Source: Phallusia mammillata (lineage: Eukaryota). Taken from it: a stretch of DNA of 64,000 bases. Positions 1-64,000 of this stretch are shown piece by piece. The notes beneath the pieces were generated by a model. It saw only the letters and a list, made by a program, of their open reading frames with translations. It was not told the origin of the DNA and searched no databases. The stretch spans positions 10,788,001 to 10,852,000 of the forward strand of contig OZ281499.1 in NCBI GenBank assembly GCA_965637545.1. Reading direction: 5' to 3'. Within the stretch, counting starts at the first letter, position 1, and each line of letters begins with the position of its first letter. The translations under genes and the position numbers were made by a program.

Positions 1-91
1 AATCTTTTTATTACCCTCAGTAGCAGATAATTAGTATATATTTCAGAATGTGCAAAAAACAGACTAAATTTCTTGTCTTGTTTATACTTAC

Positions 92-2607
92 CCAAAAGCA
101 TATGGAACGAAAAAAGTTGAAGTAGCAGTATGATGATAAGAACCACAAGAATCATTTTGATAGCAATGAAAACTTCAAAAGTGATTTGGGTTGCATTGTT
201 GGTTGATGAGCTGCTCCACCAAACATCTGTGATCACAAGATGGGCACTATAAGTTATATATTTTTTTTTTCCGCAATAGTCACCCCCAACCTATTGCCCT
301 TTTTGGAATAACAGACTCCAGGTTAGGGACATCTTTTCTGACACAACATTTAAAATAAACTGATAGAAATGCGTCATAATTATCAATAATAGTAAAAAAT
401 GCACACAAAACACACAGTAGTCTTTTTTTGCTTTCAAAATTTCAAGTTATTACAAATTAAAATAATAACCTGTTATGCTTTTAATATAAACCTTCTCTTA
501 TTTTTATTACACATCTTAATTTAACTTTAACATCACTCTTACCTTGATTAAGCCACTGAAAACCCTGAACAGCATTTATAAAAACAAGCAAAGAAATTAC
601 CATCATTCCAATTGATTCAATAAGGCCCGTGAAAATTAAAACTAAAAAGGCTCTGTGAAAAAAAAAATTACGCAAGTTTAAAAAATTTGATGGCAAAACA
701 ATAAGAAGTAAGGAGTGGGTCTCTTAACAGGCCTAAAATCTATGTTAAAAAAACGTTTTTGCAGCACACTTTGCAGGCTTAAAACACATGTAATTTAGTG
801 TTAAAAGTGAGATTGCAGTGGGCAACAAATTGGATCAAAATGGGGTTGCAGTGTTGTCATGGATACCCAAACTTCATTACCAATCAAACTTATAACATGT
901 GCACTCATGTATATATAGTTAAAGGACTTGTGAACAATATTTATTACAACCTGGTAATTTTTTTTTCTTAAAACAAAAACATCAATTAAAATTCACTAAG
1001 CCACATGTTTGCTTCAAGTTTAGTAGAAATGTGGAACAGAAGTACCTGTAGTTTTTCTTCCCAACACAGTTATTTAGCCATTTGCAGTGATGGTCAAACA
1101 CTGCAACACACTTGTTACAGGCACTACAATGCTTGCTTTGCACACCTCTAAAAAACAATACACATTAAACAATAGGCATCTTTAAATTACAGGTACAAAC
1201 AATATTATATTTTCTGCAATGCAATCTAAACATGCCCAATTTGTTTGCACTTTTTGATGAGTGGCATTGACAAACCACAGCATAGTGTTTTTTATGAACA
1301 TTTGAGCGCATGGTTCACCAATTAATTATCTATTGTTTTGTGTTCCATAAAATTTTAACATGGGGCAACCAATATTGCCTTGGTGGTTGTTCAGTGCAAA
1401 TGTGTTTTTTTGCCACGCAATATAAACTCAACTTAACTTTCCATTCTACCTAAAAAATTTCAACAGGAAAACAATATAAACCAATCCTTTAAGTCGGGGA
1501 CTTACATGAAGAAGTGATATGACCCTGAATTCAGTCACTAATTTCAAAATTTTAAGGCAATGTTTCCCATTAGGCTTTAAAAGCATTAATTGGAAATATA
1601 TATGACAAAGAGCATAACAATGCCATTCAATACTCAATACTTACACAGGAACTTCACAAATATGGCAATAATTATTTTCTATAACATGCCGGTGTTGTGA
1701 TCGATCAAATTTTGGCATTGGTCCATTAACGTTGTTTATTCTAGCTTCAGCATTGTCATCAACAGGGTTTATTGTGGTTGCAACAATTAAAAATGTCAAA
1801 TGAACAACATATCCAACTCCCATACACTACAAAAATAAAAAAAATCAATTTACTCAACCTCTTTTATTGTATGTGTCCCCATTGTTACAATAAAATCTAT
1901 AATAAGACAGTGGAAAGATAGATGTATTTAAGACAAAACTCTTTGTTATCAGGCAGACAAGAACAAGACATTTTCGCTTGTATTAAGGAACATTTCTTGA
2001 CCTCCAACTCTTAAACACACTGTGTGGTCATACTAATCCAATTTTCATATTTTAACAAAAAAGATTTTTTTAAAATCCTACTGCGTAAGCTGCAGGCCAG
2101 GAGCTTGCTGGAAGCGCAATGATTTCAACTCCAAAAGTCATCAGGGCACAAACTGCTTCCACACCCCATGCCAAAATCTGTAAACAATTCCAATTGTAAT
2201 TTTTTTAGCTGCAAAAGTTTCATATGAAAAAACAGCTATTTGTCAAAAAAAAAACAAGATTGAATATTATATATCTATGAACAGGTGACTGCAGTGAGCA
2301 TGCTCACTTCCTTTGATTTACTGTTGGAGAAAGTTGTGCAAAGATTTTGATAAAACAGAAGCATTTTTTTGTTAGTAAAAGAAAAAAAAACTCTAATCAT
2401 GCAGCAGTATGAGACCAAATTCAGTGGTTAAAGGTACAGTAGGCATTGTTGATTCTCAGATCTTGTAACCTCCTAATTAATAATAAATGTGGAAGTGTAA
2501 AACTTTTGTACCTGTAAACCGTTTAAAGGCAAATGCCATCCATTTATTCGAGGGAACTTTTCACCTGTATCACCAGTTTGTGCCCTTTTGCCATTATAAC
2601 GACACAT
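92..2607 (-). CDS. ZDHHC11: DHHC palmitoyltransferase, ZDHHC1/ZDHHC11 family; 5' part only, the gene continues beyond the window start
   Basis: Exons (minus): 2512-2607, 2082-2177, 1645-1826, 1046-1147, 543-652, 92-226. All have GT-AG boundaries and consistent phases. The translation contains [33 protein letters not shown] and [30 protein letters not shown] (DHHC-CRD). I cannot separate ZDHHC1 from ZDHHC11 by eye. Confidence 0.9.
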
Positions 2608-3248
2608 ATAGTTTTTTTGTGGCAACAAATTCAGTACACTTATTTGAATACACACCAATTTTAATGGGAAAATTAACAGTGTTTTGAGTCACTTGTCATT
2701 CAAGATTCAACTACATGATTCTGTAAAAAGCAAACTTTTTGAATAAAATGTATTGAAACTTTGACATTATGCAAGATGATGTCCTACTCCTAACTTTCAT
2801 TGTTAAAACAGTGTGTTTTGTCTTCCTACAGTCTTACACCATAATGAATTAATGATCAACAACCTTTGTAAACAAAAATCCCCAACGCCTAGAGACCTCA
2901 GTCCAGATTAATAGAAATAGTATTAAAAATACAGTGATTTTTATAGTTTCACGCAAAATGCAAAAACAAGCAATTTTAAACAAGCATGCACAACTAGTTA
3001 CAAAAAGGTGAATTTGAGATTTCAAACCTAAATCAGAGACCGTTTAGTTTTGAAAAAATATAATTGGAATAGTGCTAAAACTTAAATCGGTTTTATTGCA
3101 ATGTGCGAGCATGACTATGCATATATTTGTTTGCCCAAACAAATCATTAGGTCAATATGTTCACGCATGCGTGTCGAACGCGTGGACTAGAACAGAAAAC
3201 AACTTATCTCTTCGTGAAGTGGACTGCATTGTGTTGTTGCATTAGGTT
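2608..3248. promoter_or_regulatory. Putative shared (bidirectional) promoter between the ZDHHC and ODC-like genes
   Basis: The two divergent ATGs are only about 640 bp apart. There is a 12-bp palindrome CACGCATGCGTG at 3162-3173. No transcript data. Confidence 0.35.
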
Positions 3249-6200
3249 ATGTCTTCATCAAACGTTTACGACATATGTTTTGCTGAACCGGTGTTTTGTC
3301 CTCGAGATCAGGTTGTAACGGTTGTTCCAGATGGAACTACCATTACAGATTTTGCTAAGCTCACAATAGCCGCGACCAAAAATGCTGAGGTATGTTTAGA
3401 TATGATTTTCCAGTATCGGTTACACAATCAGTGCATAGGCTAAATGTTAATTAACTTTTTGTTAAAGAACAGGGCAAATGTTTCGAAAGTCACTCAAGCG
3501 TTTAAGAAGTACTTTTTAACCCAACAGTTTGTTTGAGCAAGTAATCTTCTGTTGATCTTTTGTTAAAAAAAAACTATTGCGTCATGTTGCTGGGATTACA
3601 AAAAACGCTGTGTAAATTAAAATTGATAAAGTATGCCTGCAGGACATTCAACTTTATGCAGCATTTTGTTGTTTACCCACGTGTAGGTCTCAAGTTATTT
3701 GTCGCAGAAAAAGCCTATTTTCAACTAACAAAACTGTTCGATCCGTTCATAACAGACCCCAACAAAACAATAAGGTTGTAGACAAGCATTCAACAATTGC
3801 TCCGTTAAACCGGATGTTAAGACAACTTAAAATTACGCTATAGATCATGTCGGGAGGTTTGGCGGCACTATTTTGTATTTCAACTGAATTTTACAAGCAT
3901 GGTTGATTGGTTGGTAACAACTTTTAATTTTTATCATCATGTAGTACAGGGGTTGGCAACCTTTTTTCTACTGCGGACCGTTTTTTGAACTAAAATTTTA
4001 TCGCTAGTCGTCCTTAAAAAAACTACAAATTTTTAGCAACGAAAACGCCTAAATTAGTTTTTCATCCCAGGGATACGTGAGCTAATTGTTTGAAAGGTTT
4101 AACCTGAAAAATTATACGGCCCGGTAACGAACTCGGCGGTTGCCGACCACTGATGTATAATACTACATATATGTCAGCGCGTTTTACCATTATCCACTAA
4201 TTGTGCGCGTTTTGCGTTTCGCAAAACTACGGTGCTCTACTTTTCCCCTTGGTAATTGTTTTAGCGGAATTCTGCCGCTTTGTTGTCGTTCATCAAGAGA
4301 AATAATGTCAACTTAACATGACTCAACACAGTTTCCTTTGTCAAACACTGCAAAAATGAAGTAATGATGTTCCTTAGTTGATTTCCATTTGTTTTCAACA
4401 GGATTGGGACGAATCGTTTTATGTCTGTGATCTTGGTGTTGTAGTTTCGCAGTTTCATCGTTGGACACAAGAACTGCCTCGAGTTCAACCTTATTATGCT
4501 GTAAAGTCAAATTCACTTACTCCAGTGATTCGAACAATAGCTGCATTAGGAGCTGGATTTGACTGTGCGAGCAAGGTCAGTGCTGGATCAGATATTTTAT
4601 AGTACGCCAGGCCTACTTAAGGCGCCATACCCAATCAGCTGGCCACTAAGCATTCCCACATGGCAAAGGCGCAGCAAGTCTGCGGTGGGATCCACGATAC
4701 GAGCCATTTTAGAGGTGAGCACGATGTAAGTCGAACCACAACTAGATCAATACATTGCAACACGAAAAACACGGATTGATTTAGGTGTACTGAAAGAGTC
4801 AGTTTACTAAGTTATGATTATCCGCAACTTGAATCATCTGTATTGAGCGCACGTTGGTTCAGGAAGATTTCTGTAAAAACACAGTTTTACACAACTAGAT
4901 CAGTTAAAGGTCGGATTTACAACAGAATTTCTTCTCTTGACTTAAAGTGACATTTAAAGTAAGCGAACATTAGGAAGATGTTTTCAAGCATACTTAGACA
5001 GTCGGGTAAAAGTTTGACCCCCAAAAAACTAATTGTATTCCTTTTTTTTAGAACGAACTGAACAGTGTGTTAAAATGTGGTGTCGACCCCTCACGCGTCA
5101 TCTTTGCCAGCACTTGCAAGTTTGCGTCACACATTTGCGACGCGCGGCGACGTGGCGTCACAATGACGACAGTGGACAACGAAGACGAACTGATGAAGAT
5201 AAAAAGCATGTGGCCGAAAGTAAAGTAAGAATAGAATTGAAAAAAATGTTTTACAATTAGTACGTTTTCTTATTATAAACCGTGGGGCAAACATCAACTT
5301 CCTCCTGTTTTTAAGCATTGGGCTACTGTTAAATAGTTTTAGTCGAACGCTTTTGCCTCTTGAGCAGAGGTGGGCAGATAGATTAACTCAGCAACACGAA
5401 AGTTACCGTTACGAGTCAAAACCGAATTTAATTGCTACTGTAACATGCAAGGTAATTTCAGTTAATCTTAAAGTTTGTGACATCATAGCCAAGATTACGT
5501 CTATGCGCAAATAATCTGTTGTGATGGGAACAGGGGTATTACTCCGCAGAGGACACTCATTTTACGAAAAAGGTATGCTTAATACCAAATTGATTACCAA
5601 ATTAAAAGATGCAAATACTTTGCAGTTTCAAAGGCGCTTTAGGAGTTGTAAAAGCGAAACAACTTTGATTAAAAACGTGTTACCGTTGTGTTCAAAAGGT
5701 ATTGCCCGTCGCCGTACATACCTTTTTTCGAGTGTTCCCATGACCGTGAAGACAGTTTTTTAAATGTCTTCTTGTGCCTGTGGTTTTATAGTTTGCAAGA
5801 CGAACAAAATCTGGTTACAAATAAGCTTTGGCGAAGTCATTTTGTTTATCCCACAGTTCTTATATGTATTTTTTTCGTACTTTGAAATCGCCCTATTAGA
5901 ACTAAAAAGGCCCCTGTTGAAGAACCTAGTTTCCGGACTGTACTCATACATTAGGGTGACCAGACGTCCGGAATTTTCCGGACATGTCCGGAATTTGGGT
6001 GTAAAATCGGAGTCCGGAAAATATTTAAGCACACTCTTGTTGTCCGGAATTTAACGTCTTTTAATTCCAACCTACTGGTTCTTACCAAAATTGTTTTACT
6101 AGGAAACTCGAAGGTTTATTTTGTTTAGTATACGATGAATGAATTGAACGGCAATTTTTGGTTTATTTTGCGTCATGAAAGCTCTCGAAACCCTGTAAAA

Positions 6201-8905
6201 AGGAGGGTCGCCCTTAAACTATAAAAAGGGCCGGGTCGCCCTAAATCCCCTTAAACGAGTTGTATAGAACTTTTGTTTTTTTAACTTATTAAAAAATGCG
6301 TTTATCTTTGTAACAGTAATACTATTTAGACAAAAATGGGACTGTTTGGGTTGATAACACGTAAAAAACATGCAATATAACACAATATAACGCAAGTTTG
6401 GAGTCGCCAAAGAAATTTATTGAAACCGCCAGGAGTTGGAAATTTATTGAAACCGTACGTTGCTCACGTAGATATGGTGGCCCTGCAATACAAGGCCCGT
6501 TTTTAACCATGAAAAAACATTTCAGAGCATCAGAAGACGCCAAAAGTCCACAAAAGAGTTTATAAACCAGTGTACGACCGCGTATGTTTTTCCAATTGCC
6601 TGTTTTACTTAGAATAGTTCTGCGGATTCGAACTGATGACAGTGAAGCTGAAATTAAGTTTTACAACAAGTTTGGAGCCACTGTTGAATATTCCAAATAC
6701 CTAATACGAAAAGCTGCCGAACTTGGTCTCTCAATGATTGGAATCAGGTTCGATTGTTATAACCTATAAGCTTACAAATAATTTCAATCGGAGTTAAGCA
6801 TTCTGTGCACGCAATCCTTAGTTGACCTAAAGATTAAGTTTTTCTGAACTTAAAGTTTCACGTATTGGTCAAGAAAAGGTTTTTTAACCTTATAATTTTT
6901 GCGTAAGTGGTTAAATATTCTATGTGGACAAACAAGTTAAATCAGCTTGTGACAAATCAAAATAGGCTTTTGACATGTTTAATTGTTTGAATAAGTAATT
7001 TTTACAAAAACATTTGGTAAATTTTGTTTTCGTGTTGCATTTTATTTCAGCCGTATTGCGTATTGCAACGGCTTGATCATCCAAAACTAAATTCATTGAA
7101 AATATGTAAGAGGGATAAAATGATTCACATAGACATTATTTCAGATAAACGGTGAGGTTAGTAAAATCAGGCATGATCGGAATCATCAGTTATACGTTTC
7201 ATAACACAAATTGCAGTTTTCATGTTGGAGGTTGCACCGCCAGCGCTAAACCATACCAGAAGGCGATCAGAGACTCAAAGGATCTTTTTGATTTCGCAAA
7301 GGACGTTGGGTTTAACTTTCACTTGTTAGATATTGGTGGGGGATTTCCAGGAAGCACATTAGAGAACGAAAAAATCGCATTTGAAGTGGTAACAGTTGCT
7401 TTCGTTTGCTTATGTACATAGTACTTAACATAAACTAACAAGCAGGTTATAACATACGTACATCTTGACGCTGATGTTTGAACTTGGACCTCGGACATGA
7501 AAGCTAATCGATTCAAACATAGTAGACGTTTTTCTTACCTTTTCTTCATGAGGTTATGTAGTTCATAATTGGGGATGAAACAATCTAAAGATAAATCTAA
7601 AATGAAAATGATGAGAGAAGAACAATATTTGCAGATGGCAGCGACAATTCGAAATTGTTTGAACGAAAACTTTCCTGAACAAAGTGGGATAAAGATAATT
7701 GCTGAACCTGGTCGAATTTTTCCGGCAAAAGCCTGTTCCCTTGTAGCTAACATCATAGCAAAGAAAAACACCAACGGTTAGACAGATTTTATTTGCAAGC
7801 AATACCATTATGTTTTTTCACATATATATATTTTAAAGCAATGTATCTAAAGTATCTATCACAAATATAATTGTAGTTTAAGTCCCAATCTTACAATTTT
7901 TAAAGAAGTCCTCTGTTCTTTTTTTTTATAAATATAACAATAAGCGTTTCCAGTAAATTTGGATTGAACTTTCGGATATCCGTGTCCAAATAAATTGGCC
8001 TTCGTGAGGGTGAAAGAGGCAATTGTGAATAGCTCAAGATATTATATTACGCAATGTTTTTCAGAGGAAACAGCATACTACGTGGGTGACAGCATCTTCG
8101 GCGCTTTTTCGACTGGAATGTTTCGCAAGTTTAACTATGACACCGCGCCTGTTTATGTAAGTAGAAAGCTTGGACTTAATTGAAACCAATCAGACGCATA
8201 CTTACGATTACTTAGAGCAAGAAAAACGAAAAAATAAGTCAGACAGTTATTTATGGATCAACGTTAGCTGGCATGGACATGATAAATGGAAATGCTTTTT
8301 TGCCAGCGATGGACGTTGGTGATTGGCTGATATTTAAAGGTAACCATGCGATTACACTGTAACAGCTGTTCCCAACCTTTTTCGACAAAATTCCTTCTTA
8401 ACAATTCAAAACATTTTATTCCTCCCGAATATACTACATAGTAAAATATCCAAACCACACAACAATACTTTCAAATTGCTTTTTTATCAACTTTACTGGG
8501 TATATTTCCAAAACTTAAGTGTCTATTTACAAACCACATGTAAAAATTAAAGTACTTTTCTCCCCAGTTGATGTAAAAAAAAACACTTATCTGTTAAGAC
8601 GTTACATGGTTTAACTACTGATTTAATGTTCAAGAACGTAAACGATTATAGCGTAGGAAATGCTTACCTCAAATGATGTTTCGTTTGCAGAAGTTGGAAG
8701 TTACGGACCTTGTTTATCGGTAGGATTAAATGGGTTATTCACATACAAAGCAGATTACTTTGCTGAAGAAAACGTGATGTATGTTTTGAAATATTTGGAA
8801 AATCAGTTTAGAAACCCTGAAAATGTTTCTTTTGTTTTCAGGAAAAAACTTAAAAGTTCATGCCCATTTCCGACCTTGCTGTCCCAAACTTCTGCATTGA
8901 TGTAG
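3249..8905 (+). CDS. Ornithine decarboxylase-like protein (fold-type III PLP enzyme, 434 aa) with a non-canonical active site
   Basis: Exons: 3249-3389, 4402-4575, 5052-5224, 6613-6747, 7217-7388, 7635-7776, 8065-8156, 8216-8339, 8691-8778, 8842-8905 (1305 nt, open frame). Motifs: PYYAVKSN, GFDCASK, VLRIRTDD, KFGA, FHVGG, LDIGGGFPG, IAEPGR, YYVGDS, YGSTLAGMD, VGDWL, GSY, NG. Confidence 0.92.
3947..4152. mobile_element. hAT (Buster/Charlie-type) MITE
   Basis: TIRs CAGGGGTTGGCAACC / GGTTGCCGACCACTG; imperfect 8-bp TSD ATGTAGTA / ATGTATAA. Confidence 0.7.
4601..4672 (-). repeat. Diverged copy of the body of the tRNA-like cassette at 24678-25130
   Basis: AGTACGCCAGGCC...AAGGCGCCATACCCAATCAGCTGGCCACTAAGCATTC aligns by eye with AGTACGCCAGGGCCATTGAAGGCGCTATACCGAATCAGCCGGTCACCAAGCATTC. 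Confidence 0.65.
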
Positions 8906-8928
8906 TTACTGCTGACGTTCATTTAGGC

Positions 8929-9140
8929 CAGTGGTTCTCAAACTCGGTTTTCGGGGCCGCATGCGGCTCCCAACTACTTATTTTGCGGCTCGCACCAGAC
9001 CTCAGAAAACCACCAAACATTGCTATTTTAGCTTTTAAAGTAATAATCTTTAGTGATTTTCTTAAGGTTTCGTTTTTTTGCGGCTCTCTACACACTTAAA
9101 AAAAATACCATTTGGCCCCGACAATAAAAAAGTTCCACTG
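8929..9140 (+). mobile_element. hAT MITE in the ODC-like 3' UTR, right TIR partly deleted; same family as 63740-63956
   Basis: Left TIR CAGTGGTTCTCAAACT; perfect TSD ATTTAGGC on both sides; internal sequence nearly colinear with the 63740 copy. Confidence 0.85.
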
Positions 9141-9532
9141 ATTTAGGCTATCATTACTTTGGGGTCTGTAATTTGTTTGACGTGTTAAAAAGTATTTTCA
9201 TTTGTTTTGCAAAGCAAGTTGATATGAAGTAAATTAAATGCAAATTTATTTGATTGTATAGGCACTTTTCATAAAATCAACGCTTACGCCATTGTGACAT
9301 TTTACCGACAGCAGTCAAGCTTTATATACAACAGTTAAACTTAAATTTACAAAACAACGCTACACTAGCGACAAGTTATGCAATACAATTCGTTTGAATG
9401 ATAATATACAAGCGTATTAAAAGCAACAAGTAAAAAGCATTTCTACAAAAATTGCAAGCTAGCACAGCAACAATTAAGTTAAAATACATGCATGATTGTA
9501 AAAAGGGGTTAAAAGTGTAAAAACTTTGGTGT

Positions 9533-12500
9533 CTATGTCCGGATTGCCCATGGAGTTTTGCTTTCATCTTCTTCAGCCGTGGCGTGATTTCTATGCTGCA
9601 CAGGGAAGTAAAAATATTGTGTAATTGGGTCGTTCTAAATTGCTAACAAACAAACTCACAATAAGGCACTACCGACAAAGTGTCGAATTACGTTGATACA
9701 TGCACAAAAATCTTCATTACATTATACGTGTTTAATTGGGCAAGAATCGCTTATTTTACCGCGAATGAAAGGTGACAAATTATGTTAGATTATCTAATAC
9801 AATTTGATTTATATTTAAACTATTTGGCTCACCTGACGAACAAATCTGTCACCGCAAGTCATTCGGATGCGTTCGGCAGTCGCTGGGGCGTCCATCCGAA
9901 ACCTTCCATGTAATCCCGAATCATTCCGAGCACTTCCGACGGCGTCTTTAATTGCGAAAAATGCCGAGGCAGCGAGAAATAGCGGCGGTTCTCCCACAGC
10001 CTGAAACAGCGAAGATAATTAGAGAGCAATCGGAATTGAGGGCACAAAAACAACTACATATCAATCGGAATTAAGGACACAAAAAATATCAATACCTTGG
10101 ACGAATAGATTGCTTTATCGTTTTCCGAATTTCCCAGCAAATGGACATTAAACTCCTTGGGGCAATCCCCGAAGCCAGGAATTTTGTAAGCACCTGGTCC
10201 AACTGTGATAAGTCGCCCATTAGATGTATGCAAAGGCTCTTCCATCGTAAACAGACCATAACCCTGAACAAACCCCCCTTCAATCTGCAAAACAAACCGA
10301 CAAATTTAATGTGTCTGAAATAATTGTAAGTTGGTCCAACATGCTTTCACGTAATTATATCGACTATATGCCGAAAAAGGTTGAACTCGTTTTTTTGGAT
10401 CTTGCAAACGACTCAAATCTGTCAAACCTGTCCAATATCGATGGCTGGATTAAGGCTTTTCCCTACGTCCATTACAATGTCAGTTTGAAGCACCACGTGA
10501 TCACCGGTCAAGCAGTCCACCTCGACTTCAGAGACAGCTGCACCGTAAGTGTAGTAGTTTGAATGACGACCTTTTACGGTTCCGGTGTGCACATCCCAGT
10601 TGCTGTACATATCGGGAATTCTGTAGTCAAAAAAGCAAAGCCGGGCGTGAAAAAGTTTATTGCCAATCTTCAAAAGGCACGGCAAAACAACATTCCCTCT
10701 GAGCTATATGGCGCACCACTCCCACATTCCTATAACAAATCGTTTCTGCGCATATAAAGTCTCACAAAAAAATACTTATAAACAAGCGGTCCAAATCCCC
10801 CACATAAAAGTTATGGAGATTGCTGCTGTACTTTGACATTTTAAACGAGTTATGTAGCTTACTGAGAATCTAGGTTTCGAACACAGTTGTGTGGTCAGCG
10901 CCTAAAAATCTAATGCTGCTCACTGTGGTATTCGGTATGCTAGGAGAGCTTTTGTTTTTGCACGGACAAATTCAAACATAGAAGGAACATTGTTTCAGCT
11001 TTTGCGGAAAACGCACCTGTAAAATCCCGTAGCAGATAAACTAACTCGCTCCATGTAAGCTTGTAAAATCAATTTGTCCCACGAAAGTTCTGGAAACTTT
11101 TTCCGGATTGGCGCAAGTCGTGATACTATTTCATCACAGGCCGCCTGTACACAGATAAGGAATATATTGGTCATGTGCATGCATAAAAAAAAAGGATTTC
11201 TGAACAACGATTCCAACGATTAAGAAGCAAGTGAATCTCCTCATCAATAGATACTTAAATCAGAGTAGCAGTGGAGCTTTTTAAGGATTTGTCAGCTTGC
11301 GAACATAAATGCTAAAAAACTATTAACCAAGTTAATAAAATAGATTGTGTGAATGGAAAAATGTCCTCACTTTTACAGCCATTCCGTTCATGTCCGATCC
11401 CAGACTCCCAGCGGTTGTTCCCCCGTTTGGAACGTGAGTTGTGCTCGTCTCCGATATGTGGATACGGGAAACGGGAATTCCAAGACAACGACTAGCAATC
11501 TAGTGCAATGTACCACAAATAAAAATCAAATATACAAGCATTGTGGGCTTCTGGATTTAAATATTCAAAATGACATGTTTGAACATAAACAAAAAATCAC
11601 ATTTTAGTAAATACCTGTATCATTTTTGTATGCAGTCCTTGACCCATTTCGGTTCCACCGTGTGTTAAGTAAACTGAACCGTCCGTGTAAATGTTTATTA
11701 GTGCCCCCGCTTGACAACGGTATTCTTTGATTCCTATTGCAAACTTTGTTGGCACGCATGCCAGCCCTCTTTTTCTCCACCTTTCAAATTTAACAAAAAT
11801 ATTATGTCGACTGCAATTTTGTTTGCTAAAACTATCTGACAATAAAGCTACTGAAAAACAATTGTGTTATATGAACATATTCTAAACGGTTGTCCGAACT
11901 ACTTACAGGATATTCCAATATAAACTAGAGCACAACATTACTCTCAAGTTTAGTTGTTAGAACGTAAATGCTTTTGTATTTTGATATCGACTGCACCTGT
12001 TTTTACTGTTGTAGGCGTCAACTTCTATACGTCTCTTATCAAACTGGGATATTTTCATGCATTCTTCCCAACAGCGTCGTGCGTTTGAGGTTTCCAAAAC
12101 TTGATTGAAATGGGTCAAGTCTCCAGCTCTGTATAAGTTCGTTTCTCTAACCTATGAAGTTTTAATAATTCATGTTTCAACTTTCTCATATATTTTTGCA
12201 AATAGTGGTGAACTATTACTAGCGTTTGAAGTATAGCGTTTCTGTTTTTTGTTCAATAACTTTTTTGTTGCTATCTGACTTAGGTTAGTTTTCGATTTTA
12301 AATTGTACTGTATTTTTCCCTAAAAATTAAGGTGCAGGAAATTGCTAAACAGCATAAAAATGTAAAAATCTCTTTAAAATATAGTATTAATGCTTTTGTT
12401 TTCACGTTGTTTCTGAAAATGGGGTTTAGCATGGGTGACATATAATTGGCGATTTCGTATTTGAAACAATATTTTGTGGGTGCTATACATGTTCGCACTA

Positions 12501-15500
12501 AAATACCTTTTCGGTCGAAAGTCCCAGCCTCTCTGCAACTGCAGTGATCCAACTTTCGGCAATAAACATTGCTTGTGGGGCGCCGAACCCTCGGAAAGCG
12601 GTGTTTGAAACAATGTTGGTTTTGCACACAGTCCCACGAATTAGCATATTCGGTATGCTGCAACCAATACAAGAGTTTAACACGAATATTTGACCGACAG
12701 AAAAATATGTATGTAATTATTTTTCATATTTTTTGTAAACAGTTTGGTGATAATTGTGAAAGAAAAATGGGGCGCACAAACAAGGAGTAAATATTTTGCA
12801 AGTTGGTGCGTAACTCTGCTGTGTCTTTTTCTGTTTGCGTTATCCAGTTGTTTACTCGACCAAAGTAGCACGGGTCTTTTGTTTCACCACCCAGTTTGAA
12901 CAGGTTTAAGCAGGACCCGGTTTTAACCGGTTTGAACAGGACCTGGTTTTAACCGGTTTGGACAGCACCCGGTTTAATCCGGTTTCAACTTGTTGACTTA
13001 GTAAGCGGTTGAAACCGGATATTCTCGGCCACGTTAAGTAAATCTTTGGTATCCACTGGGTTGTTTGCGCACGGGTGTAGGTGAAATAATCTGCGATGAG
13101 GCTGGCAAACATGATGCCTTCAGAATCACTTTCCAGTGGGGATATTTTAGATATGTTTACAGATGTTTTCTCATCCAAAATAAGACATAAACTATAATGT
13201 CTTGATGATGCTGAAGTTTTTCGCATCCTTACTAAACAATGTGTTAGAGTTAGACTTACCAGTAGCAGTTATCGCTATTTATCATCGCTTTGGCCATCAC
13301 ATACATGGATGAATCCTGTGTATTTCCACCATTGCTAAATAAATCTAACACTAGCGAAACCAAGCGGCCTTCTTTAGTACATCCAATCTACAGAAAACAT
13401 TCATAGCTTTTTCAATCTACAGAAAACATTCATAGCTTTTTAAAAGGCTCGGTAAAACAATAATTGCTGCACATGCAAAGTCTATAGCGTATTTCACATG
13501 CTTATGGCATTGCTTTTTTCACGAAAAAAATAAAATAATAACAAACCTTGAATGATTTCAAAAAACTCTAGTTAATATTGACTTATTAATTGCTACATTT
13601 TAAATCAGGAGTGGGGAACCTAATTAGTACCGCGGGCCGCATGAATTGTACAAAATATTCGGGCGGGCCAAATATTTTTTGTAAAAATACCCCAAGCACA
13701 CAAGTGGTTTTATGTTCCATCGCTCCAGATTTGATTTTTTCTTTGCTGTTACATGTTTGCAACTAACAAGGCATACAGGTTTATCACTAATTTCGACTAA
13801 ATAGTAATAGTTTGTCCATTCTTTCTGGAACACCCTAGCTCCATTATACCGATCTGTCTTTTTTCCAAGCATATATTTTTAAAAACAACATAAGGATCCA
13901 CGTTAAATCATCTTAAAACTAACACCACATGACACATGATTTGTTGCTGCAAGCAGAGGCAATCGAGCGACTGTTACGTCACAAATATAGCAAGTGGTTG
14001 AAAGTGTGGCAATTTTTAGAAGTTTGGCCTCATAATGTGGAATGGGGAGATTTCCAAGGAAATGTTTGTACATAAACATTTTATTGGGTAAACATAAATG
14101 CTATTCACAGGATCTGTGGATTTGCTTCTTAATTAAACATTTTATTGTTTTTTTTTCATGCTACGTTGTATACTACACTTTAACAAAATTGTGACGGGGG
14201 CCACATTAAAAAGACAAGCGGGCCACGTGCGGCCCGCGGGCCGCAGGTTCCCCACCCCTGTTTTAAATCCATCTATATTTCTCTAGGTCAAACTAATCGG
14301 AGGACTTTTTGTCACATTTTTATTATTTTTGGAGGTGAAGTAACTTTTCATAAAAAATGAGATCATTCAAAGAGTGGTTATATAGTAGGACCGAGACATA
14401 TCACCTTGTATTTTCCGAGGAAGGGGTGTCTTGTTCCTGTAATCGACATATCTTCTTGTCTGGTTAGCATGCATCTTACTGGCCTCCCACACCTGAACAA
14501 ATAATAGCAGCATCACGTGAAAATGATGTACAAGTTTATTTTTTACATATGTGATCGTGGATGATATTTAAATGAACTCAAATTCCTGTGACAAGCATGG
14601 TGAAAACGTTTTGTCGCAAACAAAAATTCTTTTTTTGGATTCTAACTTAATATTTTAAAGCAATATGTTTGAATGGTTTAATATTCTTACTTGGCAGCGG
14701 CGACAATGACGGGACTGCTAAGCAACAAAAAACGAGTAGCTTTTCCTCCAAAGCCCCCGCCAAGTCTCTTAACTCGAACCTGAACCTTGTTTTGTCCAAC
14801 TCCCAATACGGCTGATGACTACCAAATATATAATTGTGTTATGTGTTATAAAACTAAGGGGATTTTATGGATTTACTCATTATAAATGTTACAACGTGTT
14901 TCATGTCTGTAATCGATACATACTTTCGCTGTGTTTTATGCAATAACGCTAAAATATTTTAATGGTGGTAAATCAACTACCGTCTTTTGTAAAGCTTCAG
15001 GGTCTTGGTTTGAAGAGTAAACTTCCATTTCTTCGCCGTCTTTTGGGACTGCCAAGCAAACTTGCGTTTCCATGTAAAAATGCTCTTGTCCTGCAGTTCT
15101 GTATTTAAAGCAACTTGTCAGTTAAATTTGAACTGTTTGCTGAAATAGAAAACATAACAACGTTTACCTCACTTCTCCTTCTATCACTTGATCACATGAT
15201 GTCATAGTCTCCTCGGCGTTTCCCTTCACAACTTTGTGGATTGGGCTTCGAAACGATTTTTCCGAAACTGCTTCCTGTAATGTGTTCATTTATGTAGAGA
15301 AAGTTCATTTAAAATAAAATAGTAAAGTTGATCCTTAAAAAAACGATTTAGACCATGTACGCACCTAAGTTGACATGTGGTCAGTATAACAAACTCGGAG
15401 GTTTTTTGGCAAAGAGAACTATTTAAAATGTTTTATCTGTCGGATGTATTTTTTGGACAAAGCAACTACAACTAAATCCAAATGGCACTATAGCACTTGC

Positions 15501-18500
15501 TGCACAATATTATAGTATTTGAAAACGTTTCTGACCTCAATTGTGATGACGACAGGTGATATATCTTCGTAGTCGATTTTCACCAACTGAGCAGCTCTTT
15601 GCGCGCGAGCTTGAGAGTCAGCTACAACTGCTCCAATAACTTGACCGATACAGGTTACCTACAACAAACGGCATCAGATATTTTTTTGTTTTATTGAAAT
15701 TCGAAAAACATACCTTTTCCGTTGCAAACACTTCTTCCATTGCGTGGTAAATGGCAATATTGTTTGAGCCACCTACGTCACGGTGATCAACATACGTCAC
15801 AAAACCAGGTGAGGTACTTGCTAAGCTGACGTCAACCTCACGTATGAATGCGTGTGGCCGAATGCTCGTGACAAGGCAAAGATACAGCTCAGCTTTAAAC
15901 AACAAAAACTAGCACTCTTCATCTGTTTTGTTCACAAGAGTAGCTCGCAAGTCTAGGTTAATGTACTTACAGCTGCACTGTGGAATATCATCGACATAAA
16001 CAGCTTCTCCTGTGGCATGAAGTTCGCCGGCCACATGTTGAAGAGATCGCCCAACCTTATCCAATGGTGGCTGTTCTACTTTAACCTGGAAAATTAAAAG
16101 AAACGTTGAAAAATCGTGGATGTTCTCATAACAGACAATCTAGAAAAGTGGGACATTGTTTCGGCCGAATTCGAATGATAAGTTTGTGCAGAAAAACGCG
16201 CTAGTTAAATAAATACGTTGCCTTACAGTTGTCTTAAACTGCAATCAGTCATATTTGTGCACATTGTAATTGGTTAAAAACCATCTTAGGTCATAGTTTA
16301 TACATCATGACTACCTCTTGCCAAGTTTGCTTTCCTTTGAGTTGTCGATCCATATGGGCAGCTTCATGCAATGCTGACAAATCCCTTTCAGCCAACTTTT
16401 CCTGTAAATTAGCAACTAAGTTGGTTTTGTGCCAAAAAATAAAAGGGTTTCTAAAACTCACATCCATTACTCCGCGTTCGACCAGACAGTTCTTGACGTA
16501 CAGGAAGAATTTGAAAAACAAACTTGCTGCTAGAGCTTCCCTGTACTCTACCATCCCCCCTGGGGCATCCAGACTCAAAGGGAAGTCTTCACTTATCCAT
16601 TCTGCAAAGTTATCTATCAAGTCGTCGGTCCACATTCTGTAACAATCGGGAAATAAAACCGTTTAACTACATTGATTTGTTGATAAAGACGGCGAGTCCC
16701 GGTTAAAATAAATTAAAACACCAACAGATCGTCCGTTTTTTTGAAAAAAGAAAATTTTTGTTTGCATTTTTACCCAAATATGGCTTGAGTTAGTTATGTC
16801 ACAGTTTACAAACACGGTAATTATGGGTTGACGGTTTAGACTTTAGAACCTAAATTCAGAGACGTCGAATTGGCAAAAAAGTAAGTAAACTAAATTACAC
16901 AAATCCTGTTACCTTCCAATCATATTTTGCATGGTCTTTTCTGGCATAACTGAAGTAGCAGCCATTCCACCAAATGCAGCAACAAATTTGAGCACTTTGC
17001 AAGTTCCTGGATGAAAGACGACACGCATGGCTGCATTCACGATTGCAATATCGTCTTCTCGTCGCTTCGATTGCTTGTATGCTTTTATGTACTCGTCCTA
17101 CAGGCAAAAAGTTGTATCAGTATTTTGTTAAAGCAAACAAATGTAGTCAATTAAAAAGAAAGTCTACAGAATATGTTACCTTTCCATTAAACGGAAGATG
17201 TACGGAGAGCAGAACTTCGCCCTTCTCTGCACATGTCGTCCTGTATTTGGGGAAGAAACTTTGATCCATCAAAACCTGTCGATCTTTAGCACGAGAATGT
17301 AATCTGAACGTAGCAATACTTTCGTTTGCCATCAAGATTGGATTGAGATCAGAGATGGGACTTGCTGTCATTATGTTGCCTCCGATCGCCTGTTACAACA
17401 AACTCCACATTAAATTTGAGCCCTATAGAAAAATAATTGAAACAAAATTGTTTGTAGAAATAAAATAAATTCGTTATTGAGCGATGAGAGGTCGTGTTTA
17501 TTTCTCACAGCAACGTTTCTTATTTGGTCTCCAGCAAACCAGTGTAGCATTTCAATAATAGAAGCAACACATTGAGTTTCCGCAGTCGGTCGCAACTTCC
17601 TTAACGAGTCAAAACTCTCTCGGAGTTCGCTTAACGTGCAAGAAGCTCCCACGTTTACACCTGGTAACAATTTTCAGCAACACAAAAAATACAAACTTAT
17701 TAGTACCCAGCTTTTTTCTTTGCAAAAATGTTATGCTAAAAGTTAATAAACACTTCTAAATTCTGCACCAAACACATGCAAATAGCAATAAAATTGTTTA
17801 CAAAAAATGTAGTAAAATTGTTTACAAACAACTATTGTAAAACTAGAGAGAAAATACACATAAGTTTTAAGTAAAGGCATATGGTTTTGGTACACCAAAA
17901 AACTATTTAGCACTGTTTGTGTTGATTTCTTTGTATGTTTAATTTATGAAAAGTTTCCATAACTACTTTACAATTGCAATCAACAGTTAGCTTTTAGAAT
18001 TGCCTTTACTTAAACAATAAAATAAAGCCGTCTCAAACTTGATTCCGCTCCAATCTTTTGTTTTACACATTTAACTTTTTTTGTAATTGTTGTACAACCG
18101 AGCACCTCCGCCAAAACGCGGCGACAAGGGAAAAATATTTAATTCATTGTTATGCATAGTACCAAAAAACTGATACCAAATGCCTGGGGTTTGTTACATA
18201 TTTCATATATTCTGAGTTTATCAACCACATAAAGTATTTTCACAACTTTTTGAGATAAGCGTTGAGCGGAAAATAAGTTTTAGACGCGCCATGAGGTACT
18301 ACTGGAACTTTTAGTTCGAACCGTTTTTATCCATTTGGATGCTTCTGAGTTCATCAACGGCTGATGGTGAAATCATCACCGGATAAAGTCGACCTTTGAC
18401 CCCTGTTTCAACCCCGACCTCTGTGTTACCGTTCACCAGTTGTGCATCCGGGTATTTCCCCTTTAACTCAACGAGGTGTTCCAGCAAAATTGGTCGAAAC

Positions 18501-20580
18501 CACGTGACCCGCTCCCCGGTAAACTTAAGCGCCTCAATATGTTGGGATTTTCCTTTCATCTAAAAAGTTTGACATTAAAAATGCGTTTAAATCATTGTTT
18601 TCATTTGCACGCGGCTCACCTCTGTTCCGAAGTTATTAAATTAAAAAAATATTTTTACATTGTGATTACTTATGCGATTGGTCATTTTATAGTTTTCAGA
18701 AAGAGTTAATCCAGAAGTGAAAAATCCAGCAACTTTTGTATCTGAATTTTCGTCTAACTTTACCAAAACCCAAGTTTTTAGTATACTTATGTGCAATTGT
18801 CTTTAGTTCCTTGCATTTCGATTAATGATAATTTATAAAGCGACCTACCAATAACTCTGGTGGAAAAATGATTTGCTGAGTTGGGTCGTATTTGGTGAAG
18901 CAGATTTCAGTGGAAACACCTTTACCGTTTACCACATCCTCACCATTTAACCCGTTTGTGAATCCTAACAGACAAAGATGTCGTTATACGTATGTATACT
19001 TTACTACCGTCTATTAACATGTTGACCAACAAAACAGCAATATTTGTAAATAACGTTATTACATATACGAGTTTAATCCATAACCGCCAATAGAACAATC
19101 TAAAACTCAACTAAAATACTTGTTAGACTTATGTCGGTGTTTTGGTAACTATATTTATGGTGATGGTTCACGGGGCATTGCAGTGGTAGCTCGCGAAGCA
19201 CAAAGTAAAAATGTTAATAATTTCTGTGCAAATCGTGTAGCTTCTCTTGCATTAGCAAACAACATCGCAGATCGACAGCTATTCCATTTGGGACAAAAAC
19301 TCCACATAAGTGATCAAAGACATCACAAACATGCAATTTTTAATATGTATTAGCAAACCGTTGTAAATACCATTATCCGTCGCAGCGTTTTTGCAGCAGT
19401 TTTGTCCCCGTGGACATCCCGCGCACGGGTCCGTAAAAGTGTTGAACGCTGAAAAACGAAAAACATGTTTATCTCTTGACCATTTAATAGGTTGTTTTGT
19501 CAGCGGTGCGAAGAACCGATGACATGTAAGAGTGGATAAGAGTCTGTTAAGAGGCTTTGGGGGAGTGACAGATTCGCTTGTTTGCATTAGAGGTTTACTA
19601 GAGCGCACACAAATATTTGGCATGAAGCGGCCATTTTTTTCTCTTTTGGTCAATTAAAGTGGGGTAATTTTGTTTGAATAACGCTTTTAGAAACTACACA
19701 AAACCTTTGTTTTCATGCTTTACAACCGGCGCTTTCCCAAATCTTGACATTCGGTATTATAACTTATATATATTCCCCTTGACCTACTTTACGCACTTCA
19801 TACGGTTAACACTTACCACTCAGTATTGGTCGGTATCCGGTGCAGCGACACAAGTTTCCTTGCAAACATCCCTCGATATCTTCAGCACTGGGCACTGTTT
19901 TGTTGCGTAACAATGCATACATTGACATCACGATGCCAGGGGTGCAAAAACCACATTGAGATCCGTGAAATTTAGCCAGACGCTCCTGTAATTTTACGAG
20001 AATGAAAGTATTTCATTAGCTTTCACTAGCCAGATTTGTTAACCTGAACTGCATGTAACTTGGTCTTGGTGCTGCCGATTCCCTCTACTGTAGTAACAGC
20101 ACAACCATGTACTGAAACCACTGGAGCTAAACACGCGTTTGCCGAGTAATGTCTGCAATATGAAAGATTTAAATGTTAGTAAAACTATTATAGTTGCACA
20201 GAACGTTAAAATAACATACATGATTTTGCTGTTGATGTGATCCCACTTTGAGATCATAACAGTGCAAGCTCCACATCCTCCTTCCCCACATCCCAACTTG
20301 GATCCAGTAAGAAAAACTATGAATAATATACTAATAAAAAAACAGTACTTTGTGCGACCACAGGAACACTTACGTTTTGTTCTCAAGTAAGTCAGAAGAG
20401 TTATTTCCGGATCTGCTTGTTTTTCAATAACCTGCCGGAAAATATACGCATAGATTTGATTACATATCACAAATTACACACTAAGGTTACGTTTACCTTT
20501 TTGCCATTGACATAAAATTCCAACACATTATTTTCTTTGAGCGTCTTGTCACCCGAGCAGATGCTAACGGCGGCAGGCAT
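9533..20580 (-). CDS. Xanthine dehydrogenase/aldehyde oxidase family paralogue A (30 exons, 1361 aa)
   Basis: Exons (minus): 20497-20580, 20374-20431, 20220-20316, 20044-20152, 19817-19985, 19371-19448, 18849-18964, 18322-18559, 17509-17660, 17180-17389, 16913-17097, 16462-16636, 16315-16401, 15971-16085, 15714-15892, 15536-15658, 15168-15274, 14981-15098, 14691-14818, 14405-14492, 13260-13387, 12507-12657, 11997-12151, 11615-11780, 11371-11499, 11017-11144, 10428-10620, 10096-10284, 9833-10000, 9533-9595 (4086 nt, open). Motifs: 2Fe-2S ([24 protein letters not shown]); FAD domain ([22 protein letters not shown]); Moco domain ([31 protein letters not shown]). Confidence 0.95.
12911..12988. 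repeat. Three copies of a 26-nt tandem repeat with ACCGGT/CCGG palindromic cores
   Basis: CAGGACCCGGTTTTAACCGGTTTGAA / CAGGACCTGGTTTTAACCGGTTTGGA / CAGCACCCGGTTTAATCCGGTTTCAA, in an XDH-A intron. Probably TE subterminal repeats. Confidence 0.8.
13384..13441. repeat. Perfect 29-nt tandem duplication covering the XDH-A exon 21 splice acceptor
   Basis: CAATCTACAGAAAACATTCATAGCTTTTT occurs twice (13384-13412 and 13413-13441). Confidence 0.9.
13606..14260 (-). mobile_element. Internally deleted Charlie/Buster hAT transposon retaining a transposase N-terminal remnant
   Basis: TIRs CAGGAGTGGGGAACC / GGTTCCCCACCCCTG (14/15); perfect TSD TTTTAAAT. ORF 13624-13872 encodes [39 protein letters not shown], like the Charlie/SPIN/GTF2IRD2 zinc-finger region. 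Confidence 0.88.
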
Positions 20581-22084
20581 TTTGGTAAAACTATAAGTGC
20601 GCCTGAAAAATTGACAGGTCTGAAAAGTACTATGCTTACCATAAAAAAACCAATGCTAAAGTTACGACACTGCTTCAACTTTGTCTGTGCCACTTCGTTA
20701 AAAGCGAAATGGTTACTGACCGCACAGTCTGCCCACAACTAAAAGAGTCACCTTTGTCAAAGAAGGGGCCCTATCAGAAAAAAGCGGGACGCTGCAGGCC
20801 AATCATCGTAATTCAAATGCCTTCAGGCAAAACAATTGGTGCTAAACAGAAAACCACAAAACAAAGGGAACAAAAATCTGCAATAGTGCATGACAGTACA
20901 AAATCAGAAAGACCGGTCAAAACAATGTAAGTTTTACAAAAAGATAGGATAGTGGACGCAAAACATATTTCGTCGCAGTATGATACAAAACATTTAGTAT
21001 AGATTTACTACAATAACACACACTCCAATCAACACTGCGACAAAACGCGTTGTTTACTTTGCGAATGTACGCATATGTCTTTAATGTTGATTTTGGCACT
21101 ATCCGCGTTGCATTCACTTTAATTTGCAGAAATCTTTGCTGGTTCAATCTTTGCAATCTTTCCTTTTCTTATCTTGCTACTAAATAGACAAACACTTGGT
21201 GACCACACGCAGTTACTTTTGGTCGTGCAATTTCTTTTCATTTTTGAAGAGTGGCAAATATACTATTGAATTGAAATCCATTTTGTCATCCGAAAATATT
21301 TGATCAGAAACCTAAAATGTTTGCTGTAGCTCTTGGTTTCAACCCGGTGGTGAAAATATTTGAAAATCAGGGTAATTTTGTAACACTAGCGGACTGTTTC
21401 AGAATCTGTGTAGCAAAGTGAATTTTGTATTTTTGTGTGTTTTTCATTTTTGCGGCACATCAGACACGTCAAGGCAATTTTGTCTTTCCTTTAAAGTCTA
21501 GCGACCTTAGATGTTGCGTTTTCTAAAACCATCCGCCCAACACACGCAATCGTAAAACTGTTTCCTGTAGCCGCCTTCGTTGTACAATAATTATTATTTT
21601 TGTTTCGGAGCGACACTATACCTTCGCCCCGAGTTACAACAACGCGTTTTCAGTTGACTATATATTTGCGTTTGCTAATCCAAAATCTCGAAACCGATCT
21701 CAAACTTGTCTCAGAACTGAACTCAGACTACGCGCTTTATACGCTGAGACCTAGACTTGCACGTGTAGCGGTCATGATATTAATGTGCACAAAGTTTATG
21801 TTTAACGTTAGCATGTTGTTTGCAATAATGTTGCACAGCATGTAGGGGAAGTGTTTAAGGTTCGCAAATATTAGACAACGACGGCGCAGCCCGGAGTGCA
21901 AAGGCAAGGCCAATAGCACCCGTTAATGGCGTGTAGCCAAGTTTTGCCGAATTTTTAACCTCTTTTTAACTGGATGCAAGTGTTGGTATTTCCGTTCTCA
22001 TGCAAGTCATAAGATGTTTTGATTCATTTTGTTATTCTAGAATGTTCTGCACAAACATAAGGTGTTTGTTCATCATTACGCATA

Positions 22085-22440
22085 CTTCCTCTTGTTTATA
22101 CAGTCGTTTCCGTTTCAAGTTTAAAGTAGAACACAGCCGCTCGTACTTGAGAAGAAGCATAGCAGCTCAGTCGAGGGCGCTATGACTTTATAAATTGCAC
22201 CTTTGCCATAAAATGAATTCTATAACTTAAAGGAAAAAAGGTTTCACGCAATAGCCAATATTTTGCTCTACTATATATAGCTTATTTTCGACTTTGTCGC
22301 CGGTGAATTCTGGGTCTATTCTTAGACTATTTTTAGTCATCCGGTAGTCTATTTTCTTCTATTTTTCTCCCTTTGGGGAAGTGGAAGCTGATTTAATCGT
22401 CCGCCTTTGAAACGTTTACTCAAGAATACAAGGAAAGAAG
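22085..22440. repeat. Dispersed repeat, copy 1; copy 2 is at about 26113-26415
   Basis: Colinear blocks ACTTCCTC..TGTTTATAC.GTCGTTTCCG, ACACAGCCGCTCGTAC, GAGGGCGCTATGACTTTATAAA and GCCTTTGAAACGTTTA are shared in the same orientation, roughly 75-80% identical by eye. Confidence 0.75.
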
Positions 22441-23539
22441 AGACACCCTGTGTGGCTGTTAATCAGAAGCTGTTATTGAGATACAAAGATCAGACTCACC
22501 AAACAATTTGCAATGAACATCATAGTTTACACTGTAGCCGCCTTTCACAAGTCGCCATCGAGGCAGGCATGCCTACACACGTTACTAAACGAAGTTATCA
22601 CCAACGTAATACCGGTACGTTTGTTGCCACTTTACATATTTGTTTAATACACCTTGTTTTACGTTCTAGTTGTTATTAGTCAGATGAGTTTTTAATTTTG
22701 TGGAGTCAGATAGCGCACTTTCCATCTTAATTTTTACGATGCATAACACTGCATATACTCGCAAATAACCCCTTTTTGCAACATCTGTGAAGTTTGCGCG
22801 CTGGTAAAGGATGACCTGATATCTAATTTACCTGCGGAGTTCAGTCCAAGATAATCAAATGTTTGTACTTGTCAACATCAAAAAGGGATGTGTTGCTCCC
22901 TCTTGGAAGACATTTTGTGCTGTCGCGCGAATGTACTGACTATAAGCCGGTGGTACTAAACGCGTTTCAGGCCATCGATTTGAGTACCACTGGACGGCCG
23001 GCCCAATTTAAAGTATGTCGTAAACAATTTTATTTTCGACTTTTAAGTAAGCAAACATAACAAGCATTTTGACTCGATATTAGCCATTTTTGTGACAAAA
23101 ATTTTGTGACTTAACAGTTTTGACACATAACAAATCTAACCACTTTTCTACAATAAAAATGAAGCCATTTCAATTTATCACGAAGTACAGTAGACGTCCA
23201 GTGGACCAACCGAAACATCATCATTGACCACCAGTTGGATTGAGCATGTATTTACAATGATTTTCTTCAGATTTTCCTTGAGTCACCTGATCCGGAAACC
23301 ACTTTAATGCAGCATATTTAAACAATATCCTTATACGATCCAATTCCAATCAATCCTTTACCGAGAATTATTACGTACAAAGGTACTTATCTATTGCATT
23401 GTGTCTCATATCTTAAACAGGTTTGTTATTCAACGAATCTCCCGCAGACAATAGAATGTAAAAAAGAAAGATTCTTGCTTCTGATCGGTTGAATATAAGA
23501 CTGTTTCATAACAAAGCAGGTAAAAAGCATCAATCATTT

Positions 23540-24190
23540 CTGTAAATAACAGAAATATATATTTCGCCTTAAATAAGCAGACATCGTCAGTTTGTGAAAA
23601 AGCAAACACGTGGTGGACTGTTGATATAAGGTGGTAAAAATTAAAATAGTTAAACCACCTATAAAATTTGTATCTCTACATTAAACAACTGCGAAGCACT
23701 GAAGCAAACCACGACCAGCGAGTGACAACAAGCGACACGATAAAAAACAAGAAAAAGGAGACGTAATACAACCGATAAGCCATGAAAAAACACACACGTA
23801 GAAAAGTAATCTACCCTAAGGCGATCAAAAATAAGATAAAGGGCGTAGAAACAAACAATGAGCAAAGACCTAACGCGCGGTAGAATCGTTTTTTAAATGT
23901 TAATTTCCGCCTTGGTTTTGTTTAGCCATTTGTCCTCATAAATATCCAAAATATTGACTGCAGGCATTTGTACAAAAACGACATAAAAACGCAGGTGGAT
24001 TTGCGGTTTGCTCTTTAGTATCGCATTATGGTTTTCCGCATAGTGACGCAGTAGCGCAGCTCGGTCGTTGTTTGCCGAGCAGTCGAACGTTTTAGTTGCG
24101 CGATGTCTATTCCACCGTGTGGAATACTTGGTCTTGGTTTGACCGACATACTGCTTACCACACTTGTGTCTCATAAGTCAGAATAAGTAA
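23540..24190 (-). mobile_element. 3' fragment of a Penelope-like element: GIY-YIG endonuclease C-terminus, 3' UTR and hammerhead
   Basis: ORF 23893-24174 (CGKQYVGQTKTKYSTRWNRHR...EDKWLNKTKAEINI) is the YIG half of a GIY-YIG domain. A hammerhead motif lies about 300 nt downstream. Confidence 0.7.
23550..23596 (-). ncRNA. Minimal type I hammerhead ribozyme
   Basis: CACAAA-CUGACGA-U-GUCU(GCUUAUUUA)AGGC-GAAA-UAUA-UA-UUUCUG. Intact core, stem II of 4 bp with one GU pair, palindromic stem III AUAUAU, stem I 5/6 paired. Confidence 0.7.
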
Positions 24191-24677
24191 GCTTGCTGCA
24201 GAGAAGTGTTTATTATTAACAAAAAATATGCTCTCAGATTTATGTTGTTTGCTGTTATCCTGCATTATTTTCTAATTCGGTTTTTGCGGTTCCTTACACA
24301 CTTGAGTGTCCCGTTAAAAAGGTGATCCTTTAATTCCTTTCTTGGGCAACAGAGGAAGCGATTGCACAATTATTTTATTGTTTTAGTATTGTTTGTGTAG
24401 TAATAAATTATTAAGTTATTCCCACCAAAGAGTATTAAAAACATGAGTGGAACCTCTGACGTAACAATAGACTTTTTGGGTTTTTCGTTTGTCCTGCGTC
24501 ACGGTTAAGTGCATAGAACTTTGTCAGCATTTTGCTTGTAGTTTGCTATATATAGCAAACTCAACTATAGTTGAGTGCGCAAAAGCGGCAAAACGAGCCA
24601 TATGTGTTTGTGACTACATCACATGTTTCGAATTTTGTGCCAAAGGCAGAAAAAAAAAACGCTCATAGCAGTATGGT

Positions 24678-25130
24678 CATCACAGTACGCCAGGACCATT
24701 GAAGGCGCTATACCGAATCAGCAGGGCACCAAGCATTCACCACCATATGGCAAGGCGTAGGCTAGAAAAATCTAGCCTGCGGTGGGATTCGAACCCACGA
24801 CTGCAGTCTTTCCGGGACTCGCGCTCTACCAACTGAGCTACACAGGCTCAGTGGAGAATCAGCCGAAAGTCGAATCACAAGCACCGTTGCCTGTCTCGTA
24901 TGCTGCACATGTCAGCTTCGTAGTAGGGGATCGCCAGATTGACCAGTATCAGTTAAGATGAACATAAATTCATAACTGGGATCAGCCCTGAAGCGTCTAT
25001 GCAGACAGCGATCACGGCACACTCATATATAAATCACAGTACGCCAGGGCCATTGAAGGCGCTATACCGAATCAGCCGGTCACCAAGCATTCACCACCAT
25101 ATGGCAAGGCGTAGGCTAGAAAAATCTAGC
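24678..25130 (-). mobile_element. TSD-flanked tRNA-related retroposed cassette: body, spacer, tRNA-like head, body
   Basis: About 95-nt direct repeats (roughly 24679-24775 and 25034-25130) enclose a spacer and the tRNA-like unit. The flanking duplication TAGCAGTATGGT is at 24666-24677 and 25127-25138. Confidence 0.75.
24774..24847 (-). tRNA. tRNA-like sequence (SINE head or pseudo-tRNA); probably not a translating tRNA
   Basis: Acceptor stem GCCTGTG/CGCAGGC; D-arm GCTC-AGTTGGTA-GAGC (A box); T-arm GTGGG-TTCGAAT-CCCAC (B box). The anticodon arm has one extra nt and a loop CCGGAAA lacking U33. A T5 run follows 3 nt downstream. Confidence 0.6.
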
Positions 25131-26112
25131 AGTATGGTGGTACTAAATGTAGTTGGTTTTCGTTTATTCGCGCTCTACTGCAACGGGATGGCGAAAGAAC
25201 TTGATTTCACTTAGTCAGCCACTACTGATTTCAAAGCATACAAGGAGGCAAAGGGACTAAATTCGTGCAACTGTGGAAAAATGATTCTTGAACATAAAGT
25301 GAATTAGGTATTTGTAAGGTTTGCATAAAAAATGTAAAAATTGTGTACAAAAATATATATTCAACCACTCATTTTTATTTTGAAGTTTTTTTTATTAAAT
25401 AAACATGTCTATGCTCTTTTGTATGCCACATTTTGATATCTGGATGTCACAATTAACTATATTTCATGTTACAAAAAAAAAGAATTCATCTCAGTTTGTA
25501 CACAATAAAATATTTTGTATACATACAGATCGGACCAACACATTCAGCCTAACCAAAACAACCATGACACCATGCAAACCGACGAATTATATCATTGATT
25601 GGGTGAAACTGGATGTCCCTTGCTTTGAGCGATTTGTGGATTGTTTACACTCGTTCGAGCACTACTGGGTTTATCAAAAGCACAAAATCAACGTAAAGTG
25701 GAAATAAAGTGCATTTAACCAATATTGACGAATAAAAGGTATAACTACAACAAATATATAAAACATACCGCCATACGAAAATAGTTTTAAATAAGCTTAA
25801 AAAACATGCAACAAAAATAAAATTGTTATATACATTTGTTGTAATACTCAATTAACAGTAGGTTTTTCTTTGTTTATGTCTTTGCAACAGGAAAATCGTT
25901 GGCATCTTACATTTTTTTTTACCAGTAGGGAAGCCAGTGGAAAATCAAAATAAGTCAATATGTTTGCCGACTGGACCCTAGTAATTTATGTCTAAATTCC
26001 GCGTGAAAAGGCGAAGTTCGTCGTCAAAAAGAAGAAAAAAAAACAGTTGCAATGATGGGGTCCGACAGTCCAATTTGGGGTAGGTAGTAGGTGTTTGTTC
26101 ATCATTGCACAA

Positions 26113-26415
26113 ACTTCCTCCTGTTTATACTGTCGTTTCCGATTCAAGTTTCAAGTATAACACAGCCGCTCGTACCTTAGAAAACAAATAGCTCGGTTAG
26201 AGGGCGCTATGACTTTATAAACTTGCACATTTGCCATTAAATAAATTCTATAACCTAAAGAGAAAAAGGTTCACTGTAAACTAAAATTTTGCGCTACTTT
26301 AAATAACTGTTTTCTGCTTTTTTGGCCTTCGATTTTTCTCTCATTGTGGAGGTGAAAGCTAGTTTAATCGTTCGCCTTTGAAACGTTTAGTCAAGAATGC
26401 AGAGAAAGAAAAGAA
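26113..26415. repeat. Dispersed repeat, copy 2 (see 22085-22440)
   Basis: Same colinear blocks as copy 1. Confidence 0.75.
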
Positions 26416-27411
26416 ACGCTTTTTGTATGCAGCCAGGTTTTTTTTAAGGTTTGGTTTGGGTGACCGCTAAATAGTTTTAAGAGACCGCAAGTGTTTCATT
26501 TAAATACCAAAAAATAGCCATTTCCAAATTTTGGGAAACCGCTGGAGAAAACCGAAACGGTCCCCCCAAACACCTTAAAAAACACTGTATGCAGCTATCA
26601 ATTACGTGCAATGCAAAACTCAGGATTTCAAGATATAATTCGCAAGAGAACCTCAAGAATTTCAGCACGCTCTAAAGCGGCTAGATTTTTCACAACTTCA
26701 GAACCAATCGCTGAAGGCGTTTAGGCAGGTGGACACACTGCCCCAGCCAGGGTTCGACGTTTAGAGCTATCAAGCGAAGCGAAGCGTGAAATAAACCGCT
26801 GGTCAACAATTCAAAACGCAGTTCCAGTTTTTGAGTGGGTCTGTGATAAGTTTCATTCAAAAACATTTGCCCAGCTGTTCATTGGAGGCACAGATCGCGC
26901 CAAATGAATTCCTAGACCGACTGCATAATAACTTAGTCGGGGGTTCGCTGAAGAGACTACGACAAACTAGATTTGAATTATACTAAATAATTATCCTGAG
27001 TACCGATTTTGGGGGCGCTTGGCAACACAATTTCGGAAATCTCTAGTCTATTTATTTGTGTATGACTTGCAATGAATTAAAACCATCACTGCTTTGCCTG
27101 TCCATTCATTGCTTAGCTTTTGCAAACCTTGTTTAATCAAAACAGTGGTCAACATTCATCATCGATGTTCACCAAGCATGGTATTGTAGGGTTTAAAAAA
27201 ATGTTTCGTAATTACGCCATTTATCCGTGGCAATAAAATAAAGACATTGTGTTGAATATTTTGTTTTTATTAGGTCACATTGCTGTAAATTGGAATCAAT
27301 CTAGCTGTGTGAAATATTCTACGCCAGGGCAGCATTCGGTAAATATTAAGGTCACATTTTTACTCACCTCCTACTAACATTTGTTTCAGCAGATCTAATC
27401 TACCATATAAC

Positions 27412-30400
27412 ATGGGAAAAGAAGAAGTAAGCATTGACTGGGAGGCTATGTCAAGCGACGTTTTAGTGTTCTACGTAAACGGTAAAAAGGTTCGTTAAAA
27501 ATATCTTGACATTGTAATACAATAACGTTACACAAATCACATAGTCTACTCTAGACATACATATAATTTATTACATTACAGATTATCGAGAAGTCACCTG
27601 ATCCGGAAATCACTTTACTGACGTATCTGCGAGTAAAATGTAAGTTACTGCTGCGCGTTTAGTACCTTAGTGCCGAATCAAATATGTTCGCAAAACATTC
27701 TGTCAAATTTTAGACGACAAACGAATGAACAATTGTTTCTAGTTTGTGCTTAGTTTGTTTGTAGTTGGTGCCTGTAATAAAATTTAAATATTGTTGTAAA
27801 GGGGCAACAATGAGAAATATGAACAAAGTGTGTGGAAAATCAATTAAAATACAACCGTGAAAATAAAAAGTATGTAAAAACAAACAAAAATATATTTAAT
27901 CCATAAAATCAGGAAACCTATAATAAAAACAAAAGCAGTGATGGTGTATTATCCATAACAATGAGCGCTCATTGCACTAACACATGTGCAAAATACATGC
28001 AGTGCGTCTTACCGGATCCAAGTTAGGATGTGGGGAAGGAGGATGTGGAGCTTGCACTGTTATGATCTCAAAGTGGGATCACATCAACAGGAAGATCATG
28101 TTAGTTGAACTGTGTATTATGCAACTAAGACGTTAACAACAAACTACTTTCTGTGCAGCCATTTCTCGGCAAACGCGTGTTTAGCTCAAGTTGTTTCAGT
28201 GCATGGATGTGCTGTTACTACAGTAGAGGGAATCGGCAGCACCAAGACCAAGTTGCATGCAGTGCAGGTATTGCGGAAAATATATCATTTTATTTAAGAT
28301 GTGCTAATTCTTCCCTCTTGACAAAAAAATCAGGAGCGACTTGCAAAATTTCATGGTTCTCAATGTGGTTTCTGCACCCCCGGCATTGTGATGTCAATGT
28401 ACGCATTGTTGCGTAACAAATCAGTGCCAAGTGCTGAAGATATCGAAGAGTGCTTGCAGGGAAATCTATGTCGATGCACAGGATACAGACCTATATTAAG
28501 TGGTATGTTTTTTACTGGGGCAAAAAGCTTTTATCCTGCCCCATCTTGTTTTGTTTTTTTGTTTAATTTTGAAACAATTTTTTTTGAAAAGTAAAAAAGC
28601 AAAGACCTCATTGCCTTTTCAGCACTTAATACGTTCACCGGTGGGACATCTGGTTGTCCGATGGGAATAGAATGCTGCAAAAACAAACAAGTTGCAAACG
28701 GTAATGACTTGGGCATTGCTGTTATATGACAAACTGCTACATTTTTCATTTTTTTATTTCGCTTAACATAGTGTGCATAATCTGCTGCCGCGAAGACATT
28801 TTTGCAGCCTTAATTTTAATACATGTGTATTAAAATTAATGTAACGGGGGCATTTAATTCATTAAACTTTTTTGATAGACATTTGGCTTTAAGAGACTGG
28901 CCTAAATGGATGGTTTAGGCCGGAAACGTTACTACCGGTCGTATGCGTTACAGTAGCCCAGGGGTCACCAACCCTATGCCCGCGGGCACCTGGTCGCCCG
29001 TTGGATCATTTTCAGTCGCCCGGTGAATGGTTCTAGAAATAGCCTGCTTCTGCACAAAATCCTGTGCCTTACGAAGATTGTATTAGTAATGCAAGGCGTT
29101 TATCTAACCATGGGCATTTATTCCTTACCAAAGCATTGTGCAACAATCGTGACATTCGACTGTTACGTCATACGCGCGGTAATAAATGTCAGTTAGTGAA
29201 CAATATTTCGTTACAATATTTCCCTGCGTATTTTGTTTGCTAAAATGTTGTAGACTGGGGCTCAAACACGCGGGCCACATGCAGCCCTCCATGAGTTTTT
29301 GTTCGAGCCACGAAGCATTGGAAATTGAAAGTTGCGCTTCACTAGGGGGCAAGTGTAGGTCCGGCGAGCGACTAAATGTGATACCATCGAGTTAAAGTGT
29401 TAATTACTAAAACGAGTACAAAGTTTGTCAGCAGTGCTGTTTTGAAACGACACAAATATCAAGCATAAAATGATGACAAAGCTGCGGCAACTGTTTTTTA
29501 CAATACTTGATTTTTTTAAATTCAAATCTGCAATAAATTAGCGTAATGAGTTGCCGAAATAACGACAACCCAACGGAACCAACCAGCGACACAATTTTTC
29601 GTCGCGACCTAGTGTAGTAGCGTCCAGGACCGCTTAGTAAGAATAGTAATAATGTTTTGAAAGAAATCGGGCTCTATTTTCGTTTGGATGAAATTCGTGA
29701 CATGTAAGTTTGAACAATATCACTTTGACAATGACACAAAACACATTTTATTTGAACACATTGCTTCAACATGTTTGTACTTATGTTTTGAACTGGTAGC
29801 CCTCGAGCCATTTGGTTATCTTAAGGTAGCCTTCGGGTTTCAAAAGGTTGGTGACCCCTGCAGTAGCCAAACGCGTTTTTATAAGTCTAATATATGAGAA
29901 CAATTAAACAAACAGGCCACAAAAAACGTAACAATGTAGATGGTAATGTCATAAACATTAAACTGATTGCCAAATCGTTTAGCTGAATCAATAGATATAG
30001 TAAGGAAAAATCTAGTCTTTCTGGCGTCAGTGGATGCGATAGTATCAGAGAAACATTTTTTCTTTACATCAGTAATACAGTAATGGAAAACATAGAAACA
30101 TTTGGCAGCCGTTGGTAAAATAAGAACCTTTGATGTGGCCGTTATAGCCTAATTGTTTACCCCTAGCTTATTGGTAGACTACAACATCCGGGGCTACTTA
30201 TTTATCATGTTATCTAGGAACATCTGATAAAAATTCGCTGAGTAATGATGATCCCCATTCTGCCGAATCAGTTTGTTTCAGCAAATACGAGAGAACACAA
30301 GAAATCATGTTTCCACCAGACCTGTTGGTATGTATGTTTGCTGGACAAAGCGTTAACGTGGCCTCTTTATGAATATTTTTGTGTACCATGCGTGGTCTCA

Positions 30401-33400
30401 TCCTTAAATGAAATCAATTTGTTAACTTAATCCGTTGCAAAACTCTTAAATCTTGCAAACTCTTAAATCTTTTTTTTTAGATAGAATCCAAATCTGAGGA
30501 GCTAAAAATACTAAAATTCGTCGGAGAACGCGTCACGTGGTTTCGACCTACGTCACTTCAAGGGTTGGTCGAGTTAAAATCCATTTACCCTGATGCTCAG
30601 TTGGTGAATGGAAACACTGAAATCGGGGTGGAAGCAAATGTTCGGGGGCGATATTTTAAATATATTGTAACCCCCCTTGACGTGAAAGAGTTGAAAACAA
30701 TATCGGTGGACAAAAAAGGTATTTTCTGTAGTTTAACAAGGTCATTAACATAACTCAAAACCTTGTCAATGTGGTATCAACACCTTTGTTTATTGGGTAT
30801 TTCGATTTAATATCACTGTGTCTTGTGAAAATTAAACCGAACTATTTGGGGGTTTATATTAAATTTTACGATTTAATGACCATTACAAATATCTTGCATA
30901 ATTTGTACAGGAGTAAACATTGGGTCATCATGTACAATCAGTCAAATTAAGGAGGAACTTCAGAGCTTCATTGATTCGGGAAATTTTCCGAAGTATCAAA
31001 CACAATGTCTGGAATCCCTGGTTGAAATGATTTATTGGTTTGCTGGTGATCAGATACGAAACGTTGCGGTGAGGTTAAGAAATACAAAATAGATACAAGT
31101 AAATGTTGTGATCTTGAGTGAACATAAACGAATTTAATTTGTGTTGTGCAACGTATTGGTGCCCCGAGTAAGCAGTCGGTGGTAATATTAGTAAACGTCG
31201 GAATAGTGCATCCAAAAAAGATTTTTTGCAATCATCAATCTATTTTTTAAAAGTACATCTGCAATATTATAATTAAGATATACTATGTATAAAGCTTTTC
31301 ACTAATTCTGCTCATTGCTACTTTTACAAGCTTACTAGTAGGATTATTATCACTAAAAATTTACATAATTTTCGCATAATCAACTAATTTTGTTGTTTCG
31401 AATCAAGTTGGTAGCAACATGCTGCTGTTTTTTCTTTCAAATTTAGCTGAATAATGTTTAAATGTTCACTTAACTACAAAATGATCCGAGACATCTAATT
31501 GTATTTCACATGTTTTTAACTTTTCCATTACTTGCTTGATTTGAATTTTGAAGTACGTAATACTTACTGGGTGCAGTTAATACTGGCGTGGAGTCACTGG
31601 AGTGTAAATTATTATGTTGTTGGTTCTGCATTTGTTTATTTTTTAGAATAGGTTTATTACGATGGAAACACACGTTGAAGTGCTTTTTTAAATTTTTACG
31701 TCACAAAAACACCACTTTATTGTTTAACAAAGTTGATTATCCACATATAAGGTATCTGAAGGTATATAGGCCCGGAAGGTAATAAGGCCCACTGCTAATA
31801 TTTTTTATGTGCCAGAAAAAATGCTTCGGTTTTGATGTAATTTTAAAATATATATGTACTTAAAATGATTTACAAAGTTTTGGACCTGCAAGTTATATGT
31901 AATTGTTATCATGACCAATCCAAATTAAGAAGTGTTTATTTTCAACTTTTTATTATTTTTTGTTAAAATTGGTAACAAAAATGAAAAGGTTGTGTTGTCG
32001 AAATAAAAACTTATATTAGTAATGGGGTCATTTTAGTTTAATTGGAGCATTATCCGATCTGTAAAAAAGAATTACTTCAAATAAATTTTATTACGGTTTT
32101 GTTTGTCAGCCATTGCTTGCAATAAGGCCCAACGATAATTTGTCATTTTCTCAAGTGTCTTTTATACTGAAGGCGACTGATATGCACAAAATTTGCTTTT
32201 TTGCTTTCTTAGGGAGATAAAAAGTCCGAATAAGATGTTTGTAGAAGTAATCTTTCATTGGTATTTTTGGTTATCAAATGTCAAGGGATCGTTTATTCTT
32301 TTTTTTAGTACCTTCAGATTAACAGTTATATGTCTTAGTTAACAGTACATGTGTAATATGAGTTAATAACTATGCTTGTTTGAACTTTTATTTGACCGAA
32401 GCATAGTATAAACGAGTCTGATTGGTTTCTAGACTATTTTTAAAAACATGAAAATGTTGGGCTTTATTAACAGCATAGGTTTGTATTAAGGCCCAAGTTT
32501 TAATTTTTTTAAAACTGTTATCCTACAAAAACAAAACTTGCAAACGTCCTCAAAATCTAATGGATGCTTAATATCAACCTCTGCAACAATCATGCCGATT
32601 TTGGCCTGGAACGGTTAAATGGTTTTTCAGTTATACGCAATAGTTTTTTAATGGGCCTTGTTAGCTGCAGGTACCTGTGTTTAATACTTACGAAACAATG
32701 ATTGATTGAAATTAAGCAAAAATTATTTGATAAACTTTAAATCATTAAAACTTTCCAATACGCCATTAATTATATACATTTAATAAGCCCCTAACAAGCG
32801 TTTAATGGCACAATAAACATTTAACATAGGCGATTGGAGGCAACATAATGACGGCAAGTCCCATCTCAGATCTCAATCCAATCCTGATGGCAAACGAAAG
32901 TATTGCTACGTTCAGATTACATTCTCGTGCTAAAGATCGACAAGTTTTGATGGATCAAAGTTTCTTCCCCATATACAGGACGACATGTGCAGAGAAGGGC
33001 GAAGTTCTTATTTCTGTTCATCTTCCATTCAATGCCAAGGCAAGTATTTAATAGAGGTATAGAAGTGCTGAATTAGTTACAACATTTTCAACTAGGACCA
33101 GTACATGAAAGCTTACAAGCAATCCAAACGACGGGAAGACGATATTGCTATCGTGAATGCAGCCATGCGTGTCGTCTTTCATCCAGGAACTTGCAAAGTG
33201 CTCAAATTTGTTGCCGCATTTGGTGGAATGGCTGCTACTTCAGTTATGCCAGAAAATACCATGCAAAATATGATTGGAAGGTCGGTGTTTCTATTTTTTT
33301 TAATGCATTAGTCTTTCCTTAACTTATTTGGCTTTGTACAGAGATTGGAACGAAGCTTTATTGGATGATGTTCTGATATGGTTGCGAAAAGATCTTCCGT

Positions 33401-36400
33401 TGCGTCTGGATGCTCCAGGAGGGATGGTGGAATACAGGGAAAGTCTTGCAGCAAGCTTCTTTTTCAAATTCTTTCTTTATGTCAAAGATTGTCTCATTAA
33501 AAGTGGGCTGGTGAGGGCGTTAGGAAAAATTTTGAAATCTGATTCCGAACCTTGAAATTCATATTGATTATGTGTGATATCTGTAGGTTGAAAATAGTTT
33601 ATCGACTCAAAATGTTACAGCATTTGCGCCATCAAATACAATTCATGTTCCAATGAGTACAAGGACTTGGCAAGATGTAAGTAAATTAACGTTAGTCGTG
33701 ATTTACTAAATGAATTCTGCTTTAGTAACGCAGTTTAGATATGAGCTGTAACATCATATTAACATAGCCGTTACAAAAGCTTTTCAGTCACTGGGTGCCT
33801 TTGTTTTTTTGAAGCACTCAAATTTTGACGAAAATGTTCGAGTCGTGAAATGCTTCTTTTGCTATTTGTAAGGTCATGTGCACCGTGTATAATTTGTCAA
33901 AACAAGTTACCTAAATTTGAAGTACATCTTACATGGAGACTAAGGCATGCTTGTTTTTATAATCTATATTTATACGTAATGTGTTGACAAGATTTTCCAG
34001 TGTGTGTGATTTTCTGACCAAATCGTTAATACATGTACACTAATTTCAAGATCCATTTACATTTTACACCATATGTTGTGTTTTATAGGCGACACATGGA
34101 CAGCCGCATGATGACATGGTTGGTCGACCAATCCAACATGTATCCGGCTACAAACACACAACTGGTGAAGCTGTATATGTTGATGACATGCCAACATTTT
34201 CAGGTTGGTTTATAAAGCCCGCTTTTTATCAGAAGCAAACCAAATTGTGCTACTGCAAAATATATTGACACAATCACAACGTTCTTTCTTCTGTTATACT
34301 GGTGATCAAAACCTTGTCCGAATTGGGTTTACATTTTCTACTTTTGGGTCATTTGAACCCGAGCTGCAACGTTTAAAACTGTTTCCAGATGAGTTGTACT
34401 TGTGGTTGGTTACAAGTTCCCGACCTCATGCTTACATCAAAAAGGTTGACATTAGCAAAGCAGTGACATGCAAAGGATTTGTGACGTATGTAGACCATCG
34501 TGACGTGCCAGGAACCAACGAAATATCGATTTGCGGCGATTTGTGCGAGGTGTTTGCAACGAGGAAGGTAAACTTAAAATGACTAGCATGCAAACTCAGC
34601 TAAAAAGTATGGTTTGAGCAGTTATGTTTGTTACCTCAGGTTACGTGCATTGGACAAACCATTGGAGCAGTTGTAGCTGACACACAGGCTCACGCTCAAA
34701 GAGCTGCTCAGACGGTGAAAATCGATTACGAGGATATATCACCTTTAATCATCACCATTGAAGTAATAATTAAACTTGACATAAACATGCTTGTTTGTAA
34801 CACCTGTTTTGGAAAAGTAATGTGTATATTTTTTCATAATTCTTTGAAGGATGCTATGCATCATCAGTCCTACTTTGACATCTCCAAGAAACTAGTTCAT
34901 GGTGACGCAATCACTGCCATGGCAACGTGCGATCACGTGATTGAGGGAGAAGTCAGGTTAGGTGTAAAATGAAATCGGTAGCAGAAGACGATTTGTGTGT
35001 TTACGTTTTGTCAATAAATTCACAGAATAGGAGGTCAAGAACATTTCTACCTGGAGACACAAGCGTGCATCGCAGTTCCGAAGACCGAAGATGGAGAAAT
35101 AGAGATGTTCTGTTCATCTCAAGATCCATCTATGCTTCAACGCACGGTATTGTGTAATATTATAATGACGGGATTGGCTAAATGTAACGAATTTCATGTT
35201 GAATGTTATGAATGGTATATTTATGTGTGATTTCTCACAGACGGCAACATTGCTTGGAGTAGAAGCAAACAAAGTGGTAATCAGAGTTAAAAGGATGGGA
35301 GGAGGATTCGGAGGCAAGGAAACTCGGTTTCTCGTTGTCAGTAATCCTGTAGCAGTTGCGGCACATAAGTAGGTTATTAAAAGAAAAATGGCATATCGAT
35401 GCATGATTAGATTAACATTACTAATATACCTAAGATGTGGCAAAGCAGTGAGATGTATGTTGAGCAGAAAGGAGGACATGATTATCACTGGAGGGCGTCA
35501 TCCATTTTTCGCCAAGTACAAGGTCTTAATTTTAAGAAAACCTGTTAAGTTAGTTTATTTACTTTGTTTGTTTGTATCCGTGAACTAGGATCTTACAGAC
35601 CTATAAAATTTCTGTAGAGGGCTGATGATCTAGTAATCTACTTTGATGTTATGCTTTAAAATATATGTTGTTTTTCGACACAGGTTGGATTTATGAGAGA
35701 CGGAAAACTTGCGGCTTTAATTCTTGACCTTTATAGTAACGGCGGTAACACACTTGATCATTCAGAATCTGTACTAATTAAAGCAATTTTACAGAGCGAC
35801 AACTGTTATAGGTGAGTCTTATTTATTGTGTTTAATGCCCAAATTACAACAGCAACAAATGAGAAAGAAGTATGTCGGCTTTTAATTGGCCATTACTGTG
35901 GGCCAATGTTCAGTGACTTTTAGCTAATTGACTAATACTGGCTTTTAGGGTCCTCCACCACTCCATATAAAATTTTGAAAGTAGATCAACCTGTATTAAA
36001 TTTTTTTCTCATAGAATGCCAAATGTTCTGATACGGGGGAAAATTTGCAAGACCAACATTTCTACAACGAACGCCTTTCGTGGCTTTGGTACACCACAAG
36101 CAATAATGATAGTTGAGACTTGGATGACGAGAATTGCCGAATCTTTAAACATGACACATGAACAGGTTGGTAAGAGGTACAAATTTGGGCTATGCAATGT
36201 ATAGGGGTGACTTGTTAAAATTACGTTATGAGTTTCTGTAGGCTATAGCCTACAACATATTTTTTTCGACAATCAGACGACAGCCCGAAAATTAAAAATC
36301 GCCCTTCGTCGTTTCATTATGCAGCAAGACGAAACGCAATATTTGAAAACAGAGTCATCAGTAATTTAACATTTTTGTAAGCGTGTAGCAAAAGGTTAAA

Positions 36401-39012
36401 GTTACTTTCTGCGCAAGGCAAGCAAATCTTTTATAACTAGCTTCAATTCAAATCATGAAAATTGTTCAGTTGCGGGATTTAAATATGTACAAGGAGGAAG
36501 ATGTAACACATTTCAACCAAAAACTTGATTCGTTTCAAGCCAGAAGATGCTGGGAAGAAGTAATTGAGAAATCAAAGATGGTTCAGAGAAAAGAACAAAT
36601 TGCACAGTTTAACCAACAAAGCAGGTTTGCTTGTTTTTCAAATTAATATATTTTTTTCACGATAACAGTTAAACGAAAGCCAGGAAATATGAAATGTAAA
36701 CAAACCAAAAAATAATCACATATGGTCGTAGAGTTTGCACATCATTTTGGTAAAAGAGAGCAGCAGTGTTTTTGTTGATATATTTATTTGTCCTTAGTTT
36801 TTTGATACTTTTTATTGTCAACTTACTGTCATATTCTATATATAGGTGGCACAAAAGAGGCATTGCCTGCATTCCGCTACAATATGGAATAGGTTATCCT
36901 TATAGGTGGTGTCATGGTGGTGCATTAGTTCACGTTTACAATGACGGTTCAGTTTATTTATCACATGGAGGGACTGAAATGGGACAAGGATTACACACCA
37001 AGATGTTACAGGTAATACTTGCAGATTTTTTAAATTAGCAACAACACGATTTAAAATTTGTTCTGTTAAGCAGATTTAAGATTTGTTTCTTTTGTAAATT
37101 TAATATCACACAACACAAATAGAATATTAATCATAATTGTTTGCAAAAAAGGTTGCAGGAAGGTGCCTTGGCATACCTTTGTCGAGAATTCACACACGTG
37201 AGACGAGTACAGCTAGTGTTCCCAACACAAGATCGACAGCAGCAAGTTTCAGCACAGATCTTAACGGAATGGCAGTGAAGGTGTGTTGGTCAAAGTCAAC
37301 CTATTTTGTTGGCTGAACTTCAAACAATCAACACATCCAACAAAGAATAACCAAAGTTCGTTTGTTTCAGGATGCGTGTGACACGATTATGGAAAGACTA
37401 CATCCGTTGAGAAAACAATATCCTGACTTGGAATGGAACGATTTGATAATGAAAGCTTACAATGAACGAATCTGCCTCTCTGCCACTGGTTATCACAAGT
37501 GAGAACACCAAACTCAACTAAAAATCCGCGCAGTAATTGTGTCGGCAAATACCTTCATGTTAATGTCCCTTGCCGTTGGATACTTGTTTTTTACATTCTT
37601 CAAGTTTAGGGGGGTGTATATCAATTAAAGCATAAGCTTTATCTTCTTTTCTTTAGGACACCTGGAATGTTTTCCGCATGGGATGCTGAAACAGGCATAG
37701 TCGAAGGTCGCACTGCTTGTTATTTTTCGTACGGTGCAGCTGTGTCCGAAGTCGAGGTGGACTGCTTGACCGGTGATCACGTGGTGCTTCAAACTGATAT
37801 TGTGATGGATGTTGGAAGAAGTATTAACCCTGCTATCGATATTGGACAGGTGTGCAAAATTTCAAAGACAGTACATTCACCCTAAACAATAATTCGATAT
37901 TAATTATAGCAATATAAACCGGATAAAAGACGCGAAAACTTAGTAATAGACATATTGTTTTGTTGCAGATTGAAGGAGCGTTTGTTCAGGGTTACGGGTT
38001 GTTTACCATGGAGGAGCCCTTGCACACCCCTGGTGGTCAAGTCATTACGTCAGGACCTGGAGTGTATAAGATTCCTGGTTTCGGAGACTGTCCACGAAAG
38101 TTCAATGTGCACCTTTTAAGAAACTCTGATAATGACCGAGCAATCTATTCATCTAAGGTACAACACCAAAGTTTAAATAAATTTTGTTGTGGTTTAACTT
38201 TAATTCTGCTTTACTATGTGCAAATTAACAAGCCTGACCTCTGGTACAATTTACTGAGAATTAAATTCAGACGAAGTAGGAATTTTTTGATTTTAATTTT
38301 TAACTGTTGTTACAGAACTATTTCGACTGCTTTGTAAATTTGGGTAAACAATCTTTTTGGTGTTGATGTTAAAACTCAACCGACCCCTTATGCCTAATTC
38401 TTTCTTTCACCTAAGTTTACGTTTCTACTCAGAGCTAGAAAATAGAGGGTAAAGGACAACAACAATAAAGTGAAAAGCTTAAGTGGATAAAGATTGAAGA
38501 CAGTAAAAACTAAGTCAGGTGTGAAAGTGAAAAGTGAAACAAATAAGCAGACACAGATGTTCAAACAATTGGGTAGAAAATGTTGCATAATCAACATAAA
38601 ATGAAAGTGAACAAAAACACAACTCGCTGCTATATTTTATTCTTGCCTATACAAAACATTAACTTATATTGTTTGACTAAACGTTTTTAAAAAATGTTGT
38701 AACATACCAATATATTCACTTGTAGGCTATAGGAGAACCACCACTTTGTCTAGCTTCTTCGGTGTTTTTTGCAATCAAAGACGCGATTGGATTTGCTCGG
38801 GAAGAATCGGGATTGCTCGGATGGTTTCAACTCGACTCCCCAGCAACGTCCGAATCAATCCGAATGGCATGTGGAGATTGTTTCACAAAACAGGTTTGCG
38901 TCCGCAACTATCTCTGTTTGTACTAAAGTGTAAAAACAACTATTTTTAGCATGAACATCACATAAACCTCAAAGAAGAGAAGCACCTAACATCATGGAGC
39001 ATTCGAGCCTGA
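27412..39012 (+). CDS. Xanthine dehydrogenase/aldehyde oxidase family paralogue B (30 exons, 1359 aa)
   Basis: Exons: 27412-27489, 27582-27639, 28003-28099, 28159-28267, 28334-28502, 28623-28700, 30218-30327, 30481-30718, 30911-31068, 32830-33039 (GC donor), 33096-33280, 33342-33510, 33587-33676, 34089-34203, 34389-34567, 34640-34762, 34850-34956, 35026-35146, 35241-35368, 35435-35522, 35684-35811, 36015-36165, 36470-36624, 36846-37011, 37152-37280, 37371-37498, 37657-37849, 37969-38157, 38726-38893, 38950-39012 (4080 nt, open). Same motifs and intron positions as XDH-A. Confidence 0.95.
28959..29860. mobile_element. Non-autonomous hAT element in XDH-B intron 6
   Basis: Perfect 15-bp TIRs CAGGGGTCACCAACC / GGTTGGTGACCCCTG; perfect TSD CAGTAGCC. 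A second hAT-like end near 29255 suggests a composite element. Confidence 0.9.
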
Positions 39013-39379
39013 TAAACACTTCTGTTCTGAATCACCTTTCTGTGGTTTTTCTACTGCAACAATATTATATTTAATTGCTTTCGAGTTGCAGCGGCTGCTT
39101 GCCATAATTGAAGTACGAATGTGCACATGCTATGTATTGATCTAATATAATTCTGCTCTTAAAATAAAATGCAAAATATGAGCGTGATATAAGCAGAGTG
39201 AAGACCGACAGTTGGCGACAGACTTCGGAAACATATATACTTTTGCAAAAACAACACCAATTAAGTAAATGTGGAAGAACCGCTGCTTTGTTCGAACCTA
39301 TAGCTTCAACAATGACACCACCGCCATCAGATTGTTAAACTTAGTCAAACCACATGGCCACATGGACTGCTGTTAGTAC

Positions 39380-40440
39380 ACATTGCCGAAATATTAAAAT
39401 TGGGTGTCGAAAAAGTCCAAGAACATATAGCTGCTTGTTTCGTACAGGGTACTTTGAAAATGTATATGTAAGGATTAAGACTTTATTCGTTTTGCGAAAA
39501 TTCGTAAATATTACATGCACTATGACTAAATAATGATCCACATTTCTGTTCACGGATCCCAAAATTGTCAAGCAAACAGACAAATAGTTAACAAGGGTGA
39601 TGAGAAACTTTCACTAAAATTACAAGAGAAGTACGTTAATGAAAAATTTATTGTTTTGGTTGGCGAATCCTTTAATTCACTGTCCTTCGAACTGGTCTTC
39701 ATTGAGCAATTATTGCTGGTGTGATAATATACGCTACATCAAGTCGAATACTTGGTGCAGGCATAACAATACAAATTAATAAAGTCAGTTTTTATCACCT
39801 TCGTTGACTGAGTAAATACTGTTCACGCATGCTGGCGTATCGTAAATCAACACGAACACAGGCAGTAAAATGATATTACATTTTTGAAAACTGCTCTCCT
39901 GGCATAAAATCGCGATGTAAAATGAGTTTGCTCTGACATTCTAACCCAAAGAAGAGAAACCAGCGAGACTATCAGTCCATAGCGAGGGTTGCAACAAACT
40001 CTGAAAATGTTTTGTGATAACATTATGTTGTAGACATCTGTAGTCAGATGTGTCATCATTTTGAATGTTACGGAATGGTTTGGAAGCGCAAGTTTGGTGG
40101 ACAGAAATATATCTGTGATTATATGGCAGCCTTACGAATTTCGAATTGCAGATATTAGATTGACTTTTGCTTGCTTTTATGTCAATCGTTTGAATAGATA
40201 TTTGTTCTACAATGCAATTTCGGAAATGCGTCAAAATGCTTTTCCTAATAATACTGTATGACAGCAGTTTCGACCTATTAGGGTCCATCAGTGCAGCTAG
40301 TGACGAGAGATAGGCCAATTGGCTAGTGTAGCCAGCCAACGGCACTCCAGTTTGTTAGGAGTCACAGTCCAATACGGCATATCTCTCGTCACCATGTGCT
40401 GATGAGACTATATATGTCGAAAAATGGTATGCACTGTCTG
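39380..40440 (-). mobile_element. Highly decayed Penelope-like element with degenerate hammerhead motifs
   Basis: Broken-frame peptides KFVRLPY, KNVISFYCLCSC and KYPVRNKQL occur in the order expected for a PLE thumb, GIY-YIG start and C-terminus. CUGAUG..GAAA motifs lie at 40254-40430. Confidence 0.4.
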
Positions 40441-43400
40441 TAGCTAATCATTTATGGTCTTGATGATTTTACATTATTACTGTATTCTTAAAAAGAAACT
40501 GGGTGTTTAAAGGCGTACATTGGCGATGGCACGTATGGGCAACAGCCTACATAAAGCACAGCATTTTTAATATACTATACAGATGGCTTAAACAAGAATG
40601 TCATAGGGTTGTTGGGCATTACAAGTCCATAAATTAGATACTTAACTAGGTAATTTGATCTTATTGCAGAGGCACTGTGTGGAGCAGAAGCCCGATTTCA
40701 GGCCATTTACAACTATGCTTAAATTGTAAAGTCATATCCGATTCAAGTCCGTTTTTTAAGAAAGCCTTTGGTACAAAAAAAACTTGGACCCAAAACCCGG
40801 CCCAAACCCAGTCCGACTTACTCTGTGTTGCACTATACGCTCGTTCATTCGACAAACTCGCGTGAGCAAGAAAATAATACTTCCAAACTGATACGCTAGA
40901 AGCGCTTTTATGCAAATTTATCATTTCATGGCACAATCCGGAAACAAGACAAGAGATATTGAATATACTTCAAACGACGAGATAGCGGAAAGTTTCAGCA
41001 CGCCCACGTACTGTGCCCATGTTTTTTGCATGTAAATCTCAGTTGTGAAAAAGGGTGGTTTGCTGTGAACAATTTGCTTCCAGAGTGTTACGGAACAAAA
41101 AAGCATGATTTTAGGACCAACATTTCCGCTGTTTCCATGCGTTATCCATTATTTCAAGTCTAAGAAAAGATAGCTGCGAGTTGTGCTTTGTTTAAGCTAA
41201 CAGGTCGTCATTTATTTATGCTTTCAGTATTTACCCAAAACTGTCTTTGAAGAATCTTGTCAGTTGCCTTCTGTTCAAAACAATGGTTTTGCACCTAAAT
41301 TGCGAAGGTTTTTTAGTGTACAAAACTTTGAGTAAAGCATGTCAACTATAGAGCTTGTACATGAGGCAGTAAACTGAAGTATTATTATTGTTTGTATATT
41401 CTGATTTTAACAGCAACGCTTGTAGATTTGTAGGTTTATTGATCTATTCCAGCGAAAAACATGGGAAAAGATGTAGTGCACATTGATTGGCAGGCTGATG
41501 TGCTAGTGTTCTACGTAAACGGGAAAAAGGTGTGTAAAAAGTATACCTCTCCCTACAAAACATGTGCCAGTCTTACTACCTACCCTGCAACACAATCTAC
41601 TCTAGAATACACAAAGAAAGTGCATGTCAATTTTTTAGCAATACTGTCGAGACACGAGTGACGATGGCAATTTTTCTGTAAATGCCGCAAAATAAGACAT
41701 AACGTAAAAATATGACAGTGCATTACAAATCCACTAATTTTTTTCTAAGTTAATTTCTCATGCAAAAAAATAGTAATAGTCTAAACTCTAAATTAATAAT
41801 CTTTTTTGCCAAATACATCTTGTGTTTAAGCGTCATAAAGTAGGTAAACAAAATTTACGGCGAAATCTAGGACTATTGCTTTGGATTATCCTTTGCTACA
41901 AAGAGAAACCATTAAAAAGACAGCTTTAATGTACATGTATTGGCGTCTGTTACACAATAAGGTATATTAAACAGTGAACATAAAATAATCGGAGTGTTTA
42001 ATTGCAATTTAAAGATCGTTGAGGAGTCACCTGATCCGGAAACGACTCTACTGACGTATCTGCGAGTTAAGTGTAAGTTTCTGTTGGAATTTGGCACTTG
42101 AGTGACCGAAATTATATGTTTACAAAGTATTCGTCCAATTCTCTTCGGAGGCGCGCAACGTTCAGGTGTCGCAAAATGCACTAACTAATGATGAAAAAAA
42201 AGTTGTTATACGGCATAAATACTTTGGAACACTATATACGGATCTGTTCATAAGTTTAATGGTGAAAATAACGGCCCAAATAGACGTAAAAAGCGACATG
42301 CTTTATTGTTCAAACGTTTCGGCAAATGCTCATGCCATCATCAGTGATATGAAGGCCACATCAGTTACACCCGTTTATAAACACGGCATAAATACTTTTA
42401 TAAACATAAAATGAAAACAAATTTATGACAAAACATTTCGGAACTTTTCAAACTTTCAAATCAAACATTGTGGCTGCAACTAACTAATGTGCAAAAACGT
42501 ACTTAGTGCGTCTTACAGGATCCAAGTTGGGATGTGGGGAAGGAGGATGTGGAGCTTGCACTGTTATGATCTCAAAGTGGGATTACATCAACAGCAAAAT
42601 CATGTTAGTTTGACTGTGTATTATGCAATTGAAACATTCTTAACAAATTGCTTTTTGTGCAGCCATTACTCGGCAAACGCGTGTTTAGCTCCAGTGGTTT
42701 CAGTGCATGAATGTGCTGTTACTACAGTAGAGGGAATCGGCAGCACCAAGACCAAGTTACATGCAGTGCAGGTTATACCCAAACTGTGTCATATTTTGAA
42801 GTGCGATACATCTCCTGTTGTTAAATAAATCTGTAATTTAATGTCAGGAACGTCTAGCCAAATTTCATGGATCTCAATGTGGTTTCTGCACGCCCGGAAT
42901 TGTGATGTCAATGTACGCATTGTTGCGTAACAAATCAGTGCCGAATGCAGAAAATATTGAAGGATGTTTGCAAGGAAATCTATGTCGATGCACAGGATAC
43001 AGACCTATATTAAGTGGTATGTCAAGTGATAGGATAACATAGTCAATGTTAGGTTTTACAACCACTAAGAAGCTTTATTGAACATATAACGTCCCCGACG
43101 GCGCGGAACGTCAAAATAAAAACGCGCTTTCTAAAGGTAAATATAGGTGTTTTATACATCTTTAGAGAGAACAGACCAGTGGCGGCTCGTGACTAAAATT
43201 TGTGGGGGTGCTGCCCCCACAAATTTTAGCCTTTACTGAACATACATAAGTTTTAGTAATACAAATCTTAATTAGCAACTCAGTTGTGACGTAATTTTTG
43301 TTACGCATTAATGTACACGAGTGTAAACAGCAGACGGCATCATTTGTGTATTTTGTTTACTTGCACAGCGACGGGCCAAACACAATAACGTTCAGTAATA

Positions 43401-43744
43401 ATGTGAAAAACAAAAACACACGTGGCACAGACTCGAAACGAAGCGGTTGTAAATACGGTAAAACACAACAGGAATATGGAAAAAAAAAATAATAGAAAAA
43501 ATAGATATAAATGAGTTTTTCAGTTCAACAACAAAAATTTTCATGTTTCATTTAAGTAAATTTAGTCACAGTCAGCGTTTTTAACATATTCTATGACACT
43601 TCACAGATTATTGTCACACACAAAAACTAGCCATACAGCTTTTTTATTGGTATCATAACTAACAAATTTAGCAACCACATTACATTGGAACACTATGCAC
43701 GGACTTGAAAAGTAGTTTAATCATAAACATTACTGCCAAGGTAG

Positions 43745-45498
43745 TGGTGTATATAGAATACATCGTGTAGACGTTTCGACAATCTCTGTTGTCATCATCA
43801 GTACATGTTTTCAATCAAGCTGTAGAACACGGTATATAAAGCACTAAGGAAAAAAAAGGAAAAGCCAGATGTGTGAAGTGACGTCCCAGACGATAACAGG
43901 GAACGACGTTTAGAACGGTGGCGTAGACGAAAAGATAAGAACCGGAGATATGGGTCAGGTGTTGAACAGACGCAAGGGCATGGAAACTGTGTCGATGTTG
44001 AGCTCGGGTTCATGCCTTTGAATAAAAAGCGATTCGAGAAACAACAGTCTCACGCGGTCTTGGTTTGCGTCCAAAATCTCCGGCTCGGCAAAATTAACTT
44101 TATGTGTCGGATTCGATAAAATGTGCCGGCACACTTCTGATTTTTGGTCCATGCGATGTTCTTTAATTCTTACAGCGAGATTTCGCCGCGTTTCCCCAAT
44201 ATATGAAGCGCCACAGTTGCAAACCAACCGGTAAACAACGTTAGTTCTTTTGATGTGCTCCTGGCGCTCTTTTATAGGAAAATGCCGTGAAAGTTTGTTC
44301 GTTTCATGGACAAGACGTAAGCGGATGTTGGCCCCGGTTCGATGAACAAAATGCCCCAATTCACGCGCAATGTTGTAAGATACTGGGCCGAGAAATGGAA
44401 GTCTTGCAACCACGTATCTCTCCTCGTTTGAATCGTTGTTTAATACCTTCGATTGGTGTCTTTTGTTCAGAAACCCTTTGATACACCCGTCCACAAAGTT
44501 GTGGGGATAACCATTCGCTCCAAGCATTTTCTTGACCTTCTTAAATTCTTCATGCATTATTATGTATGAATTAGCGATTCCGTACGCCCTGTTGAGAAGA
44601 CACAGTACTAAATTCCGCTTATAACGAGCAGGTACGAAGCTTTCCCATTTGGTGTAAAGACCAGTGTTGATCGGCTTCCGGTAGGTACAGGTATTAGTTC
44701 CTACACTTGTTTTTTCCACCATGACGTCGAGAAAGTGAATGGTGCCGCTTTGCTCTTCTTCTTTGCTGAAGGTGATGTTGGGATGTACCGAGTTTATGTT
44801 TTTATAAAACCCATGAAGAGCAGTTTTGGAAGGAAAAACCAAGAAAAGGTCATCCACGTAACGACACAGAATCTCAGGTTTGTTTTTAGTCGTGGTGGAT
44901 TTTAAAGCGGTGTCGACAACGTAGTTCATAAAAACGTCAGCTAGCAGAGGTGCAATAGGTGATCCCATTGCAATGTCGTCGATCTGCTTATAGTACTGTC
45001 CGTTAAATTGAAAGGTGGTAGTTGTAGCGGCCCAATGCAACAGTTTTTTCATACGTCTCTTGTTTAACCCGTTAAATGTAGTGTCACTTTGCTGAAATAT
45101 GGAATTGAGCACGAGGGAAATGGTAAATTCCACAGGTATGTTGGTGAAAAGGTCCCGAACATCAAAGGTTGCCAATATTTTGTCGTGAATTGACTTGCCT
45201 TTAAGTAAGGTGGTAAAGGCGAAGGTGTCCTTGATATTGGTGTAGTGTTCCCTCAGTTCGGACAAGGACGATGATAGCCACATCCGTTACCTAAAGAAGG
45301 CAGAGCCATTAAGCGACGAAGACTATTTGCGTATCCATCCTACTAGCGCCACCACACCGACCCTGTATGGTCTTCCCAAGATCCACAAGCCGTCCACTCC
45401 CCTCAGACCGATTTTATCGTCATGTGGAAGCTTTAATCATGCCTGCGCAACCTGGCTATCATCGTCCTTGTCCGAACTGCGGGAACATTACACCAATA
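43745..45498 (-). mobile_element. 5'-truncated and 5'-inverted Penelope-like retroelement (RT plus GIY-YIG)
   Basis: Minus ORF 43955-45280 has TFDVRDLFTNIP, GIAMGSP-like DIAMGSPIAP, RYVDD, FLDV, NVVYRLVCNCGASYIGET and PELN. Plus-strand 45281-45498 encodes the preceding LYGLPKIHK...PLRPI segment. A hammerhead lies in the 3' UTR. The left end is approximate and I saw no TSD. Confidence 0.92.
43760..43808 (-). ncRNA. Minimal type I hammerhead ribozyme in the Penelope 3' end
   Basis: ACAUGUA-CUGAUGA-U-GACAA(CAGAGA)UUGUC-GAAA-CG-UC-UACACGAUGU. Full core, 5-bp stem II, palindromic stem III ACGU, GUC triplet. Predicted cleavage is 3' of position 43770 on the minus strand. Confidence 0.88.
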
Positions 45499-47015
45499 TA
45501 CTAAATAGTTTTTCTATTTAGTACTAGCACTGCAAGTGCAAGTCTTTTGGAAATATTGGTGTTCCTCAGAAAAATTGGCATCTTTTTCAGTGTTAAAAAG
45601 AACTGTTTTGCCTTTGAAGGAATCATGGAAACAGCAAAAAGGATTTTTCATCCTAGTAATTTAACTTGTCAAAACATCATCTCTAGATTAATTATTTTCA
45701 AGGTAATCATGAACATCAGCAGAAACATTTTCATTTCAGTAACTAGCTTTTCTTTGTCAACAATAGGATATGCTTGGTGGCCACTACTATCTTGTCTGTA
45801 AAATGTTCATTCTTAAGAAACACTTCCTGTGAAGCAATTTAGCAGCTACTTTAAATTGTCTTCACTCTTTTTTTTGTCTTCATTTCAAACTTCCTGTTGC
45901 TTCTGCAGTTGTTTGTTCTGCATTTGATATTGCCTGAATTTCAGTGAGGCATTTAACTTCACAGTCACAAATTTAATTTTTTTGGTAGCATTAAGAACTA
46001 AAACTGAGTATTTCTTGTTGTTGCTTATTCCTGCATGACATTGGAGTAGCAGATGTTTTGTCCCATACTTTCATAAAACTTTTTAATTCAGTTATTTATT
46101 ATAAAGGTTAGTTGTGACTTTTAATGGTGTTAGATGACCTTTTTCCTTTTTCAAAGTGTTAGATACACTTATTTAATTTAATGATAACTGTAAAAACTGA
46201 AACCCACTTACAGTCATCTTAAAAAGTCACGACTAACAGTCAAACAATAAATTTAATGATAGCAAAATAATTATTTAACTGCTCACTGTCGAACTTAAAA
46301 ACACAGTACACGGGTTTGGCTTTGGAGTTCACTGACGCGAAGCAGACAACACAACTATAGCGCTACGTCACGGGAGGGGCTGCGCGAGCCACAGCCCCCT
46401 CTCGCCTATTTCGCCCGGCATGTAGCTTTTCCAAGTGCGCATGCGCACAGCTGAAAACGTCATGAAACGTCACGAAACTGGAGCTGCAGCTCAGCCATAG
46501 ATAACTTATTATTATTATTTTTTAAATTTCTTTTAAATAATACAAAATTTTTATTAATTTTATTTTAATAAAATGCCGATTAATGCCATAAAAGTTATTC
46601 TTAGTATACACTGATCAAACATAAAAACTATATGTAAAGATTGTTTTGTATAACAACTTGGAATAGGAATGTCAAGTAAAAATACTGGGGGTGCTGCAGC
46701 TCCGCAGCCCCCTCGCACGAGCCGCCCCTGGAACAGACTCAATGTGGAACAATAGGGGACGATTGCTACATAAAGGCATTGCGTTACATACTCCGCTTTA
46801 AATAAAGAAATGAAACGCAAATCTTAGCAACTGTTGTGGTAACCGAAAGAAATAAACAACACGGGGTACGCGACTCGCAGTAATTCATGTCAAACACCTA
46901 AACAGACAATGAAGTATGTGTTATTTTGACATCACACACGGTCCTTATCAAAGATATGTAGGGCGACAGCAGAAGTATAGAATTAAGTCACGTTTCACGT
47001 GAGGATACTAGAGAC

Positions 47016-47232
47016 CAGGGGTTCTTAACCTGGGGTGCACGCACCCCCAGTGGGTGCGAGAACTGTTCCTAGGGGGTGTGGGGATGCTGAATCATTAAGG
47101 TTGGTTAGGTCTATTCTATTTAAGCAATTACAGAAGGGGGAGCGAAAATTGGTTAGTGATTTGCAAGGGGGTGCGAAAATTGGTTGGTGATTTGAAAGGG
47201 GTGCAGCAAGGAAAAAAGGTTAAGAACCACTG
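47016..47232. mobile_element. hAT MITE
   Basis: TIRs CAGGGGTTCTTAACC / GGTTAAGAACCACTG (14/15); TSD CTAGAGAC / CTGTAGAC. Confidence 0.8.
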
Positions 47233-47289
47233 CTGTAGACTAAGTAGAGGAACACTGCCTGAACAAAAGGCAACTTCAGCACTTAAATG

Positions 47290-47589
47290 CAGGAAGTCGA
47301 ACCGGAACTGAACCCGAAGCCCCGAACCGTTTGAGCTGTTAATTTCATTAAACCCGAACCGCTAATCACGATTTTCTAAAAATCTGAACCGGAACTGAAT
47401 CAGTAAAAAATGCAGTCTGTTTTATATTTTGTGATGTTTTTCAAAACAGCGCACTGAAAAATACGCGAGATAACACTTATAGGGCGTGTCAAAAATAACA
47501 AAATACATTTTGAAAATAGACATTTTTAAAAAGCCTAAACCGAACCCGAACCCAACCTGAACCCATATGACAAGCGGTTCGATTCCCTG
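47290..47589. mobile_element. hAT MITE with AACCGGAACTGAA/AACCCGAACC subterminal repeats
   Basis: TIRs CAGGAAGTCGAACC / GGTTCGATTCCCTG (12/14); TSD CTTAAATG / CTTAAGTG. Confidence 0.7.
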
Positions 47590-47981
47590 CTTAAGTGCAC
47601 AGGACAAAAAACTATTAAGCAGAATGACATACATGGGTCATGGCAGTTAAATTTGCACCAATTATTTCACCCTTTCAGTAATTGTAAACACAACAAACGT
47701 TTACACTATAAAACAATTGGATTTGTGGCTTTCCACAATGCAACCGACAAAGCACCTTGCACCAGGGAAGTCAGCATAGAAAAGAACAAAACCACGTTGC
47801 GTTATCTTGTTATCGGGGAAAACTGGCAGTTAATTGTTACGTCACACAATGCAATAGATTGCATCTCAAGTGTTAGTAAGAAAAAGCGGGAATCAATAGA
47901 AATCAGGTAATACTGGAAAAAAGTCGTAACTGAATGGTGAAAACCTAGAATGTCTTGAAAGTCGTTGACTCAAATTCTAGA

Positions 47982-48514
47982 TCAGTGGTTCCCAAACTTT
48001 ATCTACTCGCGTACCATTTTTTTGGTTCATGCAGCGTTCTCGTACCACCTACAATCATGTTAGAATTTAATGAATAAAAATGTTACTAAACTTTACTAAC
48101 TAACTTTACCTTAGTAACTTTGGCCTTCAGTAACCAAAGGCTCGTAAATATTAAACAAAACTTAGTCAAACTTTTACCGCCCTCGCTACAGTGCTACTGT
48201 CAACACAACTAGTAGCTTATTACAAAAACTGACTTTAAGGACTTATTACGTCGTAATAACAGATTCATTACGTCATAATAAATCTATTTCGTCACAAAGA
48301 AACCTTGCTTAACAGTTCAATGCGGCAATACACCAATGAATTAGAATTTAGTAGGAAATATAGTGTGAAATTTCACGCTCTACGTAATTTGTGTGAATTA
48401 AAACTTGTGTGAAATAAAGATCGCTTTGTGTGAACTTAATAAGTTGCTCGCGTACCACCTTGGAGACCTTCGCGTACCACTAGTGGTACGCGTACCATAG
48501 TTTGGGAACCACTG
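47982..48514. mobile_element. hAT (Buster/Charlie) MITE
   Basis: Perfect 16-bp TIRs CAGTGGTTCCCAAACT; perfect TSD TTCTAGAT; repeated CGCGTACC subterminal motifs. Confidence 0.92.
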
Positions 48515-51500
48515 TTCTAGATCAATCGTTTTTCTTTATCTGTTTTAATGGATAACTGGATACTGTGTTCAAATTAAGGGACAGTAACAAACTAATTGCT
48601 TTGTTTTAGCTTTTAATACGTTCACCGATGCAACAGCTGGTTGTCCCATGGGAGCAGAATGCTGCAAAAACAAACAAATTATAAACGGTACGGGTTTTTG
48701 ACATAGCTTGTTTGCTTAGTGCAACATTGCCGGCTTGTTTGTGAAAAGGTTCTTCGGAAATTTCAAACGAAAATTCATTGGGCAACGATGATCCTCATTC
48801 CTCCAAATCTGTTTTCTTCAGCAAGTATGACCCAACACAGGAAATCCTGTTTCCACCAGATCTATTGGCAAGTAGAAACATTTCAGCCAAATGCAACATA
48901 GAAACAACACTTTAACACTTTCAGCACTTTTTTTATGATTGAAAATCAAGTTCGATATATCCCCGCATTCTATTTTATCCGTGTCAATCGTTGTTGCAAT
49001 CTTGGTTTTGTCTGTTTTCTTTACAAACTGCCTTTTACTGTTTTTCTTTAGTTGGAGTCGAAATCCAAAAAAAACAAAACACTAAAATTCGTTGGAGAAC
49101 GCGTCACGTGGTTTCGACCTACGTCACTTCAACAGTTGGTCGAGTTGAAATCCATTTATCCTGATGCTCAGTTGGTCAATGGAAACACTGAAATCGGGGT
49201 GGAAGCAAATGTTCGAGGGCGATATTTCAAATATATTATAACCCCCCTTGACGTGAAAGAGTTAAAACAATATCTGTAGACGACAAAGGTAAATTCTTAT
49301 TCCTAACTTCTCTGTCAGGTATAAATAAAAACTCGGTGCAAAATATTTGCTGTTTTTTAAAACGTGTTTTTCGTGTTTTACAGTTTTTCTCAGAAGTAAA
49401 TTATTACAGCCATAAAAAAACACAAAATTATTCGCATATTTTAAATAGGAGTAAACATTGGGTCATCATGTACGATCAGTCAAATTAAGGAGGAACTTCA
49501 GAATTTTGTTAATTCCGGAAATTTTCCTAAGTATCAAACACAATGTCTGGAATCCCTGGTTGAAATGATTTATTGGTTTGCTGGTGATCAAATACGAAAT
49601 GTTGCGGTAAGGCAAACATATCTTTTACAATTTACACAAAATAATAAAAGAAAAATACAACCGGCAATATAAAGTTGTGTAAAATTAAGCATTTTCGCAC
49701 AACGTACTATAAAAGACTATTACGAAAACTTGAATAAAAGTAAAAAGTGAAAATTAAATCAAGCTTTAACATATTTTTATTCTATCTTTTATTGCAGGCG
49801 ATTGGAGGCAACATAATGACAGCAAGTCCCATCTCTGATCTCAATCCAATCCTGATGGCAAACGAAAGTTTGGCTTCATTCAGATTACATTCTCGTGCTA
49901 AAGATCGACAGGTTTTGATGGATCAAAGTTTCTTCCCCAAATACAGGACGACATGTGCAGAGAAGGGCGAAGTTCTCATTTGTGTTTATCTTCCATTTAA
50001 TACAAAGGTACAACAAGAATTCGTGAATGTTTTAAAATTTGTGACTTATAATTGCAATATTTCCAACTAGGACGAGTACATGAAAGCTTACAAGCAATCC
50101 AAACGTCGAGAAGACGATATTGCAATCGTAAACGCAGCAATGCGTGTCGTGTTTCATCCTGGAACTTGCAAAGTGTTCAAATTTGTAGCCGCATTTGGTG
50201 GAATGGCTGCTACTTCAGTTATGCCAGAAAAGACAATGCAAAATATGATTGGAAGGTGTGTGATTTTATTTTTGTGACAACATTGGTCTTTCCATATTTG
50301 GCTTTGTACAGAGATTGGAACGAAGCTTTGTTGGATGATGTTCAGATTTGGTTGCGAGAAGATCTTCCGTTGGCTCTGGATGCTCCCGGAGGAATGGTGG
50401 AATACAGAGAAGCTCTTGCAGCAAGCTTCTTTTTCAAATTCTTTCTAAATGTTAAGAAATGTCTCGTTGAAAGGGGCATGAAGTCTGTAAGTAATTATGA
50501 ACAAGTTGTTGTTGTTTATTGATATTTTTAGGTTGAGAATACAAGTTATAAAGTTACTTATGAATTACTTGGTGATAACCCTAGGTTGAAGATTGTTTGC
50601 AGCCTCATGATATCACAGCATTCCAGCCACCAAATACAATTCATGTTCCAATGAGTACAAGGACTTGGCAAGATGTATGTAAACTTAATATTATAGCAGA
50701 CCCGAAACAGCACATGTTTTATTCAAATTAACTTATATGGTTAAAGCCTAAATTAACTCTAAAGCCAATGTAGCAATACCATGACTGTCAATTTTATTAC
50801 TTTATTTGAGTTGTGCTTCCGTTCTTTTAAAATAGCTGAAAATATTATAATATGAGAGCTGTAAATCGGCGGAAGTGAAAGTTACAACTGCTATTTAGTA
50901 CAGTTACTTGTATTTTAGGCCACCAATGGTCAACCGCACGATGACATGGTTGGTCGACCAATCCAACATGTGTCTGGCTACAAACACACAACTGGTGAAG
51001 CTGTATATGTTGACGACATGCCAACATTCTCAGGTAGACCCCAATTTTTACTCGTAGCATGGCTTCTTTTGGCTTTCAACTACTAGCATCTTTCCCATGG
51101 TTCCATTGTGCTTTCATTTTTTTGTATTTAACTTCACACTGTTCACATGCAGATGAGTTGTACTTGTGCTTGGTTACAAGTACCCGGCCACATGCTTACA
51201 TCAAAAACGTCGACATCAGCAAAGCGATGGCGTACAAAGGGGTTGTGACATATGTAGACCATCGTGACGTACCTGGTAGCAACGAAGTCATGGTTGTTGG
51301 TGATACTTGCGAGGTGTTTGCGACCACAAAGGTAAAATTGGCATAACATACCGCCAAATAATCTAAAAAATATAAATTAAACTAGTGTTTCCAAAAATGT
51401 TTTCCATCACTTCGGATTTTATGTCAGAAGTAGTCAATATATTACGAATTCAATGAATTTCCTGTGTTGGGCGTATGAAGAATTATATGACAAAATTTTT

Positions 51501-53830
51501 CTGTTCGCTATATTTTTCTAAATAATCACATTAATTCCATTACTCCCCAATGGCCGAATTGTTTTTATATAACCAGTTTAAGAACCATTGGTTTCATCCT
51601 TGCATTTATGGCAAGAACGATGCCCGAATGGTCCAGTGTGCCTCGCCCATATACATAAAAAACTGATCGGGTTTCGGGCTTGGGCGTTTCGTGGGTTCGA
51701 ACCCCGCAAAATACCGAATAAAGAACACCTTGCATTTGTTATCTAAGGTTACGTGCTTTGGACAAACCATTGGAGCAGTTGTAGCTGACACACAAGCTCA
51801 CGCGCAAAGAGCTGCTCAGTTGGTGCAAGTTGACTATGAAGATATATCACCTGCTGTCGTCACAATTGAGGTAAAGTTGTCTGAGACAGAGGATCCGCAA
51901 ATACTTTTTGTCACTGGCGACCCTAAGTAAACAAAAGCAAAACTCTTGTGCAATTTAAACTGTAAACAGAGCAAAAATTTTTCGTACTTTTAGATTTGTT
52001 GTGAGGCAAAGCTAACTTAGGATATATTTGTGTGACCTTTTGTAGGACGCAATTCAACATGAGTCCTACTTTGACATCTCAAAAAAACTAGCTCATGGTG
52101 ACGCAGTTGCTGCCATGGCAACATGTGATCACGTGATCAAGGGAGAAGTCAGGTTAGTGTTGAAATGGAATAGATACCTGATGATGATCTGAATGCTTAC
52201 CTTTGTGTCCATAAATCCACAGAATAGGAGGTCAAGAACATTTCTACCTGGAGACACAAGCGTGCATCGCAGTTCCGAAGGGCGAAGATGGGGAAATAGA
52301 GATGTTCTGTTCAACTCAAAATCCATCCTTTCTTCAACAAACCGTACATACGTGTGGAAAAGCAATCAAGCCAAAATCAAATTTAGTTTCATAATATTTA
52401 TAAGATACTAAGTCCTTTTTCAAAACGATTTTTCGCCAATTGAGTTTTTCATATCTGATAGACAGCCGTTTTGCTTGGAGTAGACGCAAACAGAGTCGTG
52501 GTTAAAGTGAAAAGAATTGGAGGTGGATTCGGAGGCAAGGACACTCGATTTCTTGTTGTTAGTAATCCTGTAGCAGTTGCGGCACATAAGTAGGTTATTA
52601 ATTATGTCTTATATCGATGCAATAAATAGATTAACATTACAAATATACTTAAGATGTGGCAAAGCAGTGAGATGTATGTTGAGCAGAAAGGAGGACATGA
52701 TTATCACTGGAGGGCGTCATCCGTTTTTCGGCAAGTACAAGGTAACTTATGTTGGTTTTAAATTTAGTAAAATCGACTTGAAGTTACATTCTTATCCGAA
52801 AACGAAAAATCGTTGTAACCACTGTACGAAACTAAAACTCGCCTTTCCACGCGAAGCGGTAAGTAGATATGTTTTCTTATTTCTTTGCATTTTTTGTTGG
52901 CTTTAAACAAGAACATTTTAAAGCTAAAGTTAGGTAAACCTATTTCGAAATGATATACTGAAACTTATCTTTATTTCTGTCACAGGTTGGATTTATGAAT
53001 GACGGAAAACTTGCGGCTTTAATTCTCGACCTTTACAGCAACGGCGGTAACACTCTAGAAAAGTCAGAACTTATTTTCAACAAGGCCATTTTGGAAAGCA
53101 ACAACTGTTACAAGTATGACTAGTTTGTGGTTTACTAATTGACCGCGGAATAAATTAAGAAGGCCATGGTGATTTGATAAATTCATTCATTAAAAAAAAT
53201 AATTTGATGCCTAATTCCATTTCAAATAATCCAAAAGCTGTTTGAAGACAAGTTGCATGCAGTTTTTTTCTCTAGGAATTTATTGCCTTTGCAGAATTCC
53301 AAACGTTCTCATACGCGGTAAAATCTGCAAAACCAACATTTCATCGAGCAACGCATTTCGTGCCTTCGGTGCCCCACAGGCAATATTCATTGTTGAAACT
53401 TGGATGTCGAGGATTGCCGAATTTCTAAACACGACACAGGAAGAGGTTTGTTTTCTGTTTCTGTGTCTACAAGCAGTTAAGGCAAAGCCTCCAGTATTGT
53501 CCGTTGTCAAAATTGCTTTTTGCAATTGTCCATGTAATTAAATTTGTACGCAATGTTAACACACACTTCAAGAATACATATGTCTCTTTCACATCAACTA
53601 TTTTCACATAAAGTGTAAAAGGGATCTAAAATTTTTAGATGATTCTAAAAACTTTTAACAAAGCTCAAACGACCAGTTTCTCAATTAATGATTACGCCTG
53701 CTTTTGAAACTCGACATGTACAAAAAATCAAACTTATTTTGTTTCAGCTGCGGGATTTAAATATGTACAAGGAGGGAGACGTGACACATTTCAACCAAAA
53801 ACTTGAATCATTTCAAGCCAGAAGATGCTG

Positions 53831-54457
53831 TGTTACGTCGTTTTCGCCAACTGTTGTGAACATAACTTTGCCCAGCAAAACGTATAACAATTGTCCTGTG
53901 ACGCAACAGTTAGTGTTCCATTGCGTGACAATTAATGTTCTAATGCGTGACGTCAATTGCCTGTGTACTGTGTATGTTGCAATCATTTGTAACTTGCCTC
54001 GTGGTGTACGTTTGTAAACTGCTGACAGGCATAATTTGAATTGAAGCCATCAATCTAAACTTTGATACCTTTATTTAGCAGCTAGAAAGTATAAATAAAT
54101 TGCTGAGTTGATAAAGCTGCATTTGTGAATCATTTTGCTGGTAAGTTTGGCTTTGTACTGTAATGTGAAGTTTTGTTCTAAAACTGTAAATGTTTGGTTA
54201 TTTGTGCAGGATTTGTTCGGCCTTTAAAACATCATTAAATACCAAAACCCCTGTGGCCAAACAGTCGGTATGTTTACTTGTTGTGTTTCGAGTGCGATTT
54301 GTGCTTTATACGTTTTCGTTTTCATTCGCAGAAAAAACGGAATTGACCATACCATTAAAACGAATTGTCGTTCCTTTATGGTGTCCGCGTTTTTTATTGA
54401 GCCACATTGTGTGACGTTTTCGTGAAAACAGGGGAACACGCGACAGAAAACGTTACA
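53831..54457 (+). repeat. 5' LTR
   Basis: TGTTACG...CGTTACA. Same length as the 3' LTR, and the ORF-track translations are identical at a constant 6487-nt offset. Confidence 0.95.
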
Positions 54458-54516
54458 TAAAAGTTTTTCGACTGGCCGACTGTCAATTGTCTAGTACCAA
54501 CGCAATCACGACGAAG

Positions 54517-57500
54517 ATGGCAGCAGACGATCCCGAATTCGATTTAGACGACGTGAACCAACGCACGGAAGAATGGGTCGAAGCGAGTGTTCACTCCTTC
54601 CGCGATGGCGAACCCTCTACATCGAATCCGCTGGAGAATGTAGCGCAACGCCCACCCTCAGTGGATGGTTCGGTGATAAGTAGCGTGCGCACATTATCTA
54701 GTTCGGCTATCTTAGAAATGAAGCGGAGATCTAAATTAAAATTGCAAAGTTTACGTATGCGAATACAGCAGAATTATGAGTTACAGTCTATCCAAAGGGA
54801 GAGGGAACGTGTTGAACGTGAAGAAGAAAGTCGGCACCGCGAAGAAGAGCGTCAGCGCCGCGAAGAAGAAGAACTTTGTTCGCGCGAAGAAAAGGATAGA
54901 CGACGAAAATTGGATGAGATGGAAAAGGCAATCCGTTTCAAACACGCACTCCACATGGCGGAGCTGGAAGTGAACTCCTACGAGGAAGACCCCGTTGAAG
55001 TACCCCTATCTGTTCCATTGGAAGGATTAGGTACGGCAGTTACACAGACCTTGATTACAAAGTCCAACGAACCAAGTAAGTCTGTTCCGTCACCTATTAA
55101 ACCCAGAAAACTAGTTTTGAAGCCCGAAGCCACTCCGTTCGAGCCTAAATGCCGTTGTAATTGTGCAAACACCAGTAGTGTCGTTGGCGAAGTCCGCGAA
55201 TTGTCTGTGTCTGATCTGCCAGTATGTGCTTTGCCGGAGCCCCAACCGTCGACTAGTAATCAGCGACCTGTTAAGAAAGATTCTAGACTGCCACCCCCAC
55301 AGATATCAAAGTTTGCCGGTGATCCTATGGAGTACCATGCCTTTATTCGTAGCTTTAAATGCCATATTGCTGAACATGTTTCTGACGACGACGTGCGCCT
55401 CAGTTACTTGCAGCAATTTTGTGTCGGTGATGCTAACGATTTGATTAAGCATTGTTCCATGCTCAGTGGAGAAGGAGGATACGCCGAGGCCCTAAAACTG
55501 CTAAAGGAAAATTATGGCAAGGATCACATCATTGCGCGCACCTGCTTAAACCAACTACAGTACGGACCGAAACTTCGCTCGGAAGACGTCCATAGCATGC
55601 AGAAATTCGCGAGGTTGATGAAGACATGTCAAGTGGTACTATCCCAAATCGAAGGCAACGCAGGTTTGGACACATTTCAAAATTTGTTGGCGATTGTGCG
55701 TCGTTTGTCCAGTGACATGCAAGAGCAATGGGACAAAGAGGTCGCCCGTATAATTAAAACATACGATCGAGAACCTAATTTCGACGACCTCACCGAATTT
55801 GTCGATAATCAAGCTGCCGTGGCAAGTTCGTCGTTTAGACGGGCCCATCACCCCGTACGGGAGACGCCTAGTGGTCAAAGAAAAAATAGGGCTGCGACGT
55901 ACGTCGTGTCGTCTGAGCTGCCGGGAACTGAAGCCCCGCAGGCTCGCTGTTTGTTTTGTACAGGGCTCCATGATTTGACCACTTGCAATTCGTTTGAAAA
56001 GAAGCCTGTCTACCAACGATACGAATTTGCACGAAGGCAAAGACTGTGCTTTAAGTGTTTGCAGAAAGGACATAATGCAAGAGATTGCAAGGAGGAGGAT
56101 CCGTGCAAGATCTCCGGTTGTGATTCCAACTCTCATCATACGCTGCTACATCGGGAGGTTTCTAGAGCAGAAGCCAACCGCAGTTCTGCTCCTGAAGAAA
56201 AGGTAACCAGTGAAGTTAATTCATTTCACTTGGCGTCAGATTCCAAGCCCTCTGCAATATGTGGCAATACCAGTATATGTGGTGATATGTACATGAATAT
56301 CGTACCAGTTCGGGCGCGAAATGGCAACATAGAATTTCTCACTTATGCATTTTTGGACTCTGGTGCCACTAAATCTATGTGTAGTCAACGGCTAGTGGAT
56401 GCCCTACACTTGCAAGGGGAGTCTCGTACTGTATCGCTTCGAACTGTAGGCCACGAGCAAACTATGCCAACAAAAATAGTTTCCCTGTCTGTTGCTCCTG
56501 CCTTCGATGATGGACCTAGTATTAATCTTAACAGTGTAATGGCCATCGATAAGCTTCCGGTAAAAACTAACAAGTTACCATCAAAGACTAAACTGAAAAG
56601 GATGTCATACTTGCGCGGTTTAGAGTTTCCACAGATCGAAGGTGGAGAAGTGACACTTATGATTGGCGTCGATGCTCCTGAACTGATGGTTTTCCAGGAG
56701 ACGCGCTGCGGCAGCCGCGAACAACCCATTGCAGTAAAAACGGCCCTTGGGTGGTCTTTGTTGGGGCCATCGTTTGTGCCCACCAGCGGAACACGCATTG
56801 ATTTAAACTACGTAAGTAGTTTTGACGACAACGTGAGCAAAGAGATCGACTGTCTGTGGAGAACCGATTTTTCTGATTTAACCATAATTGATGACAAGAG
56901 AATTTCGCGTGAAGACCGATCGGCGCTCGAAATTATGAAACGGGACGTGTTGCATGTAGACGGCCATTATCAGTTGCCCTTGCTGTGGAAAGGAAATCAA
57001 ACTCAACTTCCGCCAAACCGCGTGTTGGCAGAAAGAAGACTCCGTTCTCTCGAACGAAGACTAAAGAAGGACGAGAAACTTCGTGAGCGATACGTTGGCA
57101 CTGTGGAAACCTATATCCAAAAGGGATACGCGAAAAGGATCTCTTCGCACGATCGCGGCCAAAGTAAACGAGAGTGGTATCTTCCACATCACCCTGTTTT
57201 GCACCCGCGCAAGCCTGACAAGGTGCGCGTCGTGTTCGATTGTGCCGCAAAGCACGCAGGCGTTGCATTAAACGATGCCCTAATGAGTGGCCCAGATCTG
57301 ATGAACAACTTAGTAGGCGTCCTGACAAGGTTCAGAAAGGAACCCGTGGCGGTTGTGTCAGACATTGAATCCATGTTTCATCAAATCCGGGTAAGGCCAG
57401 AAGACACTGCGAGCCTTCGTTTCTTGTGGTGGCCCAAGGGCGATCTGTCCAAGCCAGCGGAAGACCACGAGATGACTGTACATCTTTTTGGCGCAACATC

Positions 57501-60213
57501 CTCTCCGAGCTGCGCCGCTTTCAGCTTGTTCCAAACTGCGGAAGAGTTTGGCCACGAGTTCAGTGCTGCAGCTACTACAGCGCTAAAATCAAATTTCTAC
57601 GTGGACGATTGCCTTGCAAGCGTGGCGACCGAGGACGAAGCAATTATGTTGGTGAAAGACTTAGGTCAGCTCCTGCAAAGAGGTGGCTTCCACCTAACCA
57701 AGTGGATGAGCAACAGTAATAGAGTTTTACAATCAATTCCTTCTGACGAACGGTCCAAGATGGCGAAGAATCATGATCTTAATTCGGACGTAGCTGGAAG
57801 AATTTTGGGCGTGTTTTGGAACGTCCCAAATGACGAATTTGGATTTGATGTGCAGATGCCGAATAAGTCGCTGACGCTCCGTGGAATTTTGTCTGCCGTC
57901 AGTGCGCTGTACGACCCCTTAGGTCTTGTTGCTCCTGTTACAGTAAGTGCCAAAATACTTTTGCAGGACCTTTGTCGTCAAGGGTTAGGATGGGACGAAG
58001 ATATTTCAAATGAAGATGCTAATCGTTGGAGAAGCTGGATGGAGGGACTTCCTATGTTAAGCCAAGTACGGGTTCAACGCTGCATTAAACCTCCTTCCTT
58101 TGGAAAGATAGTTAAGATGGAAATGCACCATTTTGCTGACGCATCGTCTTCGGCCTACGGGGCAGTTTCTTATCTGCGCCTTGTTAACCACAATACGCAG
58201 GTGCACTGTTGTTTTTTGCTTGGCAAGTCACGACTTGCACCGATACATACGGTATCCATACCACGCTTGGAGTTGACGGCAGCGGTGCTAGCGGTTAAAA
58301 TGGATGGCTTTCTGCGACGAGAGTTGGGCTGTCCCGACTGCGAATCGACGTTCTGGACAGATTCCATGTCGGTGTTGATGAGCATTAGGAATTCTACAAA
58401 ACGTTTCGAAACCTTTGTAGCAAACCGACTGGCAAAGATTGACAGTGGAAGCAGAAGTGAGCAGTGGCGACATGTTCCATCCAAATTAAACCCTGCCGAC
58501 GACGCCTCACGTGGCTTGTCTGTGAAGAAAATGGTGAATAACAACGTTTGGCTAACCGGTCCACGGTTTCTTTGGGGTGACGAATCTACTTGGCCTAAAG
58601 AAGAAGAAGTTTCAAATAGAGATGATATTTTAATGGAAGCAAAGAAGGTCAGTGCAAATTTTACGTGTGGAACCGCTTGCGAGACGGATTCTATCTCAAA
58701 ACTGATCAATCATTACTCCGATTGGAATCGCCTACGACGTGCAACCGCTTGGTTGTTACGGTATAAGCGCGTTTTATTGTCGAAACGGTGTGCAGATACA
58801 AATACGACCATTCCGAAGGGAACCCTTCAGGTTCAAGAGCTTCAAGAAGCTGAATTGGCACTGTTTCGAATTGTGCAACAACAAGCCTTTCCAGAGGTGC
58901 TTGAAAATCTGCGAAAAGGCAATGGTCAGTGGAAGAAAACGAAGAACTCTCGAACGTTTGACAAGCTTGGCCCCACCCTTAGCAACGGTCTCCTACGCGT
59001 TGGAGGGAGACTTGAATTGGCCTCTATTTCGGATGATGCGAAGCATCCTATTATACTTCCAGGCAGACATCACCTCACCGACTTACTGATTGTCAAGTTT
59101 CATAAGGACGTAGGTCACTCAGGAATGAGTCACACCTGGTCTGAAATCCGTCAAAAATTTTGGATTATAAAGGGCGGAGCCGCTGTACGCCGTGTGTTGG
59201 GCAATTGTGTGTTTTGCAGGAAACGAAATGCGCCCGTTGGCGAGCAACTTATGGCCAGATTGCCGATTGATCGTGTGAACTCCCATAGCCCCGCGTTCAC
59301 GTACGTTGGCGTTGATTATTTTGGACCGCTAATGGTGCGCCAAGCAAGAAGCCAAGTGAAGGTGTACGGCTGTCTATTTACCTGCATGACGGTCAGGGCA
59401 GTGCATCTGGAGGTAGCTGACAGTTTGTCAACGAGTGCTTTTATCAACTGCCTGCGAAGATTCATCGGACGACGTGGCAGACCAACTAAGATTTGCAGCG
59501 ACAATGGAACAAATTTTGTCGGAGCCGTGCGTGAGCTAAAAGAGGCTATCGGAAGATGGAATCAACAGAGCATTGATGACTTCTTGAGACAACAGGACAT
59601 CCAATGGTCTTTTAATCCTCCTGCGGCAAGCCATATGGGTGGCGTCTGGGAAAGAATGATCAGGTCTGTAAGAAGAGTTCTTTCTGCGTTGCTGACGGCA
59701 CAAAGCGTGACCCGCGACACCCTTGAAACGGTGCTTGTTGAAGCGGAGTCCATTCTCAACAGTAGACCCATTGTTCCAGTGGTGATGGATCCACAATCGG
59801 ACGAGCCGCTGACTCCCAATCATTTAATTTTGTTGCGTCCGTCGCCCAACATGCCACCTGGCGTGTTCGTGAAGAAGGACTGTTACGTTCGCCACCATTG
59901 GCGACAAGTGCAATACCTGGCTGACCAATTTTGGCGTCGCTGGGTGCGAGAATACTTACCCACTGTCATTGAACGACAGAAGTGGTTTTCGAAGCAGAGG
60001 AACGTCGAGGCAGGCGACCTAGTGTTGGTTGTGGACGAATCCATTCCGCGAGCACGTTGGAGAATCGGCCGAGTGATTTCGACCTTTCCGGATGCGCATG
60101 GTGTCGTGCGCTCTGCACTGGTAGGAACCGGTGCCACCTCCGTCAGACGACCCATCACCAAACTGTGTTTAGTGATGGACTCCCGCGGTGATTGCGCGAC
60201 CGGCAAATTGTAA
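54517..60213 (+). CDS. BEL/Pao Gag-Pol polyprotein (about 1898 aa from the ATG at 54517)
   Basis: Coiled-coil/Gag region; three Cys-His knuckles (CLFCTGLHDLTTC, CFKCLQKGHNARDC, CKISGCDSNSHHTLLH); protease FLDSG; RT (SDIESMF, FYVDD); RNase H (HFADAS); integrase (H..GH..CVFC, GVDYFG, SDNGTNF, GVWERMI). The domain order PR-RT-RH-IN fits BEL/Pao. Confidence 0.96.
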   Translation: MAADDPEFDLDDVNQRTEEWVEASVHSFRDGEPSTSNPLENVAQRPPSVDGSVISSVRTLSSSAILEMKRRSKLKLQSLRMRIQQNYELQSIQRERERVEREEESRHREEERQRREEEELCSREEKDRRRKLDEMEKAIRFKHALHMAELEVNSYEEDPVEVPLSVPLEGLGTAVTQTLITKSNEPSKSVPSPIKPRKLVLKPEATPFEPKCRCNCANTSSVVGEVRELSVSDLPVCALPEPQPSTSNQRPVKKDSRLPPPQISKFAGDPMEYHAFIRSFKCHIAEHVSDDDVRLSYLQQFCVGDANDLIKHCSMLSGEGGYAEALKLLKENYGKDHIIARTCLNQLQYGPKLRSEDVHSMQKFARLMKTCQVVLSQIEGNAGLDTFQNLLAIVRRLSSDMQEQWDKEVARIIKTYDREPNFDDLTEFVDNQAAVASSSFRRAHHPVRETPSGQRKNRAATYVVSSELPGTEAPQARCLFCTGLHDLTTCNSFEKKPVYQRYEFARRQRLCFKCLQKGHNARDCKEEDPCKISGCDSNSHHTLLHREVSRAEANRSSAPEEKVTSEVNSFHLASDSKPSAICGNTSICGDMYMNIVPVRARNGNIEFLTYAFLDSGATKSMCSQRLVDALHLQGESRTVSLRTVGHEQTMPTKIVSLSVAPAFDDGPSINLNSVMAIDKLPVKTNKLPSKTKLKRMSYLRGLEFPQIEGGEVTLMIGVDAPELMVFQETRCGSREQPIAVKTALGWSLLGPSFVPTSGTRIDLNYVSSFDDNVSKEIDCLWRTDFSDLTIIDDKRISREDRSALEIMKRDVLHVDGHYQLPLLWKGNQTQLPPNRVLAERRLRSLERRLKKDEKLRERYVGTVETYIQKGYAKRISSHDRGQSKREWYLPHHPVLHPRKPDKVRVVFDCAAKHAGVALNDALMSGPDLMNNLVGVLTRFRKEPVAVVSDIESMFHQIRVRPEDTASLRFLWWPKGDLSKPAEDHEMTVHLFGATSSPSCAAFSLFQTAEEFGHEFSAAATTALKSNFYVDDCLASVATEDEAIMLVKDLGQLLQRGGFHLTKWMSNSNRVLQSIPSDERSKMAKNHDLNSDVAGRILGVFWNVPNDEFGFDVQMPNKSLTLRGILSAVSALYDPLGLVAPVTVSAKILLQDLCRQGLGWDEDISNEDANRWRSWMEGLPMLSQVRVQRCIKPPSFGKIVKMEMHHFADASSSAYGAVSYLRLVNHNTQVHCCFLLGKSRLAPIHTVSIPRLELTAAVLAVKMDGFLRRELGCPDCESTFWTDSMSVLMSIRNSTKRFETFVANRLAKIDSGSRSEQWRHVPSKLNPADDASRGLSVKKMVNNNVWLTGPRFLWGDESTWPKEEEVSNRDDILMEAKKVSANFTCGTACETDSISKLINHYSDWNRLRRATAWLLRYKRVLLSKRCADTNTTIPKGTLQVQELQEAELALFRIVQQQAFPEVLENLRKGNGQWKKTKNSRTFDKLGPTLSNGLLRVGGRLELASISDDAKHPIILPGRHHLTDLLIVKFHKDVGHSGMSHTWSEIRQKFWIIKGGAAVRRVLGNCVFCRKRNAPVGEQLMARLPIDRVNSHSPAFTYVGVDYFGPLMVRQARSQVKVYGCLFTCMTVRAVHLEVADSLSTSAFINCLRRFIGRRGRPTKICSDNGTNFVGAVRELKEAIGRWNQQSIDDFLRQQDIQWSFNPPAASHMGGVWERMIRSVRRVLSALLTAQSVTRDTLETVLVEAESILNSRPIVPVVMDPQSDEPLTPNHLILLRPSPNMPPGVFVKKDCYVRHHWRQVQYLADQFWRRWVREYLPTVIERQKWFSKQRNVEAGDLVLVVDESIPRARWRIGRVISTFPDAHGVVRSALVGTGATSVRRPITKLCLVMDSRGDCATGKL

Positions 60214-60306
60214 ACTGTTTGCGATGTTCATTTTCGTTCGTTTTGTTCGGTATATATTCAACGACGTTTTGTGTTTTAGAATGTATGCTCCCCTGGAGAT
60301 ACATTC

Positions 60307-60317
60307 GGGTGGGGGTA
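60307..60317 (+). other. Polypurine tract
   Basis: GGGTGGGGGTA immediately 5' of the 3' LTR. Confidence 0.8.
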
Positions 60318-60944
60318 TGTTACGTCGTTTTCGCCAACTGTTGTGAACATAACTTTGCCCAGCAAAACGTATAACAATTGTCCTGTGACGCAACAGTTAG
60401 TGTTCCATTGCGTGACAATTAATGTTCTAATGCGTGACGTCAATTGCCTGTGTACTGTGTATGTTGCAATCATTTGTAACTTGCCTCGTGGTGTACGTTT
60501 GTAAACTGCTGACAGGCATAATTTGAATTGAAGCCATCAATCTAAACTTTGATACCTTTATTTAGCAGCTAGAAAGTATAAATAAATTGCTGAGTTGATA
60601 AAGCTGCATTTGTGAATCATTTTGCTGGTAAGTTTGGCTTTGTACTGTAATGTGAAGTTTTGTTCTAAAACTGTAAATGTTTGGTTATTTGTGCAGGATT
60701 TGTTCGGCCTTTAAAACATCATTAAATACCAAAACCCCTGTGGCCAAACAGTCGGTATGTTTACTTGTTGTGTTTCGAGTGCGATTTGTGCTTTATACGT
60801 TTTCGTTTTCATTCGCAGAAAAAACGGAATTGACCATACCATTAAAACGAATTGTCGTTCCTTTATGGTGTCCGCGTTTTTTATTGAGCCACATTGTGTG
60901 ACGTTTTCGTGAAAACAGGGGAACACGCGACAGAAAACGTTACA
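60318..60944 (+). repeat. 3' LTR
   Basis: Copy of 53831-54457. Confidence 0.95.
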
Positions 60945-63739
60945 TGCTGGGAAGAAGTAATTGAGAAATCAAAGATGGTGCAGAGAAAACAAAAAATTGC
61001 ACAGTTTAACCAACAAAACAGGTTGGGTTTTATTGTGTTTAAAATAATACACGATTACTCAACGTATTAATAAAGACTAAATATAACACAAACATCTGCA
61101 GTTAGCAACAAAAAAGTCTGCAAATGCACTTTTCCACGACTTTAGACAAACTCAAATTACATACAGGAAATTGTTACAATTTTAGGTATTTCTTTTACAT
61201 AGGTGGCACAAAAGGGGCATTGCCTGCATCCCAATAAAATATGGTATTGGTTTTCCATCATCCTGGTGTCATGGTGGTGCATTAGTTCACGTTTACACTG
61301 ACGGTTCGGTTTATTTATCACATGGAGGAACTGAAATGGGACAAGGATTACACACAAAGATGCTACAGGTAATCATTTGTTCCATATTTTGGCAGCGTTC
61401 GGAATTTGTTTGAGTGACCTTTCATGCGATTTAACCCTAATCGACCGTTAGTGCTTGATTCTGTGTCCTACCGAAACTCAAACACACACAACACGAACAC
61501 AGTGTAAATACATGAAGCCCAGAACAAGTCTGACCTAGCTATACTCCCAAAACCACACTGTCCTAAAGAACTAATCAACATGTATTGCCTGTATGTCAAA
61601 ACATCACCACAGTTAAAAAAAGTGATTTCAGTTGTTCCAGAATGGTTTACAACCCAATTCAAGATATTTGAATCTGATTATTTCCTGCTACTGTTTGGTT
61701 ACGTCGAAAAGTAATCATGTTAAATAGCAACCGTTTAAAATCATATGAATCATTTCTACTTTTATTACAAAACAGGTAGCGGGGAGATGTCTTGGTATTC
61801 CTTTGTCGCGAATTCACATTTGTGAGACGAGTACAGATACTGTTGCCAACACAAGAGCGACAGCAGCAAGTTTTAGTACTGATCTTAATGGAATGGCAAT
61901 TAAGGTGAATTATTGTGGTGCCTGATTTAACAAATTCGCAAATCACAAATAATCTGGCAAACGTCGAAAGTTGTGAAAGTCATGAACATATTCAGGATGC
62001 GTGTGACACGATTACGGAAAGACTATATCCGCTCAGAAAACAACATCCTAACTTGGAATGGAATGATTTGATACTAAAAGCTTACAATGAACGAATCTGC
62101 CTCTCTGCCACTGGTTATCACAAGTGAGAAAAATATATATATTTCTTGTTTTTGCCTTCATAGGCGTAAGCGACGCATTATGCTTTTCAGGACACCTGGA
62201 ATGTTTTCCACTTGGGACTCTGAAACAGGTATAGTCGAAGGCCGCCCTGCTTGCTTTTTTTCATACGGTGCAGCTGTGTCCGAAGTCGAAGTGGACTGCT
62301 TGACCGGTGATCACGTGGTGCTTCAAACTGACATTGTGATGGACGTCGGAAGAAGTCTTAACCCTGCCATCGATATTGGACAGGTTTGCAAATTTGCAAA
62401 GCTACAAAACTCTGATCTTCGTGTAACATGTCTTTGTTCTGTTGCAGATTGAAGGGGCGTTTGTTCAGGGTTACGGGTTGTTTACCATGGAGGAGCCCTT
62501 GCACACCCCTGGTGGTCAGGTTATTACGTCAGGACCCGGTGTGTATAAGATTTCTGGTTTCGGGGATTGCCCGCGGAATTTCAATGTGCACCTTTTAAGA
62601 AACTCTGATAATGACCGAGCAATATATTCGTCGAAGGTACAACTATTTAATTTAAAAACAACTTTTTTTGCTTCTTTACCGTGTATTTATCAGATCTAAT
62701 CAGAGACTATAAATGAAGTATTTTTATCAATCGATTTTGGATTTGTAAATTGCATTTCAATTAATCTACAGCGATTGTATTTAATTTGTTGTACGGCCAG
62801 ATATTTATAATTCGAAAACCTCTCAGCTTAAATGAATTTGTGATATTTGTCCATACAAGATAACCTTCGACCAAGACTATGCCAATATAAACTGGATATC
62901 AACATTGCAATGATTAAGAAATCAATAACTGTTTTTTGTTTTATTGGTAAAAAGTATAATAAAACATAAAAAACATGCACGCAACATATCTTGAATTATT
63001 ATGTAACCAAGTTTATTTACCTTGCTTGTCGTTTAAATGTATTAATTGGAATACTGGTAGGCCCGTTATTTTCAGAGACGATGTTTTACAGGGTGTGGGA
63101 GAACCACCACTTTGTCTAGCGTCTTCGGTGTTTTTCGCAATCAAAGACGCGATTCAATTTGCTCGGAAGGAATCGGGATTGTTCGGATGGTTTCGACTCG
63201 ACTCCCCAGCAACGTCCGAATCAATCCGAATGGCATGTGGAGATTGTTTTACAAAACAGGTTTGTTTTCGCAGGTGGGGATGAGTCGTGTTAAAGTTTTA
63301 AAAATCCTTTTACTTCAGCATGAACATCACATTGACCCAAAAGTAGAAAAGGACCTGAAACCATGGAGCATTCGAGCCTGATGACCAGTGTAATTTTTTC
63401 ATTGTGCAAATAACATTTTTGCTAGTATGCTTGTACGTAACTTTGTAATCATCAATATGTTGTCCTATGGGTTTTTTGTTTTTATTCCAATTATATATAT
63501 ATACATACTCATATAGGCCTATATCAGCACACTTGTAAAATATAAATAAAATACGTACCGTTTGCGGCATCAAAATATGTGTACATTCCTAATGACTACC
63601 CAAATACGTTTTGGAAATCGCGTTTCATGCATTTTTGCCTCTGTAAAGAATTGTAGAAACTTTGCCATAGTTACGGCCGACCAATCGTCAAATTGATCTA
63701 TATTTTTTGTGCGTTTTAATCGAAAATTAGTGTTTAAAT

Positions 63740-63956
63740 CAGTGGTTCTCAAACTCGGTTTTCGGGGCTGCATGCGGCTCCAAACTACTTATTTTGCGGC
63801 TCGCTCCAGACCTCAGAAAACAACCAAACATTGCTATTTTAGCTTTCAAAGTCATAATCTTTAGTGATTTTCTTAAGGTTTCGTTTTTTTTGCGGCTCCC
63901 TACACACTTAAAAAATACAATTTGACCCCGACAATAAAAAAGTTTGAGAACCATTG
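63740..63956 (+). mobile_element. hAT MITE downstream of XDH-C; same family as 8929-9140
   Basis: TIRs CAGTGGTTCTCAAACT / AGTTTGAGAACCATTG (15/16); TSD GTTTAAAT / GTTTAAAA. Confidence 0.85.
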
Positions 63957-64000
63957 GTTTAAAACTTTAAATGGTATATGATGCTCTTTTCTGATTGTTT

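What the first reader, a model, noticed from the sequence alone, without database searches (positions are those of the whole stretch)
3249..8905. ODC-fold enzyme with an intact PLP site but a rebuilt substrate pocket and no catalytic Cys360
Seen: an open 434-aa frame over 10 clean exons. By-eye alignment to human ODC shows the cofactor residues kept: K69 (AAG 4504-4506), D88, E94, R154, K169, H197, the GGG loop, E274, R277, D364 and Y389. The substrate and catalytic residues are changed: WGPTCDGLD becomes YGSTLAGMD (C360L at 8264-8266, D361A at 8267-8269), and NCILYDH becomes STGMFRK (D332R at 8124-8126, a charge reversal). Also Y323F, Y278I, F397L/F400L and FHVGSG to FHVGGC. Known: D332 and D361 bind the distal amine of ornithine, and C360 protonates the decarboxylated intermediate. 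Diaminopimelate decarboxylases use Arg in the specificity element for a distal carboxylate. Mouse Gm853/LDC1 is an ODC paralogue switched to leucine. Vertebrate AZIN2 lacks C360, and AZIN1 keeps K69 yet does not bind PLP. Inference: this is either a decarboxylase with a new (acidic or hydrophobic) substrate or an independently evolved invertebrate antizyme inhibitor.
Basis: partly seen in the sequence, partly recalled or inferred. Interest (0 to 1): 0.8.

Follow-up and report, generated by a model that had tools for sequence, protein, structure and literature searches.

The report
Divergent ODC-like decarboxylase paralogue
This is an intact, transcribed gene for an ornithine-decarboxylase-like protein that keeps its vitamin-B6 cofactor site but has replaced every ornithine-contacting residue; it is one of 14 extra copies next to a normal ODC, so it probably has a different, still unknown job.

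Summary
A GT-AG gene at 3249-8905 (+) encodes a 434-aa ODC-fold protein (455 aa if the in-frame 63-nt intron 9 is retained). Spliced contigs from one run confirm six junctions, including exon 7|8, which carries the odd motifs. Aligned to vertebrate ODC, all cofactor and dimer residues are kept except S200G. All five ornithine-contacting residues are changed: Y323F, Y331F, D332R, C360L and D361A. F397L is changed too.

It is not the animal's ODC. A canonical ODC lies on another contig, and an antizyme gene exists. This gene is the earliest-branching of 14 non-canonical paralogues. They sit in a well-supported clade with Ciona and Clavelina "ODC-like/AZIN2-like" proteins, so the genome is probably a tunicate. 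Across that clade, 15 of 18 cofactor/dimer columns are invariant, against 18% of core columns, while pocket positions vary.

Best reading (about 0.5): a PLP enzyme that no longer uses ornithine. Rivals are an antizyme-inhibitor-like or heterodimer regulator (about 0.3) and a drifting copy (about 0.1).

ODC paralogues with altered key residues are already described, in Ciona among others, so this is a new member of a known kind. No substrate can be assigned. No structure could be predicted, because the spliced protein has no reference.

The parts
3249..3389 (+). Exon 1. ATG at 3249, with an in-frame TAG at 3243-3245 just upstream. The transcript contig reaches back to 3226.
   Evidence: the N-terminal 'VVPDGTT' motif is shared with paralogues
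4402..4575 (+). Exon 2: 'DWDESF' clade motif and the PLP lysine (K69 = AAG 4504-4506) in YYAVKSN
5052..5224 (+). Exon 3 (donor GT at 5225): E94 and the antizyme-binding-element region
   Evidence: the 3' end is not covered by RNA contigs
6613..6747 (+). Exon 4: R154, K169, G171
7217..7388 (+). Exon 5: FHVGGC (H197, S200G) and the GGGFPG phosphate loop
7635..7776 (+). Exon 6: AEPGRIF (E274, G276, R277, Y278I)
8065..8156 (+). Exon 7: specificity segment YYVGDSIFGAFSTGMFRK, with Y323F, Y331F, D332R (CGC 8124-8126) and H333K
   Evidence: (junctions 7775|8064 and 8156|8216)
8216..8339 (+). Exon 8: YGSTLAGMD, with C360L (8264-8266) and D361A (8267-8269); D364 is kept
8691..8778 (+). Exon 9 (88 nt, the family-conserved length): G387, Y389, LNGLF (F397L, F400L)
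   Evidence: no RNA contig covers it
8779..8841 (+). Intron 9 (63 nt, GTATGT...TTTTCAG). It is in frame and stop-free, so retaining it would give a 455-aa isoform.
8842..8905 (+). Exon 10 and stop codon (TAG 8903-8905)
   Evidence: the Clavelina gene has a matching 10th exon

Best explanation
The gene encodes a cytosolic, dimeric, PLP-binding fold-type III (ODC-fold) protein that no longer acts on ornithine. It most likely works as an amino-acid decarboxylase, or a closely related PLP enzyme, on a non-basic substrate.

Shown: the gene is intact, correctly spliced and transcribed. It keeps the Schiff-base lysine, nearly all cofactor contacts and the K169-D364 salt-bridge residues (S200 is the only cofactor contact changed, to G). 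The animal has a separate canonical ODC. The gene belongs to a lineage-specific radiation in which cofactor residues are frozen and pocket residues vary.

Inferred: the side-chain pocket becomes hydrophobic (F323, F331, L360', A361', L397') with one cationic residue at its far end (R332, next to K333). That excludes a diamine tail. It would suit an acidic or polar-tipped side chain, or an aromatic one. Without Cys360, C-alpha protonation would fall to K69 or water. By analogy with ODC C360A/S mutants (my recollection of Jackson et al. 2000, not checked here), some turnovers might end in decarboxylation-dependent transamination, giving an aldehyde plus PMP.
For: The frame is open with GT-AG introns. 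Spliced contigs occur in one run only (X7), while the DNA-type run that was laid (X3) is colinear with the genome, introns included. PF02784 and PF00278 both hit. 14 of the 18 'key ODC residues' are kept and 0 of the 5 ornithine-contact residues (residue lists from PMC5574924 and PMC3543441). In the clade, 15 of 18 cofactor/dimer columns are invariant against 18% of 339 core columns, while positions 331, 332, 360 and 361 show 3-7 residue types. A canonical ODC lies at C5:4.531 Mb with all key residues. The root-to-tip path is only about 1.2-1.5 times that of intact sister paralogues. Precedent that 'AZIN-like' labels can hide enzymes: Xenopus AZIN2 is a lysine/ornithine decarboxylase (PMC6738921).
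Against: There is no biochemical data and no structure model. C360 is the usual proton donor, and its loss is one hallmark of AZINs (PMC6738921). S200G and F397L also touch the 18-residue set. Transcript depth is low (about 5) and it was seen in one of three runs of the same study. Polymorphisms are 5 nonsynonymous to 4 synonymous, which is only weak evidence of constraint. No orthologue above 50% identity was found in other species, so long-term conservation of this particular pocket is unproven. About 5 of the 14 paralogues look decayed, so the family undergoes birth and death.
Confidence: 0.5

Rival explanations
1. It is a regulatory pseudoenzyme. It could be an independently evolved antizyme inhibitor that sequesters the animal's antizyme. 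Alternatively it could be a partner that forms heterodimers with ODC or with other paralogues, giving hybrid or dead active sites at the dimer interface.
For: C360, D361 and F397, the residues an ODC subunit lends to its partner's active site (my own knowledge of ODC structures, not tested here), are all changed. An antizyme gene exists at C1:7.8148 Mb (PF02100, 45.5 bits). The K169/D364/G387 dimer residues are kept. Ivanov et al. 2010 proposed exactly these roles for such paralogues (via PMC5574924). Planarian ODC5 (C360V) and ODC6 (K69S) form a complementary pair (PMC5574924). Here paralogue C1d has K69S but keeps C360.
Against: A protein that only binds antizyme has no need for K69, D88, R154, H197, the GGG loop, E274, R277 and Y389, yet all are kept. 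AZINs are reported to lack K69 and other essential residues (PMC6738921), and AZIN1 does not accommodate PLP (PMC3543441). Identity in the antizyme-binding element is 11/24, the same as the genome's own canonical ODC, so it is uninformative. D332R lies on the cis side, so any heterodimer site built on this subunit is also altered. C1d looks decayed.
Confidence: 0.3
2. It is a drifting duplicate. It is still transcribed and open, but under relaxed selection and on its way to loss, like several siblings in the family.
For: The family shows birth-and-death evolution. C8a, C8d, C1d, C3a and C3b have lost core motifs, and a lone exon-8 fragment lies at C8:4.263 Mb. This gene has the longest terminal branch among the intact-looking copies (0.85; only the decayed-looking C3b is as long, 0.87). 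Expression is low and sporadic. 5 of 9 coding variants are nonsynonymous. No close orthologue was found.
Against: It is the oldest split of the 14, yet it has 434 codons without a stop or frameshift, ten clean splice sites with family-conserved exon lengths, and nearly every cofactor residue intact. That is very unlikely under neutrality, given 38-46% identity to all relatives.
Confidence: 0.1
3. It is a genuine ornithine (or lysine/arginine) decarboxylase that merely looks odd.
For: ODC fold, PLP site and dimer residues are present. Entamoeba ODC is active on ornithine although Y323, Y331, D332 and D361 are replaced (PMC3543441).
Against: Both acidic residues that hold the distal amine are gone, and one is replaced by Arg (charge reversal). 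C360 is also lost, whereas Entamoeba keeps it. A canonical ODC exists elsewhere in the genome.
Confidence: 0.03

Closest known systems
Catalytically altered ODC homologues of invertebrates and protists (Ivanov, Firth & Atkins 2010, as summarised in PMC5574924), including Ciona and Branchiostoma paralogues and planarian ODC5/ODC6
   Same: They are ODC paralogues existing beside a canonical ODC, with substitutions in the 18 key residues (for example C360V in planarian ODC5). They duplicate within lineages and their function is unknown. Database relatives with a similar loss of C360 are Lingula 'AZIN2' (WGPTLNPDN) and Lytechinus 'ODC-like' (WGNTTSGFD).
   Different: This copy keeps R277 and the other cofactor residues, which the Lingula and Lytechinus proteins lack. 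It replaces all five ornithine contacts and reverses the charge at 332. It belongs to a 14-member expansion in one genome.
Ciona and Clavelina 'ODC-like / antizyme inhibitor 2-like' proteins (P0161, P0008, P0151, P0286, P0288)
   Same: They fall in the same well-supported clade (100/96). They share the DWDESF motif, Y356, the same exon architecture and the same invariant cofactor residues.
   Different: They keep C360 and D361 and have E/N/Q at 332. Identity to this protein is only 38-41%. They do not sit next to molybdo-flavoenzyme genes.
Vertebrate antizyme inhibitors AZIN1/AZIN2
   Same: They are ODC paralogues without ornithine decarboxylase activity, and loss of C360 is reported for them (PMC6738921).
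   Different: AZINs are reported to lack K69 and other essential residues, and AZIN1 does not accommodate PLP (PMC6738921, PMC3543441). This protein keeps them. It arose separately, in a clade with Ciona and Clavelina proteins. Antizyme binding was not tested.
Mouse Gm853 / ODCrp (leucine decarboxylase) and Xenopus AZIN2/ODC2 (lysine/ornithine decarboxylase)
   Same: They are ODC paralogues that turned out to be enzymes with a different or broader substrate (PMC7671201, PMC6738921).
   Different: Both keep all 20-22 critical ODC residues including the Cys (PMC5518511, PMC6738921). Here the pocket itself is rebuilt.
Chlorella-virus arginine decarboxylase (PDB 2NV9/2NVA) and bacterial DAP decarboxylases
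   Same: They are fold-type III decarboxylases. From my own knowledge, not tested here, the residue equivalent to ODC D332 on the specificity element helps set substrate choice, and DAPDC uses Arg for a distal carboxylate. 2NVA is the best PDB match to exon 8.
   Different: Both keep the Cys-Asp/Glu pair, and cvADC keeps 'CDG'. This gene is not related to them by descent beyond the superfamily.

Membership tests
Fold-type III (group IV) PLP-dependent decarboxylases, Pfam Orn_Arg_deC_N + Orn_DAP_Arg_deC | N-terminal barrel domain PF02784 and C-terminal sheet domain PF00278 | tested here: met
   Exons 2-6 hit PF02784 positions 2-246 in order (E from 2.4e-13 to 3e-4 per exon). Exon 8 hits PF00278 at 23.3 bits against a cut-off of 23.
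Fold-type III (group IV) PLP-dependent decarboxylases | Schiff-base lysine and cofactor contacts (K69, D88, R154, H197, G235-237, E274, R277, Y389) | tested here: met
   All are present; only S200 is changed, to G.
Eukaryotic ornithine decarboxylase (EC 4.1.1.17) | Ornithine-contact residues Y323, Y331, D332, C360, D361 (PMC3543441) | tested here: not met
   They read F, F, R, L, A, so 0 of 5 are kept.
Eukaryotic ornithine decarboxylase (EC 4.1.1.17) | Full set of the 18 key residues (Ivanov 2010, via PMC5574924) | tested here: not met
   14 of 18 are kept; S200G, C360L, D361A and F397L are changed.
Eukaryotic ornithine decarboxylase (EC 4.1.1.17) | It is the genome's orthologue of metazoan ODC | tested here: not met
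   The canonical copy is at C5:4.531 Mb. This gene falls in the clade of non-canonical Ciona and Clavelina proteins.
Antizyme inhibitor (functional class) | Binds antizyme more tightly than ODC does and has no catalysis | not testable with these tools
   An antizyme gene is present. Identity in the antizyme-binding element is 11/24, the same as the genome's own ODC.
Antizyme inhibitor (functional class) | Degenerate cofactor site (loss of K69 and other PLP residues; PMC6738921, PMC3543441) | tested here: not met
   K69 and the other PLP contacts are kept, S200G apart.
Vertebrate AZIN1/AZIN2 orthology group | Descent from the vertebrate AZIN duplications | tested here: inconclusive
   The gene lies in a clade with Ciona and Clavelina proteins, separate from vertebrate ODCs. 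No vertebrate AZIN sequence was available for the tree.
Diaminopimelate decarboxylase | Closest relatives and solved structures are DAPDCs | tested here: not met
   PDB hits are ODC, AZIN1 and cvADC only. The best database relatives are metazoan ODC-like proteins.
Mouse leucine decarboxylase (Gm853) type | All critical ODC residues kept, with specificity changed elsewhere (PMC5518511) | tested here: not met
   The pocket residues themselves are replaced. Orthology was not tested.

The most novel reading that the evidence does not exclude
With Leu in place of the proton-donor Cys, the protein may be a decarboxylating aldehyde-forming PLP enzyme (decarboxylation-dependent transamination) for an acidic or aromatic amino acid. 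Its product would be handled by the neighbouring tandem array of at least 7 aldehyde-oxidase/xanthine-dehydrogenase-like genes (C6:10.800-10.944 Mb). That would make this an animal metabolic gene cluster, set within a wider tunicate radiation of ODC-fold enzymes that feeds specialised amine metabolism.
Probability: 0.05. Interest if true: 0.85.

Novelty: new member of a known kind. Interest (0 to 1): 0.42.

Why it matters
ODC paralogues that have lost key residues are usually annotated automatically as 'ODC-like' or 'antizyme inhibitor 2-like' and assumed to be regulators. Here the pattern points the other way. In a 14-copy lineage-specific family the cofactor site is frozen while the specificity pocket diversifies: 332/360/361 read E-C-D, E-C-S/T and E-M-S in intact copies, N-L-D in the decayed-looking C3b, and R-L-A here.

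If even some copies are enzymes, this family would be an unexplored source of amine (or aldehyde) biosynthesis in an animal group rich in unusual amine-derived metabolites. This copy would be the most extreme pocket to assay. If instead they are regulators, the genome would hold an unusually elaborate ODC/antizyme control layer.

Either outcome can be tested with one expression construct and an amino-acid panel.

Tried and rejected
- **Structure prediction and fold search.** I did not run these on the spliced 434/455-aa protein. Complex prediction was not used for the same reason.
- **Exon 7 against PDB sequences alone.** This gave nothing; the exon aligns only within the full-length alignment.
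- **Exact look-up of the 81-aa last-exon ORF.** It is not on record.
- **Search for close orthologues.** The phmmer search of 1.84 billion representatives with exon 2 gave at most 64% identity in that exon, and the best full-length hit is 43% identical overall. A word search with Clavelina P0008 and a profile that included this gene's exons (A3) found only Ciona and Clavelina clade members. No orthologue with the L-A/R pocket turned up. The species' own proteins seem absent from, or withheld in, that collection, so this absence is weak evidence.
- **The 9-exon, 455-aa model.** I first preferred it because the retained stretch aligns loosely with the ODC C-terminal helix. I now rank it second, because the 88-nt exon 9 is conserved in paralogues and in the annotated Clavelina gene.
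- **The '332-aa open frame' reported for the C5 locus.** It could not be reproduced, so it was not used as a query.
- **dN/dS.** Not attempted: the nearest relatives are 44-46% identical, so synonymous sites are saturated.
- **Gene-cluster idea.** The Clavelina and Ciona clade members have no molybdo-flavoenzyme neighbours. The other paralogue clusters lie on contigs C1, C3 and C8, where no PF02738 hit was found. Adjacency here is a single instance.
- **Organism name.** It is coded in the run tables and was not pursued.

Full report
**1. Observation**

The region 3249-8905 (+) holds a multi-exon gene. Splicing the exons by script gives an open frame with GT-AG at every intron. My first reading of exon 3 (donor at 5220) broke the frame; the donor at 5225 restores it.

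Intron 9 (8779-8841, 63 nt) is in frame and stop-free, so a 455-aa retained form is also open. A spliced protein-to-genome aligner that I wrote recovered the model exactly in a self-test. It also recovered exons 2-8 from three independent templates: Clavelina P0151, Ciona P0161 and guinea-pig ODC P0204. Pfam places PF02784 positions 2-48, 49-104, 107-157, 159-211 and 217-246 on exons 2-6 in order, and PF00278 on exon 8.

**2. Transcript evidence**

One run (X7, labelled as probable RNA) holds two spliced contigs:
- 3226-3387|4400-4573|5050-5215
- 6613-6744|7214-7387|7634-7775|8064-8156|8216-8305

The DNA-type run X3 is colinear with the genome, introns included. Two other runs of the same study as X7 lack the gene.

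Six junctions are therefore confirmed. They include 8156|8216, which frames both unusual motifs. Junctions 3|4, 8|9 and 9|10 are not covered.

Exon lengths of 174, 173, 135, 172, 142, 92, 121-130 and 88 nt recur in the paralogues. They also recur in the annotated 10-exon Clavelina gene. I therefore favour the 434-aa model, and the 455-aa form remains possible.

**3. Residues**

I aligned the protein with a vertebrate ODC that carries human numbering.

Kept: A67, K69, D88, E94, R154, K169, G171, H197, G235-237, E274, G276, R277, D364, G387, Y389, N398.

Changed: S200G, Y278I, Y323F, Y331F, D332R, H333K, W356Y, C360L, D361A, F397L, F400L.

phmmer of exon 8 against PDB sequences independently aligns NEKISQTVIYGSTLAGMD with T. 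brucei NEKLYPSSVWGPTCDGLD. The segment from YYV to R332 aligns without gaps in all family members.

PMC3543441 names Y323, Y331, D332, C360 and D361 as the ornithine-contacting residues of human ODC; none survives here. Of the 18 'key' residues used by Ivanov et al. (listed in PMC5574924), 14 survive.

**4. Genomic context**

The genome is 240 Mb in 312 contigs, and the window is C6:10,788,001-10,852,000. It has many ODC-fold loci. Draft models show the following.

| Locus | Content | 332/360/361 or state |
|---|---|---|
| C5:4.531 Mb | one canonical ODC (IWGPTCDGLD) | all key residues plus D332 |
| C8:4.265-4.298 Mb | five non-canonical paralogues | mostly E332, C360, D361 |
| C1:25.755-25.815 Mb and 7.72 Mb | six paralogues | E332 with C-S, C-T or M-S |
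| C3 | two paralogues | one reads N-L-D; both look damaged |
| C6 (this gene) | one paralogue | R-L-A |

About five copies look decayed: C8a, C8d, C1d (K69S, D88N, R154L), C3a and C3b. A lone exon-8 fragment lies at C8:4.263 Mb. An antizyme gene is present at C1:7.8148 Mb.

**5. Phylogeny**

The tree used 44 sequences and 410 columns under LG+C20+F+G4. The bootstrap had not fully converged, so support values are rough.
- The 14 non-canonical paralogues form one clade (99/92).
- That clade sits inside a clade with the Clavelina proteins (98/92) and Ciona ODC-like (100/96).
- The C5 gene stays among ordinary metazoan ODCs.
- This gene is sister to the other 13 (90/94), with a terminal branch of 0.85. 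Its root-to-tip path is 1.2-1.5 times that of intact siblings.

The genome is therefore most likely a tunicate, though not Clavelina or Ciona. Identity to every relative is 36-46%.

**6. Pattern of constraint**

I compared 14 intact clade members. Only 18% of 339 gap-free core columns are invariant, but 15 of 18 cofactor/dimer columns are. The exceptions are S200, one G387E, and H197 in the Ciona sequences, where an insertion makes the alignment doubtful. Pocket columns 323, 331, 332, 360 and 361 carry 3-7 residue types.

This is what one expects of an enzyme family changing substrates. It is the opposite of what is reported for AZINs: they lack K69 and C360 (PMC6738921), AZIN1 does not accommodate the cofactor, and AZIs largely keep four of the five substrate residues (PMC3543441).

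**7. Mechanism**

Shown: the fold, the cofactor residues, the dimer salt-bridge residues, expression, and the existence of a separate ODC.

Inferred: the pocket is hydrophobic (F323, F331, L360', A361', L397') with Arg332/Lys333 at its distal end. It cannot hold a protonated amine. It would suit an anionic or polar-tipped side chain, or an aromatic one. Loss of the Cys proton donor should slow the reaction or divert it towards decarboxylation-dependent transamination. I put 0.5 on 'active PLP enzyme with a non-ornithine substrate' and cannot name the substrate.

**8. Rivals**

- **Regulator (0.3).** The residues lent to the partner subunit (C360, D361, F397) are exactly those lost, an antizyme exists, and the literature proposes AZIN-like or heterodimer roles (PMC5574924). 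The paralogue C1d (K69S, C360 kept) would complement this protein as planarian ODC6 complements ODC5, but C1d looks decayed.
- **Drifting copy (0.1).** The family shows birth-and-death evolution, expression is low, and coding variants are 5 nonsynonymous to 4 synonymous. However, 434 clean codons and an intact cofactor site on the oldest branch argue against this.
- **True ODC (0.03).**

**9. Surroundings**

The gene sits at the edge of a tandem array of at least 7 aldehyde-oxidase/xanthine-dehydrogenase-like genes, at C6:10.800-10.944 Mb. An earlier scan note (s1-399201) raised the idea of a gene cluster.

I found no such neighbours for the Clavelina or Ciona clade members. The other paralogue clusters lie on contigs where no PF02738 hit was found. 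The link therefore rests on one adjacency (probability about 0.05).

**10. Novelty**

ODC homologues with altered key residues, including in Ciona, were catalogued in 2010 and remain uncharacterised in tunicates. No functional paper was found. C360-less relatives exist in Lingula and sea urchins.

This gene is a new and extreme member of that known kind. The 14-copy expansion with a diversified pocket is the more interesting result at family level.

**Limits**

There is no structure model, no orthologue of this particular copy, and no dN/dS. The paralogue models are template-driven drafts whose termini are unreliable.

Noticed in passing
G000 C1:25.755-25.815 Mb, C1:7.72 Mb, C3:20.93 and 29.98 Mb, C8:4.265-4.298 Mb (loci L021-L034): There are thirteen further non-canonical ODC-like paralogues in tandem clusters, with pocket residues (332/360/361) varying by cluster: E-C-D, E-C-S/T, E-M-S, N-L-D. 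About five look decayed. C8b and C8c are near-identical tandem copies.
   Followed up: partly
G000 C5:4,531,000-4,536,300 (L029): This is the genome's canonical ODC, with all 18 key residues and D332 (IWGPTCDGLD).
   Followed up: partly
G000 C1:7,814,820-7,815,128 (-) (L041): A single antizyme (PF02100) gene lies here, about 95 kb from the ODC-like paralogue C1f at 7.72 Mb. The match has one in-frame TAG, which could be the frameshift site or an intron; I did not examine it.
   Followed up: no
window 9,900-63,400 and on to G000 C6:10.944 Mb: A tandem array of at least 7 aldehyde-oxidase/xanthine-dehydrogenase-like genes (PF02738) on both strands starts about 1 kb downstream of the ODC-like gene. 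Only two other PF02738 loci were found, both on C5.
   Followed up: partly
window 3947-4134, 4762-4886, 8389-8565: These are high-copy interspersed repeats inside introns 1, 2 and 8. Summed contig depth is up to 100-1000 times the flanks in every run, and many variant joints occur there. The G+C-rich 4098-4134 end is shared with many other loci.
   Followed up: no
G000 C8:4,263,007-4,263,127 (L035 9007-9127): An isolated copy of exon 8 (and part of exon 9) of paralogue C8a lies here without the rest of the gene. It is a duplicated fragment.
   Followed up: no
window 6686, 6711, 7382 (run X7) and 4539, 8138, 8141, 8754, 8785, 8811 (run X3): Coding variants seen in other individuals are E188K, K196T, F263F, I93M, Y337Y, D338D, D406V, V416V and R425I. 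The last two fall in the optional 63-nt stretch.
   Followed up: partly
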